A stretch of 64,000 nt of DNA from Vulcanimicrobiota bacterium. GTDB taxonomy: Bacteria > Vulcanimicrobiota > Xenobia > Xenobiales > QWHO01. Below the pieces are notes generated by a model. It was not told where the DNA came from. It did not search any database and saw nothing but the letters and a program-made list of their open reading frames with translations. How positions within the stretch are numbered: position 1 is the first letter of the stretch; each line of letters begins with the position of its first letter. Of the stretch, positions 1 to 64,000 are shown in pieces. Made by a program: the position numbers and the translations under genes. Location of the stretch: positions 20,164 to 84,163 of the forward strand of contig CAUJEN010000043.1 in the NCBI GenBank assembly GCA_963169765.1, in the 5' to 3' direction.

Positions 1-8293: not shown

Positions 8294-10147
8294 TCATCGC
8301 ACGACCTTCAGATCGCGCAGGTTGACCCGTCCCGGCCCCAGCACATAGACCCCGAAGGTGGGCACCTCGGTGGTGACCGGGACCGAGAGGGCCAGGCTGC
8401 CCACTCGCGCTTCCAGACGATCCCTGTCGAGCAGGATGAGCCGCACGAAGAAGGTCCTGCCCGAGGGAGCCTTGCGGAACTCGCCCGGGGGAGCGAGCTG
8501 AAAGAACATGCCCGGATGGCGCACGTCGGCCAGGGGCTGCATGCGCACCGCCGGGACCAGGCCGACCTGATAATCAAGCTCGGCAGGGTCAAAGCGCAGC
8601 CAGAGTGCCGCTCCGGTGCTGCGGCTCGGCGAGTCGGACGTTTCCGGACGCGATTCGCCCGTGTAGACCAACAGATCCGGGTCGCCCTGCTCGATGGACA
8701 TGGTGAAGGAGAGCTCGCTCATCGGCCTGAGGGGCGAGTAGACCACCAGGGCCGGCGTGTCTTCTCCGGCCACCAGGTCGAGCGTGCCTCCGGGCCCGGC
8801 GCGCACGCCCTCGCGGGCCACCGAGGCCCCCCCCACGGCCAGGCGGGCGGCCAGGGCGATGCGTTTGTGCTCGCTGCGTCCCTCCAGATAGCGCATCAGG
8901 CCCGCGGTCGCTACCACCAGCACCAGGAAGATCACAACCGGGTGGGTGTAGACGGGCGGGTGAGCGGCCTTGAGGTTGCGGATGAACTCCAGGTCGTCTT
9001 CTTCCTCGACCACCCGGAAGGCGTGCTGCTGGGGAACCGGGACGGTTTCCCGGCGTCCGGGCACCTGGCGCGTCTTGGCCGCCGCTACCCAGCGCTGCAC
9101 GCCGCTCGAATCGTCCTCTTCTTCTTCAGCGGGCTCTTCAAAGGCCTGGCTTCGCGCGTCGGGGCGAGACGCCGGGCCCTGGGCGAGCAGGGCCTGGTCG
9201 AGCCAGTTGTAGCTGGAGATGCGCTCGTTGACCGGCGTTTCCGGGGCTTCGACCTCCTCGGTGTAGGTGCCGCTGGCCTCCAGGAAGTAGTCCGGTCGCA
9301 CGGTCTGGTCCGGCAGGCCGCTCCCCATCTCGTTGAGGCAGACCTCCAGCTCGCCGCGAAACTCACCCAGGCTGGCCTGACGGTTTGCGGCGGCAAAGCT
9401 GCAGGCCCGGTCCAGGGCCGCGATCAGGCGAGGGGGGAGATCGGGCCGGGTCTCCTGCAGCAGCTTGACCTCGAACGGAGCGGGCTGGTTGCCGGTGAGC
9501 AGGTGGTTGAGGGTGACCGCCAGGGAGTAGAGGTCCGAGCGCGGCTCGGGATGGCCCTGGGCCTGCTCCACCGAGCAGTAGCCCAGGGTGCCCACCTGGG
9601 TCTTGGTGGAGCGGCTGCCCGTGTAGGCTCGAGCCAGGCCGAAGTCGACCAGCACCAGACGCTCGGTGCGGTCGCGCAGGATCACGTTGGAGGGCTTGAT
9701 GTCGCGGTGCAGGATACCGCGGGCGTGGATATACTCCAGGATGACGCACAACTGCAGACCAAAGTGCAGCACCTGGCGATCGACCAGCGGGTCACTCTCC
9801 TGAAGGATCCAGTTGCGCCCCTGCCCGCGCACCTTGTAGACCCAGTCGTCCAGGTTCTGGCCCTCGATGAACTCCATCACCATGCAAGGGCACTGCTCTT
9901 CCAGGAAAAAGTCGAGCACCCGGGGGATGCCCGGGTGATCGAGGGCCTTCAACGTATCGAACTCGGCCCGGAATTTCTGGAACGGGTCGTAGATCTCGAC
10001 CGGGTCGTCCTCGTCGAGCAGCATGCGCTTGACGGCAACGTGCCAACCGCTCATCAGGTCGGTGGCCTGATAGACCTCGCCCATCCCGCCGACTCCCAGA
10101 CGCTTCTCGATCTGGAATCGACCCTGGAGAACCCCCTTGAGGGCCAC
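8294..10147 (-). CDS. Serine/threonine protein kinase, membrane-anchored with ~190-aa extracytoplasmic C-terminal domain
   Basis: Hanks kinase motifs 'VAVKRM', 'HRDIKPSNVIL', 'DFGLAR', 'GTLGYCSVEQ'. Predicted TM 'VVIFLVLVVATAGLM' at ~residue 400. C-terminal domain of unknown fold. Confidence 0.85.
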   Translation of the reverse strand: MALKGVLQGRFQIEKRLGVGGMGEVYQATDLMSGWHVAVKRMLLDEDDPVEIYDPFQKFRAEFDTLKALDHPGIPRVLDFFLEEQCPCMVMEFIEGQNLDDWVYKVRGQGRNWILQESDPLVDRQVLHFGLQLCVILEYIHARGILHRDIKPSNVILRDRTERLVLVDFGLARAYTGSRSTKTQVGTLGYCSVEQAQGHPEPRSDLYSLAVTLNHLLTGNQPAPFEVKLLQETRPDLPPRLIAALDRACSFAAANRQASLGEFRGELEVCLNEMGSGLPDQTVRPDYFLEASGTYTEEVEAPETPVNERISSYNWLDQALLAQGPASRPDARSQAFEEPAEEEEDDSSGVQRWVAAAKTRQVPGRRETVPVPQQHAFRVVEEEDDLEFIRNLKAAHPPVYTHPVVIFLVLVVATAGLMRYLEGRSEHKRIALAARLAVGGASVAREGVRAGPGGTLDLVAGEDTPALVVYSPLRPMSELSFTMSIEQGDPDLLVYTGESRPETSDSPSRSTGAALWLRFDPAELDYQVGLVPAVRMQPLADVRHPGMFFQLAPPGEFRKAPSGRTFFVRLILLDRDRLEARVGSLALSVPVTTEVPTFGVYVLGPGRVNLRDLKVVR

Positions 10148-10150
10148 TGG

Positions 10151-10486
10151 CTACTTGACCGGCGTCACCTTGGGCAGCTCGGCCACCATCTTCTGCAACT
10201 CGCCGTCCTGGTACATGTCCATCAGGATGTCCGAGCCGCCGATGAACTGGCCCTTGATGTAGCACTGCGGGAAGGTGGGCCAGTCGGAGAACTCCTTGAG
10301 AGCCAGGCGAAGCTCGTCCGAATCGAGGATGTTGACGTCGTGGATCTTGACCCCCACCGCCTGCAGCACCTGGGCGGCGCGGGCGGAGAAGCCGCACATG
10401 GGGATCATGGCCGTGCCCTTCATGTAGAGCACCACGTCGTTGTCTTTGACCTCGTTGGTCAGCCGTTCTTTCATTTCAGGGGTCAT
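10151..10486 (-). CDS. grxD: Monothiol glutaredoxin (Grx4 family, CGFS)
   Basis: 'YMKGTAMIPMCGFS' CGFS active site and 'GGSDIL' tail. ATG 10486 preferred over the TTG at 10501. Confidence 0.85.
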   Translation of the reverse strand: MTPEMKERLTNEVKDNDVVLYMKGTAMIPMCGFSARAAQVLQAVGVKIHDVNILDSDELRLALKEFSDWPTFPQCYIKGQFIGGSDILMDMYQDGELQKMVAELPKVTPVK

Positions 10487-10497
10487 GACGATTCCTT

Positions 10498-10722
10498 TCA
10501 ACCTTCGGGCACCCGCGTCGTCAGGGCCAGCGCGTGCAGCGCACCGTCGAACGCATTGCCCAGAATCTGATAAATCAGCTTGTGCTGTTGCACCCGGCTC
10601 AGGCCTCGGAAGCGCTCGCTGACAATCACGGCTTGAAAGTGGACCCCGTCATCGCCCTGAACATCAACTTCCGCTTCCGGCAACCCGGCCAGGATCTTGT
10701 GGCGTATCTCTTCTGCAGTCAT
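10498..10722 (-). CDS. BolA family protein
   Basis: 'VDVQGDDGVHFQAVIVSERFRGLSRVQQHKLIY' BolA fold signature. Adjacent to Grx4, the classic BolA-Grx pair. ATG overlaps the upstream phosphatase stop. Confidence 0.8.
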   Translation of the reverse strand: MTAEEIRHKILAGLPEAEVDVQGDDGVHFQAVIVSERFRGLSRVQQHKLIYQILGNAFDGALHALALTTRVPEG

Positions 10723-11189
10723 CAACGATTCCTTTCTTGTGGCCGCTCAGCCCACCAGCGGCCAAAGGCCACCACAAACTCCATCTGCTCTTCGTTCATG
10801 CTCATCCAGCTCACCTCGGTGTGGGATAGCCGGATGGCCTGACCCGGATCCATGCCCCGGGCCACCCGGTAGCAGCTGACGAAGACGCCGGTGCGGCCCA
10901 CGCCGCCCATGCAGTGCACCAGCAGCGGGCCCGAAGGCCGCTCCTGGAACAGGCTCAGGAACTGCTCGATCTGGCGATGCTCGGGACAGGTCCAGTCGCG
11001 CACCGGAAAGTAGTGATAGCGCAGACCGAGCTGCCGACACAGCTCGCGGCTGTGCTCGGACTCCAGGCGCAGGTTGACCACGCCGCCCAGACCCACGGTC
11101 ATCAGGTCGCGCAGATCTTCTTCCTGGGGCTGGGGGCCGCGCATCAACTCCGGGCTGACGCTCACCCAGCGCGACTCAGCGAAATTCAT
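10722..11189 (-). CDS. Dual-specificity/tyrosine protein phosphatase
   Basis: CX5R P-loop 'VHCMGGVGRTG'. 155 aa. Confidence 0.8.
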   Translation of the reverse strand: MNFAESRWVSVSPELMRGPQPQEEDLRDLMTVGLGGVVNLRLESEHSRELCRQLGLRYHYFPVRDWTCPEHRQIEQFLSLFQERPSGPLLVHCMGGVGRTGVFVSCYRVARGMDPGQAIRLSHTEVSWMSMNEEQMEFVVAFGRWWAERPQERNR

Positions 11190-12085
11190 GGCTCGGGTGA
11201 CTTCTTGCGGATCCGCTCGAACAGCTTGCGCAGATCGGCCGAGGGACCTTCCAGGTGGCTGCGCTGGCGAAAGCCTGGCGTTTCCTCTCCCGAGTCGGCC
11301 CCGAACGGGCCCGGGCTCGCCTCGATATGCTCCTCGCGCGACTCGAGCACCACGCCCTCCCCCGAGACCAGAACCCGTTCCTCGCGCGACTCAAGCACCA
11401 CGACCTCCTCGGAGGCCAGAACCCGTTCCTCGCGCGACTCGACCATCAGGCCCTCACCTTTGGCCGGAGCTCGTTCCCCACACACGGTCAGGTCACGCAC
11501 CAGGCGCTCCTCGCCCGAGTCATCCAGGCCGAGCTGCGAGAAGGGCCCGCGATCATTGCGCGGTTTGGCCCCTTCCACCGTGGGCAGCTGCTTGAGGTCG
11601 TTGAGTCCGAAGTGGCGCAAGAACTCGGCCGTGGTGCCGTACTGGCAGGGCTTGCCCGGCAGCGGGGCTCGTCCCACCTCGCGGATCAAGCGCAGCTCCA
11701 TCAACTGGCTCAGAGGCCGCTCGCTCTTGACGCCGCGATAGGACTCCACCTGGGCCCTGGTGACCGGCTGCTTGTAGGCCACCACCGCCAGCGTTTCCAG
11801 CTGCGAGCGCGAGAGCCGGCGGCGCGACTGCAGCTTGAGCATCTTCTCGATAAAAGGTGCCGCCTCGGGCACGCTGACCAGGCGCACCGCCCCGGCCACC
11901 CGCTGCAGCTCGATGCCCCGCCCGGCCAGCACCTCGGCCAGCCGCTCCAGGTCGCGCTCGATCAGCTCGCGATTCCAGCCGCAAACCTCCTCCAGCTCGC
12001 TCAGTCGCATGGGAGCGGGGTTGCAGAAGAGCAGCGCCTCGATGACCGCCAGCCGCTGGGATGGAGTGACGTCTTCGGCGATCAT
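11186..12085 (-). CDS. scpB: Segregation and condensation protein B with C-terminal 16-aa tandem repeats
   Basis: 'PSQRLAVIEALLFCNPAPMRLSELEEV' ScpB winged-helix N-terminus. ATGA overlap with scpA. C-terminus has three 'VVLESREERVL' repeats. Confidence 0.8.
   Translation of the reverse strand: MIAEDVTPSQRLAVIEALLFCNPAPMRLSELEEVCGWNRELIERDLERLAEVLAGRGIELQRVAGAVRLVSVPEAAPFIEKMLKLQSRRRLSRSQLETLAVVAYKQPVTRAQVESYRGVKSERPLSQLMELRLIREVGRAPLPGKPCQYGTTAEFLRHFGLNDLKQLPTVEGAKPRNDRGPFSQLGLDDSGEERLVRDLTVCGERAPAKGEGLMVESREERVLASEEVVVLESREERVLVSGEGVVLESREEHIEASPGPFGADSGEETPGFRQRSHLEGPSADLRKLFERIRKKSPEP
11330..11470 (-). repeat. ~48-nt tandem repeat (x~2.7) inside scpB 3' region
   Basis: Nucleotide units 'ctcgcgcgactc[g/a]agcaccacg[c/a]cctcc...cagaacccgttc' repeat in tandem, encoding repeated ESREERVL peptides. 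Confidence 0.6.
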
Positions 12086-12840
12086 GCGGCCTCCCTGACC
12101 TCGACCTGGATGTCGCCTTCGTGGCTTTCCTGGCGAAGGTGCAACTGCTGGCGGCGGGCCATCTCGAGCAGAGCCAGGAAGGTGACCACCACCCAGGCTT
12201 TCCCCTTGCGACCCTCGAGCAGCTCGCGAAAGAACCAGCGCGGCCGCTCGAACAAGCGCGTGAGGATCTGCCCGATGCGCTCGGGCAGCGAGAAGGAGAT
12301 CTTCTCCACCGACATGGGCGGGCGGGGAGCCCGGGGCGAGATCTCCAGGCGCCGCATGGCGTCGGCCAGCGAGTCGGCCGAGACCTCGAGCTCCGGCCAC
12401 TCCAGCTCGGGCAGGGCCGCGTTGCGCGGATAGCGGGCGGCGCTGGCACCCTCGCGCTCGGCCAGCCAGTCGGCCGCTTCCTTGAAGGACTGATATTCCT
12501 TGAGCTTCTCGACCAGCTCCTGGGCCGGATCCTTCAGCCCCTCCGCCTTGTCCACCGCGTCGCTGTCTTCTTCGGGCTCGTCGCTGGGGGGCAAGAGCAG
12601 GCGCGACTTGATCTCAAGCAACTGGGCGAAGACCACCAGATACGAGCTCTCGATCTCCACGTTCAGGCCCTGGAGGGTCTCGAGGTAGGTGCGGTACTGG
12701 TCGGCCACCCGGGCCAGCGAGATGGCCGTGATGTCGAGCCTGGCCTGGCCCACCAGGGTGAGCAAGAGCTCGAGCGGACCGTTGAATTGGGGCAGCTCGA
12801 CCTGGTAGTTGGACTGCTCGGTGCGGGTCAGCTTAAGCAC
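12082..12840 (-). CDS. scpA: Segregation and condensation protein A
   Basis: 'FNGPLELLLTLVGQARLDITAISLARVADQY' ScpA N-terminal signature. GTG start. Overlaps the upstream S2P gene stop by 8 nt. Confidence 0.85.
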   Translation of the reverse strand: MLKLTRTEQSNYQVELPQFNGPLELLLTLVGQARLDITAISLARVADQYRTYLETLQGLNVEIESSYLVVFAQLLEIKSRLLLPPSDEPEEDSDAVDKAEGLKDPAQELVEKLKEYQSFKEAADWLAEREGASAARYPRNAALPELEWPELEVSADSLADAMRRLEISPRAPRPPMSVEKISFSLPERIGQILTRLFERPRWFFRELLEGRKGKAWVVVTFLALLEMARRQQLHLRQESHEGDIQVEVREAA

Positions 12841-13459
12841 GCAGCACCACCGTGCGCCAGAACAGGCTGTAGACGGGATTGAGCGGGTTGAGCGCGGGCA
12901 CGGCCAAAAAGACGATGATCAAGACCAGCAGGGCGGTCATGCCGGCTTTGACCTCGAGCCGCTGCATCTCGCGGGCGGTGGAGCGGGGCACGAAAGCCTG
13001 CAGGATCTTCCAGCCGTCCAGCGGGGGGCAGGGCAGGCAGTTGAACAGGGCCAGGGCCAGGTTGACCCCGCACAGGATGGCCAGGAAGCTGAAGAGCAGG
13101 CCCTCGGGCGGCATCAGCATGAGGGGCACCACCAGCAGGGCGGTCAGCACGTAGTTGGCCAGCGGCCCGGCAAAGGCCACCAGGGCGGCATCGCGGATGG
13201 GGTGACGAAAGTTGTCCGAGTCGAACTGCACCGGCTTGCCCCAGCCCACCGGCACGCCGGTGAAGACGAAGGTCAGCGTGATCAGGCCCACGATCAGCCA
13301 CTCCACGTGCTTGAGGGGATTGAAGGTCAGCCGTCCCTCATACTTGGCGGTAGGGTCGCCGAGCTGGTAGCACATCCAGCCGTGGGCATACTCGTGCACG
13401 GTGAAGGCCAGAACAAGGGAAACCACCACAAATCCGATCTGGATCGGATCGGTAATCAT
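12833..13459 (-). CDS. Site-2 protease family (M50) zinc metalloprotease
   Basis: 'VHEYAHGWM' HExxH in a TM helix and the 'NCLPCPPLDG' LDG motif. Polytopic membrane protein. ATG directly abuts the stop of the upstream CCA gene. Confidence 0.8.
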   Translation of the reverse strand: MITDPIQIGFVVVSLVLAFTVHEYAHGWMCYQLGDPTAKYEGRLTFNPLKHVEWLIVGLITLTFVFTGVPVGWGKPVQFDSDNFRHPIRDAALVAFAGPLANYVLTALLVVPLMLMPPEGLLFSFLAILCGVNLALALFNCLPCPPLDGWKILQAFVPRSTAREMQRLEVKAGMTALLVLIIVFLAVPALNPLNPVYSLFWRTVVLRA

Positions 13460-16045
13460 TCAAGCTCGTTCCACCTTATCCGGCATGATTCCTGCGTTCC
13501 GGGCGGATCCGAAGTTCTGTTCGACCCAGCGACGAGGGTCGGGCAGGCCGCGGTCGAGCTGCTCCTCGCGCGCTCGGGTCAGGATCTGCTTGAAGAGAGG
13601 CCCGGGCTGAAAACCCTGCTCGAGCAGATCGCGACCCCGCAGCACCGGGGGCAGGTGCTGCAGGTCGGCCATGTAGTGGCGGATGCGCGTGTGCAATGGC
13701 TCAGAGGCGTTGAAGGCCAGTAGCCAGAGCAGGGCCTCGCGGGGCAGGGGGGCGAGCAGCCGTTCCAGCTCGCTGTCCTTGAGATCGCGCGAGCTCAGGG
13801 AGCGCAGCACCCGGTTGGCTCGAAAACTCTCCTCCAGTCCGGGTAGCACTTGCAGGCGGAAGCGACGGCGCAGGGCCTCGGTCTCCGCGGGCTTGAGGCT
13901 GGACATCAGGGCCAGAAGGGCCAGCAGCCAGGGGGGATCGGAGCGACCGAACTCGTGCTCCACCGCCTGCACCCGCCGCATGGTGCGCTCCACCCTCGTG
14001 CTCAGGGCCAGCGAGGGGTGCAGGCGGGGCAAGATCCTCAGCTTGTGCAGTCGCTCGATGGCCGGCAGGGGGTCGCGCTCGGACAAAATGATCAAAAGCT
14101 CGTCGCGCAATCGCTCGGCCGAGACCATCTCCAGGGCGCCCTCGAGCAGGGCCTGCTTGAGCAGGTGCTCGGTGGTCGGGTCGAGCCGGAAGTCGAGCCG
14201 GGCTTCGAAGCGGATGGCTCTCAGAATGCGGGTGGGGTCGTCGAGAAAGGAGTGGTTGTGCAGCACCCGGATGCGCCCATCGGTCAGGTCGCGGCGAGCC
14301 CCGAAGTAGTCCACCAGCTGGCCGAAGTGCGTGCTGGATAGTCGCACCGCCATGGCGTTCACCGAAAAATCCCGCCGGGCCAGGTCTTGCTTGAGGGTAC
14401 TGCCCTGCACCACGGGCAGGGCGGCGGGACGGGTGTAGATCTCGGTGCGGGCGGTGGCCAGATCGATGCGCCGCCCGTCCGGCCAGACCACCGAGGCGGT
14501 GCGGAAGCGCTCGTGGGGCAGCACCCGGGCCGGCCCCAGCCGCTCGGCCACCTTGTCGGCCAGCTCGCGGGCCGGGCCTTCCACCACCAGGTCGATGTCC
14601 TGCTCGCATTCGCGACCGAGCAACAGGTCGCGCACCGCCCCGCCCACCAGGAAGACCTCGTGGCCCTCCTGCTGGGCCACCTCGCCGATGTGGCGCAGCA
14701 GCCCCTCCAGCGAGGCGGGCATGGTCACGGTGACGCTCTCCTGGGTTCGGGCGGCCTGGGCCGAGTGCAGCCAGCGCAGCACGTCGGTGCGGCTGACGAT
14801 GCCCACCAGCTCGCCCCGCTCGATGACCGGCACCCGCCCGATGTCGCGCTCCACCAGCAGGCGCTGGATCTCGTCCAGGCGCGCTTCGGGCTCGACCGAG
14901 ACGATCTCGGTGGACATGTAGGTCGTGACCGGCGCGTGGCCCAGGTTGTGAGCGATGGCTTTGTCCAGGTCGCTGCGGGCGATCCAGCCCACCAGCTTGC
15001 CCTCGCGAGCCAGCCCCGCGGCCGTGTGGCCAAGCTCGCGCAGGCCCCGGGCCGCCTCGGCCACGGTCAGGTGGTCGAGCTCGAGCATGTGCACCGGGCT
15101 GGTCATCAGCTCGCGGGCGGTGGGCTTGCCAGGCAGCACCTCACACAGGCGCTCGAGCAGCCGCTGTTCCAGCTCGCTCAAAGGCTCGACCGGGATCGAG
15201 GCCGAGGCGGCCGCCCCGTGCCCGCCGCCTCCCAGCTCGCCCAGCAGATGTCCGAGCTGGGCCGTCTCGCTGTTGGCCCGACCGACCACATAGATGGTGT
15301 CCTCCATGCGCACCAGGGTCAGCACCACCTCCACCCCCAGCATCTCCAGCAGGCGGGTGGTCAAGAGGGCCAGATCGCCCACGAACTCCTCGCGCTCGGC
15401 GCTGGCCAGAGCGACCGTGGTTCCCTCCAGGTTGTGCAGGTGGGCGTTCTCCATCAGCTCGCTCAGGAGCTGGCGCTGGGGCACGTTCAGGGTCTGGCCC
15501 ACGAAGACGTTGACCATGGCCAGCCGCGCCCCCCGCTCCATCAGCCAGGCGCCCATGGCCAGATCTTCGGCGGTGGTGCCGGCGTGGGTGAACGAGCCCG
15601 TTTCTTCATGCAGGGCCAGCAGGCACAGGGTAGCCTCCTCCACCGTCAGCTCCAGGTTCTTCTGGCGCAGCCTCTTGAGCAGCACGGTCACGGCCGCCCC
15701 CATCGGCTCGGTGACGTCCAGGTCGCCCTGCACCCCCTCCGGGGTGGGGGGATGGTGGTCGTAGACGTGAAGCGAGATCTGGGGCTCGCTGACGAGGTTT
15801 CGCAGGGGGCCGAGGCGAGCCGGGTTGCGGGTGTCCACCAGCACGATGCGCTCGGGGCGCTGGTCCTTGAGCTCGTGGGCGTAGCTGACCGAGAAGACCC
15901 CTCGGTGGAGGGCCAGAAAGCGCCTGAGCGAGGGCTCGGGCGGCCCGATCAGCACCAATCGCGCGCCAGGATAGAGCTTGCTGGCCACCACCATGGAGGC
16001 AAAGGCGTCGAAGTCGGCCCGCTCGTGGGCCAGGATCCACTGCAC
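13460..16045 (-). CDS. cca: Multidomain CCA-adding tRNA nucleotidyltransferase/poly(A) polymerase with N-terminal DHH-DHHA1 and tandem CBS domains
   Basis: N-terminus 'ILAHERADFDAFAS' (DHH motif I), 'VYDHHPP' (DHH motif III) and 'GGGGHGAAAS' (DHHA1). Two CBS segments (~'LMTSPVHML...', '...IGRVPVIERGELVGIVSRTDVL'). C-terminus 'FLVGGAVRDLLLGRECEQDIDLVVEG...RDFSVNAMAV' is the pol-beta head domain. GTG start at 16045 inferred from DHH motif position. Confidence 0.8.
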   Translation of the reverse strand: MQWILAHERADFDAFASMVVASKLYPGARLVLIGPPEPSLRRFLALHRGVFSVSYAHELKDQRPERIVLVDTRNPARLGPLRNLVSEPQISLHVYDHHPPTPEGVQGDLDVTEPMGAAVTVLLKRLRQKNLELTVEEATLCLLALHEETGSFTHAGTTAEDLAMGAWLMERGARLAMVNVFVGQTLNVPQRQLLSELMENAHLHNLEGTTVALASAEREEFVGDLALLTTRLLEMLGVEVVLTLVRMEDTIYVVGRANSETAQLGHLLGELGGGGHGAAASASIPVEPLSELEQRLLERLCEVLPGKPTARELMTSPVHMLELDHLTVAEAARGLRELGHTAAGLAREGKLVGWIARSDLDKAIAHNLGHAPVTTYMSTEIVSVEPEARLDEIQRLLVERDIGRVPVIERGELVGIVSRTDVLRWLHSAQAARTQESVTVTMPASLEGLLRHIGEVAQQEGHEVFLVGGAVRDLLLGRECEQDIDLVVEGPARELADKVAERLGPARVLPHERFRTASVVWPDGRRIDLATARTEIYTRPAALPVVQGSTLKQDLARRDFSVNAMAVRLSSTHFGQLVDYFGARRDLTDGRIRVLHNHSFLDDPTRILRAIRFEARLDFRLDPTTEHLLKQALLEGALEMVSAERLRDELLIILSERDPLPAIERLHKLRILPRLHPSLALSTRVERTMRRVQAVEHEFGRSDPPWLLALLALMSSLKPAETEALRRRFRLQVLPGLEESFRANRVLRSLSSRDLKDSELERLLAPLPREALLWLLAFNASEPLHTRIRHYMADLQHLPPVLRGRDLLEQGFQPGPLFKQILTRAREEQLDRGLPDPRRWVEQNFGSARNAGIMPDKVERA

Positions 16046-16093
16046 CGGGAGGCCTTCTACAGCGCCCTGCAGGAGCCTGTGGCGAAGGCCTGA
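16014..16093. repeat. Left copy of ~75-80 bp imperfect direct repeat (contains cca start codon + leader)
   Basis: 'tcggcccgctcgtgggccaggatccactgcaccgggaggccttctacagcgccctgcaggagcctgtggcg...ggcctgaa' recurs at 17829-17908 with 3-4 mismatches. Confidence 0.8.
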
Positions 16094-16119
16094 ATCTCCA
16101 TCACTACCTGCCGGTGAGC

Positions 16120-16360
16120 ACGCGCCACCCGGCCCGGCTGTGCGTTTCGCACGTCGAGCTGCCCGCCGCCCTGCACCTGCCGGGCCCCGAGGGCTACCGG
16201 CGCTTCGAGCTCGAGACGAACTGGCCCATCGGCTCAGCCGGTATCTGGCCCTGCCCGACCCCACCTGGCGCTGGAGCGGGAGGCGCTTTTCGTCTCCCGC
16301 AACGGCCACCGGCTCACCTACGCCGGCATCGAGACCATCTGCAACGAGCTGGGGGTCTAG
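16120..16360 (+). pseudogene. Tyrosine-recombinase (integrase) C-terminal remnant, frameshifted/truncated
   Basis: Two frames carry integrase-like peptides ('...GPEGYRRFEL...' and 'LEREALFVSRNGHRLTYAGIETICNELGV*'). No intact ORF; catalytic region missing. Weak call. Confidence 0.3.
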
Positions 16361-16453
16361 GTCCGGACCCCGCGCCGCTCTCACGAGGCCCACATGAGCG
16401 AGCTGAGAAGCCGCTGCGCCCCTCTTTCCTAATCGAAATGAGGTGACAATGCG

Positions 16454-16762
16454 ATGCCTGTAGGCTACAATGAAGCCATGGATTACCCCTACATCGTGGA
16501 GACCCCGGGGACTTGTGGCGGTGCACCTCGTCTCGACGGCCACCGCATCCGGGTTTCCCACGTGGCTGCTCTATCTGAGCTGCAAGGCCTGACGCCGGAC
16601 GAGGTCGCTCAGGCCTACCAGTTGACGCTGGCCGAGGTGCACGCCGCGCTGACCTACTACTTCGATCATCTCGAAGACATCCGTCAAGAGTGGCGCGACG
16701 CGGCGCACTTGTTGGAGGAGACCAAGAAGCTCTTCCCCTCTCGGCTGCCTGAGCGTGTCTGA
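16454..16762 (+). CDS. DUF433-domain protein (putative antitoxin of DUF433/DUF5615 pair)
   Basis: 'YIVETPGTCGGAPRLDGHRIRVSHVA...LTPDEVAQAYQLTLAEVHAALTYY' matches the DUF433 pattern. 3' end overlaps the downstream gene by 8 nt. Confidence 0.75.
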   Translation: MPVGYNEAMDYPYIVETPGTCGGAPRLDGHRIRVSHVAALSELQGLTPDEVAQAYQLTLAEVHAALTYYFDHLEDIRQEWRDAAHLLEETKKLFPSRLPERV

Positions 16763-17087
16763 CCCAGTCCGCTATTTTCTTGACGAGAACTTCCCCAGAC
16801 CAGTAACCGATGGGCTTCGCTCGCGTGGGATCGATTTCGTGACCGCCCAGGAGTTGGGTCTACGCCAAACGCCGGACGTAGAGTTGCTGGCCCGGGCAGC
16901 TCAGGACCGGCGCGTCATGGTGACCGAGGACCCGGATTTCTTGGAGCTCCACAACCAGGGGCAAGCTCACTGGGGTATCGCCTTTGCGCCGAAAGGCCGC
17001 AGCTTTGGTCAGCGACTCCGCAGCCTGCTGCTCATCTGGGAGGTCTTTACGGCCGAAGAGATGCGCGGCCAGGTAGAGTATCTCTGA
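16755..17087 (+). CDS. DUF5615-family PIN-like nuclease (putative toxin)
   Basis: 'RYFLDENFPRPVTDGLRSRGIDFVT...RRVMVTEDPDF' is the characteristic DUF5615 N-terminus. Typical partner of DUF433. Confidence 0.75.
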   Translation: MSDPVRYFLDENFPRPVTDGLRSRGIDFVTAQELGLRQTPDVELLARAAQDRRVMVTEDPDFLELHNQGQAHWGIAFAPKGRSFGQRLRSLLLIWEVFTAEEMRGQVEYL

Positions 17088-17466
17088 GCCAGGGTCCAGA
17101 CGAGTCAAGCTGGAACTCTATCGGTGTGACGGCTTTCCCCAAAACCCCTGTACAGGGCGAGACCTTTACCCCCCCGAAGCTCACCTGCAAGTGGAATGTC
17201 AATAGATCCCAGGGGGTCCCCACAATGCTCGTTGGTCTCGTCATCGGTGGCGCAGGCGGATATCTCGCACCCGGTCCGATTCTTAAAGGGCTCTCTATTG
17301 TCGGCGGAGGAACGATTTCTAGCCGGTTTCAGTGTCTCGCGCCGAACTCTTCGCGTGGAATTTGAACCGGTAAAGCCTGGTCAACGCGTCCGTTTGATCT
17401 GACCGGAAGAATCGCAGGAAGGAGATGAAATAATTAAGATATTTCAAGAAACAGTGTGATGTTGGT

Positions 17467-25407: not shown

Positions 25408-26637
25408 GTGCTGGTCAACGAGCAGGCCCTCCTCTACAATACTGCTGCACGGCGCATGAGCGTGCTCGGCTCCACGCGCCGGGCCGCGCCTGAGAACAGG
25501 GAGCGCGACGGCGAGGAATTGCTGGCCCGCATGCAGGCCCGGCACACTTTCGATCCCCAGAAGAGCCTGATGCATCGGCTGTCCCACCTGGCCTCGGCGC
25601 TGGGACCTTTCGAACGCAACGATTTCAGCCCCGACTTCGTGGAGCGCCTGCAAGAGGAGGCGCAGGGTCGCAAGATTCTCTACGTCAGCACTCCGGTTAC
25701 GGGCGGCTTCCGCCTGTATCAGTTCCTGGAGGGCAAGGGCAAGAAGTCGGTGCGCGAGCTCGACCCGGCTGACAACGCCGAGTTCGTCTGCCAGGTGATC
25801 GAGAAGAATTGCGCCGCCGCCGACGAGCTGGCCCAATCGCTGCGTCGCGAGGACACGCTGGTGGTGGATCCCAGCCGCCTGGCCGTGAATCGCTGGCAGC
25901 AGGCCGAATATCTCAATCACTGGCTGGACGTGGTCAAGATCGCTTCGGGCGTGGTCATGCAGGATGGCTGGGAGCTCTCTGAAGGCTGCGTTCACGAGGC
26001 CCGCACCGCCTTCTCGCTGGGCATTCCCGTCTACGATGCGCGCTTGGGGCAACTGACCCGCGAGAGCGCGCTGGGCCGGCTGGAGGATTCGATGGAGCGG
26101 GTGCGCCAGGCGGGTTTCAACCCGCCCGACCTCGAGGAAGTGCTCACTCGCACCGATGCCTGCCACGCCGAGGTGCCCGAGCCCCAGCTCTTCAAAGCAT
26201 TGTTCGTGCCTGACCGGCATCCCGACCAGGGTACCCATCCGGCCCCCGCTGGACCCATCGAGCAGAGCGTGGTGCAGGTGGCGGGCAAGCTGGCGGCAGC
26301 CTGCGAGGAGGCCGATGCTCGCATTCGTCGAGCCGACTCGCCCGAGCAACTGCGCGAGTTGGAAGACCGCATGGTCGTCGCTCTGGACGCCGAGGACTCG
26401 AGGGCGGTAGACGCTCTGGAGGCTCTCCTCGCCCAGAGCAGCAAGAAGCTTTCCGGGGCCGCGCTGCCCTCGGGTTTTCAAGATTGCGGGCGGGGTGTGT
26501 TCACCCTCAACCTGCATGAGGTGGCGCGCAACAAGCAGGCTTTTCTGGGGGATCAGGTGGGCCTGCTGGTGGTGGACACCACCCCGGGAAAAGACGGGAT
26601 GAACTATTACATCTTGCCAGTCGAGCCAAGAGAGTAG
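25408..26637 (+). CDS. Nucleoside 2-deoxyribosyltransferase/Rcl-like (DUF4406-type) domain fused to ~200-aa unknown C-terminal domain
   Basis: 'KILYVSTPVTGG...DVVKIASGVVMQDGWELSEGCVHEARTAFSLGIPVYD' fits the NDT/DNPH1-like Rossmann pattern. GTG start directly after the deoC stop. Confidence 0.45.
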   Translation: MLVNEQALLYNTAARRMSVLGSTRRAAPENRERDGEELLARMQARHTFDPQKSLMHRLSHLASALGPFERNDFSPDFVERLQEEAQGRKILYVSTPVTGGFRLYQFLEGKGKKSVRELDPADNAEFVCQVIEKNCAAADELAQSLRREDTLVVDPSRLAVNRWQQAEYLNHWLDVVKIASGVVMQDGWELSEGCVHEARTAFSLGIPVYDARLGQLTRESALGRLEDSMERVRQAGFNPPDLEEVLTRTDACHAEVPEPQLFKALFVPDRHPDQGTHPAPAGPIEQSVVQVAGKLAAACEEADARIRRADSPEQLRELEDRMVVALDAEDSRAVDALEALLAQSSKKLSGAALPSGFQDCGRGVFTLNLHEVARNKQAFLGDQVGLLVVDTTPGKDGMNYYILPVEPRE

Positions 26638-26673
26638 CACTCCAAGAAAACTGATTCAGGAGGGTCTTTTGTC

Positions 26674-27543
26674 ATGATCTTGCAACAGGTCAACACTGCC
26701 TCATTTGCTCGTCCCACCCAGGCCACCGAGACCGCGCCGCCCGAAGCTCCGGCCGAGCCCAGAGAGAAGTTCAGCCCCACTCGGGCGGCAGCGGGCGCAG
26801 TGCTCACCTTCATGAACCGGCGCATTCCCACCACCGTGCCCGAAGTCACCAAAGAAAAGGCCGACGAGCTCAAGGGCAAGCTCCAACCGGGCGACGTGAT
26901 CATGACCTGCGACTGCGCCTACCCCGGCTGGGCTCGCATGGAGTTCTGGACGGTGCGCTCCAACTACATCCACGCCGCCTACTACGCCGGCGATGGCAAA
27001 ATTCTGGAAGCGGTCGGCAAGGGAGTTATCGAGACAGAGCTGGACGGCTTCTTCGAGGGCCGGATGAAGGTGGCCATCGTGCGCCCCGACTACAAGACTC
27101 CCGAGGACGTGGCGGCCGCCACCGCCTACTGCCGCTCGCAGCTGGGCAAGCCTTACGACAGCGTTTTTAACTCCGACGACGACAAGGAGTTCTACTGCTC
27201 CGAGCTGGTCTTCAAGGCTCTCAAGAGCATGCCCAACCCTATCGAAACGCCCTCCAGAGAGCTGCTGGGTCGTCAGGCGGTGGCCCCGGATGCCTTTCTC
27301 TCCATTCCCGGCATCCAGACGGTGCACGACGACAAGAGTAACTATTGGACCAATAAGGTCGGCCACTGGCCCATTGCGGCCGCGACCGTGGGGCTCGGCG
27401 CGGCGGGAGCCGCCATGGGCGGATGGCCGGGGGCGGCCGTGGGTGCCGGTGTGGGCCTGGTGGGCTCCATCCTGGGCTGGAACAAGCTCCAGACGGGTTA
27501 CTTTCTGCCCAGCGTGGAAGATTTCCGCGGCGGCAAACAGTGA
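26674..27543 (+). CDS. YiiX/YaeF-family permuted papain-fold (NlpC/P60-like) hydrolase with C-terminal glycine-zipper membrane segment
   Basis: 'GDVIMT...', 'HAAYYAGDGKILEAVGKGV' and 'EFYCSELVFKAL' give the permuted His...Cys signature of PF05708. C-terminus 'AAATVGLGAAGAAMGGWPGAAVGAGVGLVGSILG'. Confidence 0.6.
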   Translation: MILQQVNTASFARPTQATETAPPEAPAEPREKFSPTRAAAGAVLTFMNRRIPTTVPEVTKEKADELKGKLQPGDVIMTCDCAYPGWARMEFWTVRSNYIHAAYYAGDGKILEAVGKGVIETELDGFFEGRMKVAIVRPDYKTPEDVAAATAYCRSQLGKPYDSVFNSDDDKEFYCSELVFKALKSMPNPIETPSRELLGRQAVAPDAFLSIPGIQTVHDDKSNYWTNKVGHWPIAAATVGLGAAGAAMGGWPGAAVGAGVGLVGSILGWNKLQTGYFLPSVEDFRGGKQ

Positions 27544-27710
27544 TTTTTCAGCGCCTTCGGGCAAACTGAAGGCGTGACATCCGTCCGTTCCTGCTTCATC
27601 ACCAGGGGGCCACGCTGCACCTGCGGCCGACCGCCGCGCCGAGCCCCGCGGATGGCTTTGCGCCTGGACTCGAGCCTGCCGCGCCGGCAGCTGGGCCGCG
27701 CTTTTCCCCG

Positions 27711-28682
27711 GTGCAGGCGGAGGGCTGGCGACTGAGCGACCTGGCCTCGGTGGGCGAGGTGCACAAGCAGGCCATGGCGATCGTGGATGGGCACCTCGCC
27801 CTTCAAGGGTCATGTCCTCAACGGCTTTTCCGGCAGCGGTCTGACCAGCCTGATGAAAGCCATCGCGGGCGAGATCGAGGCCCGGGGCACCCACGCTCTT
27901 TGCCAGCGGGGCCGATCTGGCTGACCCACGCTGCCGGCCCGCCCGAGCCCCTGGCCGTGGACGAGCGTTTCTTCAAACTGTCGGTGGCCCACGAGATGGG
28001 CCACGTGGTCGTGCGCCATTTCTTCCAGCGCCTGGCGCGCGAGTCGAAGAACAGCGACGAGCTTCCTCAGGCTATCGACCTGGTTTCCTTCCACCCCCGC
28101 AAGGGGGCCCAGGCCTTCGTCAACCTGATGTTCGGGGGGAATGCCGCCAAGACATTCGAGTACTACTTCGCCGAGATGGCCTCCGACTATGGCGGGCGGG
28201 CGGCTGAGTATTTCTTCGGCAAGGGCCACCTGTCGGCCGGTCCGGGGGGGGATCTCTCCCGCGCCCAGCAGCTCTCCTCGCCGGCTGCTCAGCTGCTGGC
28301 TCAGGAAGCGGTGCAGAAAGGCATGGGAGCCGAGTCGGGCGCGCAGACCAACCTCAGTCCCACCGCTGATGCCGTCAAGCTGGAGAAGGCGGCCGAGGAG
28401 GCAGCCTACACCCTGGTAGCCTTCTACGGCAACTTCATCAAGGAATTCTCCAACGAGGTGCTCGCGCGCCGTCAGAGCGGACAGGAGCTGACCTTCTCGG
28501 GGCGCGAGCTGACCCGCCGTCTGAGCCAGTGGGAGGCCGACCGGGCTGTGCCGCTGGCGGTACTGGCCCAGCAGATTCGGGGCCAGCGCGACAGGCTGCG
28601 CCCCCAGGCCCCGCCTGTGTTCGACCCGCTCAGCGGTCAGCTGCGCCCGGCCGCCGAGGTGGCTGCGGAGCTCTCTTTCTAA
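27711..28682 (+). pseudogene. Degenerate FtsH-like (M41 peptidase) gene with frameshifted, internally deleted AAA region
   Basis: 'LSVAHEMGHVVV' aligns to FtsH HEAGH. Upstream fragments align to the FtsH pre-Walker/Walker A region ('LSDLASVGEVHKQAMAIVDGHLA' then 'PFKGHVLNGFSGSGLTSLMKAIAGEIEARG') but sit in two frames, with a degenerate P-loop. The ~250 aa of AAA core between Walker A and HExxH is absent. Confidence 0.45.
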
Positions 28683-29385
28683 ACCAGTCTCTCAGGGCCC
28701 GCAGGCGGCTCTTGAGCAGGGTTGCGTAGATGCGGGTCGAGTCGCGCACCAGATCAAAGTGCGAGCTCTCGTTCTCACCGATGTAGACGGTCTCGATGGT
28801 CACCTGGCGCAAGGGGCGCTTGCGGCAGTAGAGCAGCACCTCCAGCTCGTACTCGTAGCCGTCGTAGTCGATGCTGAGAAGCTCGGGGATCCAGCCCATC
28901 GGATGGCCGCGAAGGCCGGTCTGGGTATCGCGGATGATCCGCCCTACCAGCACCGCGAAAACCACCCGGGTGAAGATGTTGCCGATGCGTCGGGGCCAGG
29001 GAACGCCCTTGCGAGTGAAGCTGCGCACCCCCAGCACCAGCGCGTCGGGATGACGCTCGAGCTCCTGGGCCACCCGCCAGGCGTCGCCGGCGCGGTGCTG
29101 GCCATCGGCGTCCAGGGTCACCGTGCCCACCTCGCCCGGCGGTGCGGTGCGGTGAAGATGCTCCAGGCCGGTTCGCAGGGCCGCGCCCTTGCCGCGATTG
29201 CGCTCGTGCTCGAGCAAGGTGACCTTCGGCCTGGCTCGGACGGCCTCGAAGATGCGTGCGCATTCGGGCTTGCTACCATCGTTGATCACTACCACCCGGG
29301 CAAAGCCGGCTGCGAGCACGGAATCGACCACTTCGACCAGAAGCTCGGTGGGCTGGTAGGCGGGGATCAGGGCTGAGGTAGACAT
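28630..29385 (-). CDS. Family 2 glycosyltransferase
   Basis: 'VVVINDGSKPE' and 'TVTLDADGQH' DxD region, GT2 fold. 251 aa. Confidence 0.8.
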   Translation of the reverse strand: MSTSALIPAYQPTELLVEVVDSVLAAGFARVVVINDGSKPECARIFEAVRARPKVTLLEHERNRGKGAALRTGLEHLHRTAPPGEVGTVTLDADGQHRAGDAWRVAQELERHPDALVLGVRSFTRKGVPWPRRIGNIFTRVVFAVLVGRIIRDTQTGLRGHPMGWIPELLSIDYDGYEYELEVLLYCRKRPLRQVTIETVYIGENESSHFDLVRDSTRIYATLLKSRLRALRDWFRKRAPQPPRRPGAADR

Positions 29386-29498
29386 CGCTGCGCCATCTCT
29401 TCGAGCAAGTCATCCTCTTCGTCCTGGTCGAGAGGGACCCACCCCCGCAGGATGTTTCGGAGCTGGACTCGATCTGGTTCGGAGTGCTGCATCGATAC

Positions 29499-30665
29499 CT
29501 ACTCCACCTGCAGCAAGAACAGGTCGTTCGTATTGGTCCCGCTCGGACCCGTGACCAGCAGGCTGGAGGTGGCCTGCAGCAGGGGGTAGGCGTCGTTGGC
29601 CTCCAGACTGGCCCGCGGGTTGAGTCCCAGCGCTCGGGCTCGGGCGGCGGTGGTGCCGTCCACGACGGCGCCGGCCGCGTCGGTAGGCCCGTCGATGCCA
29701 TCCGAGCTGGCCGCCAACAAAGTGGCGTTCACTCCCTCCGCAGCCAGGGAGAAGCTGAGGGCCAGCTCCTGGCAGCGTCCCCCTTTGCCGGGGCCTCGCA
29801 CGGTCACGGTCGGCTCGCCGCTGAGCACGAAGGTATGCTTGCCCCCCTCCCGGGCCAGGCAGGCCAGAAAGCGTCCCAGCTCGCGGGCCTCACCCTCCAG
29901 CCAGCAGGTCAGCAGCCGGGCCTCGGGACCCAGCTCGCGGCAGGCGGCCTCGGCCATGACGCGGTTGTCGGCCAGTACGCGGTAGCTCGTCTCGCCTGGC
30001 TGTTTGGGGGTCTCGTGGCTGGCCAGCACTTTCAGAACATGCTCGGGCACATTCAGGCCCCGGCAGGCCTCCAGGGCCTCCTCACAGGTGCTGGGATCGG
30101 GTGCGGTGGGGCCGCTGGCGATGGCCTCCGGCGGGCTGCCCAGCACGTCCGAGAGGGCCAGGGTCTGCACCGGGCCGGGGACCAGCGCGGCCAGCCGTCC
30201 CCCTTTGAGCCGCGAGAGGTGGCGGCGAACGGCGTTGATGGCCTGGACAGGCACCCCTCCGGCCAGCAGGGCCCGGGTGGTGGCCTGCAGGTCGTCCAGG
30301 GTCAGCCCTTCCACCAGCGCTTCGGCCAGGGCCGAGCCACCTCCCGAGAGCAGCACCAGCATGCCCCCTCGAGCCTGGCGAGCGAACTCGAGGATGGCCT
30401 CCCCGGCCGCCAGGCTGCTCTGGTCGGGGACCGGGTGGCTGCCGTGCAGAACGCGCGCGCCCGCCAGCGAGCCCGCGCGGGGGGGGCAGACGACCAGGGC
30501 GCCCTGAAAGCTGCGCTGCTCGAGGGCGGCTTCGGCCATGGGCCAGGCCGCCTTGCCCAGAGCCAGCAACCAGGGGGGAGCCTGCTCGAGCGGCTCCCGG
30601 CGCACCAAAAGACCGGGTTCCACCGCCGCCAGGGCGGCCCGGTGGGCCCGCAGCAATCGCTCCAT
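29499..30665 (-). CDS. Glycerate kinase (MOFRL/GckA family)
   Basis: 'LLVTGPSGTNTNDL' C-terminal motif and 'GGEPTV'. ATG at 30665 chosen inside the longer ORF. Confidence 0.8.
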   Translation of the reverse strand: MERLLRAHRAALAAVEPGLLVRREPLEQAPPWLLALGKAAWPMAEAALEQRSFQGALVVCPPRAGSLAGARVLHGSHPVPDQSSLAAGEAILEFARQARGGMLVLLSGGGSALAEALVEGLTLDDLQATTRALLAGGVPVQAINAVRRHLSRLKGGRLAALVPGPVQTLALSDVLGSPPEAIASGPTAPDPSTCEEALEACRGLNVPEHVLKVLASHETPKQPGETSYRVLADNRVMAEAACRELGPEARLLTCWLEGEARELGRFLACLAREGGKHTFVLSGEPTVTVRGPGKGGRCQELALSFSLAAEGVNATLLAASSDGIDGPTDAAGAVVDGTTAARARALGLNPRASLEANDAYPLLQATSSLLVTGPSGTNTNDLFLLQVE

Positions 30666-31242
30666 GACGGCCCCTTCCACGCTGGCCAAGGAGGTCCCGC
30701 TTCCCGTCGTGCTGCCAGGAGCGCGGCCGGAAAAGCCCTGGGCACGGTTTTTCCTGCGCGCGACCTGCTCTCGCCGCCTTACCGGCGAGGCAAGATCCTC
30801 GCACTCGCCGGTCGTGCCGTTCAATCACCACAGTGGTGGGTCCCTCTGCGGCCTGAGAAGCATCGGAAGTCGTGTAGTGTAAAACTGGTCAATTGACACT
30901 ACGCATTCCTTGACGGACATGCGGACGACGTGCGTGCCTTCCCGTTCAGGCGTGCCCTCCAGGCGGGCCTGTGGGCGTACTCCTGCGGCCGGACTTCGGA
31001 TGGGTTGAAGCCTCACGTGCTGAAGGTTGTCTAATTAGCTGCGGGATCGCAGGCGTACCCCGCCCACAGTCACCTGTCCGGCCCGCACATCCACGCTGTT
31101 GCCGGGCAGGCCATCCGCCCCGGGAGCCAGGACCTGGCTCAGGGCCGCCTTCCAGGCTTCCTCCTCGCTGCGGCCGGCATTCAAAGCTGCCAGCAGGCGG
31201 TTGAAGGCGGGCAGCAGCTCGCTCAGGCCAGCCAATTGCCGA

Positions 31243-32727
31243 TCAGCCAGGACTCGTCGGGGATCCGACAGGGAGATTGAGGACCTCAGCCGTCTCCGCC
31301 CGCACCCGCCGGCACAGATCGGGGTCATCGATCAGCGAGTGCCCATAGGACGGGATCATGGCGCCGAGCCTGGCGCGCCAGGAAGGCAGACGCGTCGCAA
31401 AGCACTTCTCCACCACGTCCAGCATGGTCTTCACAGCGGTGGATGCCCCGGGCGACGCGCCCAGCAGCGCGGCCAGGGAGCCGTCTGAAGAGGTGACGAG
31501 CTCGGTCCCGAACTGCAGCACGCCGCCGTGCTCCTGGTCGCGTTTGATGATCTGCACGCGCTGTCCGGCCACCTGCTCGCGCCAGTCGGACTCCTGTGCC
31601 CGGGGATAGAATTTGCGCAGCAATTCGAACCGGTCCTCGTCGCTCTCCAGGACCTGCCCGATCAGATAGCGCGTCAGGGCCATGTTGTCGCGGCCCACGG
31701 CCAGCAACGGCAGGAGATTGTGCGGGTCGATCGAGCCAAACAGATCGAGGTAGGACCCGTGCTTGAGGAACTTGGTCGAGAAGCCCGCGTAGGGACCGAA
31801 GAGCAGCGCCAGCTTGCCGTCGACGTGGCGCCGATCCAGGTGCGGCACCGACATGGGCGGCGCCCCCACCGAGGCCTTGCCGTAAACCTTCGCATCATGG
31901 CGAGAAGCCAGGTCCACCCGGTCGCTCCTCAGCCAGATCCCGCTTACCGGGAAGCCCGCGTAACCGTCCGCCTCGGGAATGTCCGACTTCTGCAAAAGCG
32001 GCAGGGTGCCGCCGCCCGCCCCGAGGAACACGAAGCGGGCCCGCACGATGCGATGCTCTCCGCTGCTCTTGTCTTGCACCTTTAGGGACCAGTGGTCTCC
32101 CCGATGACGCAGGTCCTCGACCCGGCTGCCAAAATGCGCCGTAAAGCACTCCTGCGCCTGCAGGTAGGTGACCAGCCCCCGCGTCAAGGCGCCGAAGTCC
32201 ACGTCCGTGCCCGCCAGGTGGCGGTTGGCGGCCACGCTCTGAGCGGCATCCCGTCCCTCCATCACCAGCGGGATCCATTCTCTCAAGCGACCCGGGTCCG
32301 CGGAGAATTCCATTCCGGCAAAGCAGTGGTGGGCGGACATCGCCTCGTATCTCCGCCTCAGGTAGGAAACGTTCTCCTCTCCCCACACGAAGCTCACGTG
32401 GGGCACCGGGTGGATGAAGTCCCCGGGCAGCAGCACGTCGCCCTGGCGCACCAGGTAAGCCCAGATCTGGCGAGAGAGGTCAAACTCGGTGTTGATCCGC
32501 AGCGCCTTCTTGATGTCCACGCTGCCGTCCGGGTCGGCGGGCGTGTAGTTCAGCTCGCACAGGGCTGCGTGGCCTGTGCCGGCGTTGTTCCAGACGTTGG
32601 AGCTCTCCAGGCCCTCGCCGGCCAGGGCCTCGTGCATCTCGATGCTCAAGCCGGGCTCGAGCTCCTTGAGCAGGATCCCGAGGGTGGCGCTCATGATGCC
32701 CGCGCCGACGAGCATGACGTCCATCAT
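31243..32727 (-). CDS. mqo: Malate:quinone oxidoreductase
   Basis: '[23 protein letters not shown]' FAD-binding N-terminus, '[17 protein letters not shown]' and 'MIPSYG'. ~495 aa. Confidence 0.85.
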
Positions 32728-32843
32728 GCCGACCCCTTCGACGAGCAACCTCTTTCTCGGGACAGTGCATAGAAGCCCCGCCGCTGGACAGAACAAGGGC
32801 TCCTGTCCCAGGGGAGAGCCTCGGGTCTCTCGAAGCAGCCGGC

Positions 32844-33125
32844 ATGAAAAAGATCTGTTTGCTGCTTGTGATGATGCTTTTGACTTCGCTCGCGCGGGCC
32901 CAGGGTGGACACTTCGAGGTGGTATTGACCGAATGTGGGCCCCAGAAGCTTCAGGTCATCAAAGTCGTGCGCGATGCCACCGGGCTGGGCCTTAAAGCGG
33001 CCAAAGACCTGGTGGAGAGCTGCCCCCAGGTGGTGAAACGCGACCTTGAGCTGAGCCAGGCTCAAGCTCTCGAGAAGAAGCTGGAAGCGGTGGGTGCCAA
33101 AGCCGACGTGCGCGCGCTCAAATAG
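32844..33125 (+). CDS. Secreted ribosomal-protein-L7/L12 C-terminal-domain-like protein
   Basis: Signal peptide '[19 protein letters not shown]', then '[55 protein letters not shown]', which closely parallels the L7/L12 CTD consensus. Confidence 0.6.
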
Positions 33126-33315
33126 ATCTGTGGACAGGCTGCCGCCGTTTTTTGCCGTTTGAGGGGCTTCCAGCGGCAGGATCCCGGCACCATCGCCAGG
33201 AGCTCAGAGCTTTCAGACCGAGTCTCTCAACTGACAGAGTGGTAACATTTCGTTCATCTCTCATGGCCTTCGGCTGAACGATGGTAGTTCACATCCTGCT
33301 CCCGGAGGACTCCTC

Positions 33316-35181
33316 ATGTCGTCACCCCCCGAGAATCTGCTCGTGCAAGCGCGCTCTGAGCATGCCGAGACCGTCGCGCAATCTGCCCCGGAGATGGGCA
33401 CCTTCACCGCCGACCCGGGTGACGGCCCGCTCTATCGCCCCGCCCCGAGCGAGCGCCAGCTCACCTTCCGAGCCGTCTTCGTGGGCTGCTTTCTGGGGGC
33501 AGTGGTGGCCGCCATGAACATCTACTTCGGCTTGCAGACCGGCTGGTCGATGGGGGGATCGCTGATCGCCGCCATTCTGGGCTACTCCGTCTTCGCCACC
33601 CTCAAGCCCAAGAAGGCCTTCACACCGCTCGAGACCAACATCGCCCAGACGGCCGGATCGGCGGCCGGGGCCATGGCCTCGGCCGCGGGCCTGCTCTCGG
33701 CCGTGCCGGCCATGACCATGTTGGGCCACAAGTTCAGCTACCTCGAGCTGACCCTGTGGGCCGGCTCGGTGGCCGGCCTGGGCATCTTCTACGCCATCCC
33801 GCTGCGGCGCCAGATGGTGCTGGTGGAGAAGCTGCGCTTCCCCAGCGGCACGGCTACCGGCCAGACCATCGCGGCCATGTTCAGCTCGGGTGAGGACGCC
33901 GTCAAGAAGTCGTCCCTGCTGGTCAAGACGGCCATCGCGGCCGGGCTGTTCACGCTCATCGGCTTCTTCGTGCCCCAGGTGCAGCACGTGCCCCTGCACG
34001 ACTGGGTGCAGGTGGGGCTGGTAGCGGTGGCCTTCAAGTTCGGCTTCGAGCTCTACCTGGGGCCCATGATGCTGGGGGCGGGCATCCTGATCGGGCTGCG
34101 CACCGGCCTGTCGCTGGCCCTGGGGGCCATCGTGGCCTGGGGCCTGCTGGCCCCCTGGGTGGGTGCCCAGGGCTGGGTGGCGGGCGACCCGATGAGCTAC
34201 GCCAACGGCGCGCGCGGATGGATCCTGTGGCCGGGCGTGGCTCTGATGGTCTCCGACGCCATCACCAACCTGTTGCTCTCCTGGCGCTCCATCCTCGAGG
34301 CCATGCGGCCCAGGCGGGCTGGCCAGCCGGTGGATGACACCGCCCCCGCCAGCGAGCAGGTGCCCAACTGGTGGTTCGCGGCCGGTCTGGCCTCGGCTTC
34401 GGTGCTGACCATCGCGGCCGCCTACTTCGTGTTCGGCATCGCCCCCTGGCTGACCGCCCTGGCAGTGCTGATCTCGGCTTTCCTGTCGGCTATCGCCACC
34501 CGCTGCACGGGTGAGTGCGACATCAATCCCATCGGCGGCATGGGCAAGGTGACCCAGCTTCTCTACGGCGCTCTGGCCCCAGGCCACGTTGGCGCCAACT
34601 TGATGTGCGCCGCCGTCACTGGCGCGGGCGCCTCCAAGGCGGGGGATATCATGCACGACCTGAAGACCGGCTGGCTGCTGGGCGCCTCGCCCCGCAAGCA
34701 GGTCATCGCTCAGCTCTGGGGCGTGGCGGCCGGTGTCCTGGTGTGCGTGCCTATCTACATCCTGTTCGAGCGGGCCTTCGAGATCGGGGGCGACAAGCTG
34801 CCTGCCCCCGCCGCTCACGCCTGGAAGGCCATGGCCGAGGTGCTCTCCAAGGGGCTGGCGGCCATGCCCGACCACTCCATCCCGGCCGTGCTGGTGGCCC
34901 TGGTGATAGGGGCGCTGATCCCGACCATCCGCCACTTCTTCAAGGGCGCCCGGCCCTATCTCCCCTCCGGCATGGCCATCGGTATCGCCTTCATCGTGCA
35001 GCCTTTCTACAGCCTGACCATGTGCGCCGGAGCCCTGCTCTACAGCGCCTGGCAGCGCCGCAACGCGGTCGCGGCCACGGCCCTGGGCTTCTCGCTGGCC
35101 TCAGGCCTGATCGCCGGCGAGGGTCTGACGGGCGTGGTCACGGCCCTGCTCAAGCTGATGGGCTTCGGGCCGCTGACTTGA
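33316..35181 (+). CDS. OPT-family oligopeptide transporter
   Basis: 621-aa polytopic membrane protein. 'FRAVFVGCFLGAVVAAMNIYFGLQTGWSMGGSLIAAILGYSVF' is the OPT superfamily N-terminus. Confidence 0.85.
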   Translation: MSSPPENLLVQARSEHAETVAQSAPEMGTFTADPGDGPLYRPAPSERQLTFRAVFVGCFLGAVVAAMNIYFGLQTGWSMGGSLIAAILGYSVFATLKPKKAFTPLETNIAQTAGSAAGAMASAAGLLSAVPAMTMLGHKFSYLELTLWAGSVAGLGIFYAIPLRRQMVLVEKLRFPSGTATGQTIAAMFSSGEDAVKKSSLLVKTAIAAGLFTLIGFFVPQVQHVPLHDWVQVGLVAVAFKFGFELYLGPMMLGAGILIGLRTGLSLALGAIVAWGLLAPWVGAQGWVAGDPMSYANGARGWILWPGVALMVSDAITNLLLSWRSILEAMRPRRAGQPVDDTAPASEQVPNWWFAAGLASASVLTIAAAYFVFGIAPWLTALAVLISAFLSAIATRCTGECDINPIGGMGKVTQLLYGALAPGHVGANLMCAAVTGAGASKAGDIMHDLKTGWLLGASPRKQVIAQLWGVAAGVLVCVPIYILFERAFEIGGDKLPAPAAHAWKAMAEVLSKGLAAMPDHSIPAVLVALVIGALIPTIRHFFKGARPYLPSGMAIGIAFIVQPFYSLTMCAGALLYSAWQRRNAVAATALGFSLASGLIAGEGLTGVVTALLKLMGFGPLT

Positions 35182-35272
35182 CCCGGGCGGTCGGGCTGGC
35201 TCTGGTCGTGCTGCTGGCCCGAAGCCACCTGCTATCGGGCCTGCGACATGGACGGCTTTTCTGGGACAGGGC

Positions 35273-35563
35273 TCAGGCCTTGTGCAACTCCCCGCCCCGG
35301 TCGAGGTACTTGCGCCGCAGGGCCTGCTCCAGGTCCACTCCGTGCATGTTGGCCAGGGTGGTCAGCCAGCCCAGCACGTCGGCAAACTCCTGGGCCAGCT
35401 CCTCCGAGCTTGCTTCCGAGGCGCGATGCAGGGCCGTGGCCAGCTCGCCGATCTCCTCCATCATCCACATGAAGTTGGCTGCTGTGCCGCGGGCGGCGTC
35501 GCGCTCGTGGTAGCGCGAGCGAATGAACTCCTGAAAGCGGGCGAAGGTGAGCGGACCATCCAT
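35273..35563 (-). CDS. MazG-like nucleotide pyrophosphohydrolase domain protein
   Basis: 'FQEFIRSRYHERDAARGTAANFMWMMEEIGELATAL...EELAQEFADVLGWLTTLANMHGVDL' is the EExxE...D MazG helical motif. Confidence 0.75.
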   Translation of the reverse strand: MDGPLTFARFQEFIRSRYHERDAARGTAANFMWMMEEIGELATALHRASEASSEELAQEFADVLGWLTTLANMHGVDLEQALRRKYLDRGGELHKA

Positions 35564-35624
35564 CACCGCAGCTTCTGGAGGGCCCGCAGGCCTCCCCTGC
35601 CTGAGAATCGAATCCAACCTCATA

Positions 35625-36062
35625 ATGATCGCGCCCGAGCTCGCTGAGAACGCGCTCTACATGGTTCCTCAGACCGATCTGGAGGAGAAGTTCATCCTCT
35701 GGTTCGCCTTCCGCCACAACCTTGATCGCGAGCGGCGGGGTAAGCGCGAGTGCCTGCTGCTGCCGGCCCAGAACGATCCCGAGCTGGCCACCCGCAATCT
35801 CTACCAGGCCTACAGGGAGTTCTGCCGGCGCTACCGCTACGTGGAGATCCCCAACCTCTACGGGCTCGAGCCCGAGAAGGCTCAACAGCTCTTGCGTCAA
35901 TTGGGATTAGCCTGGCAGTTCGAGGGGGTGCGCCAGGATCGTCGCTATCCGGTCGGCACGGTGGTCAGCCAGCGCCCCGCGCCAGGGGCGACGGCCCGGA
36001 TGGAAGGGGTGGTTTATCTCAGCGTGAACCAGGGGGATTTAACTCAGAGCCTCAAGCGCTGA
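35625..36062 (+). CDS. PASTA-domain-containing hypothetical protein
   Basis: C-terminal 'LYGLEPEKAQQLLRQLGLAWQFEGVRQDRRYPVGTVVSQRPAPGATARMEGVVYLSV' is PASTA-like. Start uncertain (ATG 35625 or upstream 35547). Confidence 0.45.
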   Translation: MIAPELAENALYMVPQTDLEEKFILWFAFRHNLDRERRGKRECLLLPAQNDPELATRNLYQAYREFCRRYRYVEIPNLYGLEPEKAQQLLRQLGLAWQFEGVRQDRRYPVGTVVSQRPAPGATARMEGVVYLSVNQGDLTQSLKR

Positions 36063-36135
36063 GTAACCAACCAGGAAGGATTCGCAAGGGAGAATCCTCC
36101 TTGCATCCATGTTACAAAGTGGCAGGGCAACCCCT

Positions 36136-36177
36136 TCACCCCCTGCACGGGGAGGGGGACCCCCGTGCAGGGGGTGA
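36136..36177 (+). promoter_or_regulatory. 17-bp perfect GC-rich hairpin (terminator/attenuator) in leader of response-regulator gene
   Basis: 'tcaccccctgcacgggg'-loop-'ccccgtgcagggggtga'. Preceded (36076-36105) by two overlapping alternative stems ('aggattc/gaatcct' and 'gcaagg/ccttgc'). Confidence 0.4.
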
Positions 36178-36233
36178 ATGCTGAAGGACCGTGATGGGGC
36201 ACGGTCAGAACTTCAAGAGGGAACGCGGGGGTC

Positions 36234-36938
36234 ATGAGCAAAGAACGTACGAGTCCTACTACTCTTCAAGGGGGGAAACCGGCCATTATTCGCCTCATGG
36301 TCGTTGACGACCACCTGCTGTTCCGTGAGGGTATTCGAAGCCTGCTGCGAGGCCATGAGGACATCGAGGTGGTGGCCGAAGCCTCGGGCGGCCACCAGGC
36401 CCTCGAGCTGGCCCGCGAGGTGGCCCCCGACGTCATTCTGCTCGACCTCAACATGCCCGGGATGGACGGCATCGAAGCCTGCGTGCGCTTCAAGGCCGAG
36501 CTGCCCACCACCAAGATCGTGATCCTGACGGTTTCGCGCGATCTGGCCTCGATCTTTCAGGCCGTTAAGGCGGGCGCCAGCGGATTTCTGACCAAGGACA
36601 CCGGCTCCAACGAGTTGCTCGACACGGTCCGCCGCGTCTTCCACGAGGGCAACCTGCTCGAGCCGATGCTGGCCGACCGGCTGCTGGCCGAGTTTTCGCA
36701 CCTTTCGGAGATGACCCGCCGCGAGGGGCTCGAACCGGGCCTGTTCGCCACCCTGAGCCCCCGCGAGCAAGAGATCCTCAAGCTTGTGGCGGGGGGCAAG
36801 CCCAACAAGGTGATCGCCTCCGAGCTGGCCATCAGCGAGCACACGGTGCGTAACCACATCTCCAACATCTTCCAGAAGCTGCAGGTCAACAATCGCACCG
36901 AGGCCACCGTGCTGGCCATGAAGAAGGGCCTGATCTAA
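36234..36938 (+). CDS. NarL/FixJ-family response regulator (REC + LuxR HTH)
   Basis: 'VVDDHLLFREG', 'DVILLDLNMPGMDG', 'ILTVS' receiver motifs. C-terminal 'LSPREQEILKLVAGGKPNKVIASELAISEHTVRNHISNIFQKL'. Confidence 0.85.
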   Translation: MSKERTSPTTLQGGKPAIIRLMVVDDHLLFREGIRSLLRGHEDIEVVAEASGGHQALELAREVAPDVILLDLNMPGMDGIEACVRFKAELPTTKIVILTVSRDLASIFQAVKAGASGFLTKDTGSNELLDTVRRVFHEGNLLEPMLADRLLAEFSHLSEMTRREGLEPGLFATLSPREQEILKLVAGGKPNKVIASELAISEHTVRNHISNIFQKLQVNNRTEATVLAMKKGLI

Positions 36939-36943
36939 GTTAA

Positions 36944-36972
36944 AGTGCAAGGCCTTTGGTCTTGCACTTTTC
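36944..36972 (+). terminator. Rho-independent terminator after response-regulator gene
   Basis: 'agtgcaaggcc-ttt-ggtcttgcact' stem followed by 'tttt'. A second 10-bp inverted repeat 'gctaatgtgc...gcacattagc' (37013-37047) overlaps the stop of the convergent PilZ gene. Confidence 0.5.
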
Positions 36973-37042
36973 AACGCGCTGGAACGCAGTTCCGGCGTGT
37001 TCGTCAGATTGTGCTAATGTGCCAGACCAAAGTGCGAGCACA

Positions 37043-37738
37043 TTAGCTCTCCGCCTGGGCCTTGAGCAGGTGCTCGACATACTGGTTGAGCTGGGAGCGC
37101 TGGGCCGGCGTCAGCTGGCTGAAGGTCAGCCCGTAATACCAGGTGTCCGCGAAGTGGGAGCTCATTTCGTGCACCACCTCGGCTTTCAGTTTCAGGGCCT
37201 TGAGGTGATAGTAAGGCCCGAGCACCACATCCAGCATCTCGCTACTGAGCGGGTGGCCCATCACCACCTGGGCCCCGCCCACCGAAAGGTTCTCCACCTT
37301 GCCCGGAAGAGTGGCGTTGATCTGCACCGACAGGGTGAAATCCTGGTTGACGGCGGCCCGCACCGAGCGGCGGCGCTCCTGGCTTTTCCCGCGCTTCATC
37401 CCCAGCTCGCGCAGGGCGCGCTCGACCCAGCTCCCCTCCAGGGCCGAGCGATACAGCCCTCCCACCTCGATGCTGGAAGTGAAGCGCTTCTGCCGGCACC
37501 AGCGCACCTCGAAGGTCACGCTTTTGCCCTGGATATCCCCTTTGGCGGCCGACACATTGAGCCGGGTTCCGGCCTTGAGCTTGCGGGGGACGATCAACCG
37601 CATGCCTTGCGTTCCCAGGTCGACCGCGGTGGCGTTGAAAGCCGCCTTGCCTTGCTCGCAGATGGTGGCCAGCTTGCAGCTGACGCGCTGGGTCTTCCGC
37701 TTCTGGTCGTAGTTGGGGGGCTTGCTGAAGAGGAACAC
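37043..37738 (-). CDS. Tandem PilZ-domain protein (c-di-GMP receptor-like)
   Basis: Two 'RxxxR ... D/NxSxGG' motifs: 'KRKTQRVSCK...AVDLGTQGMRL' and 'RRRSVRAAV...VENLSVGGAQV'. Confidence 0.75.
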   Translation of the reverse strand: MFLFSKPPNYDQKRKTQRVSCKLATICEQGKAAFNATAVDLGTQGMRLIVPRKLKAGTRLNVSAAKGDIQGKSVTFEVRWCRQKRFTSSIEVGGLYRSALEGSWVERALRELGMKRGKSQERRRSVRAAVNQDFTLSVQINATLPGKVENLSVGGAQVVMGHPLSSEMLDVVLGPYYHLKALKLKAEVVHEMSSHFADTWYYGLTFSQLTPAQRSQLNQYVEHLLKAQAES

Positions 37739-37756
37739 GCGAGGGGCTTCTTCGGC

Positions 37757-39277
37757 TCAGCCCTGCTCTTTCCCCCACCCGCCTCCTCCCGGCGTTTCCA
37801 GGCGAACGATCGTCCCGGCCGGGAAGTCCTGGCTGGACTGGGGAGCGAGCGGCTGCGGGTGGCCTCCGGGCAGGCGGTAGCTGTCGGCCCCGGCCTGGCC
37901 CGGCTGGCCCCCGCAGGCTCCCGGCGGACCGGACGCGCGCCGTTGGGCTAAAAGCGAAACGGTGGCCGGACGCAGCAACTCCACTTCGCGAACCAGCCCG
38001 TCCCCGCCGGGGAACGCTCCCTTCCCTCCGCTGCCCCGGCGCAGGGCGTAACGGCGCAGGCGGAGGGGGTGGTCGGACTCGAGCGACTCGGCCGGGGTGT
38101 TGCGGGTGTTGGTCATGTGGACCTGCAGCCCCGAGCCACCTGGCAATCCGCGGGCCGCCCCGGCTCCCCCGCCCGAGGTCTCGTAGTAGGCCCAGTCGCG
38201 CCCTCCCAGCACCAGGTTGCTCATGGTGCCGGCCGAGCAAGCGGGCACGCGCTCGGGGGCCAGCACCCCCAGTGCCTGGAAGACCAGGTCCACCACTCGC
38301 TGCGAGGTCTCCACATTGCCGGCGGCCACCGCCGCCCAGGCAGGCGGGTTCAACAGCGAGCCCTCGGGAGCCTCGATGGCGATGGGGCGGAAGGCTCCCT
38401 GGTTGACCGGAGCCTCCCCCCCCAGCATGCACAAAACGGCGTAATAGACCGCCGCCGAGGTGACCGGAAAGGGCGCGTTCAGGTTCCCGGGCAGGGCCGG
38501 CGAGGTGCCCGTGAAGTTACACGAAAGGCCCCTCGGCGAGATCTCCAGGGTTACGCGAAGGGGGACCCGCTGGCCCTGGTGCTCGAGAAAGTCCTCGGCC
38601 CGGGCTTTGCCCTCAGGGAGGTCCAAGAGAGCGACCCGCACCAGGCGCTCGGAGTGCTCGAGCAGGGCCCGGCACGAGCTCTCCCAATCGACCCGCCCGG
38701 CCAGCTCGGCCACCCGGCGCACGGCGGTGTGGTTGGCGGCCACCTGAGCGAGCAGGTCTCCCTCGCGCTCGCGGGGGGTGCGCACGTTGCGAAGCATGAG
38801 AGCCCACACGTCGGCGGCGCGACGTCCGTTCACCAGCAATCGCACCGGAGGAAGGATCAGCCCTTCCTGCACCAGCTCCTGCGACATCGGCATGGAGCCG
38901 GCCGCCATGCCTCCCACGTCGGCGTGGTGGGCGCGCGAAGCAGCGTAGCCCAGCCGGCGCTTGCCCAGGGTCAGGGGCGTGACCAGGGTCAGGTCGGGCA
39001 GGTGGGTGCCTCCCCAGCTGGGATCGTTGACCAGCACCATGTCGCGCGGCCCCATCTCGACCTCGCCTGCCAGCCTTTGCAGCAACTGGGGCATCGAGCC
39101 CAGGTGCACGGGGATGTGGGCCGCCTGGGCCAGCAGCTGGCCTGAGAGGTCGAACAAAGCGCACGAGAAGTCGAGCCGCTCGCGGATATTGGGCGAGAAG
39201 GCCGAGCGGCGCAGGGCCGCGCCCATCTCCTCGGCAACCCCCTCGAGCAGGCTGTGGAAGACGGCCAGGTCTTTCAT
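37757..39277 (-). CDS. Hydantoinase B/oxoprolinase family protein (HyuB-like)
   Basis: 'FSPNIRERLDFSCALFD', 'HLGSMP' and 'GGGGWG' C-terminus are HyuB/OplaH-B signatures. Overlaps the upstream hyuA stop (ATGA). Confidence 0.85.
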   Translation of the reverse strand: MKDLAVFHSLLEGVAEEMGAALRRSAFSPNIRERLDFSCALFDLSGQLLAQAAHIPVHLGSMPQLLQRLAGEVEMGPRDMVLVNDPSWGGTHLPDLTLVTPLTLGKRRLGYAASRAHHADVGGMAAGSMPMSQELVQEGLILPPVRLLVNGRRAADVWALMLRNVRTPREREGDLLAQVAANHTAVRRVAELAGRVDWESSCRALLEHSERLVRVALLDLPEGKARAEDFLEHQGQRVPLRVTLEISPRGLSCNFTGTSPALPGNLNAPFPVTSAAVYYAVLCMLGGEAPVNQGAFRPIAIEAPEGSLLNPPAWAAVAAGNVETSQRVVDLVFQALGVLAPERVPACSAGTMSNLVLGGRDWAYYETSGGGAGAARGLPGGSGLQVHMTNTRNTPAESLESDHPLRLRRYALRRGSGGKGAFPGGDGLVREVELLRPATVSLLAQRRASGPPGACGGQPGQAGADSYRLPGGHPQPLAPQSSQDFPAGTIVRLETPGGGGWGKEQG

Positions 39278-41157
39278 GAGCGCTCCAGCACCAGGTTGAG
39301 GTGGGGATCCACCCGGGCCTGCCAGCCGGCCGGCAGGTGCGTGGTGCAGTCGAGCTGCTCGATGCGGGCCGGTCCGACGAACCGGTCGCCGGGAACAAGC
39401 TCCGAGCGCCGGAAAGTCGTGCCTTTGAGGAGGCGCTCGCGAGCTGGCAGAGCCAGAAAGCGGGGGCGGGGGCGCGGCCGGGTCGCCCGCAGGCGCAAGG
39501 TCACCAGCTCCAGGGGATGCTCGGGGCGGGCATAGCCGTAGCGGCGCTTGTGGCGGCGCTGGAAGGCGGCCCTCAGGTCGCCCCGGAAGGGCACCGTCAG
39601 CTCGAAGCCCTGGCCCCGGTAGCGAAGGTCCACCAGGCGCTCGAAGCGCAGCTTGAGGCCCATGGCCTGGCGGGCTCGCTCCTCCAGCTCGGCGAAGTGT
39701 GGCGAGCAGGCCTCCACGGTGGCTTGCTCGAGCGGCTGCTGGCGCGAGAGGGCGAACTCTCGCATCCAGGGGGCCACCAGGGCCCCCAGGGCCGAGAGCA
39801 CGCCCGGATAAAGCGGTACCAGCACTCGCTGCATGGCCAGTTTCTCGGCCAGACTGGCAGCGAAGAGCGGCCCGGCCCCGCCATAGGGCACCAGGGTAAA
39901 CCGTCCGGGGTCGTAGCCCCGCTCCAGCGAGATGACCCGCAGGGCGCGCTCCATGTGGGCCTCGGCCACGGCCAGCACGGCCTCGGCCGCCTCCTCGGGA
40001 GAGCCCAGGCCCAGGCCGGCCAGGGCCTGGCGCGAGCGGGCGGCGTCCAGCTCGATCTCGCCCCCGGCCAGCTCGGTGGGCATGCGATCGAGCACCAGCA
40101 GGGCGTCGGTCACCGTGGGAGCGCTGCCCTTGCCGTAAGCGGCCGGGCCGGGATCAGAGCCCGCCGAGCGCGGCCCCACCCGCAGGGCGCCGCCGGCGTC
40201 GAGCCAGGCCAGCGAGCCCCCCCCGGCCCCTACCGTGTGAACATCGATCATCAGCTGGCGCACCGGCATGCCCTCCAGCTCGCCCTCGGCGGTATAGGCC
40301 ACCTGGCCGGGGCAAAGCGAGACGTCGGTGGAGGTGCCCCCCATGTCCAGGGTCACGATCTGATCGAACCCGGCCTGGCGGGACACCTCGAAGGCTCCGT
40401 GCACCCCCGCGGCCGGGCCCGAGAGCACCGCCGCCACGGCCCGCTCGGCCGCCTCGGCGGCGCTCATGACCGCCCCGGCCGAGTGGACCACGAAGAACTT
40501 TTTGCAGCCCAGCGGCTCGAGCTCGTGGTCGAGCTCGTGAAGATAGCGCGCCAGCACCGGCTGGAGGTAGGCATTGAGCACGGTGGTGGAGGCCCGCTCG
40601 TACTCGCGCATCTCGCCGCACACCTGGTGCGAGAGGGAGACCGGGAACCCGCTCAGGAGCTGGCCCAGGAGCTGCTCGTGCTGGGGGCGGAGGAAGGAGA
40701 AGAGCAGGCAGACGGCCACCGATTCGACCTTCAGCGCTCGCAGCCGGTCGGGCAATTCCTCGTCGAGCACCAGGGGCTCGAGCACTTCGCCCTCGGCCGA
40801 GACGCGCTCTTTCACCTCGAAGGTCAGTCGGGTCAGCGGCTCTTCGCGTCGGGGGACCAGGGCGTAGAGGTCGGGACGAGTGCCGCGCGCGAGCTCGAGC
40901 AGGTCGGCGAAGCCCTCGGTGGTGACGAAGGCGGTGCGGGCCCCCTGGCGCTCGAGGAAGGCGTTGGTGCCCACCGTGGTGCCCAGGGCCAGCTCAAAGC
41001 CGGGTCGGGGGTCGAGGCGGGCCAGTCCGCGCAGCACTCCCGGCGCGGCCGAGGGCCGGGTGGTGCTGACCTTGCAAAGGTGCAGCTGGCCGTCCTGAAA
41101 TAACACCAGATCGGTGAAGGTGCCGCCGGTATCCACTCCCACCAGGCTCATCAAGCT
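39274..41157 (-). CDS. Hydantoinase A/oxoprolinase family protein (HyuA-like)
   Basis: 'MSLVGVDTGGTFTDLVLF' ASKHA N-terminus, 'MGGTSTDV' and 'VDIGGT'. ATG at 41157 chosen inside the longer ORF. Confidence 0.85.
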   Translation of the reverse strand, partial: SLMSLVGVDTGGTFTDLVLFQDGQLHLCKVSTTRPSAAPGVLRGLARLDPRPGFELALGTTVGTNAFLERQGARTAFVTTEGFADLLELARGTRPDLYALVPRREEPLTRLTFEVKERVSAEGEVLEPLVLDEELPDRLRALKVESVAVCLLFSFLRPQHEQLLGQLLSGFPVSLSHQVCGEMREYERASTTVLNAYLQPVLARYLHELDHELEPLGCKKFFVVHSAGAVMSAAEAAERAVAAVLSGPAAGVHGAFEVSRQAGFDQIVTLDMGGTSTDVSLCPGQVAYTAEGELEGMPVRQLMIDVHTVGAGGGSLAWLDAGGALRVGPRSAGSDPGPAAYGKGSAPTVTDALLVLDRMPTELAGGEIELDAARSRQALAGLGLGSPEEAAEAVLAVAEAHMERALRVISLERGYDPGRFTLVPYGGAGPLFAASLAEKLAMQRVLVPLYPGVLSALGALVAPWMREFALSRQQPLEQATVEACSPHFAELEERARQAMGLKLRFERLVDLRYRGQGFELTVPFRGDLRAAFQRRHKRRYGYARPEHPLELVTLRLRATRPRPRPRFLALPARERLLKGTTFRRSELVPGDRFVGPARIEQLDCTTHLPAGWQARVDPHLNLVLERS

Positions 41158-41206
41158 GTTTGTCGCCTCGCAGGGGGGAGGCTCCTGCCGCCCGAATTGT
41201 TCAGGT

Positions 41207-42358
41207 ATGGAATACGGTGATGCGATCAACAACGCTATCGAGAGAACCAAGTACCTCCTGTGGGAGCGGCGCTCCAGAGTGCGCTGGCGGAACTTCGCCT
41301 TCTTGAGCGTCCTGGCCGGGGCCAACAGCGGCGGCGGCGGGGGCGGGGGAGGGGGCGACTTCAGCTCGCTCTTCAAGGGAGCTGACCACCACGACTCGTC
41401 CATGCGGGTGATGCTGGGCTGCTCGCTGGCCGGGGCGCTGGGTCTGGGGGCCCAGGCCGGTGACGGCCTCGAGTCCATGAGGCCCTACATGGCGCTGATC
41501 ATTCTCTTTGTCCTGGCGATGATGGTGCTCGCGGTGGGAATGACCTTCGCCAGCAACTTCGCCCGCGTCATTTTAGTCGAGAACATCGTGCACGACCGCG
41601 AGGCCATCGTCGAGCCCTGGGGCCGCCTGTCGCGGTTGGGCTGGTCGGTGCTCTGGTGGGGAGTGGGCTTTGTGATTGTCACGCTGATGCTTCTCGGCCT
41701 GCTCTGCGGAGTGCCGTTCGGAGTGGTGGCCGTGATGGCTGAGGGCGGAAACCACGGAGCACTCTTGTTGCTCATTCCCCTGCTCTTCTGGTTCCTGGCC
41801 CTGTTGATCCCTTTGTGCTTTGTTAACGGCTACTTCCAGGAGATCGTGGTGCCCCTGATGTATCGCCAGAACATCACCGCCAACGAGGCCTGGGCCCTGT
41901 TCAAGCCCATGTTCAAAGCCCAGAAGATGCGCTGGATCGGCTACATGGTCATCCACTTCTTCCTCTGCGTGGCGGGGGGCATCGCGAGCAGCCTGGCCGG
42001 CCTGCTCGTCGTCATGGTGGTCGGCATCGTGCTGGCCGTTCCCACGGCAGCCCTCTGGTACGCCGGCGGGTCGACCGTCGGGATTCTCTGCGCCTGTATC
42101 GCCGTGCCGCTCTTCATCATCATCTGGATCTGCGTCTTCGCCCTGTTCGGGGCCCCGGTCACGGTGGCAGCGCGCAGCTTCTCGATGTACATCCTGCAGC
42201 AGGTGGCCCCAGAGTATGGTTTCCTGCCGCTCGGTGGCCGCCCCCTGCAGCCCGCGATGCACGGCATCGAGGTCAATCCGGCCGGCACCGGGCTCAATCC
42301 GTCCGACTCGCCGGCCGAGACGCCCGGCTGGAGCGAGGAGCCTCCCGCGCAACCCTGA
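41207..42358 (+). CDS. Polytopic membrane protein of unknown function with internal poly-Gly run
   Basis: '[22 protein letters not shown]...', then G9 ('[12 protein letters not shown]'), then ~6 hydrophobic helices. No family assigned. Confidence 0.5.
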
Positions 42359-42429
42359 GAGCCACCGGCCCCTCGGGGCCCTTTTTCATGCCCCGAGGAG
42401 TTCGCGCCCGACGCCCGAAGCCAGGTATC

Positions 42430-42804
42430 ATGGAGAAAGACTGGCAAACCTGCCTCACACCCGAGCAGTATCGCATCTTGCGCGGTAAAGGCACCGAGCG
42501 CGCCTTTACCGGCAAGTACTACGCTCACAAGGAGAACGGCACCTATCTTTGCGCCGGCTGCGGGCACGAGCTCTTCTCCTCCGAGACCAAGTTCGACTCA
42601 GGCACAGGCTGGCCGAGCTTCTGGCAACCGGTGGACGAGGCGGCGGTGGCCTCAGAGACAGACGTCAGCCTCGGAATGACCCGCACCGAAGTGCTGTGCA
42701 GCAAATGCGGCGGCCATCTCGGCCACGTCTTCCCGGACGGTCCGGGTCCCACCCACCTGCGCTACTGCATCAACTCGGCCTCGCTCGACTTCAAGCCCAG
42801 ATGA
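42430..42804 (+). CDS. msrB: Peptide-methionine (R)-S-oxide reductase
   Basis: '[15 protein letters not shown]', '[11 protein letters not shown]', 'GWPSF', '[14 protein letters not shown]' (zinc CxxC pairs + catalytic Cys). ATGA overlap with the downstream fur-family gene. Confidence 0.9.
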
Positions 42805-43250
42805 TGCCCGCGCTCTTGCGCCAGAAGGGGTTGCGGGCCACGCCCCAGCGCACGGTCATCCTCGAGCTGTTGCACGAGGTCGAGGGCCACCACCACCTGA
42901 CCGCCCAGGAGCTCTTTCAGAAGGCTCAGGACCGTCTGCCCGGCCTGAACCTGGGCACCATTTACCGCACCCTGGAAGGGCTGTTCGAGGCCGGCCTGGT
43001 GGACCGGATGGACTCCGGGCAGGATACCGTGCGCTACTCGCTGCGCGACCCGGCTCACCTGCACGGTCACCTGCATTGCCGGGTCTGCCAGCAGGGTCCC
43101 GAAATTGGCCCCGAGGAGCTGGCTTTGATCGCGCGGCTCATCCAGGAGCGGTACGCTTTCGCGCTGGACGTCAACCACTTGACCCTGGCAGGGGTCTGCC
43201 TTGAATGCAGCCAGGTTGTCCGCCCGGCCTTTCCGGCCGCGCCTCTCTAG
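42801..43250 (+). CDS. Fur-family transcriptional regulator (Zur/PerR-like)
   Basis: '[12 protein letters not shown]', 'HLTAQELF', '[11 protein letters not shown]', 'HLHCRVCQ'...'CLEC'. Confidence 0.8.
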
Positions 43251-43279
43251 AGCTCGAGTTAGAGCGATCAAGAGTCGCA

Positions 43280-44104
43280 TCAAGTCTCCCATTCAGCCCG
43301 AATCGCCTTCTCGCGCTCCGCCATCTCGGCGATGGCGGCCATCGTCTTCTTGGCGATGCGCAGGTAAGTGCGCCGGTCGCCCGGGGCGGCGAGCTCCTCG
43401 GAGAAGTCGACGGGTGCTCCCATGACCATGTGCACCACCGGCCGGGGCTTTCTCAGGTTCTCGATCGGCCAGCTCAGCACACTACGCGGGAAACCCTGCA
43501 AGAACACCGGCAACACGTTGGGTCTGGACTTGTGGATCACCATGCCGCAGCCCAGCTTGCCCGGCAGCAGGGCGTAGGGGTCCGGATTCTGATTGCGCTT
43601 GCCCTCAGGATGAAAGCCCACCAGGTTGCGGCGGTCGAGCAGCAGCTCGCCCAGCACTTCCATGGCGAAGTTGTTCCAGGCCATGCGGCGAGGGTCGCGG
43701 GTGATGGGCGGGTACATGGCCCCGAAGGAGAGGGACAAATTGACCACCAGTCCCAGCAGTGAATCGTAGAAGAAGGGCGAGCGGATGGGAAAGAAGATGC
43801 GGTGGTGATTGCCATACAGCGTGTAGAGCCGGCCCATGATGGAATACTGATCGTAGAACGAGCGGTGATTGGCCACCAGCAGGACCGAGCGGCTCGGGTC
43901 GATGAGCTTGAAGTTCTCAAACCCGTGATCTTGCACCAGGTGGCGGATGAAAGCCTCCACCCACAGGCGTGAGATCACCGAGTTGAACGGGGAGGCCAGG
44001 TCAGGGAACCAGCTCGAGCGGTTGATCACGTCCACCAGTCGAAAGTGAAAGCGTTCCAGTGGCTCGAGGCAGGCCAGCTGCTCGGAGGTGGGTTGAATCT
44101 TCAC
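43280..44104 (-). CDS. 1-acyl-sn-glycerol-3-phosphate acyltransferase family (PlsC-like)
   Basis: 'LLVANHRSFYD' (HX4D) and 'GFHPEG' (FPEGT-like). Confidence 0.8.
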   Translation of the reverse strand: MKIQPTSEQLACLEPLERFHFRLVDVINRSSWFPDLASPFNSVISRLWVEAFIRHLVQDHGFENFKLIDPSRSVLLVANHRSFYDQYSIMGRLYTLYGNHHRIFFPIRSPFFYDSLLGLVVNLSLSFGAMYPPITRDPRRMAWNNFAMEVLGELLLDRRNLVGFHPEGKRNQNPDPYALLPGKLGCGMVIHKSRPNVLPVFLQGFPRSVLSWPIENLRKPRPVVHMVMGAPVDFSEELAAPGDRRTYLRIAKKTMAAIAEMAEREKAIRAEWET

Positions 44105-44111
44105 CGGGGCT

Positions 44112-44894
44112 TTACTCCTGAGGAGCCGGACCCACCCGGGCCAGGTACTGGCGCAGCCAGCGCATGTAAGTCTTGCCCGGGTCGGTGCGGGCGCTGGCGG
44201 GGGGATAGCGGTCGGGATAGGTATCGTCGGCGTAGTCGGTGTACTCGCTCACCACCGACCTGCCGGCGCTGACCTCGTAATGGGCATAGACCTTATTGGC
44301 CGGAATGTCGAATTGGCGCATCAGAGAGCGCACCAGGCAGAAACTGGAGAAGACCTGGTCGGGGCGACTCAACAACTCGGCCTCGTTGCGGGCCACCATC
44401 TCGATGGAGAGGGCCACGTGGTTGACGCCGTAGGCTCCGGTGCAGCGTCGGTCGAGCGGCAAGAGCTGATACACGTTGCCCGAGGGCCCGATCATCAGCT
44501 GCACACTGACGTGGCCGAAGACCGTGCCTTTGTCGCCCGCGCTCATTTTGCAGCCGCGCAAGAACATGTTGCGCACGCTGAAGGCATCCGGGGTGACCGT
44601 GTAGTGCATGACGATGGCGCTGGGCTTGAAGGTCAGCCGGGGGTCGCGATAGTGGCGCTGGAAATACTGGTGATACTCTTCTTCCCAGTCCTGATAGGGC
44701 AGCATCCATTCCACCAGGCGAGGAGCCTCGTACTTGCGCTCCAGCAGCTTTCTGGGCAGGTCGGCCGAGAGGACCGGCCTGGGAGGGCGCTCGTAGCGCG
44801 CCTTCATGGCCTTGATGTCCTCGTCGGTGTAAGTTGTCTGGGCGGTCGTCATGAACCAGGCCGCAATCCAGAGCGTCAGGCGCCACCATCGCAT
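44112..44894 (-). CDS. Secreted N-acetylmuramoyl-L-alanine amidase (Amidase_2/PGRP-like)
   Basis: Signal/TM 'WWRLTLWIAAWFMTTAQT'. 'IVMHYT...' and 'HVSVQLMIGPSGNVYQLLPLDRRCTGAYGVNHVALSIEM' resemble the Amidase_2 core. Confidence 0.6.
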   Translation of the reverse strand: MRWWRLTLWIAAWFMTTAQTTYTDEDIKAMKARYERPPRPVLSADLPRKLLERKYEAPRLVEWMLPYQDWEEEYHQYFQRHYRDPRLTFKPSAIVMHYTVTPDAFSVRNMFLRGCKMSAGDKGTVFGHVSVQLMIGPSGNVYQLLPLDRRCTGAYGVNHVALSIEMVARNEAELLSRPDQVFSSFCLVRSLMRQFDIPANKVYAHYEVSAGRSVVSEYTDYADDTYPDRYPPASARTDPGKTYMRWLRQYLARVGPAPQE

Positions 44895-45042
44895 GACCGG
44901 AGATTTCGCAGCAGCGCGGTCGAGTCCTGGAGTCTTGAAAAAAAATCACCCGGCGCCCGCAGGCACCGGGGGGAACCGAGCCCGGCTCGCGGCGGAGAGG
45001 AGCCGGGCCGGAGGCGTTTCCCTGGCAGGGTCGATGCAAGGT

Positions 45043-45345
45043 TCAGCGGGCGTTGTGTTTGAGGCGATAGATCTGTCGGCTGCTCCGGTTGAGCTGATGC
45101 TGGGTGGCACGGCGCTCAGCCGCTGTGTAGCGCCCTCCGGTGGCCCGGTAGTAGCTCTCCCGGCGCTGGATGCGGGCCAGGTCGCGGCTGGCGTTGGCTG
45201 TCTCGGCTCGCGTCAACTGCCCGCTAGAGACGCCGTTGTAGATGCGGTTTGCCTGATTTCGTTCCCGTTCGTTGACCGGCTGGGCTTGAGCGGGAGAGAG
45301 CGCCAGGACGGTGAGAGCGGCCAGGAGCAGAAGACTGATACGCAT
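45043..45345 (-). CDS. Small secreted hypothetical protein
   Basis: 'MRISLLLLAALTVLALSPAQA' signal peptide, then a basic ~80-aa region. No family. Confidence 0.35.
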   Translation of the reverse strand: MRISLLLLAALTVLALSPAQAQPVNERERNQANRIYNGVSSGQLTRAETANASRDLARIQRRESYYRATGGRYTAAERRATQHQLNRSSRQIYRLKHNAR

Positions 45346-45571
45346 TGGTGGGTCCTCCTTGATTGAGATGGCCCATCCAACCGCTCGCCAGAGAAAAAGT
45401 TTCCCGTCCAGCATTCCCAAGAAGAATCTAGAAAATGGGCACTGTGATCTCGCCAGTGGAGGAAATCAAGCTGCAAGTTTCAGCAGTTGATTCCCGGCAA
45501 TCGCCCTCCGCGCCGCTCTCTGGAAGAGCTCTCCATCGGAGGCTGGCTTTCCTGAGCGTTCCGGGCTCGGC

Positions 45572-46669
45572 TCAGCGACCGCCTGCGATCAAAATGGCCG
45601 GGCCCTCCTCCTGGATCTGCTCCTGGCCGTCCCCGCCCTTGCGGATGGTTCGGCTGCTCCCATTGTCGTAGACCTCGGTCTTGATGCTCTCGCGGTTGAT
45701 GCCGCCGAATTCCACGTCCTGCGTGGTGGTGGTGGTGGTCTCGGTGACCAGCACCCGCGGGTAGACCATGATGGAGGTCTCCGGAACTTCGTAGCTGGTC
45801 GTGCGGGTCACGATCACGTCGCCGGCGAAGCCCGAGATGGTCTGTTTGACCTCCTGGCGGATGGACGCTCCGTCGATGGTCAGGCGGGTCTGCAGACGGG
45901 GGCCCTGCTCGGTGACCACCTCGAAGTCGCCGCTCTGGCGCTGGTAAGTGCGGGTCACGCCGTTCTCAGTGATCTTGACGAAGCGGGCCGTCTCCTCCAT
46001 GGTGACCGTGTTGCCGCGCGAGTCGCGCTCGCGCACGGTATGGCTGAAGCGGCTGCGCACGCTCTCTTGCACGGACGAGTCGGGCATCTCGACGGTGACC
46101 GTGGTCCGGCCCGAGTCTTTCTCCACCCCGATGATGCTGCCGTTGTCCACGAAGCTTCCGCCGTCAGGCCGCTGGTCGGCATAGCTCTGAAGCTTCTCGC
46201 CCACGGTGCTGAGCCGGGTGTGCAGCTCCTGGAAGGTGGTGGCCTCGGCCATGGCGTCCTCCACGCCCGATCCGTAGCGGTTGCGGACCTGGTTGGCGGT
46301 CAGATTGTCGGTCAGGCTGGGCGCAGCCACCTCTTTCATCAACTCTTGATGCTGCGGGGAAATGGGCTGGATGCCGACCTGCTGCACGGTCTGGGTAATG
46401 GCCGGAGGGGGCGGAGGAGCCATGGGAGCAGCCACGGCACCGGTGCAGGCGGCCAGAGCACCCCCCATAGCCAGGGCCAGGCCCATTCCGGCCAGGATCC
46501 GCGTCGATACCGAGGTGGTCCGGTCGGTGGGTTTCTCCTCGGAGGCCTTCAGGCCGCTCAGCTGCACCTGGTCGGCGCCCTCGGACGAGGGCCGGGCCTG
46601 AGGCGTCACCAGCCGGGCCCGGGGCGGGGCCATGCTGGACAGGGATGAGTTTACGATTACGGTGCTCAT
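45572..46669 (-). CDS. Hypothetical protein, Thr/Ser/Val-rich, with N-terminal low-complexity and Gly-zipper segment
   Basis: 365-aa ORF with consistent codon usage. 'AGMGLALAMGGALAACTGAVAAPMAPPPPP' membrane/lipobox-like segment; a beta-rich repetitive C-terminal half. Confidence 0.4.
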   Translation of the reverse strand: MSTVIVNSSLSSMAPPRARLVTPQARPSSEGADQVQLSGLKASEEKPTDRTTSVSTRILAGMGLALAMGGALAACTGAVAAPMAPPPPPAITQTVQQVGIQPISPQHQELMKEVAAPSLTDNLTANQVRNRYGSGVEDAMAEATTFQELHTRLSTVGEKLQSYADQRPDGGSFVDNGSIIGVEKDSGRTTVTVEMPDSSVQESVRSRFSHTVRERDSRGNTVTMEETARFVKITENGVTRTYQRQSGDFEVVTEQGPRLQTRLTIDGASIRQEVKQTISGFAGDVIVTRTTSYEVPETSIMVYPRVLVTETTTTTTQDVEFGGINRESIKTEVYDNGSSRTIRKGGDGQEQIQEEGPAILIAGGR

Positions 46670-46814
46670 GGAGCTCCCCCTTGAATCATCAGGTTTGTGT
46701 GTTGCTTTTGAGGCATCCTAGGCGCAGGGGGTGGCGACGTCGTTACGTGGAGATTGCCGGGTTGTTAACTTGACACCGAGAGGGGATTCCTCTCCGGCGA
46801 TAAAACCCGACTGC

Positions 46815-48303
<1,489 letters not shown>

Positions 48304-48311
<8 letters not shown>

Positions 48312-48921
48312 GAAACCGGCGCGCATTCAGGCCATCCTGGATGAGCTCTATCCCACGGTGGACATTCCTCTGGCCCACCAGGACCCGTTTACCTTGCTGG
48401 TGGCCGTGCTCTTGAGCGCCCAGACGACCGACAAGAAGGTCAACGAAGTCACACCAGCCCTGTTTGCTCGCGCCTGCACCCCTGAGGCAATGGCCACTCT
48501 GGAGGAGGAGGAGATCCGCCAGTTGATCCGGGCCATCGGCCTGGCTCCTTCCAAGGCGCGCAACCTCAAAGCCCTGAGCCAGTTGCTGGTAGAGCGCCAT
48601 CAGGGCCAGGTGCCGCGCAGCTTCGAAGAGCTGGAGGCTCTGCCCGGAGTGGGTCACAAGACGGCCTCGGTGGTGATGGCCCAGGCCTTCGGCGAGCCCG
48701 CCTTCCCGGTGGATACCCACATCCACCGCCTGGCCCAACGCTGGGGACTCTCGAGCGGCAAGAACGTGGCCGAGACCGAGCGCGACCTCAAGCGCCACTT
48801 TCCTCGCAAGGCCTGGAACAAGCTGCACCTGCAGATCATCACCTTCGGGCGGCAGCATTGCCCGGCCTTGCGACACAGGCCGCAGGAGTGTCCGATTTGC
48901 TCCTGGGCATCCTCTTCTTAG
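48304..48921 (+). CDS. nth: Endonuclease III
   Basis: 'DPFTLLVAVLLSAQTTD', 'LPGVGHKTA' (HhH-GPD), 'VDTHIHR' and the C-terminal [4Fe-4S] 'CPALRHRPQECPIC'. GTG start overlapping the malQ stop. Confidence 0.9.
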
Positions 48922-48943
48922 GCAGGCCGCCTGCTGGCTTTGA

Positions 48944-49741
48944 TCAAGGACCTGAGACGGCCGGCTTGGGCGGGCTGCCCGCGGGCCCGGGGGGGACCGC
49001 GTAGGGACCCGGGCGCAGAATCGTGATCCCCTGGGCCCCATAGGCTCCTCGGAAGTAGTTGTTGGGGCTGTCCAGGGTATGGCGGAAGAGCGAGTTCCCA
49101 ACGTCTTTGCTGATCATGTGGACATTGCCATCGCTGACGCGGATGACCAGGCCGGAATGGTCGGCCGTCGAGGTGCTCGTTTGATGGTAGATCACGATGT
49201 CCCCTGCCTGCGGCGTGGTGACGCGGGTGTAGCCGTAGGTCCCGGGGTCAGCCAGGATCGGGTTGGGGTCGAGGTGTCCCCCGACGGGAGGAGATTTGTC
49301 GCCCTGGCGCCAGGCAAAATCGTGGCAATAGTAATCGTTGGTTGCCGTGCCCGTAATGCGCTGCATGTTCGGGTCTTTGGGGCTCGAGTGATCGTGATTG
49401 GCGCTGAGCCTGTCTTGCAGGATGTATCGGTCTTCGCCCTTAAGGCCCCGAAAGTAGTCCTGGACGAGCGGATCCTTCCTAGCTCGAGTATAGTCGCCTC
49501 CATACTCATCCCGAATGTACTGATCCAGATCCGTGTCGCTGCGAATGCGCGACCCGGGGGCGGAATCGCGGTCTCCGTCGTTCATGCTTCGGTCGCCCGG
49601 ACCGATCATGGGACCCGGAGTGGTCACCCCGCCGCTCGGGCCCGACGGCCCGCAGGGTCCGCAGGGGCCACACGGGCCCTGGGCGGCAGCCCCGCCGGTC
49701 AAGGCGGCAGCCAGGCAAATCGTTACCAGGATGCGCATCAT
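48944..49741 (-). CDS. Secreted CHAP/NlpC-P60-like putative amidase with (GPC)3(GPS)2 N-terminal repeat
   Basis: Signal 'MMRILVTICLAAALTGGAAAQ', then 'GPCGPCGPCGPSGPSG', then 'YYCHDFAWRQ...GDIVIYH...HSGLVIRV' (Cys...His amidase-like). Confidence 0.5.
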   Translation of the reverse strand: MMRILVTICLAAALTGGAAAQGPCGPCGPCGPSGPSGGVTTPGPMIGPGDRSMNDGDRDSAPGSRIRSDTDLDQYIRDEYGGDYTRARKDPLVQDYFRGLKGEDRYILQDRLSANHDHSSPKDPNMQRITGTATNDYYCHDFAWRQGDKSPPVGGHLDPNPILADPGTYGYTRVTTPQAGDIVIYHQTSTSTADHSGLVIRVSDGNVHMISKDVGNSLFRHTLDSPNNYFRGAYGAQGITILRPGPYAVPPGPAGSPPKPAVSGP

Positions 49742-49868
49742 CGAGCCCTCCCCAGAGAAACTGCTCAAGCATGATTCGGTATGGAGCCTGGTCTACCCTC
49801 CGTGCTGGAGAAGGCCCCCGATGGGCCGCGTAGAAGGACCGCTGGACTTTCACCCGGAGGAGCACTCA

Positions 49869-52800
49869 ATGGCGGCCAGTCTTGCCGAACTCAAATCCTA
49901 CATCCTCGAGCAGGTGACCGGAGAGGAGGCCGCGTTCATTCGCAGCTTCAGCGAGGTCCTGTTCGACAAAGCCTACCCCGAGTTCTTGGAGAAGTTCGAG
50001 CCTGACGGCCTGCTCGCCGTAGCCATGGGGGCTCTGAGGCTCATCGAGCAGGCCCCCCCCGAGCAGGTCAAGGTGCGCGTCTACAAGCCCGAGCTCAAAG
50101 AGCACGGCTGGAGCTGGCCGGGCTCGGTCTTAGAGCTCCACCTCAGCGACCGTCCCTTCCTGGTCGACTCGGTGAGGGCAGAGCTGCGCCGCCACGGTCG
50201 CGAGGTATCCCACAACCTGCACCCCATTCTGCAGATTCATCGCGACGAGCACGGAAAGGTCGTGCGCTCGGGTGGCGCCGGCAAGTCCTCGCAGGAGTCT
50301 TACCAGCTCTATCTGCTGGAGGACCCGCTTGAGCCGGCGGAAGCGACCGAGCTCGCCGATGCGGTCAGCCGTGTGCTGGCCGACGTGGTGCTGGCCACCG
50401 ACGACTATACGGCTCTGCGCCAGAAGGCCGAGGGGATGGCGGACTCCATCACCCGCTACAGCCAGGACCCTTCGCTCAGCGCCGAGCGAGCCCTGGAGGT
50501 GCGCGAGTATGCCGAGTTCCTCAAGTGGCTGGGCGAAGGCAACTTCGTCTTCCTGGGCTACCGCGAGTACACCATCAAGGACGACAAGCTCAGCATGGAC
50601 AAAGGCTCCAGCCTGGGCATCCTGCGCGGCAAGGCCAGAACTTCCAGCTACCTCGAGCCGGTCTCGCTGGCCGACCTGCCTGAGAACCTCCGCCAGCGCG
50701 TCACCCAGGGTCCCATGATGGTAGTGACCAAGTCCAACGCTGAAGCCACGGTCCATCGCCCGGTGCGCATGGACTATGTGGGGGTCAAGCGCTCGGAAGG
50801 TGGCGAGCTCAGACTCCTGGGGCTGTTTACCTCCTCCGCGCTCTCCACGCCCTGTAAGGACATCCCCATTTTACGGCTCAAGATGGCCCGCGTGCTCGAG
50901 CTCGACGGCAGTCCGGAGGGCTCGCACGACTTCAAGCAGATCGTCAGCATCTTCAACTCCCTGCCCCGCGAGGAGCTGTTCTGGGGCGAGCCCGAGCAAC
51001 TGCTCAAGGAGATCCGCGCCATCATGCAGATGGAAGCGGAGAATCGAGTGCGTCTCACCGTGCGCCGCGATCCCCTGGCGCGGGGTATGCTGGTGATGGT
51101 CATCATGCCCCGTGAGCGCTTCAACGCCGGAGTGCGTCTGAAAATTCAAGAGCTCTTGCAGGAGCGTTTCAAAGCCAGCCAGGTGGACTACCAGCTTTCT
51201 ATCGGCGAGGACATGTCCCAGGTGCGCTTCCACTTCTTCCTGACCACCGAGTTCGGGGTCGAGGATGCCGACCTGAAATCCCTGGAGACCGACGTGGCCA
51301 CGCTCACTCGCTCCTGGGAGGACCTGCTCGAGGAGCGCCTCAAGGAGCAGTTCGGTGAGGGTCCCGGCGAAAAGCTGTCCGATCGGTATCGGGGAGCCTT
51401 CAACGAGGCCTACAAAGCCTGCAACACGCCTGCCATGGCGGCCCAGGACGTGGCCCGGATGGAGGCTTTCCAGGAGCGCGACTACCTCGTCGGCCTGCAT
51501 TCCGATGCCGAGGTCAGCTGGCTCAAAATCTACCATCGCCGCAACAACCTGACCCTGAGCGACACCATGCCTTTCCTGGAGAATATCGGCCTGGTGGTGC
51601 TCGAGCAACTCTCCTTTGCTGTCCAGGTCAAGGAGCGGCCCGCCTGCGGCGTGGACGTCTATCGCGTCTTGAATCGCGACCGCAAGCCTCTGCCTGTGGC
51701 GCCGGATTGCCCTCTCTGCGAGGCCATGGTCGCTCTGCTCGACGGTCGGGCGGTGGACGACCGGCTCAACGGACTCATCCTGACGGCCGGCCTGAGCGTG
51801 CGTCAGGTTTCCCTGCTGCGGGTCTATCAGCTCTATCTCTCCCAGATCGACTCCACCAGCCGCCGCTTTATCAACGACACCCTCTTGAACCACCCCGACT
51901 GCGCTCGACTGCTCTATGAGTTCTTCGAGGCCCGCTTCAAGCCGGGCGTGGAAGCTCGCGGAAGCGAGTGTCACGCAGTCAAAGAGCGCTTCCTGGAGGC
52001 GCTCAACATGGTCACCAGCCTGCCGGAAGACCGCACTCTCAGGGCCTTGCTCAATTTGATCGAGTCCACGCTGAGGACCAGCTACTTCCTGGGCCATGAC
52101 CGGATCAGCCTGAAGATCAGCTCTCAGGCCGTGGATCACATGCCCGAGCCTCGCCCGCTTTACGAGATCGTGGTGGCTGGCCCGGGGGTGGAAGGCATCC
52201 ACCTGCGCGGTGGCAAGGTGGCCCGCGGCGGCCTGCGCTGGAGCGATCGTCCCGACTTTCGCACCGAGGTGCTGGGTCTGATGAAGACCCAGATGACCAA
52301 GAACGCCGTCATCGTGCCGGTCGGCTCCAAGGGTGGCTTTTTGCTCAAGAATCCTCCCTCTGACCGCGACGAGCTGCGCACCTGCGTGGTGGAACGCTAC
52401 AAGACGTTCATTCGCGGCCTGCTCGACTTGACCGACAACATCGTGGAGGGGCAGATCGTCCATCCCAAGGACCTGGTGATCTACGACGACAACGATCCCT
52501 ACCTGGTCGTGGCCGCCGACAAGGGGACCGCCACCTTCTCGGACACGGCCAATTCGGTGGCGGCCGAATACGGCTTCTGGCTTGGTGACGCCTTTGCCTC
52601 GGGCGGGTCCTACGGCTATGATCACAAGAAGGAGGGCATCACCGCGCGGGGTGCCTGGGAGTGCGTCAAGCGTCACTTCCGCGAGATCGGGATCAACCTC
52701 GACGCTCCCTTCACGGTGGCCGGCATCGGCGATCTCTCCGGGGACGTGTTCGGAAACGGCCTGATCTACTCGGACAAGATCAAGCTGCTGGCGGCTTTCA

Positions 52801-54590
52801 ATCACCTGCACATCTTCCTGGATCCCGATCCCGACCCTGGCAAGAGCTACGCCGAGCGCGTGCGCATGTTCAACCTGCCGCGCTCGACCTGGGATGACTA
52901 CGACAAGGGCCTGATCAGCGCCGGGGGCGGTGTGCACCCGCGCCATGCCAAGTCCATCACCCTGACCCCCGAGGTGCGTAAAGCCCTGGGCATCGAGGCC
53001 GAGAAATTGAGCGGTGACGATCTGGTCAAGGCCATCTTGCGGTCTCCGGTCGACCTGCTCTGGAATGGTGGCATTGGCACCTACGTCAAGGCCACCAGCG
53101 AGCGCAACGCCGAGGTGGGCGACTCCAACAACGACCAGGTGCGCATCAACGCCCACGAGCTCAACTGCAAGGTGCTCGGCGAGGGCGGCAACAACGGCAT
53201 GACGCAGCTGGCCCGCATTGAGTATGCTCGCCTGGGTGGCCGGGTCAACACCGACGCCATCGACAATTCGGCCGGCGTGGACATGTCCGACCACGAGGTC
53301 AACATCAAGATTCTCTTCCAGCCGTTGATGTCGTCGGGCAAGCTGACCCTCGAGGAGCGCAACAAGATTCTCGGGGAGATGACCAACGAGGTCAACGCGC
53401 TCGTCTTGCTGGACAATTACTGCCAGTCGATGGCTCTGAGCCTGGCTGAGCGCCGCTCCAGGCAAGACATGGCGCTTTTTTCGACCCTCATCGATTATCT
53501 GGAGGAGCGGGGCGGGCTCAAGCGCGAGGTGGAGTTCCTTTCCGACCTCAAGGCCATCGCCGAGCGCGAGCGCAACGGCGAGGGTCTGACTCGCCCCGAG
53601 CTGGCTATCGTGCTGGCCTATACCAAGATGGGGCTGTTCCGGCGCCTCCTGGAGACGGACTTCCCTGAAGAGCCGCACTTCCAGCACTACCTGACCCACT
53701 ACTTCCCCAAGCTCTTGCGCGAGCGCTTCCCGGATGAGATCAAGAACCACCAGCTGCGGCGGGAGATCATCGCCACCCAGTTCACCAATCGGGTGGTGGA
53801 CATTCTGGGCATGACCTTTGTCCATCGCACGATCCGTAACACGGGCGCGACTCCCGTGGCGGTGGTTCGGGCGGCCCTGATGGCTCTGGAGATCCTCAAC
53901 CTCGAGCCGCTCATCACCGACATCTTCGGCCTCGACAACCAGGTGCCGCCGGCTGCCCAGTATGACGCGCTCTGGAGTGTGCTCGAGACGGTTGAGAGCG
54001 TGGTCAACCAGATGCTGCTCATCCACGGGATGCGGGGAACCGTGAGCGAGTTCGTGCGCGATTACCGAGAGCCCCTGCTGGACATCCGTCAGCGTTTTCC
54101 GGACCTCTTGCCTGCCAAGGAGCAAGAGCTGTTCAGCGCGCGCCAGAAGGAGTTCGAGGGCCACGGCTTCCCGAGCGAGCTGGCGCGCCACATCGCCACC
54201 CTGGCCTACTTGCCCAGTGGGTTGGGGGTGGTGGATGCAGGCCGGATGGCCCGGGTGGATATCGCCCACGCCGCTCAGCATTACTACGCTCTGGGCGATC
54301 GCCTGGCGCTGGGCTGGCTGCGCATCCGCCTGTCCCGCCTGACGGGCCAGAACAAGTGGGAGACCATCGCCCTGGAGGGTCTCATCATGGACCTTCGCCA
54401 ACTGCAGCTGAAGCTGGCTCTGGGCAGCCTCAAGCACGCCAGCCCGGACGAGTTCCTGGCCGGCCTGGGCGAGCGGGTGCGGCGCTACGAAATGGCCCTC
54501 ACCGAGATTCGTGAATCCAATGCGCTGTCGCTGGCTTCCTGCGGGGTGCTGGCCCGGCAGCTCAGCCAGATGGCCCAGGCACTGGCGTGA
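49869..54590 (+). CDS. gdhB: NAD-specific glutamate dehydrogenase, large (~180 kDa) GdhB type
   Basis: 1574-aa ORF. 'ITARGAWECVKRHFREIGINL', 'GIGDLSGDVFGNGL' and 'HELNCKVLGEGGNNG' match the Bac_GDH catalytic core; long N- and C-terminal helical regions. Confidence 0.9.
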   Translation: MAASLAELKSYILEQVTGEEAAFIRSFSEVLFDKAYPEFLEKFEPDGLLAVAMGALRLIEQAPPEQVKVRVYKPELKEHGWSWPGSVLELHLSDRPFLVDSVRAELRRHGREVSHNLHPILQIHRDEHGKVVRSGGAGKSSQESYQLYLLEDPLEPAEATELADAVSRVLADVVLATDDYTALRQKAEGMADSITRYSQDPSLSAERALEVREYAEFLKWLGEGNFVFLGYREYTIKDDKLSMDKGSSLGILRGKARTSSYLEPVSLADLPENLRQRVTQGPMMVVTKSNAEATVHRPVRMDYVGVKRSEGGELRLLGLFTSSALSTPCKDIPILRLKMARVLELDGSPEGSHDFKQIVSIFNSLPREELFWGEPEQLLKEIRAIMQMEAENRVRLTVRRDPLARGMLVMVIMPRERFNAGVRLKIQELLQERFKASQVDYQLSIGEDMSQVRFHFFLTTEFGVEDADLKSLETDVATLTRSWEDLLEERLKEQFGEGPGEKLSDRYRGAFNEAYKACNTPAMAAQDVARMEAFQERDYLVGLHSDAEVSWLKIYHRRNNLTLSDTMPFLENIGLVVLEQLSFAVQVKERPACGVDVYRVLNRDRKPLPVAPDCPLCEAMVALLDGRAVDDRLNGLILTAGLSVRQVSLLRVYQLYLSQIDSTSRRFINDTLLNHPDCARLLYEFFEARFKPGVEARGSECHAVKERFLEALNMVTSLPEDRTLRALLNLIESTLRTSYFLGHDRISLKISSQAVDHMPEPRPLYEIVVAGPGVEGIHLRGGKVARGGLRWSDRPDFRTEVLGLMKTQMTKNAVIVPVGSKGGFLLKNPPSDRDELRTCVVERYKTFIRGLLDLTDNIVEGQIVHPKDLVIYDDNDPYLVVAADKGTATFSDTANSVAAEYGFWLGDAFASGGSYGYDHKKEGITARGAWECVKRHFREIGINLDAPFTVAGIGDLSGDVFGNGLIYSDKIKLLAAFNHLHIFLDPDPDPGKSYAERVRMFNLPRSTWDDYDKGLISAGGGVHPRHAKSITLTPEVRKALGIEAEKLSGDDLVKAILRSPVDLLWNGGIGTYVKATSERNAEVGDSNNDQVRINAHELNCKVLGEGGNNGMTQLARIEYARLGGRVNTDAIDNSAGVDMSDHEVNIKILFQPLMSSGKLTLEERNKILGEMTNEVNALVLLDNYCQSMALSLAERRSRQDMALFSTLIDYLEERGGLKREVEFLSDLKAIAERERNGEGLTRPELAIVLAYTKMGLFRRLLETDFPEEPHFQHYLTHYFPKLLRERFPDEIKNHQLRREIIATQFTNRVVDILGMTFVHRTIRNTGATPVAVVRAALMALEILNLEPLITDIFGLDNQVPPAAQYDALWSVLETVESVVNQMLLIHGMRGTVSEFVRDYREPLLDIRQRFPDLLPAKEQELFSARQKEFEGHGFPSELARHIATLAYLPSGLGVVDAGRMARVDIAHAAQHYYALGDRLALGWLRIRLSRLTGQNKWETIALEGLIMDLRQLQLKLALGSLKHASPDEFLAGLGERVRRYEMALTEIRESNALSLASCGVLARQLSQMAQALA

Positions 54591-54982
54591 AAAAGCCCAG
54601 CTTGCAGTATTCGCTCACCTGTCTGGGGGTGGACGAGCGCCACGGCCCCCCCAGCTTCAACTATGTCTTTTACCGGCTGCCCCTGGCCTCGTTCCCCTAC
54701 CGCTTCCCGGCTGACGCAGGGTTCTTCCTGGTCAACGCCTGGTGCGACGGCGAGGGCGAGTTCAAGCAGCGGGTGGTGATCACCGCTCCCGACGGCCAGA
54801 CCACGCTGCTCGACACCGGTCAGCGGCCCTTCAAGCTGGAGAGCCCGCGCTCTTTGGACCAGTCCATCTGGTTCCTGCAGGGCTTCAGCTTTCCCATCGC
54901 CGGCTTCTACCCGGTCAAAGTCTATCTGGAGGATCAGGTCGTGCTCGAATATGCCATCGAAGCCTACGAGACCCCCTCATGA
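54587..54982 (+). CDS. Hypothetical protein translationally coupled to gdhB
   Basis: 131-aa ORF whose start overlaps the gdhB stop (GTGA). Beta-rich; no family recognised. Confidence 0.5.
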   Translation: MKKPSLQYSLTCLGVDERHGPPSFNYVFYRLPLASFPYRFPADAGFFLVNAWCDGEGEFKQRVVITAPDGQTTLLDTGQRPFKLESPRSLDQSIWFLQGFSFPIAGFYPVKVYLEDQVVLEYAIEAYETPS

Positions 54983-55344
54983 ACCTGACCGACTACCTTG
55001 GCGATGTGGCCCGGGGGGTGCGCGACGGCCAGGAGTTCGACCCCCACGACCTGGCCCTGGTGGGCTTGCGGGTGGCCGAGAAGCTGGAGAAGGTCTACCA
55101 ACAGCTGGAGGACAATCCTGCCCCCGAGGGGCTGGAGGGCCTGGACGAAGCCACCCGCGAGGCGGCCAATCTCTATGGCGAGGCGGCCGAGCTGATCATG
55201 CGCTCCAACCAGGAAGGCGACCCCGGTCTGGCCGAAAAAGCACTCGAGTGCATCCAGGAAGCCTGCGACACGCTCCGGTTGGTGCGCCAGCGGGCCAGCG
55301 AAACGCGCCAGATTCTGGATGAGGAAGTGGGGGCGAGCTACTGA
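54979..55344 (+). CDS. Hypothetical acidic helical protein, coupled (ATGA) to upstream ORF
   Basis: 121 aa. 'MNLTDYLGDVARGV...' starts at an ATG overlapping the previous stop. Confidence 0.5.
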   Translation: MNLTDYLGDVARGVRDGQEFDPHDLALVGLRVAEKLEKVYQQLEDNPAPEGLEGLDEATREAANLYGEAAELIMRSNQEGDPGLAEKALECIQEACDTLRLVRQRASETRQILDEEVGASY

Positions 55345-56045
55345 TGGACGCCATTCCCGAGCTGAACGTCCGGGTCTCCCTGAACCTCTGGGGAGGCTCG
55401 TCGTCTTCCCCGATGGCCTTCCGGCGCATGTCGCCGCTGGCCGGCATCCAGTCGGTCGAGCGGGCCCGGGTGGCCCAGGAGAATCTCTCCAAGTTGCTTT
55501 TCGGAGCCGACCTCTCGCCCGATGAGCTGCAGGCTTATCGCCAGCGCCTCATGCGGGCGCTGGACATGTCCGACAACCTGGAAGACCTCGAGGAAGAGCT
55601 GCCCGAGATCAAGGAAAAGCGGGTCAGCGGACCGCGCGGCTCCTACCACGTCGGCAACGTGCTCTGGACCCCGCCACCCGAGTTTCAGCTCAAGCCGCCG
55701 GCCGACGCGATCCAGGTCTCTCCCGTGCACCAGGTGCATAACGTCAGCCTGCTCGAGCGCATCAACTTGTGCGCCGACTGCGGTCTGGCCAAAGGGCCCG
55801 ACAAGCCTGACTGCGGCCAGTGCGGGGCGGTGGAGCGCCAGCGGGTCAGCCGGGTGGGAGTCTTCCTGGCCGCCGCCGGGGAGATGGGGGAGATCGGCCA
55901 CGATTCAGTGGATATGAGCTCGAAGGGCCTGCAGCAGCTGACCGAGCCGCGAAGGGGAGCCGACCTGGTCACCACCCGCATGCCGCCGAAGTTCGTGCGC
56001 CGCTATGAGATGCTGCAGCTCGGACAGCCGGCGGAAGCGGCCTGA
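55344..56045 (+). CDS. Hypothetical protein with C4 zinc-ribbon-like Cys cluster, coupled to upstream ORF
   Basis: 233 aa. 'CADCGLAKGPDKPDCGQCG' is a CxxC...CxxC ribbon. ATG immediately follows the previous stop. Followed by the hairpin 'gcccgacgg...ccgtcgggc' (56114-56145). Confidence 0.5.
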   Translation: MDAIPELNVRVSLNLWGGSSSSPMAFRRMSPLAGIQSVERARVAQENLSKLLFGADLSPDELQAYRQRLMRALDMSDNLEDLEEELPEIKEKRVSGPRGSYHVGNVLWTPPPEFQLKPPADAIQVSPVHQVHNVSLLERINLCADCGLAKGPDKPDCGQCGAVERQRVSRVGVFLAAAGEMGEIGHDSVDMSSKGLQQLTEPRRGADLVTTRMPPKFVRRYEMLQLGQPAEAA

Positions 56046-56335
56046 AAATTCGACCGCCCCTGTCGTCGCTGAGATTATTGATCGCTCCCATCGTCGCCAA
56101 GAAATATTGAAGCCCGACGGTCGGGGGGGGGTCACCCGTCGGGCCTCAAACTGAATCTTTCTGAGCTCAGAATACCTTGAGCCGGCCCTCTGCAACAGGC
56201 ACATGTCTACCAGCCGTCTACCGGTAGAATGCTGCCACCGGGAAGCAAGTTGCGCTGACGGCGAGCGTGAAAGAGTCCACCGACAACGGTTTGGCATTGG
56301 AGGGAATGCTTGCGCGAGCGTGCAAATTCTCTTCA

Positions 56336-56920
56336 ATGCCCCTGATCAACAGAGAACCTCGAAGCTTTTCGGTGGATGAGTATGCCCTGATGGGCGAGGC
56401 GGGGGTCTTTCGGCCCGGCGAACGGGTCGAGTTGATCGAGGGAGTGATCGTCTCCATGTCCCCTCAGAACGTGCCCCATGCCTCCCGCATTGCCCGCCTC
56501 ACGACCCTGCTCGTAAACGCTTTCGGGCAAACCCACGAGGTGAGGGTCCAGCTTCCCCTGACCCTGGGCGAGCGAAGCGAGCCCGAGCCCGACTTTGCCC
56601 TGGTTCGCTTCGAGCAGGCCGACCAGGCCAGGCGGCATCCCGACGGCGCCGATCTGGTGATGGAGATCTCGGACTCTTCGCTCAGTTTCGATCGCACCGA
56701 GAAGGCCAGCCTCTATGCCAGGGCCGGTATCCCCGAATACTGGGTCTTGAATCTCCCGGCCCAGCGTCTCGAGGTGCGCCGACAACCCCGTCCCGATCCC
56801 GAGGCCAGCTTTGCCTGGGGCTATTCCGAGCTGACTCTCGTCGCTCCGGGCCAGGAGGTGGCCCCCCTCTTTCAGCCCGAGGCCCGCTTTGCCGTGGGCC
56901 GGTTGCTCGGTCTGGAGTAG
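56336..56920 (+). CDS. Uma2-family (DUF820) PD-(D/E)xK endonuclease
   Basis: 'FSVDEYALMGEAGVF...RVELIEGVIVSMSP', 'PDFALV' and 'ADLVMEISDSSLSFDRTEKASLYARAGIPEYWVLNL' give the Uma2 pattern with the D...E-x-S core. Confidence 0.8.
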   Translation: MPLINREPRSFSVDEYALMGEAGVFRPGERVELIEGVIVSMSPQNVPHASRIARLTTLLVNAFGQTHEVRVQLPLTLGERSEPEPDFALVRFEQADQARRHPDGADLVMEISDSSLSFDRTEKASLYARAGIPEYWVLNLPAQRLEVRRQPRPDPEASFAWGYSELTLVAPGQEVAPLFQPEARFAVGRLLGLE

Positions 56921-57047
56921 TTACCGAACGCGCGTCGAGCACCCAAAGCGTGTCGCCCCATTCAATGCGGTACTGCGTCAGAGGGTTAGAAGGCACCTTC
57001 CCCGGCCCGTCGAATTTTCAGGGCACAGACAGCCGAGGAGGATGCGC

Positions 57048-64000: not shown

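Follow-up and report, generated by a model that had tools for sequence, protein, structure and literature searches.

The window, by which we denote the whole stretch of 64,000 nt that has been analysed (contig CAUJEN010000043.1 of a Vulcanimicrobiota bacterium), is high-GC DNA, and its stretch 27574-28682 is flanked on the 5' side by a gene for a C92 peptidase and on the 3' side by a convergent gene for a family-2 glycosyltransferase (GT2); coordinates are given for the plus strand unless stated otherwise. The C92 gene (26674..27543) encodes a permuted papain of the YaeF/YiiX-type with a Gly-rich, hydrophobic C-terminus (Pfam PF05708, E 3.6e-16, 60.1 bits against a cut-off of 27), and the GT2 gene lies on the minus strand (28630..29385). 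Between the two, on the strand of the C92 gene and after a gap of 30 nt, follows the remnant of an FtsH-like gene. It contains a 323-aa open reading frame (ORF, 27711-28682), for which Pfam has returned a single signal, Peptidase_M41, with an E-value of 1.2e-3 and 19.2 bits, below the gathering score of 29.9. A P-loop that reads GFSGSGLT (27823-27846) and the metallopeptidase motif HEMGH (27990-28004) are separated by 47 codons, compared to 195 residues in the intact orthologue P0002 described below. The GC content of third codon positions indicates that the coding frame leaves frame 0 at ~27760-27880 and is back from ~27880. No canonical FtsH gene has been found in the window by tblastn with two canonical FtsH proteins as queries. 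Three gene callers have placed the start of the ORF differently, resulting in products of 323, 260 and 241 aa, and the NCBI entry for the same ORF (hypothetical protein DYH09_05840 [bacterium CPR1]) has 260 aa and begins at TTG 27900. The candidate starts of the M41 part are GTG 27711, TTG 27900 (260 aa) and GTG 27957 (241 aa), the last of which coincides with the beginning of the first M41 helix and is preceded by DNA that is nearly unchanged with respect to the intact orthologue. A Shine-Dalgarno scan has revealed no motif in range of most candidate starts of the remnant, the one match being a distant, Shine-Dalgarno-like GAGGTG 12 nt upstream of ATG 27774, and scans for promoters and terminators around the remnant have yielded nothing informative.

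The identity of the gene has been established by comparison with an intact relative. Protein search has recovered P0002, a protein of 516 aa with AAA and M41 domains from a metagenome-assembled genome (MAG) of Candidatus Xenobia, a class of the phylum Vulcanimicrobiota, that is 93% identical to the window protein and in which the AAA domain is recognised by Pfam, together with more distant relatives of 450-545 aa. The locus encoding P0002, L001, is intact, ~90% identical to the window and syntenic with it, with the order DeoC, a gene of 409 aa, C92, the FtsH-like gene, convergent GT2 and glycerate kinase. By gene order and alignment, the locus in the window has thus been identified as orthologous by position to an AAA+M41 gene of Candidatus Xenobia whose product has ~500 aa and no transmembrane segment, and the gene in it is best described as a damaged FtsH-like (AAA+M41) copy without the AAA core. 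With P0002 as the query, tblastn has located residues 3-79 at 27579-27809 in the first frame, residues 73-113 at 27790-27912 in the second frame and residues 221-516 at 27840-28679 in the first frame again. Along the window, the FtsH-homologous peptides follow each other in frame 0, frame 1, frame 2 and again frame 0. A reading made earlier from the sequence alone had proposed both the comparison of orthologous loci and the tblastn mapping of frame changes; its central claim, an FtsH-like gene that has lost its AAA core, is confirmed by the intact gene at the syntenic locus, and so is its view that the 323-aa ORF reads through an out-of-frame stretch as junk (the shifted stretch translates as ALQGSCPQRLFRQRSDQPDESHRGRDRG). 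The change of frame between homologous peptides is also real, although three frames and not two are involved.

The lesions inside the gene, four in number, have been read from the alignment of the window with the DNA of L001. The ancestral GTG start (27574..27576) corresponds to the start of the 516-aa orthologue at L001:10001. Lesion 1, a 1-nt deletion in codon 2 (27577..27578; GTGA-CATCC vs GTGATCATCC), has cut this codon off from the downstream frame; no part further downstream is in frame with it any longer, and its own frame closes after 53 aa at 27735. The succeeding frame-0 remnant (27579..27788, assigned by tblastn to residues 3-72 of P0002) comprises a disordered leader (pLDDT <50 when the intact protein is modelled by AF2) and the helix before Walker A; its earliest canonical in-frame start is GTG 27711, and its dN/dS has been determined to be 0.23. 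Lesion 2 is a 1-nt insertion in a run of G (27789..27791, GGC to GGGC) that moves the homology from frame 0 to frame 1, and removal of one G restores IVDG-TSPFKGH in agreement with the outgroups. The frame-1 remnant (27790..27888, GTSPFKGHVLNGFSGSGLTSLMKAIAGEIEARG) carries the first AAA strand, the P-loop and the following helix. At lesion 3, a 2-nt deletion that shortens a run of five C to three (27890..27892), the homology moves to frame 2, in which the strand after the P-loop helix is found as PTLFASGADLA (27890..27922). Lesion 4 is the junction of a 440-nt deletion (27921..27924), for which the flanks of L001 and L025, a more distant positional orthologue, have been compared and a microhomology of CTGA is possible. 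[quoted passage not shown] Lesions 2-4 sum to -441 nt, and consequently frame 0 remains open through 44 junk codons. The two compensating frameshifts of the sequence-only reading fall short of the actual number of lesions. Pfam has given no AAA match for the frame-stitched N-terminus, just a weak ABC_tran match to the P-loop, and the N-terminal homology thus rests on the orthologue, not on profiles. Taken together, the residual 350 nt at the 5' end can be recognised in the alignment as scrambled by three small frameshifts and severed from the ancestral start, and this part of the gene appears to be dead and decaying. The M41 peptidase domain and the C-terminal helices (27924..28679, 252 codons), which include the codon of the zinc-ligand Asp (28251-28253), are intact and collinear with P0002 without a gap.

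A fifth lesion, a deletion of ~133 nt with respect to L001, abuts the stop codon of the remnant (TAA, stop and junction at 28680..28683) and shows a TGA...TGA microhomology at this position. The deletion comprises the convergent spacer, which in L001 is rich in hairpins, and four codons plus the stop at the 3' end of GT2; the GT2 of the window has thereby acquired a novel tail of 14 aa that overlaps the 3' end of the remnant. As the outgroup L025 also possesses the spacer (108 nt with hairpin, next to a GT2 of 239 aa), its loss is derived in the lineage of the window. The convergent GT2 gene is kept at the positional orthologues L001, L010 and L025, with glycerate kinase nearby. The adjacency of C92 and the FtsH-like gene has been found in the window and its closest relative (L001/L002) and nowhere else: at L025 the FtsH-like gene follows a PilZ gene and the block of DeoC, 409-aa gene and C92 lies 3.6 kb away in inverted orientation, at L010 it follows a GST gene, the paralogue P0003 is flanked by a MazE/PIN pair with a 168-aa gene on one side and by a C11 peptidase on the other, and the P0008 locus has again other neighbours. 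No C92 gene is present at the P0003, P0005 and P0008 loci in the stretches read. The neighbour had been named correctly as a YiiX-like hydrolase, but the suggestion that the two genes form an accessory pair does not hold; a rearrangement that the window and L001 have in common has brought them together, and no functional pairing is indicated.

Regarding the family to which the damaged gene belongs, a profile of seven members aligns end to end with crystal chains of FtsH (E ~1e-36; for 6gcn_A, profile positions 36-447 align to chain positions 25-454 with an E-value of 3e-36), so that the alignment to FtsH, on whose significance the earlier reading had made its own validity depend, is significant. 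In the intact relatives Pfam detects the AAA domain with E-values of 1e-10 to 4e-17, and the matches of P0006 and P0007 lie above the gathering threshold for AAA as well as for M41. The structure of P0002 as modelled by AF2 (pLDDT 82) aligns with FtsH over the complete cytosolic part (3kds_F, TM 0.77, rmsd 3.8 Å, E 8e-20; Foldseek). FtsH proteins are defined by an N-terminal transmembrane domain of one or two helices, an AAA ATPase and an M41 domain with zinc-binding HEXXH, and act as hexamers in ATP-dependent proteolysis (PMC9020784). The membrane anchor is missing in the family and in the window alike: the maximum mean of Kyte-Doolittle hydropathy over 19 residues does not exceed 1.32 in any of 20 members, whereas two canonical FtsH proteins reach 2.56 and 3.06, disorder is predicted for the N-terminus of P0002, and the remnant in the window has no transmembrane helix either. 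The idea of a membrane-associated pair must be dropped on these grounds. The AAA domain, whose core is deleted in the window, has kept its fold but changed its motifs in the intact relatives. The members of the close clade, P0002-5, have G[FN]SG[SA]G[LTM][TS] at Walker A in place of GPPGTGKT and FIDGLD at Walker B in place of FIDEID (DE to DG); their FVGVG pore loop is deleted, and RPGRFDR of the SRH has become (R/T)HLPGLL. The GFSGSGLT of the window, which had been taken as a sign of decay, is identical in the intact orthologue (GNSG[AS]G[LTM][ST] in P0003-5) and hence a family trait. Without Walker A Lys, Walker B Glu, pore loop and SRH Arg, the AAA module of the close clade has been recognised from its motifs as catalytically degenerate, and these losses predict that ATP is not hydrolysed. 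The identity among P0002-5 amounts to 62-65% in the AAA module and 64-70% in M41, and the module is best described as a retained pseudo-ATPase. The zinc site, by comparison, shows no such change, as HE[ML]GH, GGRAAE, GMG and the Asp ligand (within GPGxD) do not vary among the members or between them and FtsH, and HEXXH is found in the window and throughout the family. An exhaustive profile search among 1.84 billion representatives has yielded ~20 full-length members with a single pair of domains (500-610 aa), followed at lower scores by generic multi-AAA proteins; most of the distant members retain GK[TS], the Lys having been lost independently in several sub-clades. Judged by its domains and motifs, the family is AAA+M41 and FtsH-like but departs from FtsH in two of the three architectural features that define it.

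The M41 half of the damaged copy, 756 nt long, shows zero lesions with respect to P0002 and has kept all residues that are invariant across FtsH (H, E, G, H, GGRAAE, D, G). Modelled by AF2, the remnant folds with confidence (pLDDT 81.7) into the FtsH-type protease domain and matches exclusively protease domains of FtsH/YME1/AFG3L2 (3kds_E, E 7e-7). The dN/dS of M41 against L001 is 0.097, compared to 0.099 for C92 and 0.068 for the 409-aa gene as intact neighbours. Amino-acid changes derived in M41 number 2 in the lineage of the window vs 10 in that of the intact L001, an asymmetry that reaches just p = 0.066 in Fisher's test against GT2 and glycerate kinase, where the same count is 12 vs 10. 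At the nucleotide level, 4 non-synonymous changes in the window lineage stand against 11 in the L001 lineage, and 13 synonymous ones against 10. A generally slower window lineage is not supported as the source of this asymmetry, considering the 12 vs 10 changes in GT2 and glycerate kinase and the 13 vs 10 synonymous changes. The nucleotide identity to L001 is 88.7% in the 5' remnant and 90.1% in M41, nor are replacements clearly enriched in the AAA fragment. The record of substitutions in M41 thus gives no indication of relaxed selection, although taken alone it would also fit a very recent death of the gene. Of the gene that had been introduced as pseudogenised or neofunctionalised, the AAA half is dead, and no decay is seen in the M41 half.

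That the lesions result from a collapsed or chimeric contig or from homopolymer miscalls, the organism having an intact gene, is conceivable for a source that is a metagenome-assembled genome and for small indels of which two lie in runs of G or C. However, the exact 323-aa ORF has been called on contigs of three unrelated sequencing runs and the 241-aa version of the same DNA on 14 further contigs, and the 11 contigs that have been retrieved stem from separate assemblies, of 10 sequencing runs and one other MAG (GCA_013328955.1), each of them agreeing at 100% identity and without variants with window 27300-28900 or the portion of it that is covered. A second MAG contig (L003, QWHO01000038.1 of GCA_021404945.1) can be aligned to the window over 20,783 nt with zero gaps and 4 SNPs, none of which is located in the FtsH-like gene. 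The G8 homopolymer of the M41 ORF (28244..28251) is in frame in every assembly, and no frameshifting indel occurs in the ~10.9 kb of coding sequence that could be aligned with L001 over 13 shared flanking genes, where the only indels are one event of 3 nt and one pair of 5+1 nt by which the frame is kept. The protein collection has yielded no intact allele of this strain, the deletion junction, searched as an exact string, has 0 matches in JGI metagenome contigs, a protein-guided scan of the same contigs has recovered a P0003-type locus and nothing else, and a scan of GTDB genomes has shown two distant loci among the matches listed; the population evidence is drawn from look-ups of the exact protein. 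The allele is identical in all recovered public assemblies of the strain and appears to be fixed in the population. Identical lesions in independent assemblies rule out an assembly error, and re-sequencing is unlikely to restore the frame; we regard an artefact as highly improbable. Programmed recoding, in which ribosomal frameshifting would join the three frames into a functional protein, could call on the homologous peptides of three frames within one open frame-0 ORF. Against it, every shift is a simple indel with respect to an orthologue that needs no frameshift, the stitched product would still be short of 146 residues of the AAA core and has no Pfam AAA match, there are stops in the frames, and the ancestral start is disconnected. 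The comparison with the orthologue effectively refutes programmed frameshifting, which has the smallest probability of all explanations considered.

Far more serious is the possibility that the locus as a whole has become a pseudogene of the ordinary kind, and very recently so, with its function covered by the paralogue P0003 and its M41 half pristine for lack of time, the lesions having clustered in the 5' part and the spacer by chance or by mechanism; we rate it at somewhat below an even chance. The frame is disrupted by four lesions with respect to an intact syntenic orthologue, including the loss of a whole domain and the disconnection of the start codon, and these lesions are real at the level of assembled contigs. 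P0003, the intact paralogue, accompanies the broken copy in two MAGs and in the runs, no start signal has been gained, and the similar identities of 5' remnant and M41 to L001 mean that neither part has been neutral for long. Moreover, homopolymers are the site of two of the three small indels, and short microhomologies are found at both large deletions, as expected for ordinary decay. Relaxed selection is, however, not observed in M41, whose protein has evolved more slowly in the window than in the intact orthologue, the opposite of relaxation, and five random lesions of these sizes would spare M41 with a probability of just P = 0.021. A mutational bias of homopolymers that spares M41 has been rejected, because slip-prone runs are as frequent in M41 as elsewhere (runs of 5 or more: 5 in M41, 4 in the N-terminal half; the M41 of the window includes an in-frame G6 and G8). 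In a comparison of non-coding DNA from the window and L001, 182 substitutions are accompanied by 23 indel events (ratio 0.126), from which five lesions in <=926 nt imply ~0.014-0.1 substitutions per site of neutral time; over this time at least 8 replacements and at least 1 indel are expected in a neutral M41. Recent death would therefore have to fit all five lesions into T <= ~0.014 substitutions per site while M41 takes up 4-8 non-synonymous changes and no indel. In a Poisson model, the maximum likelihood is 3e-3 (or 8e-4) for a wholly neutral locus vs 8e-2 for a constrained M41, a ratio of 25-99 fold that barely moves at a 10-fold higher indel rate and that arises from the position of the lesions outside M41; these statistics build on five lesions and a handful of substitutions that are assumed to be independent, and a local burst of mutation would void them.

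The reading that we prefer, and to which we give about an even chance, is that the M41 half persists as a stand-alone protein under selection. The 756 nt of this half would be held by purifying selection, the mRNA may be a read-through transcript of the C92 gene, and translation would probably begin at an internal start (GTG 27957, TTG 27900 or GTG 27711), of which GTG 27957 or TTG 27900 would be the simplest. The candidate product is a stand-alone M41 zinc peptidase of ~240-320 aa that might oligomerise via its protease ring and degrade unfolded peptides independently of ATP. Against this reading it must be said that most candidate starts are without a Shine-Dalgarno motif, that the gene callers disagree on the start, and that the AAA module is conserved like M41 in the intact family, so that its loss may abolish function. 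This conservation indicates that the AAA module matters to the intact protein, and the presence of an intact paralogue in the same genome makes a simple loss tolerable. A wider version of the preferred reading, rather unlikely in our estimation, takes the whole Xenobia family as the M41 analogue of the Lon-like protease LonC (see below), a soluble and ATP-independent counterpart of FtsH in which the AAA module serves as a dead scaffold or regulator, and the copy in the window as one from which the scaffold has been excised and the M41 ring kept by selection. If true, a ring of M41 proteases could work in vivo without an AAA partner in cis.

By itself the locus is of minor interest and close to the ordinary, being one broken gene in an uncultured bacterium, and if the remnant is simply dead, it is a recent pseudogene like many others that is annotated as a hypothetical protein in databases. 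Like ordinary bacterial pseudogenes, it combines frameshifts, an internal deletion and the loss of the start with an intact paralogue elsewhere; unlike them, it has lesions that spare one complete domain, in which no relaxed constraint is seen. The locus nevertheless exposes a small FtsH-like family (~20 clusters at 50% identity) that has no membrane anchor, contains several sub-clades without catalytic ATPase residues, and fully conserves the zinc site. From its motifs, this family is an obvious candidate for an ATP-independent M41 protease, of which no description has been found in the literature. The pattern of damage, in which the AAA part is deleted and the M41 part is bracketed by deletions, untouched and slowly evolving, hints that an M41 ring may be useful without its AAA ring.

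Compared to FtsH, the intact relatives share the order of AAA and M41, the fold of the whole cytosolic region and the M41 motifs HExGH, GGRAAE, Asp ligand and GMG, and the window keeps the complete M41 fold. They differ in the missing transmembrane anchor and, in the close clade, in the absence of Walker A Lys, Walker B Glu, FVG and the SRH arginines; the copy in the window is entirely devoid of the AAA core, and its M41 domain scores below the Pfam gathering threshold. The FtsHi proteins of plant chloroplasts are relatives of FtsH in which one catalytic module has been inactivated and the protein retained (PMC9020784, PMC8197885). Identity with such pseudo-proteases has been rejected, since the pattern is the opposite one: FtsHi proteins lose HEXXH, keep a working ATPase and are membrane-bound, whereas the Xenobia family is soluble, keeps HEXXH and loses the ATPase motifs. 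The closest working analogy for a protease without ATP, and for the Xenobia family an analogy only, is provided by LonC of Meiothermus taiwanensis, a Lon-like protease for unfolded substrates that does not depend on ATP and whose AAA-like domain is dead (PMC3391209); it serves as a precedent for the preferred reading. The folds are unrelated, a Ser-Lys Lon protease on the one side and a zinc-dependent M41 peptidase on the other, and LonC keeps the AAA-like scaffold that the copy in the window has lost.

The ∼133-nt spacer that parts the FtsH-like gene from the convergent family-2 glycosyltransferase gene (28630-29385, minus strand) is missing in the window (at 28680-28690), while it occupies L001:11552-11684 in the syntenic locus of the closest relative, and a spacer is also present at L025:7111-7218 in the more distant positional orthologue locus. 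The L001 spacer is strongly hairpin-forming, with 117 nt of it folding at -50.8 kcal/mol, and probably constitutes a bidirectional terminator. In the window, the native last four codons of the glycosyltransferase gene are gone, and 14 new codons have been acquired from the antisense strand of the remnant. Within the M41 ORF itself, a G8 homopolymer (28244-28251), which ends within the zinc-ligand Asp codon, has been found in frame across all assemblies, and its counterpart in L001 is broken up (GGCGGGGG).

Upstream of the FtsH-like gene, the block formed by deoC, a gene of 409 aa and the YaeF/YiiX-type permuted papain gene C92 (24517-27543 in the window) is inverted in L025 (10758-13775), where it is located 3.6 kb from the FtsH-like gene. 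The gene order shared by the window and L001 looks to have arisen by inversion of a segment bounded by the FtsH-like gene and the response regulator, and one breakpoint of this putative inversion would seem to lie directly 5′ of the FtsH-like gene. The 409-aa gene (25408-26637) shows a weak DUF4406 match (E 5.7e-6) and adjoins deoC (24517-25407), a gene pair kept in both L001 and L025. The window and L001, which belong to two closely related genomes, are not identical in gene content: a TPR gene (L001:1474-2433) has no counterpart in the window (compared at ∼19870), and an 815-aa gene (L001:14288-16735) stands where the window carries malate:quinone oxidoreductase (31243-32796). The sole in-frame 3-nt indel among the neighbour genes relative to L001 has been observed in a gene of ∼445-495 aa (20177-21667, minus strand) with weak Pfam matches to ATLF (anthrax lethal-factor-like) and Peptidase_M90.

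An intact FtsH-like paralogue, P0003 (495 aa, 70% identity; L006:2114-3601 on QWHO01000514.1, also L007 and L004), has been found in the same two MAGs and the same sequencing runs as the remnant. A MazE/PIN toxin-antitoxin pair together with a 168-aa gene always comes before it; on both contigs that reach beyond it, a C11 (clostripain-type) peptidase gene follows.

Many proteins of 800-1100 aa (P0143, P0152, P0153, P0156, P0165 and others) match the whole AAA+M41 profile of the soluble FtsH-like family in a single C-terminal stretch, preceded by large N-terminal regions. Regarding the ATPase motifs, several sub-clades of this family (P0128, P0130, P0008 and P0002-P0005) appear to have lost the Walker A lysine independently of one another; GK[TS] is retained by most of its distant members, and the Walker B acidic pair varies throughout (ED, DD, DE, DG, KD).

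Follow-up and report, generated by a model that had tools for sequence, protein, structure and literature searches.

Large NAD-specific glutamate dehydrogenases (L-GDH180) are defined by a catalytic domain, N-terminal ACT-like and helical modules and a C-terminal domain, all carried on a single chain of ~1600 aa. They have a flexible quaternary structure and are subject to control by metabolites, and in mycobacteria the 180-kDa enzyme is also bound and controlled by GarA, a small all-beta protein with an FHA domain, which is the only well-described protein regulator of the L-GDH180 class given in that work (PMC8175468). GarA is therefore the functional analogy behind any proposal that small genes adjoining an L-GDH180 gene encode partners of the enzyme. 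To our knowledge, garA is not itself translationally coupled to gdh.

Such a proposal had been made, in a reading of the sequence alone, for a locus in which an L-GDH180 gene is followed without a gap by three small genes, here termed ORF1, ORF2 and ORF3, whose products were suggested as possible regulators of GDHs of the 180-kDa class or as factors in their assembly. The locus lies in a 64-kb stretch of DNA (the window) from an uncultured Xenobia (Eremiobacterota) bacterium. The analysis described below defines a small, conserved and translationally coupled cassette, with one member from a DUF family and two from families so far undescribed, found in rare uncultured lineages, whose attachment to gdh looks, from the sequences compared, lineage-specific and confined to Xenobia.

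A four-gene unit led by gdh

The features of the locus are the following.

49869–54590, + strand: gdh, NAD-specific large glutamate dehydrogenase (L-GDH180), 1573 aa, leading the unit
54587–54982, + strand: ORF1, 131 aa, DUF6941 beta-sandwich protein, GTG start
54979–55344, + strand: ORF2, 121 aa, acidic and apparently helical protein, ATG start
55344–56045, + strand: ORF3, 233 aa, CxxC-x10-CxxC protein, ATG start
56102–56246, + strand: conserved non-coding block of ~145 nt that includes the hairpin and separates the unit from the next gene
56107–56149, + strand: hairpin with an invariant G8-9 loop, 62 nt past the ORF3 stop

The product of gdh is a full L-GDH180 with the catalytic, N-terminal ACT-like/helical and C-terminal modules in one polypeptide. 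In Pfam it scores 779.9 bits against PF05088, 291.7 against GDH_C, 106, 73 and 34 against GDH_ACT1, ACT2 and ACT3, and 43–71 against HM1–3, with PF05088 and the accessory domains all above their cut-offs. The ATG at 49869 is preceded by a GGAGGAG Shine-Dalgarno sequence and is the point where all orthologue alignments begin, with an identity of 80–96% from residue 1.

The coordinates and overlaps of the small genes, as originally read, were confirmed. The gdh stop TGA (54588–54590) overlaps the ORF1 GTG (54587) in a GTGA junction, the ORF1 stop overlaps the ORF2 ATG in an ATGA junction (54979–54982), and the ORF2 stop overlaps the ORF3 ATG by one base in a TGATG junction (55342–55346). No Shine-Dalgarno sequence is visible upstream of ORF1 or ORF2, and a search of the + strand gave no promoter-like sites either inside the small genes or at the junctions between them. 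The junction overlaps, the lack of an internal promoter-like site and the 3′ hairpin support gdh and ORF1–3 as a single, tightly packed unit. The sequence-only reading had taken this arrangement to imply stoichiometric co-expression, which goes too far, as stop/start overlaps argue for coupled translation and not for a 1:1 ratio.

Conservation of the unit in Xenobia

The DNA has a G+C content of 64% and contains many long shadow ORFs, such as those on the minus strand at 50871–54437 and 57018–58463, so that the small ORFs might be regarded as chance open frames or as decayed remnants of genes. This is extremely improbable and is refuted by GC3, by conservation across loci and by dN/dS. In the proposed frames the GC3 of ORF1 and ORF3 is 0.86 and 0.87, respectively, compared with 0.85 for gdh, while all comparisons give a dN/dS far below 1, with values of 0.02–0.21 for ORF1, 0.04–0.30 for ORF2 and 0.06–0.44 for ORF3 (0.02–0.44 overall), which are similar to those of gdh (0.07–0.19). 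At least six loci keep the frames open from conserved starts to conserved stops, and ORF1 is above the Pfam cut-off for its family and has a confident predicted fold. ORF1–3 are hence genuine genes under purifying selection, and coding potential is indicated by GC3 for ORF1 and ORF3 and by dN/dS for all three.

The small genes are also present in close relatives. As far as the contigs reach, the block is intact in every Xenobia relative found, with gdh and ORF1–3 together from 98% down to ~75% identity, the latter in locus L001. The gdh/ORF1 overlap, as (A/G)TGA, is found in all six of the Xenobia loci that include this junction, and the TGATG junction recurs in six loci, so that the overlaps are more than a matter of chance. 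A more distant locus, L005 (64% identity), shows ORF2 and ORF3 only, because its contig is cut inside ORF2. In L001, where GDH is 80% identical, both flanks are rearranged, with the upstream trio h45572-GH77-HhH-GPD inverted and located ~5 kb downstream and the other neighbours replaced, and gdh and the three ORFs are still joined. A metagenome scan with a narrower DUF6941 alignment gave a single, near-identical locus.

It is this conservation that speaks for a dedicated role of ORF1–3 in regulating or assembling the Xenobia L-GDH180: the three proteins would bind the N-terminal ACT/PAS region or the C-terminal domain of GDH and tune its activity or tetramer state, with the coupling setting their dosage relative to that of the enzyme. 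The invariable overlap with gdh, a block that outlives the rearrangement of both its flanks, small genes that evolve about as slowly as gdh, and the mycobacterial precedent of a flexible L-GDH180 under the control of metabolites and a small all-beta protein (PMC8175468) are all in keeping with such a role. Against it, the linkage evidence comes entirely from one narrow clade, in which shared ancestry alone explains much, and the distribution of the genes outside Xenobia, considered below, leaves a dedicated partnership possible but unlikely. Tight coupling by itself is no proof of partnership, and the locus serves as a cautionary case.

Products of the three small genes

Profile searches with each of the small proteins gave a described family for ORF1 only. 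ORF1 is a member of DUF6941 (PF22091), matching profile positions 2–122 of 125 with 37.8 bits, where membership is defined by a whole-protein score above the gathering score (27 bits) and near full-length coverage, and its homologs P0007–P0012 have precomputed PF22091 matches. DUF6941 is a bacterial protein family of ~125 aa and of unknown function, and there was no mention of it in the literature searched. A profile based on ORF1 and its relatives collects 180 representatives, which are mostly stand-alone proteins of 110–170 aa.

The AF2 model of ORF1 is an all-beta sandwich (pLDDT 78, pTM 0.76), and comparison with PDB sequences gave chance matches only. The best Foldseek matches to the model are the lipid-binding sandwiches of PDE6-delta, UNC119 and RhoGDI and the carbohydrate-binding domain of Wzt (E 2e-4 to 2e-3; TM-score, normalised to query length, 0.50–0.55), all of them two-sheet sandwiches that grip a ligand or the tail of a partner, but with an identity of 8–13% and an rmsd of ~5 Å this is a generic Ig-like resemblance that does not imply homology. 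ORF1 and GarA are likewise of different families, in that GarA has an FHA domain, for which there was no match in ORF1–3 at E up to 1, whereas ORF1 is a DUF6941 sandwich. Two other interpretations of ORF1 were rejected, namely a frameshifted fusion to GDH, as GDH–DUF6941 fusions number 0 among 150 family representatives, and a lipoprotein signal, as a hydrophobic h-region is lacking and the Cys sits in beta-strand 1 of the model.

ORF2 had been read as an acidic, helical protein, and this holds, as its pI is 4.28 and it appears helical. Its homologs (73–97% identity) always occupy the identical position. ORF2 matches no described family: neither DUF6244 (PF19757; 19.2 bits, E 0.0018) nor MIT (PF04212; 17.2 bits, E 0.0055) reaches its gathering cut-off (31.6 and 30 bits, respectively), and a PDB profile search returned designed helical proteins only. 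A sub-threshold MIT match (17.1 bits) is also given by an unrelated-looking helical protein beside the cassette of locus L020, and is a lead only.

ORF3 had been described as a zinc-ribbon protein with the motif CxxC-x8-CxxC. The four-cysteine motif is there, but the spacing is x10 (C143/C146/C157/C160), and assignment to the zinc ribbons takes both two conserved CxxC knuckles and a match to a family model. In searches of Pfam, NCBIfam and PDB no zinc-ribbon model was matched (NrdD type, E 0.06–0.3; S27ae, E 0.75), and hhalign found no similarity to the zinc-ribbon tails of P0103 and P0118. The four-cysteine motif itself is zinc-ribbon-like. ORF3 matches no described family, as there were no hits in Pfam, NCBIfam, PADLOC or PDB. 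Only six clusters of homologs were found (64–100% identity), all from Xenobia or Eremiobacterota, and the four cysteines are invariant in the six, as are 120 columns in all. A genome scan with the ORF3 alignment gave three loci only, all Xenobia or mis-binned. The AF2 model built from the six sequences is unusable (pLDDT 42).

For the three proteins together, searches of NCBIfam, PADLOC and PHROGs gave nothing significant, and with 0 PADLOC families even at E up to 1 none of the three matches a known anti-phage defence or toxin-antitoxin system there. The 64-kb window contains no paralogs of ORF1–3.

The cassette and L-GDH genes outside Xenobia

Three loci (L019, L020 and L021) have a DUF6941 gene that is 37–44% identical to ORF1 and is preceded by divergently transcribed genes. 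In each of them a small gene follows DUF6941 at a GTGA junction, with the same 4-nt overlap as between ORF1 and ORF2. In L019 and L020 this small gene is ORF2-like (hhalign probability 92%, E ~6e-7, colinear over 113/116 residues), and in L021 it matches ORF2 by position and length. The control, a neighbouring helical protein encoded upstream in L020, gave an hhalign probability of only 5.6% and could not be shown to be a paralog of ORF2. The resemblance extends further in L020, where the ORF2-like gene stops at TGATG followed by ‘MEI’, which is the junction and N-terminus of ORF3, and where the start of an ORF3-like gene is seen. No full ORF3 homolog was seen outside Xenobia, and hhalign found no similarity between ORF3 and the protein downstream of the ORF2-like paralog in L020. 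The contigs of L019–L021 are only 0.9–1.9 kb long, and a gdh gene may still lie close by, for instance on the downstream side. The upstream genes of the L019 and L021 cassettes look alike, but BLAST did not confirm the likeness.

Within DUF6941, ORF1 forms a subgroup with P0026, P0036 and P0039 in which an overlapping small gene comes next; for P0026 and P0036 the homology of that gene to ORF2 is supported. Within the subgroup only the Xenobia genes are positioned behind gdh. The other DUF6941 genes have unrelated and heterogeneous neighbours, and GDH is absent from eight other DUF6941 contexts. Conversely, neither ORF1 nor ORF3 has a homolog in any of 55 plasmid or chromid L-GDH records, tblastn of ORF1 and ORF3 against 72,556 plasmids gave no match, and in Rhodococcus and Ralstonia unrelated genes are next downstream of gdh.

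The proposal that the small proteins partner the 180-kDa enzymes in general thus fails on distribution: the DUF6941/ORF2-like pair is found without gdh directly upstream (L019 and L020, and L021 by position and length), the other DUF6941 genes have unrelated neighbours, and the cassette is missing at the L-GDH genes of Proteobacteria and Actinobacteria. The same observations, together with the want of any fused GDH, also tell against partners restricted to the Xenobia enzyme. It is doubtful, as far as can be judged from sequence, that the trio is a new L-GDH180-binding regulator of activity or of the open/closed tetramer state in Xenobia, or that it ties glutamate catabolism to another process. 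Should the cassette act on GDH after all, the 180-kDa enzymes, whose control is poorly understood, would gain a protein regulator of what is only the second known kind, and DUF6941 its first function. Several of the other DUF6941 genes adjoin genes associated with the envelope or with division, SpoIID and YggU among them.

A proposed capture of the cassette

The occurrence of the cassette, and of single DUF6941 genes, in many contexts raises the further alternative of a selfish or accessory module (toxin-antitoxin-like, defence-related or mobile) that has settled downstream of gdh and is carried along by its transcription without any physiological tie to glutamate metabolism. Modules of this kind typically consist of small genes that overlap, and the region just downstream of the unit, with its Uma2 gene and PIN gene pair, is variable. 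Yet there are no PADLOC or PHROG matches, no occurrences in the 72,556 plasmids, no flanking mobility genes or repeats and no paralogous copies in the window, GC3 equals that of the host genes, the genes are under purifying selection no weaker than that on gdh, and the position is stable from 98% to ~75% identity (L001), with ORF2–ORF3 visible at 64% (L005). A selfish module is therefore very unlikely.

The genes are real, their order and overlaps are conserved, and the DUF6941/ORF2-like pair is found elsewhere without gdh directly upstream; the trio is therefore probably a recruited, independent module rather than a set of proven partners. The explanation that we find somewhat more probable than its negation is that the gdh operon of Xenobia took up an older cassette, complete in itself and encoding three proteins, so that the four genes now form one operon. 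The beta-sandwich ORF1, the acidic and apparently helical ORF2 and the four-cysteine ORF3 would together constitute this older cassette, the internal stop/start overlaps of which would predate its link to gdh, and in the Xenobia lineage it would have come to lie directly behind gdh with the (A/G)TGA overlap. Ribosomes that end gdh and ORF1 would probably re-initiate at the overlapping starts, and synthesis of the cassette proteins would therefore largely follow the translation of GDH in time and place. ORF1–3 would most likely act as a small heteromeric complex, in which the beta-sandwich of ORF1 may be the ligand- or partner-binding module, and selection would maintain co-expression with glutamate catabolism rather than obligatory binding to GDH. 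Among the points against capture is the strict gdh/ORF1 overlap, which is more than mere co-regulation would require and is in keeping with a direct functional link.

The 3′ end of the unit

A hairpin with a 9-bp stem had been noted at ~56114–56145. Its presence was borne out and its extent was not, as 11–13 pairs can be drawn (56107–56149) around the 9-bp core. Its predicted stability (MFE −22.3 kcal/mol) differs little from that of shuffled sequences (z only −0.7), but 11 of the pairs are 100% paired in six sequences, with two compensatory double changes in L005. It shares with intrinsic (Rho-independent) terminators, which are defined by a G+C-rich stem and a subsequent T-run, a G+C-rich hairpin right behind the last gene that undergoes compensatory changes. 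Unlike them, it has no T-run after the stem, which is why a terminator scan was blank at this point, and its G8-9 loop and ~30 nt downstream are conserved as well. The hairpin is thus a covarying stem rather than a canonical intrinsic terminator, and it is the probable 3′ boundary of the transcription unit, such that transcription would end at the conserved G-loop.

The ~145-nt block that contains the hairpin keeps 90–94% identity across L007, L008 and L010, whereas indels occur in the adjoining intergenic DNA. Neither the hairpin nor the block has an Rfam match at E up to 1, and the block contains no tRNA or tmRNA. Farther downstream the gene content is variable, in that Uma2 is found in the window, partly in L008 and nowhere else, and the PIN gene pair is missing from L008. 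The hairpin lies 3′ of ORF3 in L005, L007, L008 and L010, and in L001 a copy lies instead 3′ of a different gene. Overall it is more like a lineage-specific 3′-end or repeat element.

Overlapping Genes Downstream of gdh

The gene for the large NAD-glutamate dehydrogenase L-GDH180 (gdh) is directly followed by three small genes, ORF1, ORF2 and ORF3 (together, the cassette), and the coordinates and stop/start overlaps proposed for them in the sequence-only reading were confirmed:

49869-54590, + strand, gdh, L-GDH180 of 1573 aa; PF05088 scores 780 bits, and ACT1-3, HM1-3 and a C-terminal domain are present
54587-54982, + strand, ORF1; GTG start overlapping the gdh TGA as GTGA
54979-55344, + strand, ORF2; start overlapping the ORF1 stop as ATGA
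55344-56045, + strand, ORF3; start overlapping the ORF2 stop as TGATG

The gdh product carries the complete domain set of the large NAD-glutamate dehydrogenases. A longer gdh frame with a GTG start at 49533 is unsupported, as both the Shine-Dalgarno sequence GGAGGAG 5' of the ATG at 49869 and the orthologue alignments, every one of which begins at the residue encoded from 49869, favour the shorter frame.

The coding status of the small ORFs needed testing because the window DNA is 64% G+C and abundant in long shadow frames, the one circumstance that would favour their not being genes at all. All three passed the coding-potential check. Third-position G+C in the proposed frames of ORF1 (0.86) and ORF3 (0.87) is like that of gdh (0.85), the frames stay uninterrupted in orthologues from four other loci, where starts and stops are conserved as well, and dN/dS against orthologues is 0.02-0.21 for ORF1, 0.04-0.30 for ORF2 and 0.06-0.44 for ORF3 (0.07-0.19 for gdh). 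These results refute the shadow-frame explanation, which is left with next to no probability, and ORF1, ORF2 and ORF3 are real genes.

Properties of the Cassette Proteins

ORF1 belongs to Pfam DUF6941 (37.8 bits, cut-off 27) and is modelled as a nine-strand beta-sandwich (pLDDT 78, pTM 0.76), in which loop 33-41, inside the conserved FPYRFP stretch, is poorly predicted. Among PDB folds it comes closest to the Wzt carbohydrate-binding domain and to the lipid-binding sandwiches of PDE6-delta, UNC119 and RhoGDI, a likeness that is generic since the TM-scores (normalised to query length) are 0.50-0.55 at 8-13% identity. N-terminal LQ(F/Y)S-x-x-C and NxW motifs are nearly invariant in the family; among 30 diverse members, P-x-L-Q-x-S-x-x-C and N-x-W are at least 90% conserved and G106 is invariant. 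Their position in ORF1 is:

54596-54742, + strand, DUF6941 motifs (residues 4-12 and 50-52), from conservation across the 30 proteins

The conserved Cys lies in strand 1 of this small sandwich, and many DUF6941 members have low-complexity Pro/Ala/Glu tails. ORF2 is acidic (pI 4.3) and appears helical; its profile matches only de novo designed helical proteins, with matches to Pfam MIT and DUF6244 under cut-off. ORF3 (pI 5.7) has four invariant Cys, and its motif, first read as CxxC-x8-CxxC, is CxxC-x10-CxxC. No membrane segment is predicted in ORF3, it matched neither a family nor a structure, and its model, built from six sequences, is unusable (pLDDT 42). L-GDH180 and DUF6941 are known families, while ORF2 and ORF3 are without a described family.

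Conservation of the Unit in Xenobia

Among 5.8 billion protein clusters, homologs were found in six clusters for ORF1 (word-indexed search), five for ORF2 (74-97% identical) and six for ORF3 (64-100% identical). A hypothetical protein from 'bacterium CPR1' has exactly the ORF3 sequence, and ORF1 differs from its CPR1 counterpart by few residues (cluster at 97% identity). Of the genomes found, Candidatus Xenobia AMX-MBFR-33 and one 'Vulcanimicrobiota' MAG are nearest, which places the window in the class Xenobia of Eremiobacterota.

The small genes are present downstream of gdh in close relatives. In L007, L008 and L010 they are 95-98% identical and the contigs are collinear with the window except for two variable inserts. 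In the more divergent L001/L009 (GDH 80%, ORF1 76%, ORF2 73% and ORF3 74% identical), gdh-ORF1-ORF2-ORF3 is still contiguous despite rearranged surroundings: the h45572-GH77-HhH-GPD trio upstream of gdh (window 45572-48921) is inverted and lies ~5 kb downstream of ORF3 in L001 (15416-18768), and neither the CHAP gene nor the window's downstream genes were found in L001/L009. The rearrangement that distinguishes L001 from the window thus has one breakpoint to either side of the gdh unit. A 64%-identical lineage, L005, retains ORF2-ORF3 on a contig that ends inside ORF2. All six Xenobia loci that span the gdh/ORF1 junction have (A/G)TGA there; in L001 a 15-nt spacer with AGGAG replaces the ORF1/ORF2 overlap and the ORF2/ORF3 junction is TGAcATG. 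Because the genes are kept together in L001/L009 and the first junction is maintained throughout, the unit is conserved, yet every instance falls in one narrow clade. It is improbable that the cassette is a defence module or selfish element carried along by gdh, given its host-like composition, its stable position and the lack of any PADLOC, PHROG or plasmid match.

Cassette Genes without gdh Directly Upstream

Contigs were retrieved for more distant DUF6941 proteins, three of which are P0026, P0036 and P0039 (44, 37 and 38% identical to ORF1; contigs L019, L020 and L021, respectively). In all three the gene upstream of the DUF6941 gene sits on the opposite strand, so that gdh does not precede it, and the DUF6941 stop overlaps the start of a small gene as GTGA. 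Alignment of the complete L020 small protein (116 aa) to the ORF2 family spans 113 columns (hhalign probability 92%, E 6e-7), and the 89-aa fragment from L019 also aligns with that family (92%, E 7e-7); as a control, a different helical protein on L020 gave 5.6%. The L021 gene is a putative member, with 46 visible residues that show 22% identity when placed in the ORF2 alignment. The stop of the ORF2-like gene in L020 forms a TGATG overlap, followed right at the contig end by Met-Glu-Ile; junction and N-terminus are both those of ORF3, whose protein begins Met-Asp-Ala-Ile. These contigs are only 0.9-1.9 kb, and gdh could lie farther off. Since the pairs occur without gdh directly upstream, a result that alters the interpretation of the gdh linkage, the DUF6941/ORF2-like pair and its internal coupling predate attachment to gdh, and the trio probably does likewise.

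The best-supported composite reading, held with moderate confidence, is that an ancestral three-protein cassette was recruited into the Xenobia gdh operon. Its translation by termination-reinitiation from gdh is probable because no Shine-Dalgarno sequence is visible upstream of the ORF1 and ORF2 starts and no + strand promoter-like site was found within or between the small genes. Such reinitiation would tie cassette production to glutamate catabolism, and the three proteins probably act as a complex.

The small proteins had earlier been proposed as partners of the 180-kDa GDH class. In favour of a dedicated role stand the strictly conserved gdh/ORF1 overlap and a precedent in mycobacteria, where the small all-beta protein GarA inhibits L-GDH180 (PMC8175468). 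For the class as a whole the proposal fails on distribution, given the pairs without gdh directly upstream and the L-GDH records without ORF1 or ORF3; as a Xenobia-specific role it is conceivable, though unlikely. Among Proteobacteria and Actinobacteria, L-GDH is carried by 55 plasmid or chromid records; no plasmid record at all matches ORF1 or ORF3, and unrelated genes follow gdh in Rhodococcus and Ralstonia.

An exhaustive profile search gave 180 DUF6941 representatives at 50% clustering. The other contexts are varied: some genes stand alone beside a cyclase or BtpA gene in divergent orientation (P0012, P0018, P0022), one (P0024; four contigs, L015-L018) has a divergent MoxR-type operon on one side and a SpoIID-domain gene on the other, and in two lineages (P0019, P0030; L011, L023) the gene comes after YggU (PF1765-like). 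In these loci tblastn found no GDH. Among 150 representatives there was no DUF6941-GDH fusion; one fusion to an FHIPEP (FlhA-like) fragment, some tandem double-domain proteins and two proteins with C-terminal CxxC...CxxC tails were noted (P0103, P0118, P0034, P0045). The tails, those of P0103 and P0118, are a weak 'Rosetta stone' for a link between sandwich and zinc ribbon. Judged from these contexts and the L-GDH records, there is no general tie of DUF6941 or the cassette to L-GDH.

No mention of the gdh-coupled arrangement was found in the literature searched, and a DUF6941 cassette attached to gdh is a new arrangement of a known family. Its importance is limited by the narrow clade and the unproven GDH link, and would be greater if GDH binding were true.

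For 48-50% DUF6941 relatives (P0012, P0018), four of four independent contigs (L006, L012, L013, L014) end 31-129 nt past the gene, and the longest tail, in L014, enters GTTGACA-type tandem repeats, which points to repeated or variable DNA at this site and to a lineage without ORF2 directly downstream. Peptidoglycan-hydrolase-type genes lie upstream of gdh, Amidase_2 (44112-44894, - strand) and CHAP (48944-49768, - strand); together with SpoIID and YggU beside DUF6941 elsewhere, they hint at a cell-envelope or division theme.

Conserved 3' Element and Downstream Genes

The hairpin reported after ORF3 is present, with the correction that no T-run lies behind its stem, and it is part of a longer element:

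56107-56149, + strand, hairpin, 62 nt past the ORF3 stop; loop an invariant run of 8-9 G
56102-56246, + strand, conserved non-coding element of ~145 nt containing the hairpin; 90-94% identical among close relatives
L005 947-1020 and L001 444-516 (- strand), copies elsewhere; hairpin and ~30 nt downstream

The folding energy of the hairpin is ordinary for its composition (z = -0.7), and its 11 pairs are 100% paired across six sequences. It is kept 3' of ORF3 in L007, L008 and L010, and in L005 with two compensatory pair changes. In L001 it is missing after ORF3, and a copy lies on the other strand directly 3' of the stop of a Tricorn_N/PD40 protein gene. The conserved ~30 nt that follow the G8-9-loop hairpin read ..TTCTGnnCnnAGnATAC, and the adjoining intergenic DNA has indels among close relatives. 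Rfam and tRNA searches matched nothing in the element, which is positioned after ORF3 in five loci and occurs just once in the window; it may be a 3'-end, terminator-like or repeat element specific to Xenobia.

The next gene, of the Uma2 family (PF05685; 56267-56920, + strand), is a recent insertion between the element and the following gene, as neither L007 nor L010 has it and the L008 copy is truncated. A 526-aa basic multi-pass membrane protein of no Pfam family (56889-58469, + strand) follows the unit in close relatives; the antisense ORF at 57018-58463 is less conserved than this frame and is probably a shadow frame. In L022 the gene for a 26%-identical homolog of the 526-aa protein (L022 3934-5442) precedes, by 0.8 kb, a stand-alone DUF6941 gene whose product is 51% identical to ORF1; this could be a second DUF6941 link or coincidence. 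A PIN-domain gene and a 77-aa upstream gene (58488-59108, - strand) resemble a VapBC-type toxin-antitoxin pair, which is missing from L008 and present in L007 and L010 (68-93% identity).
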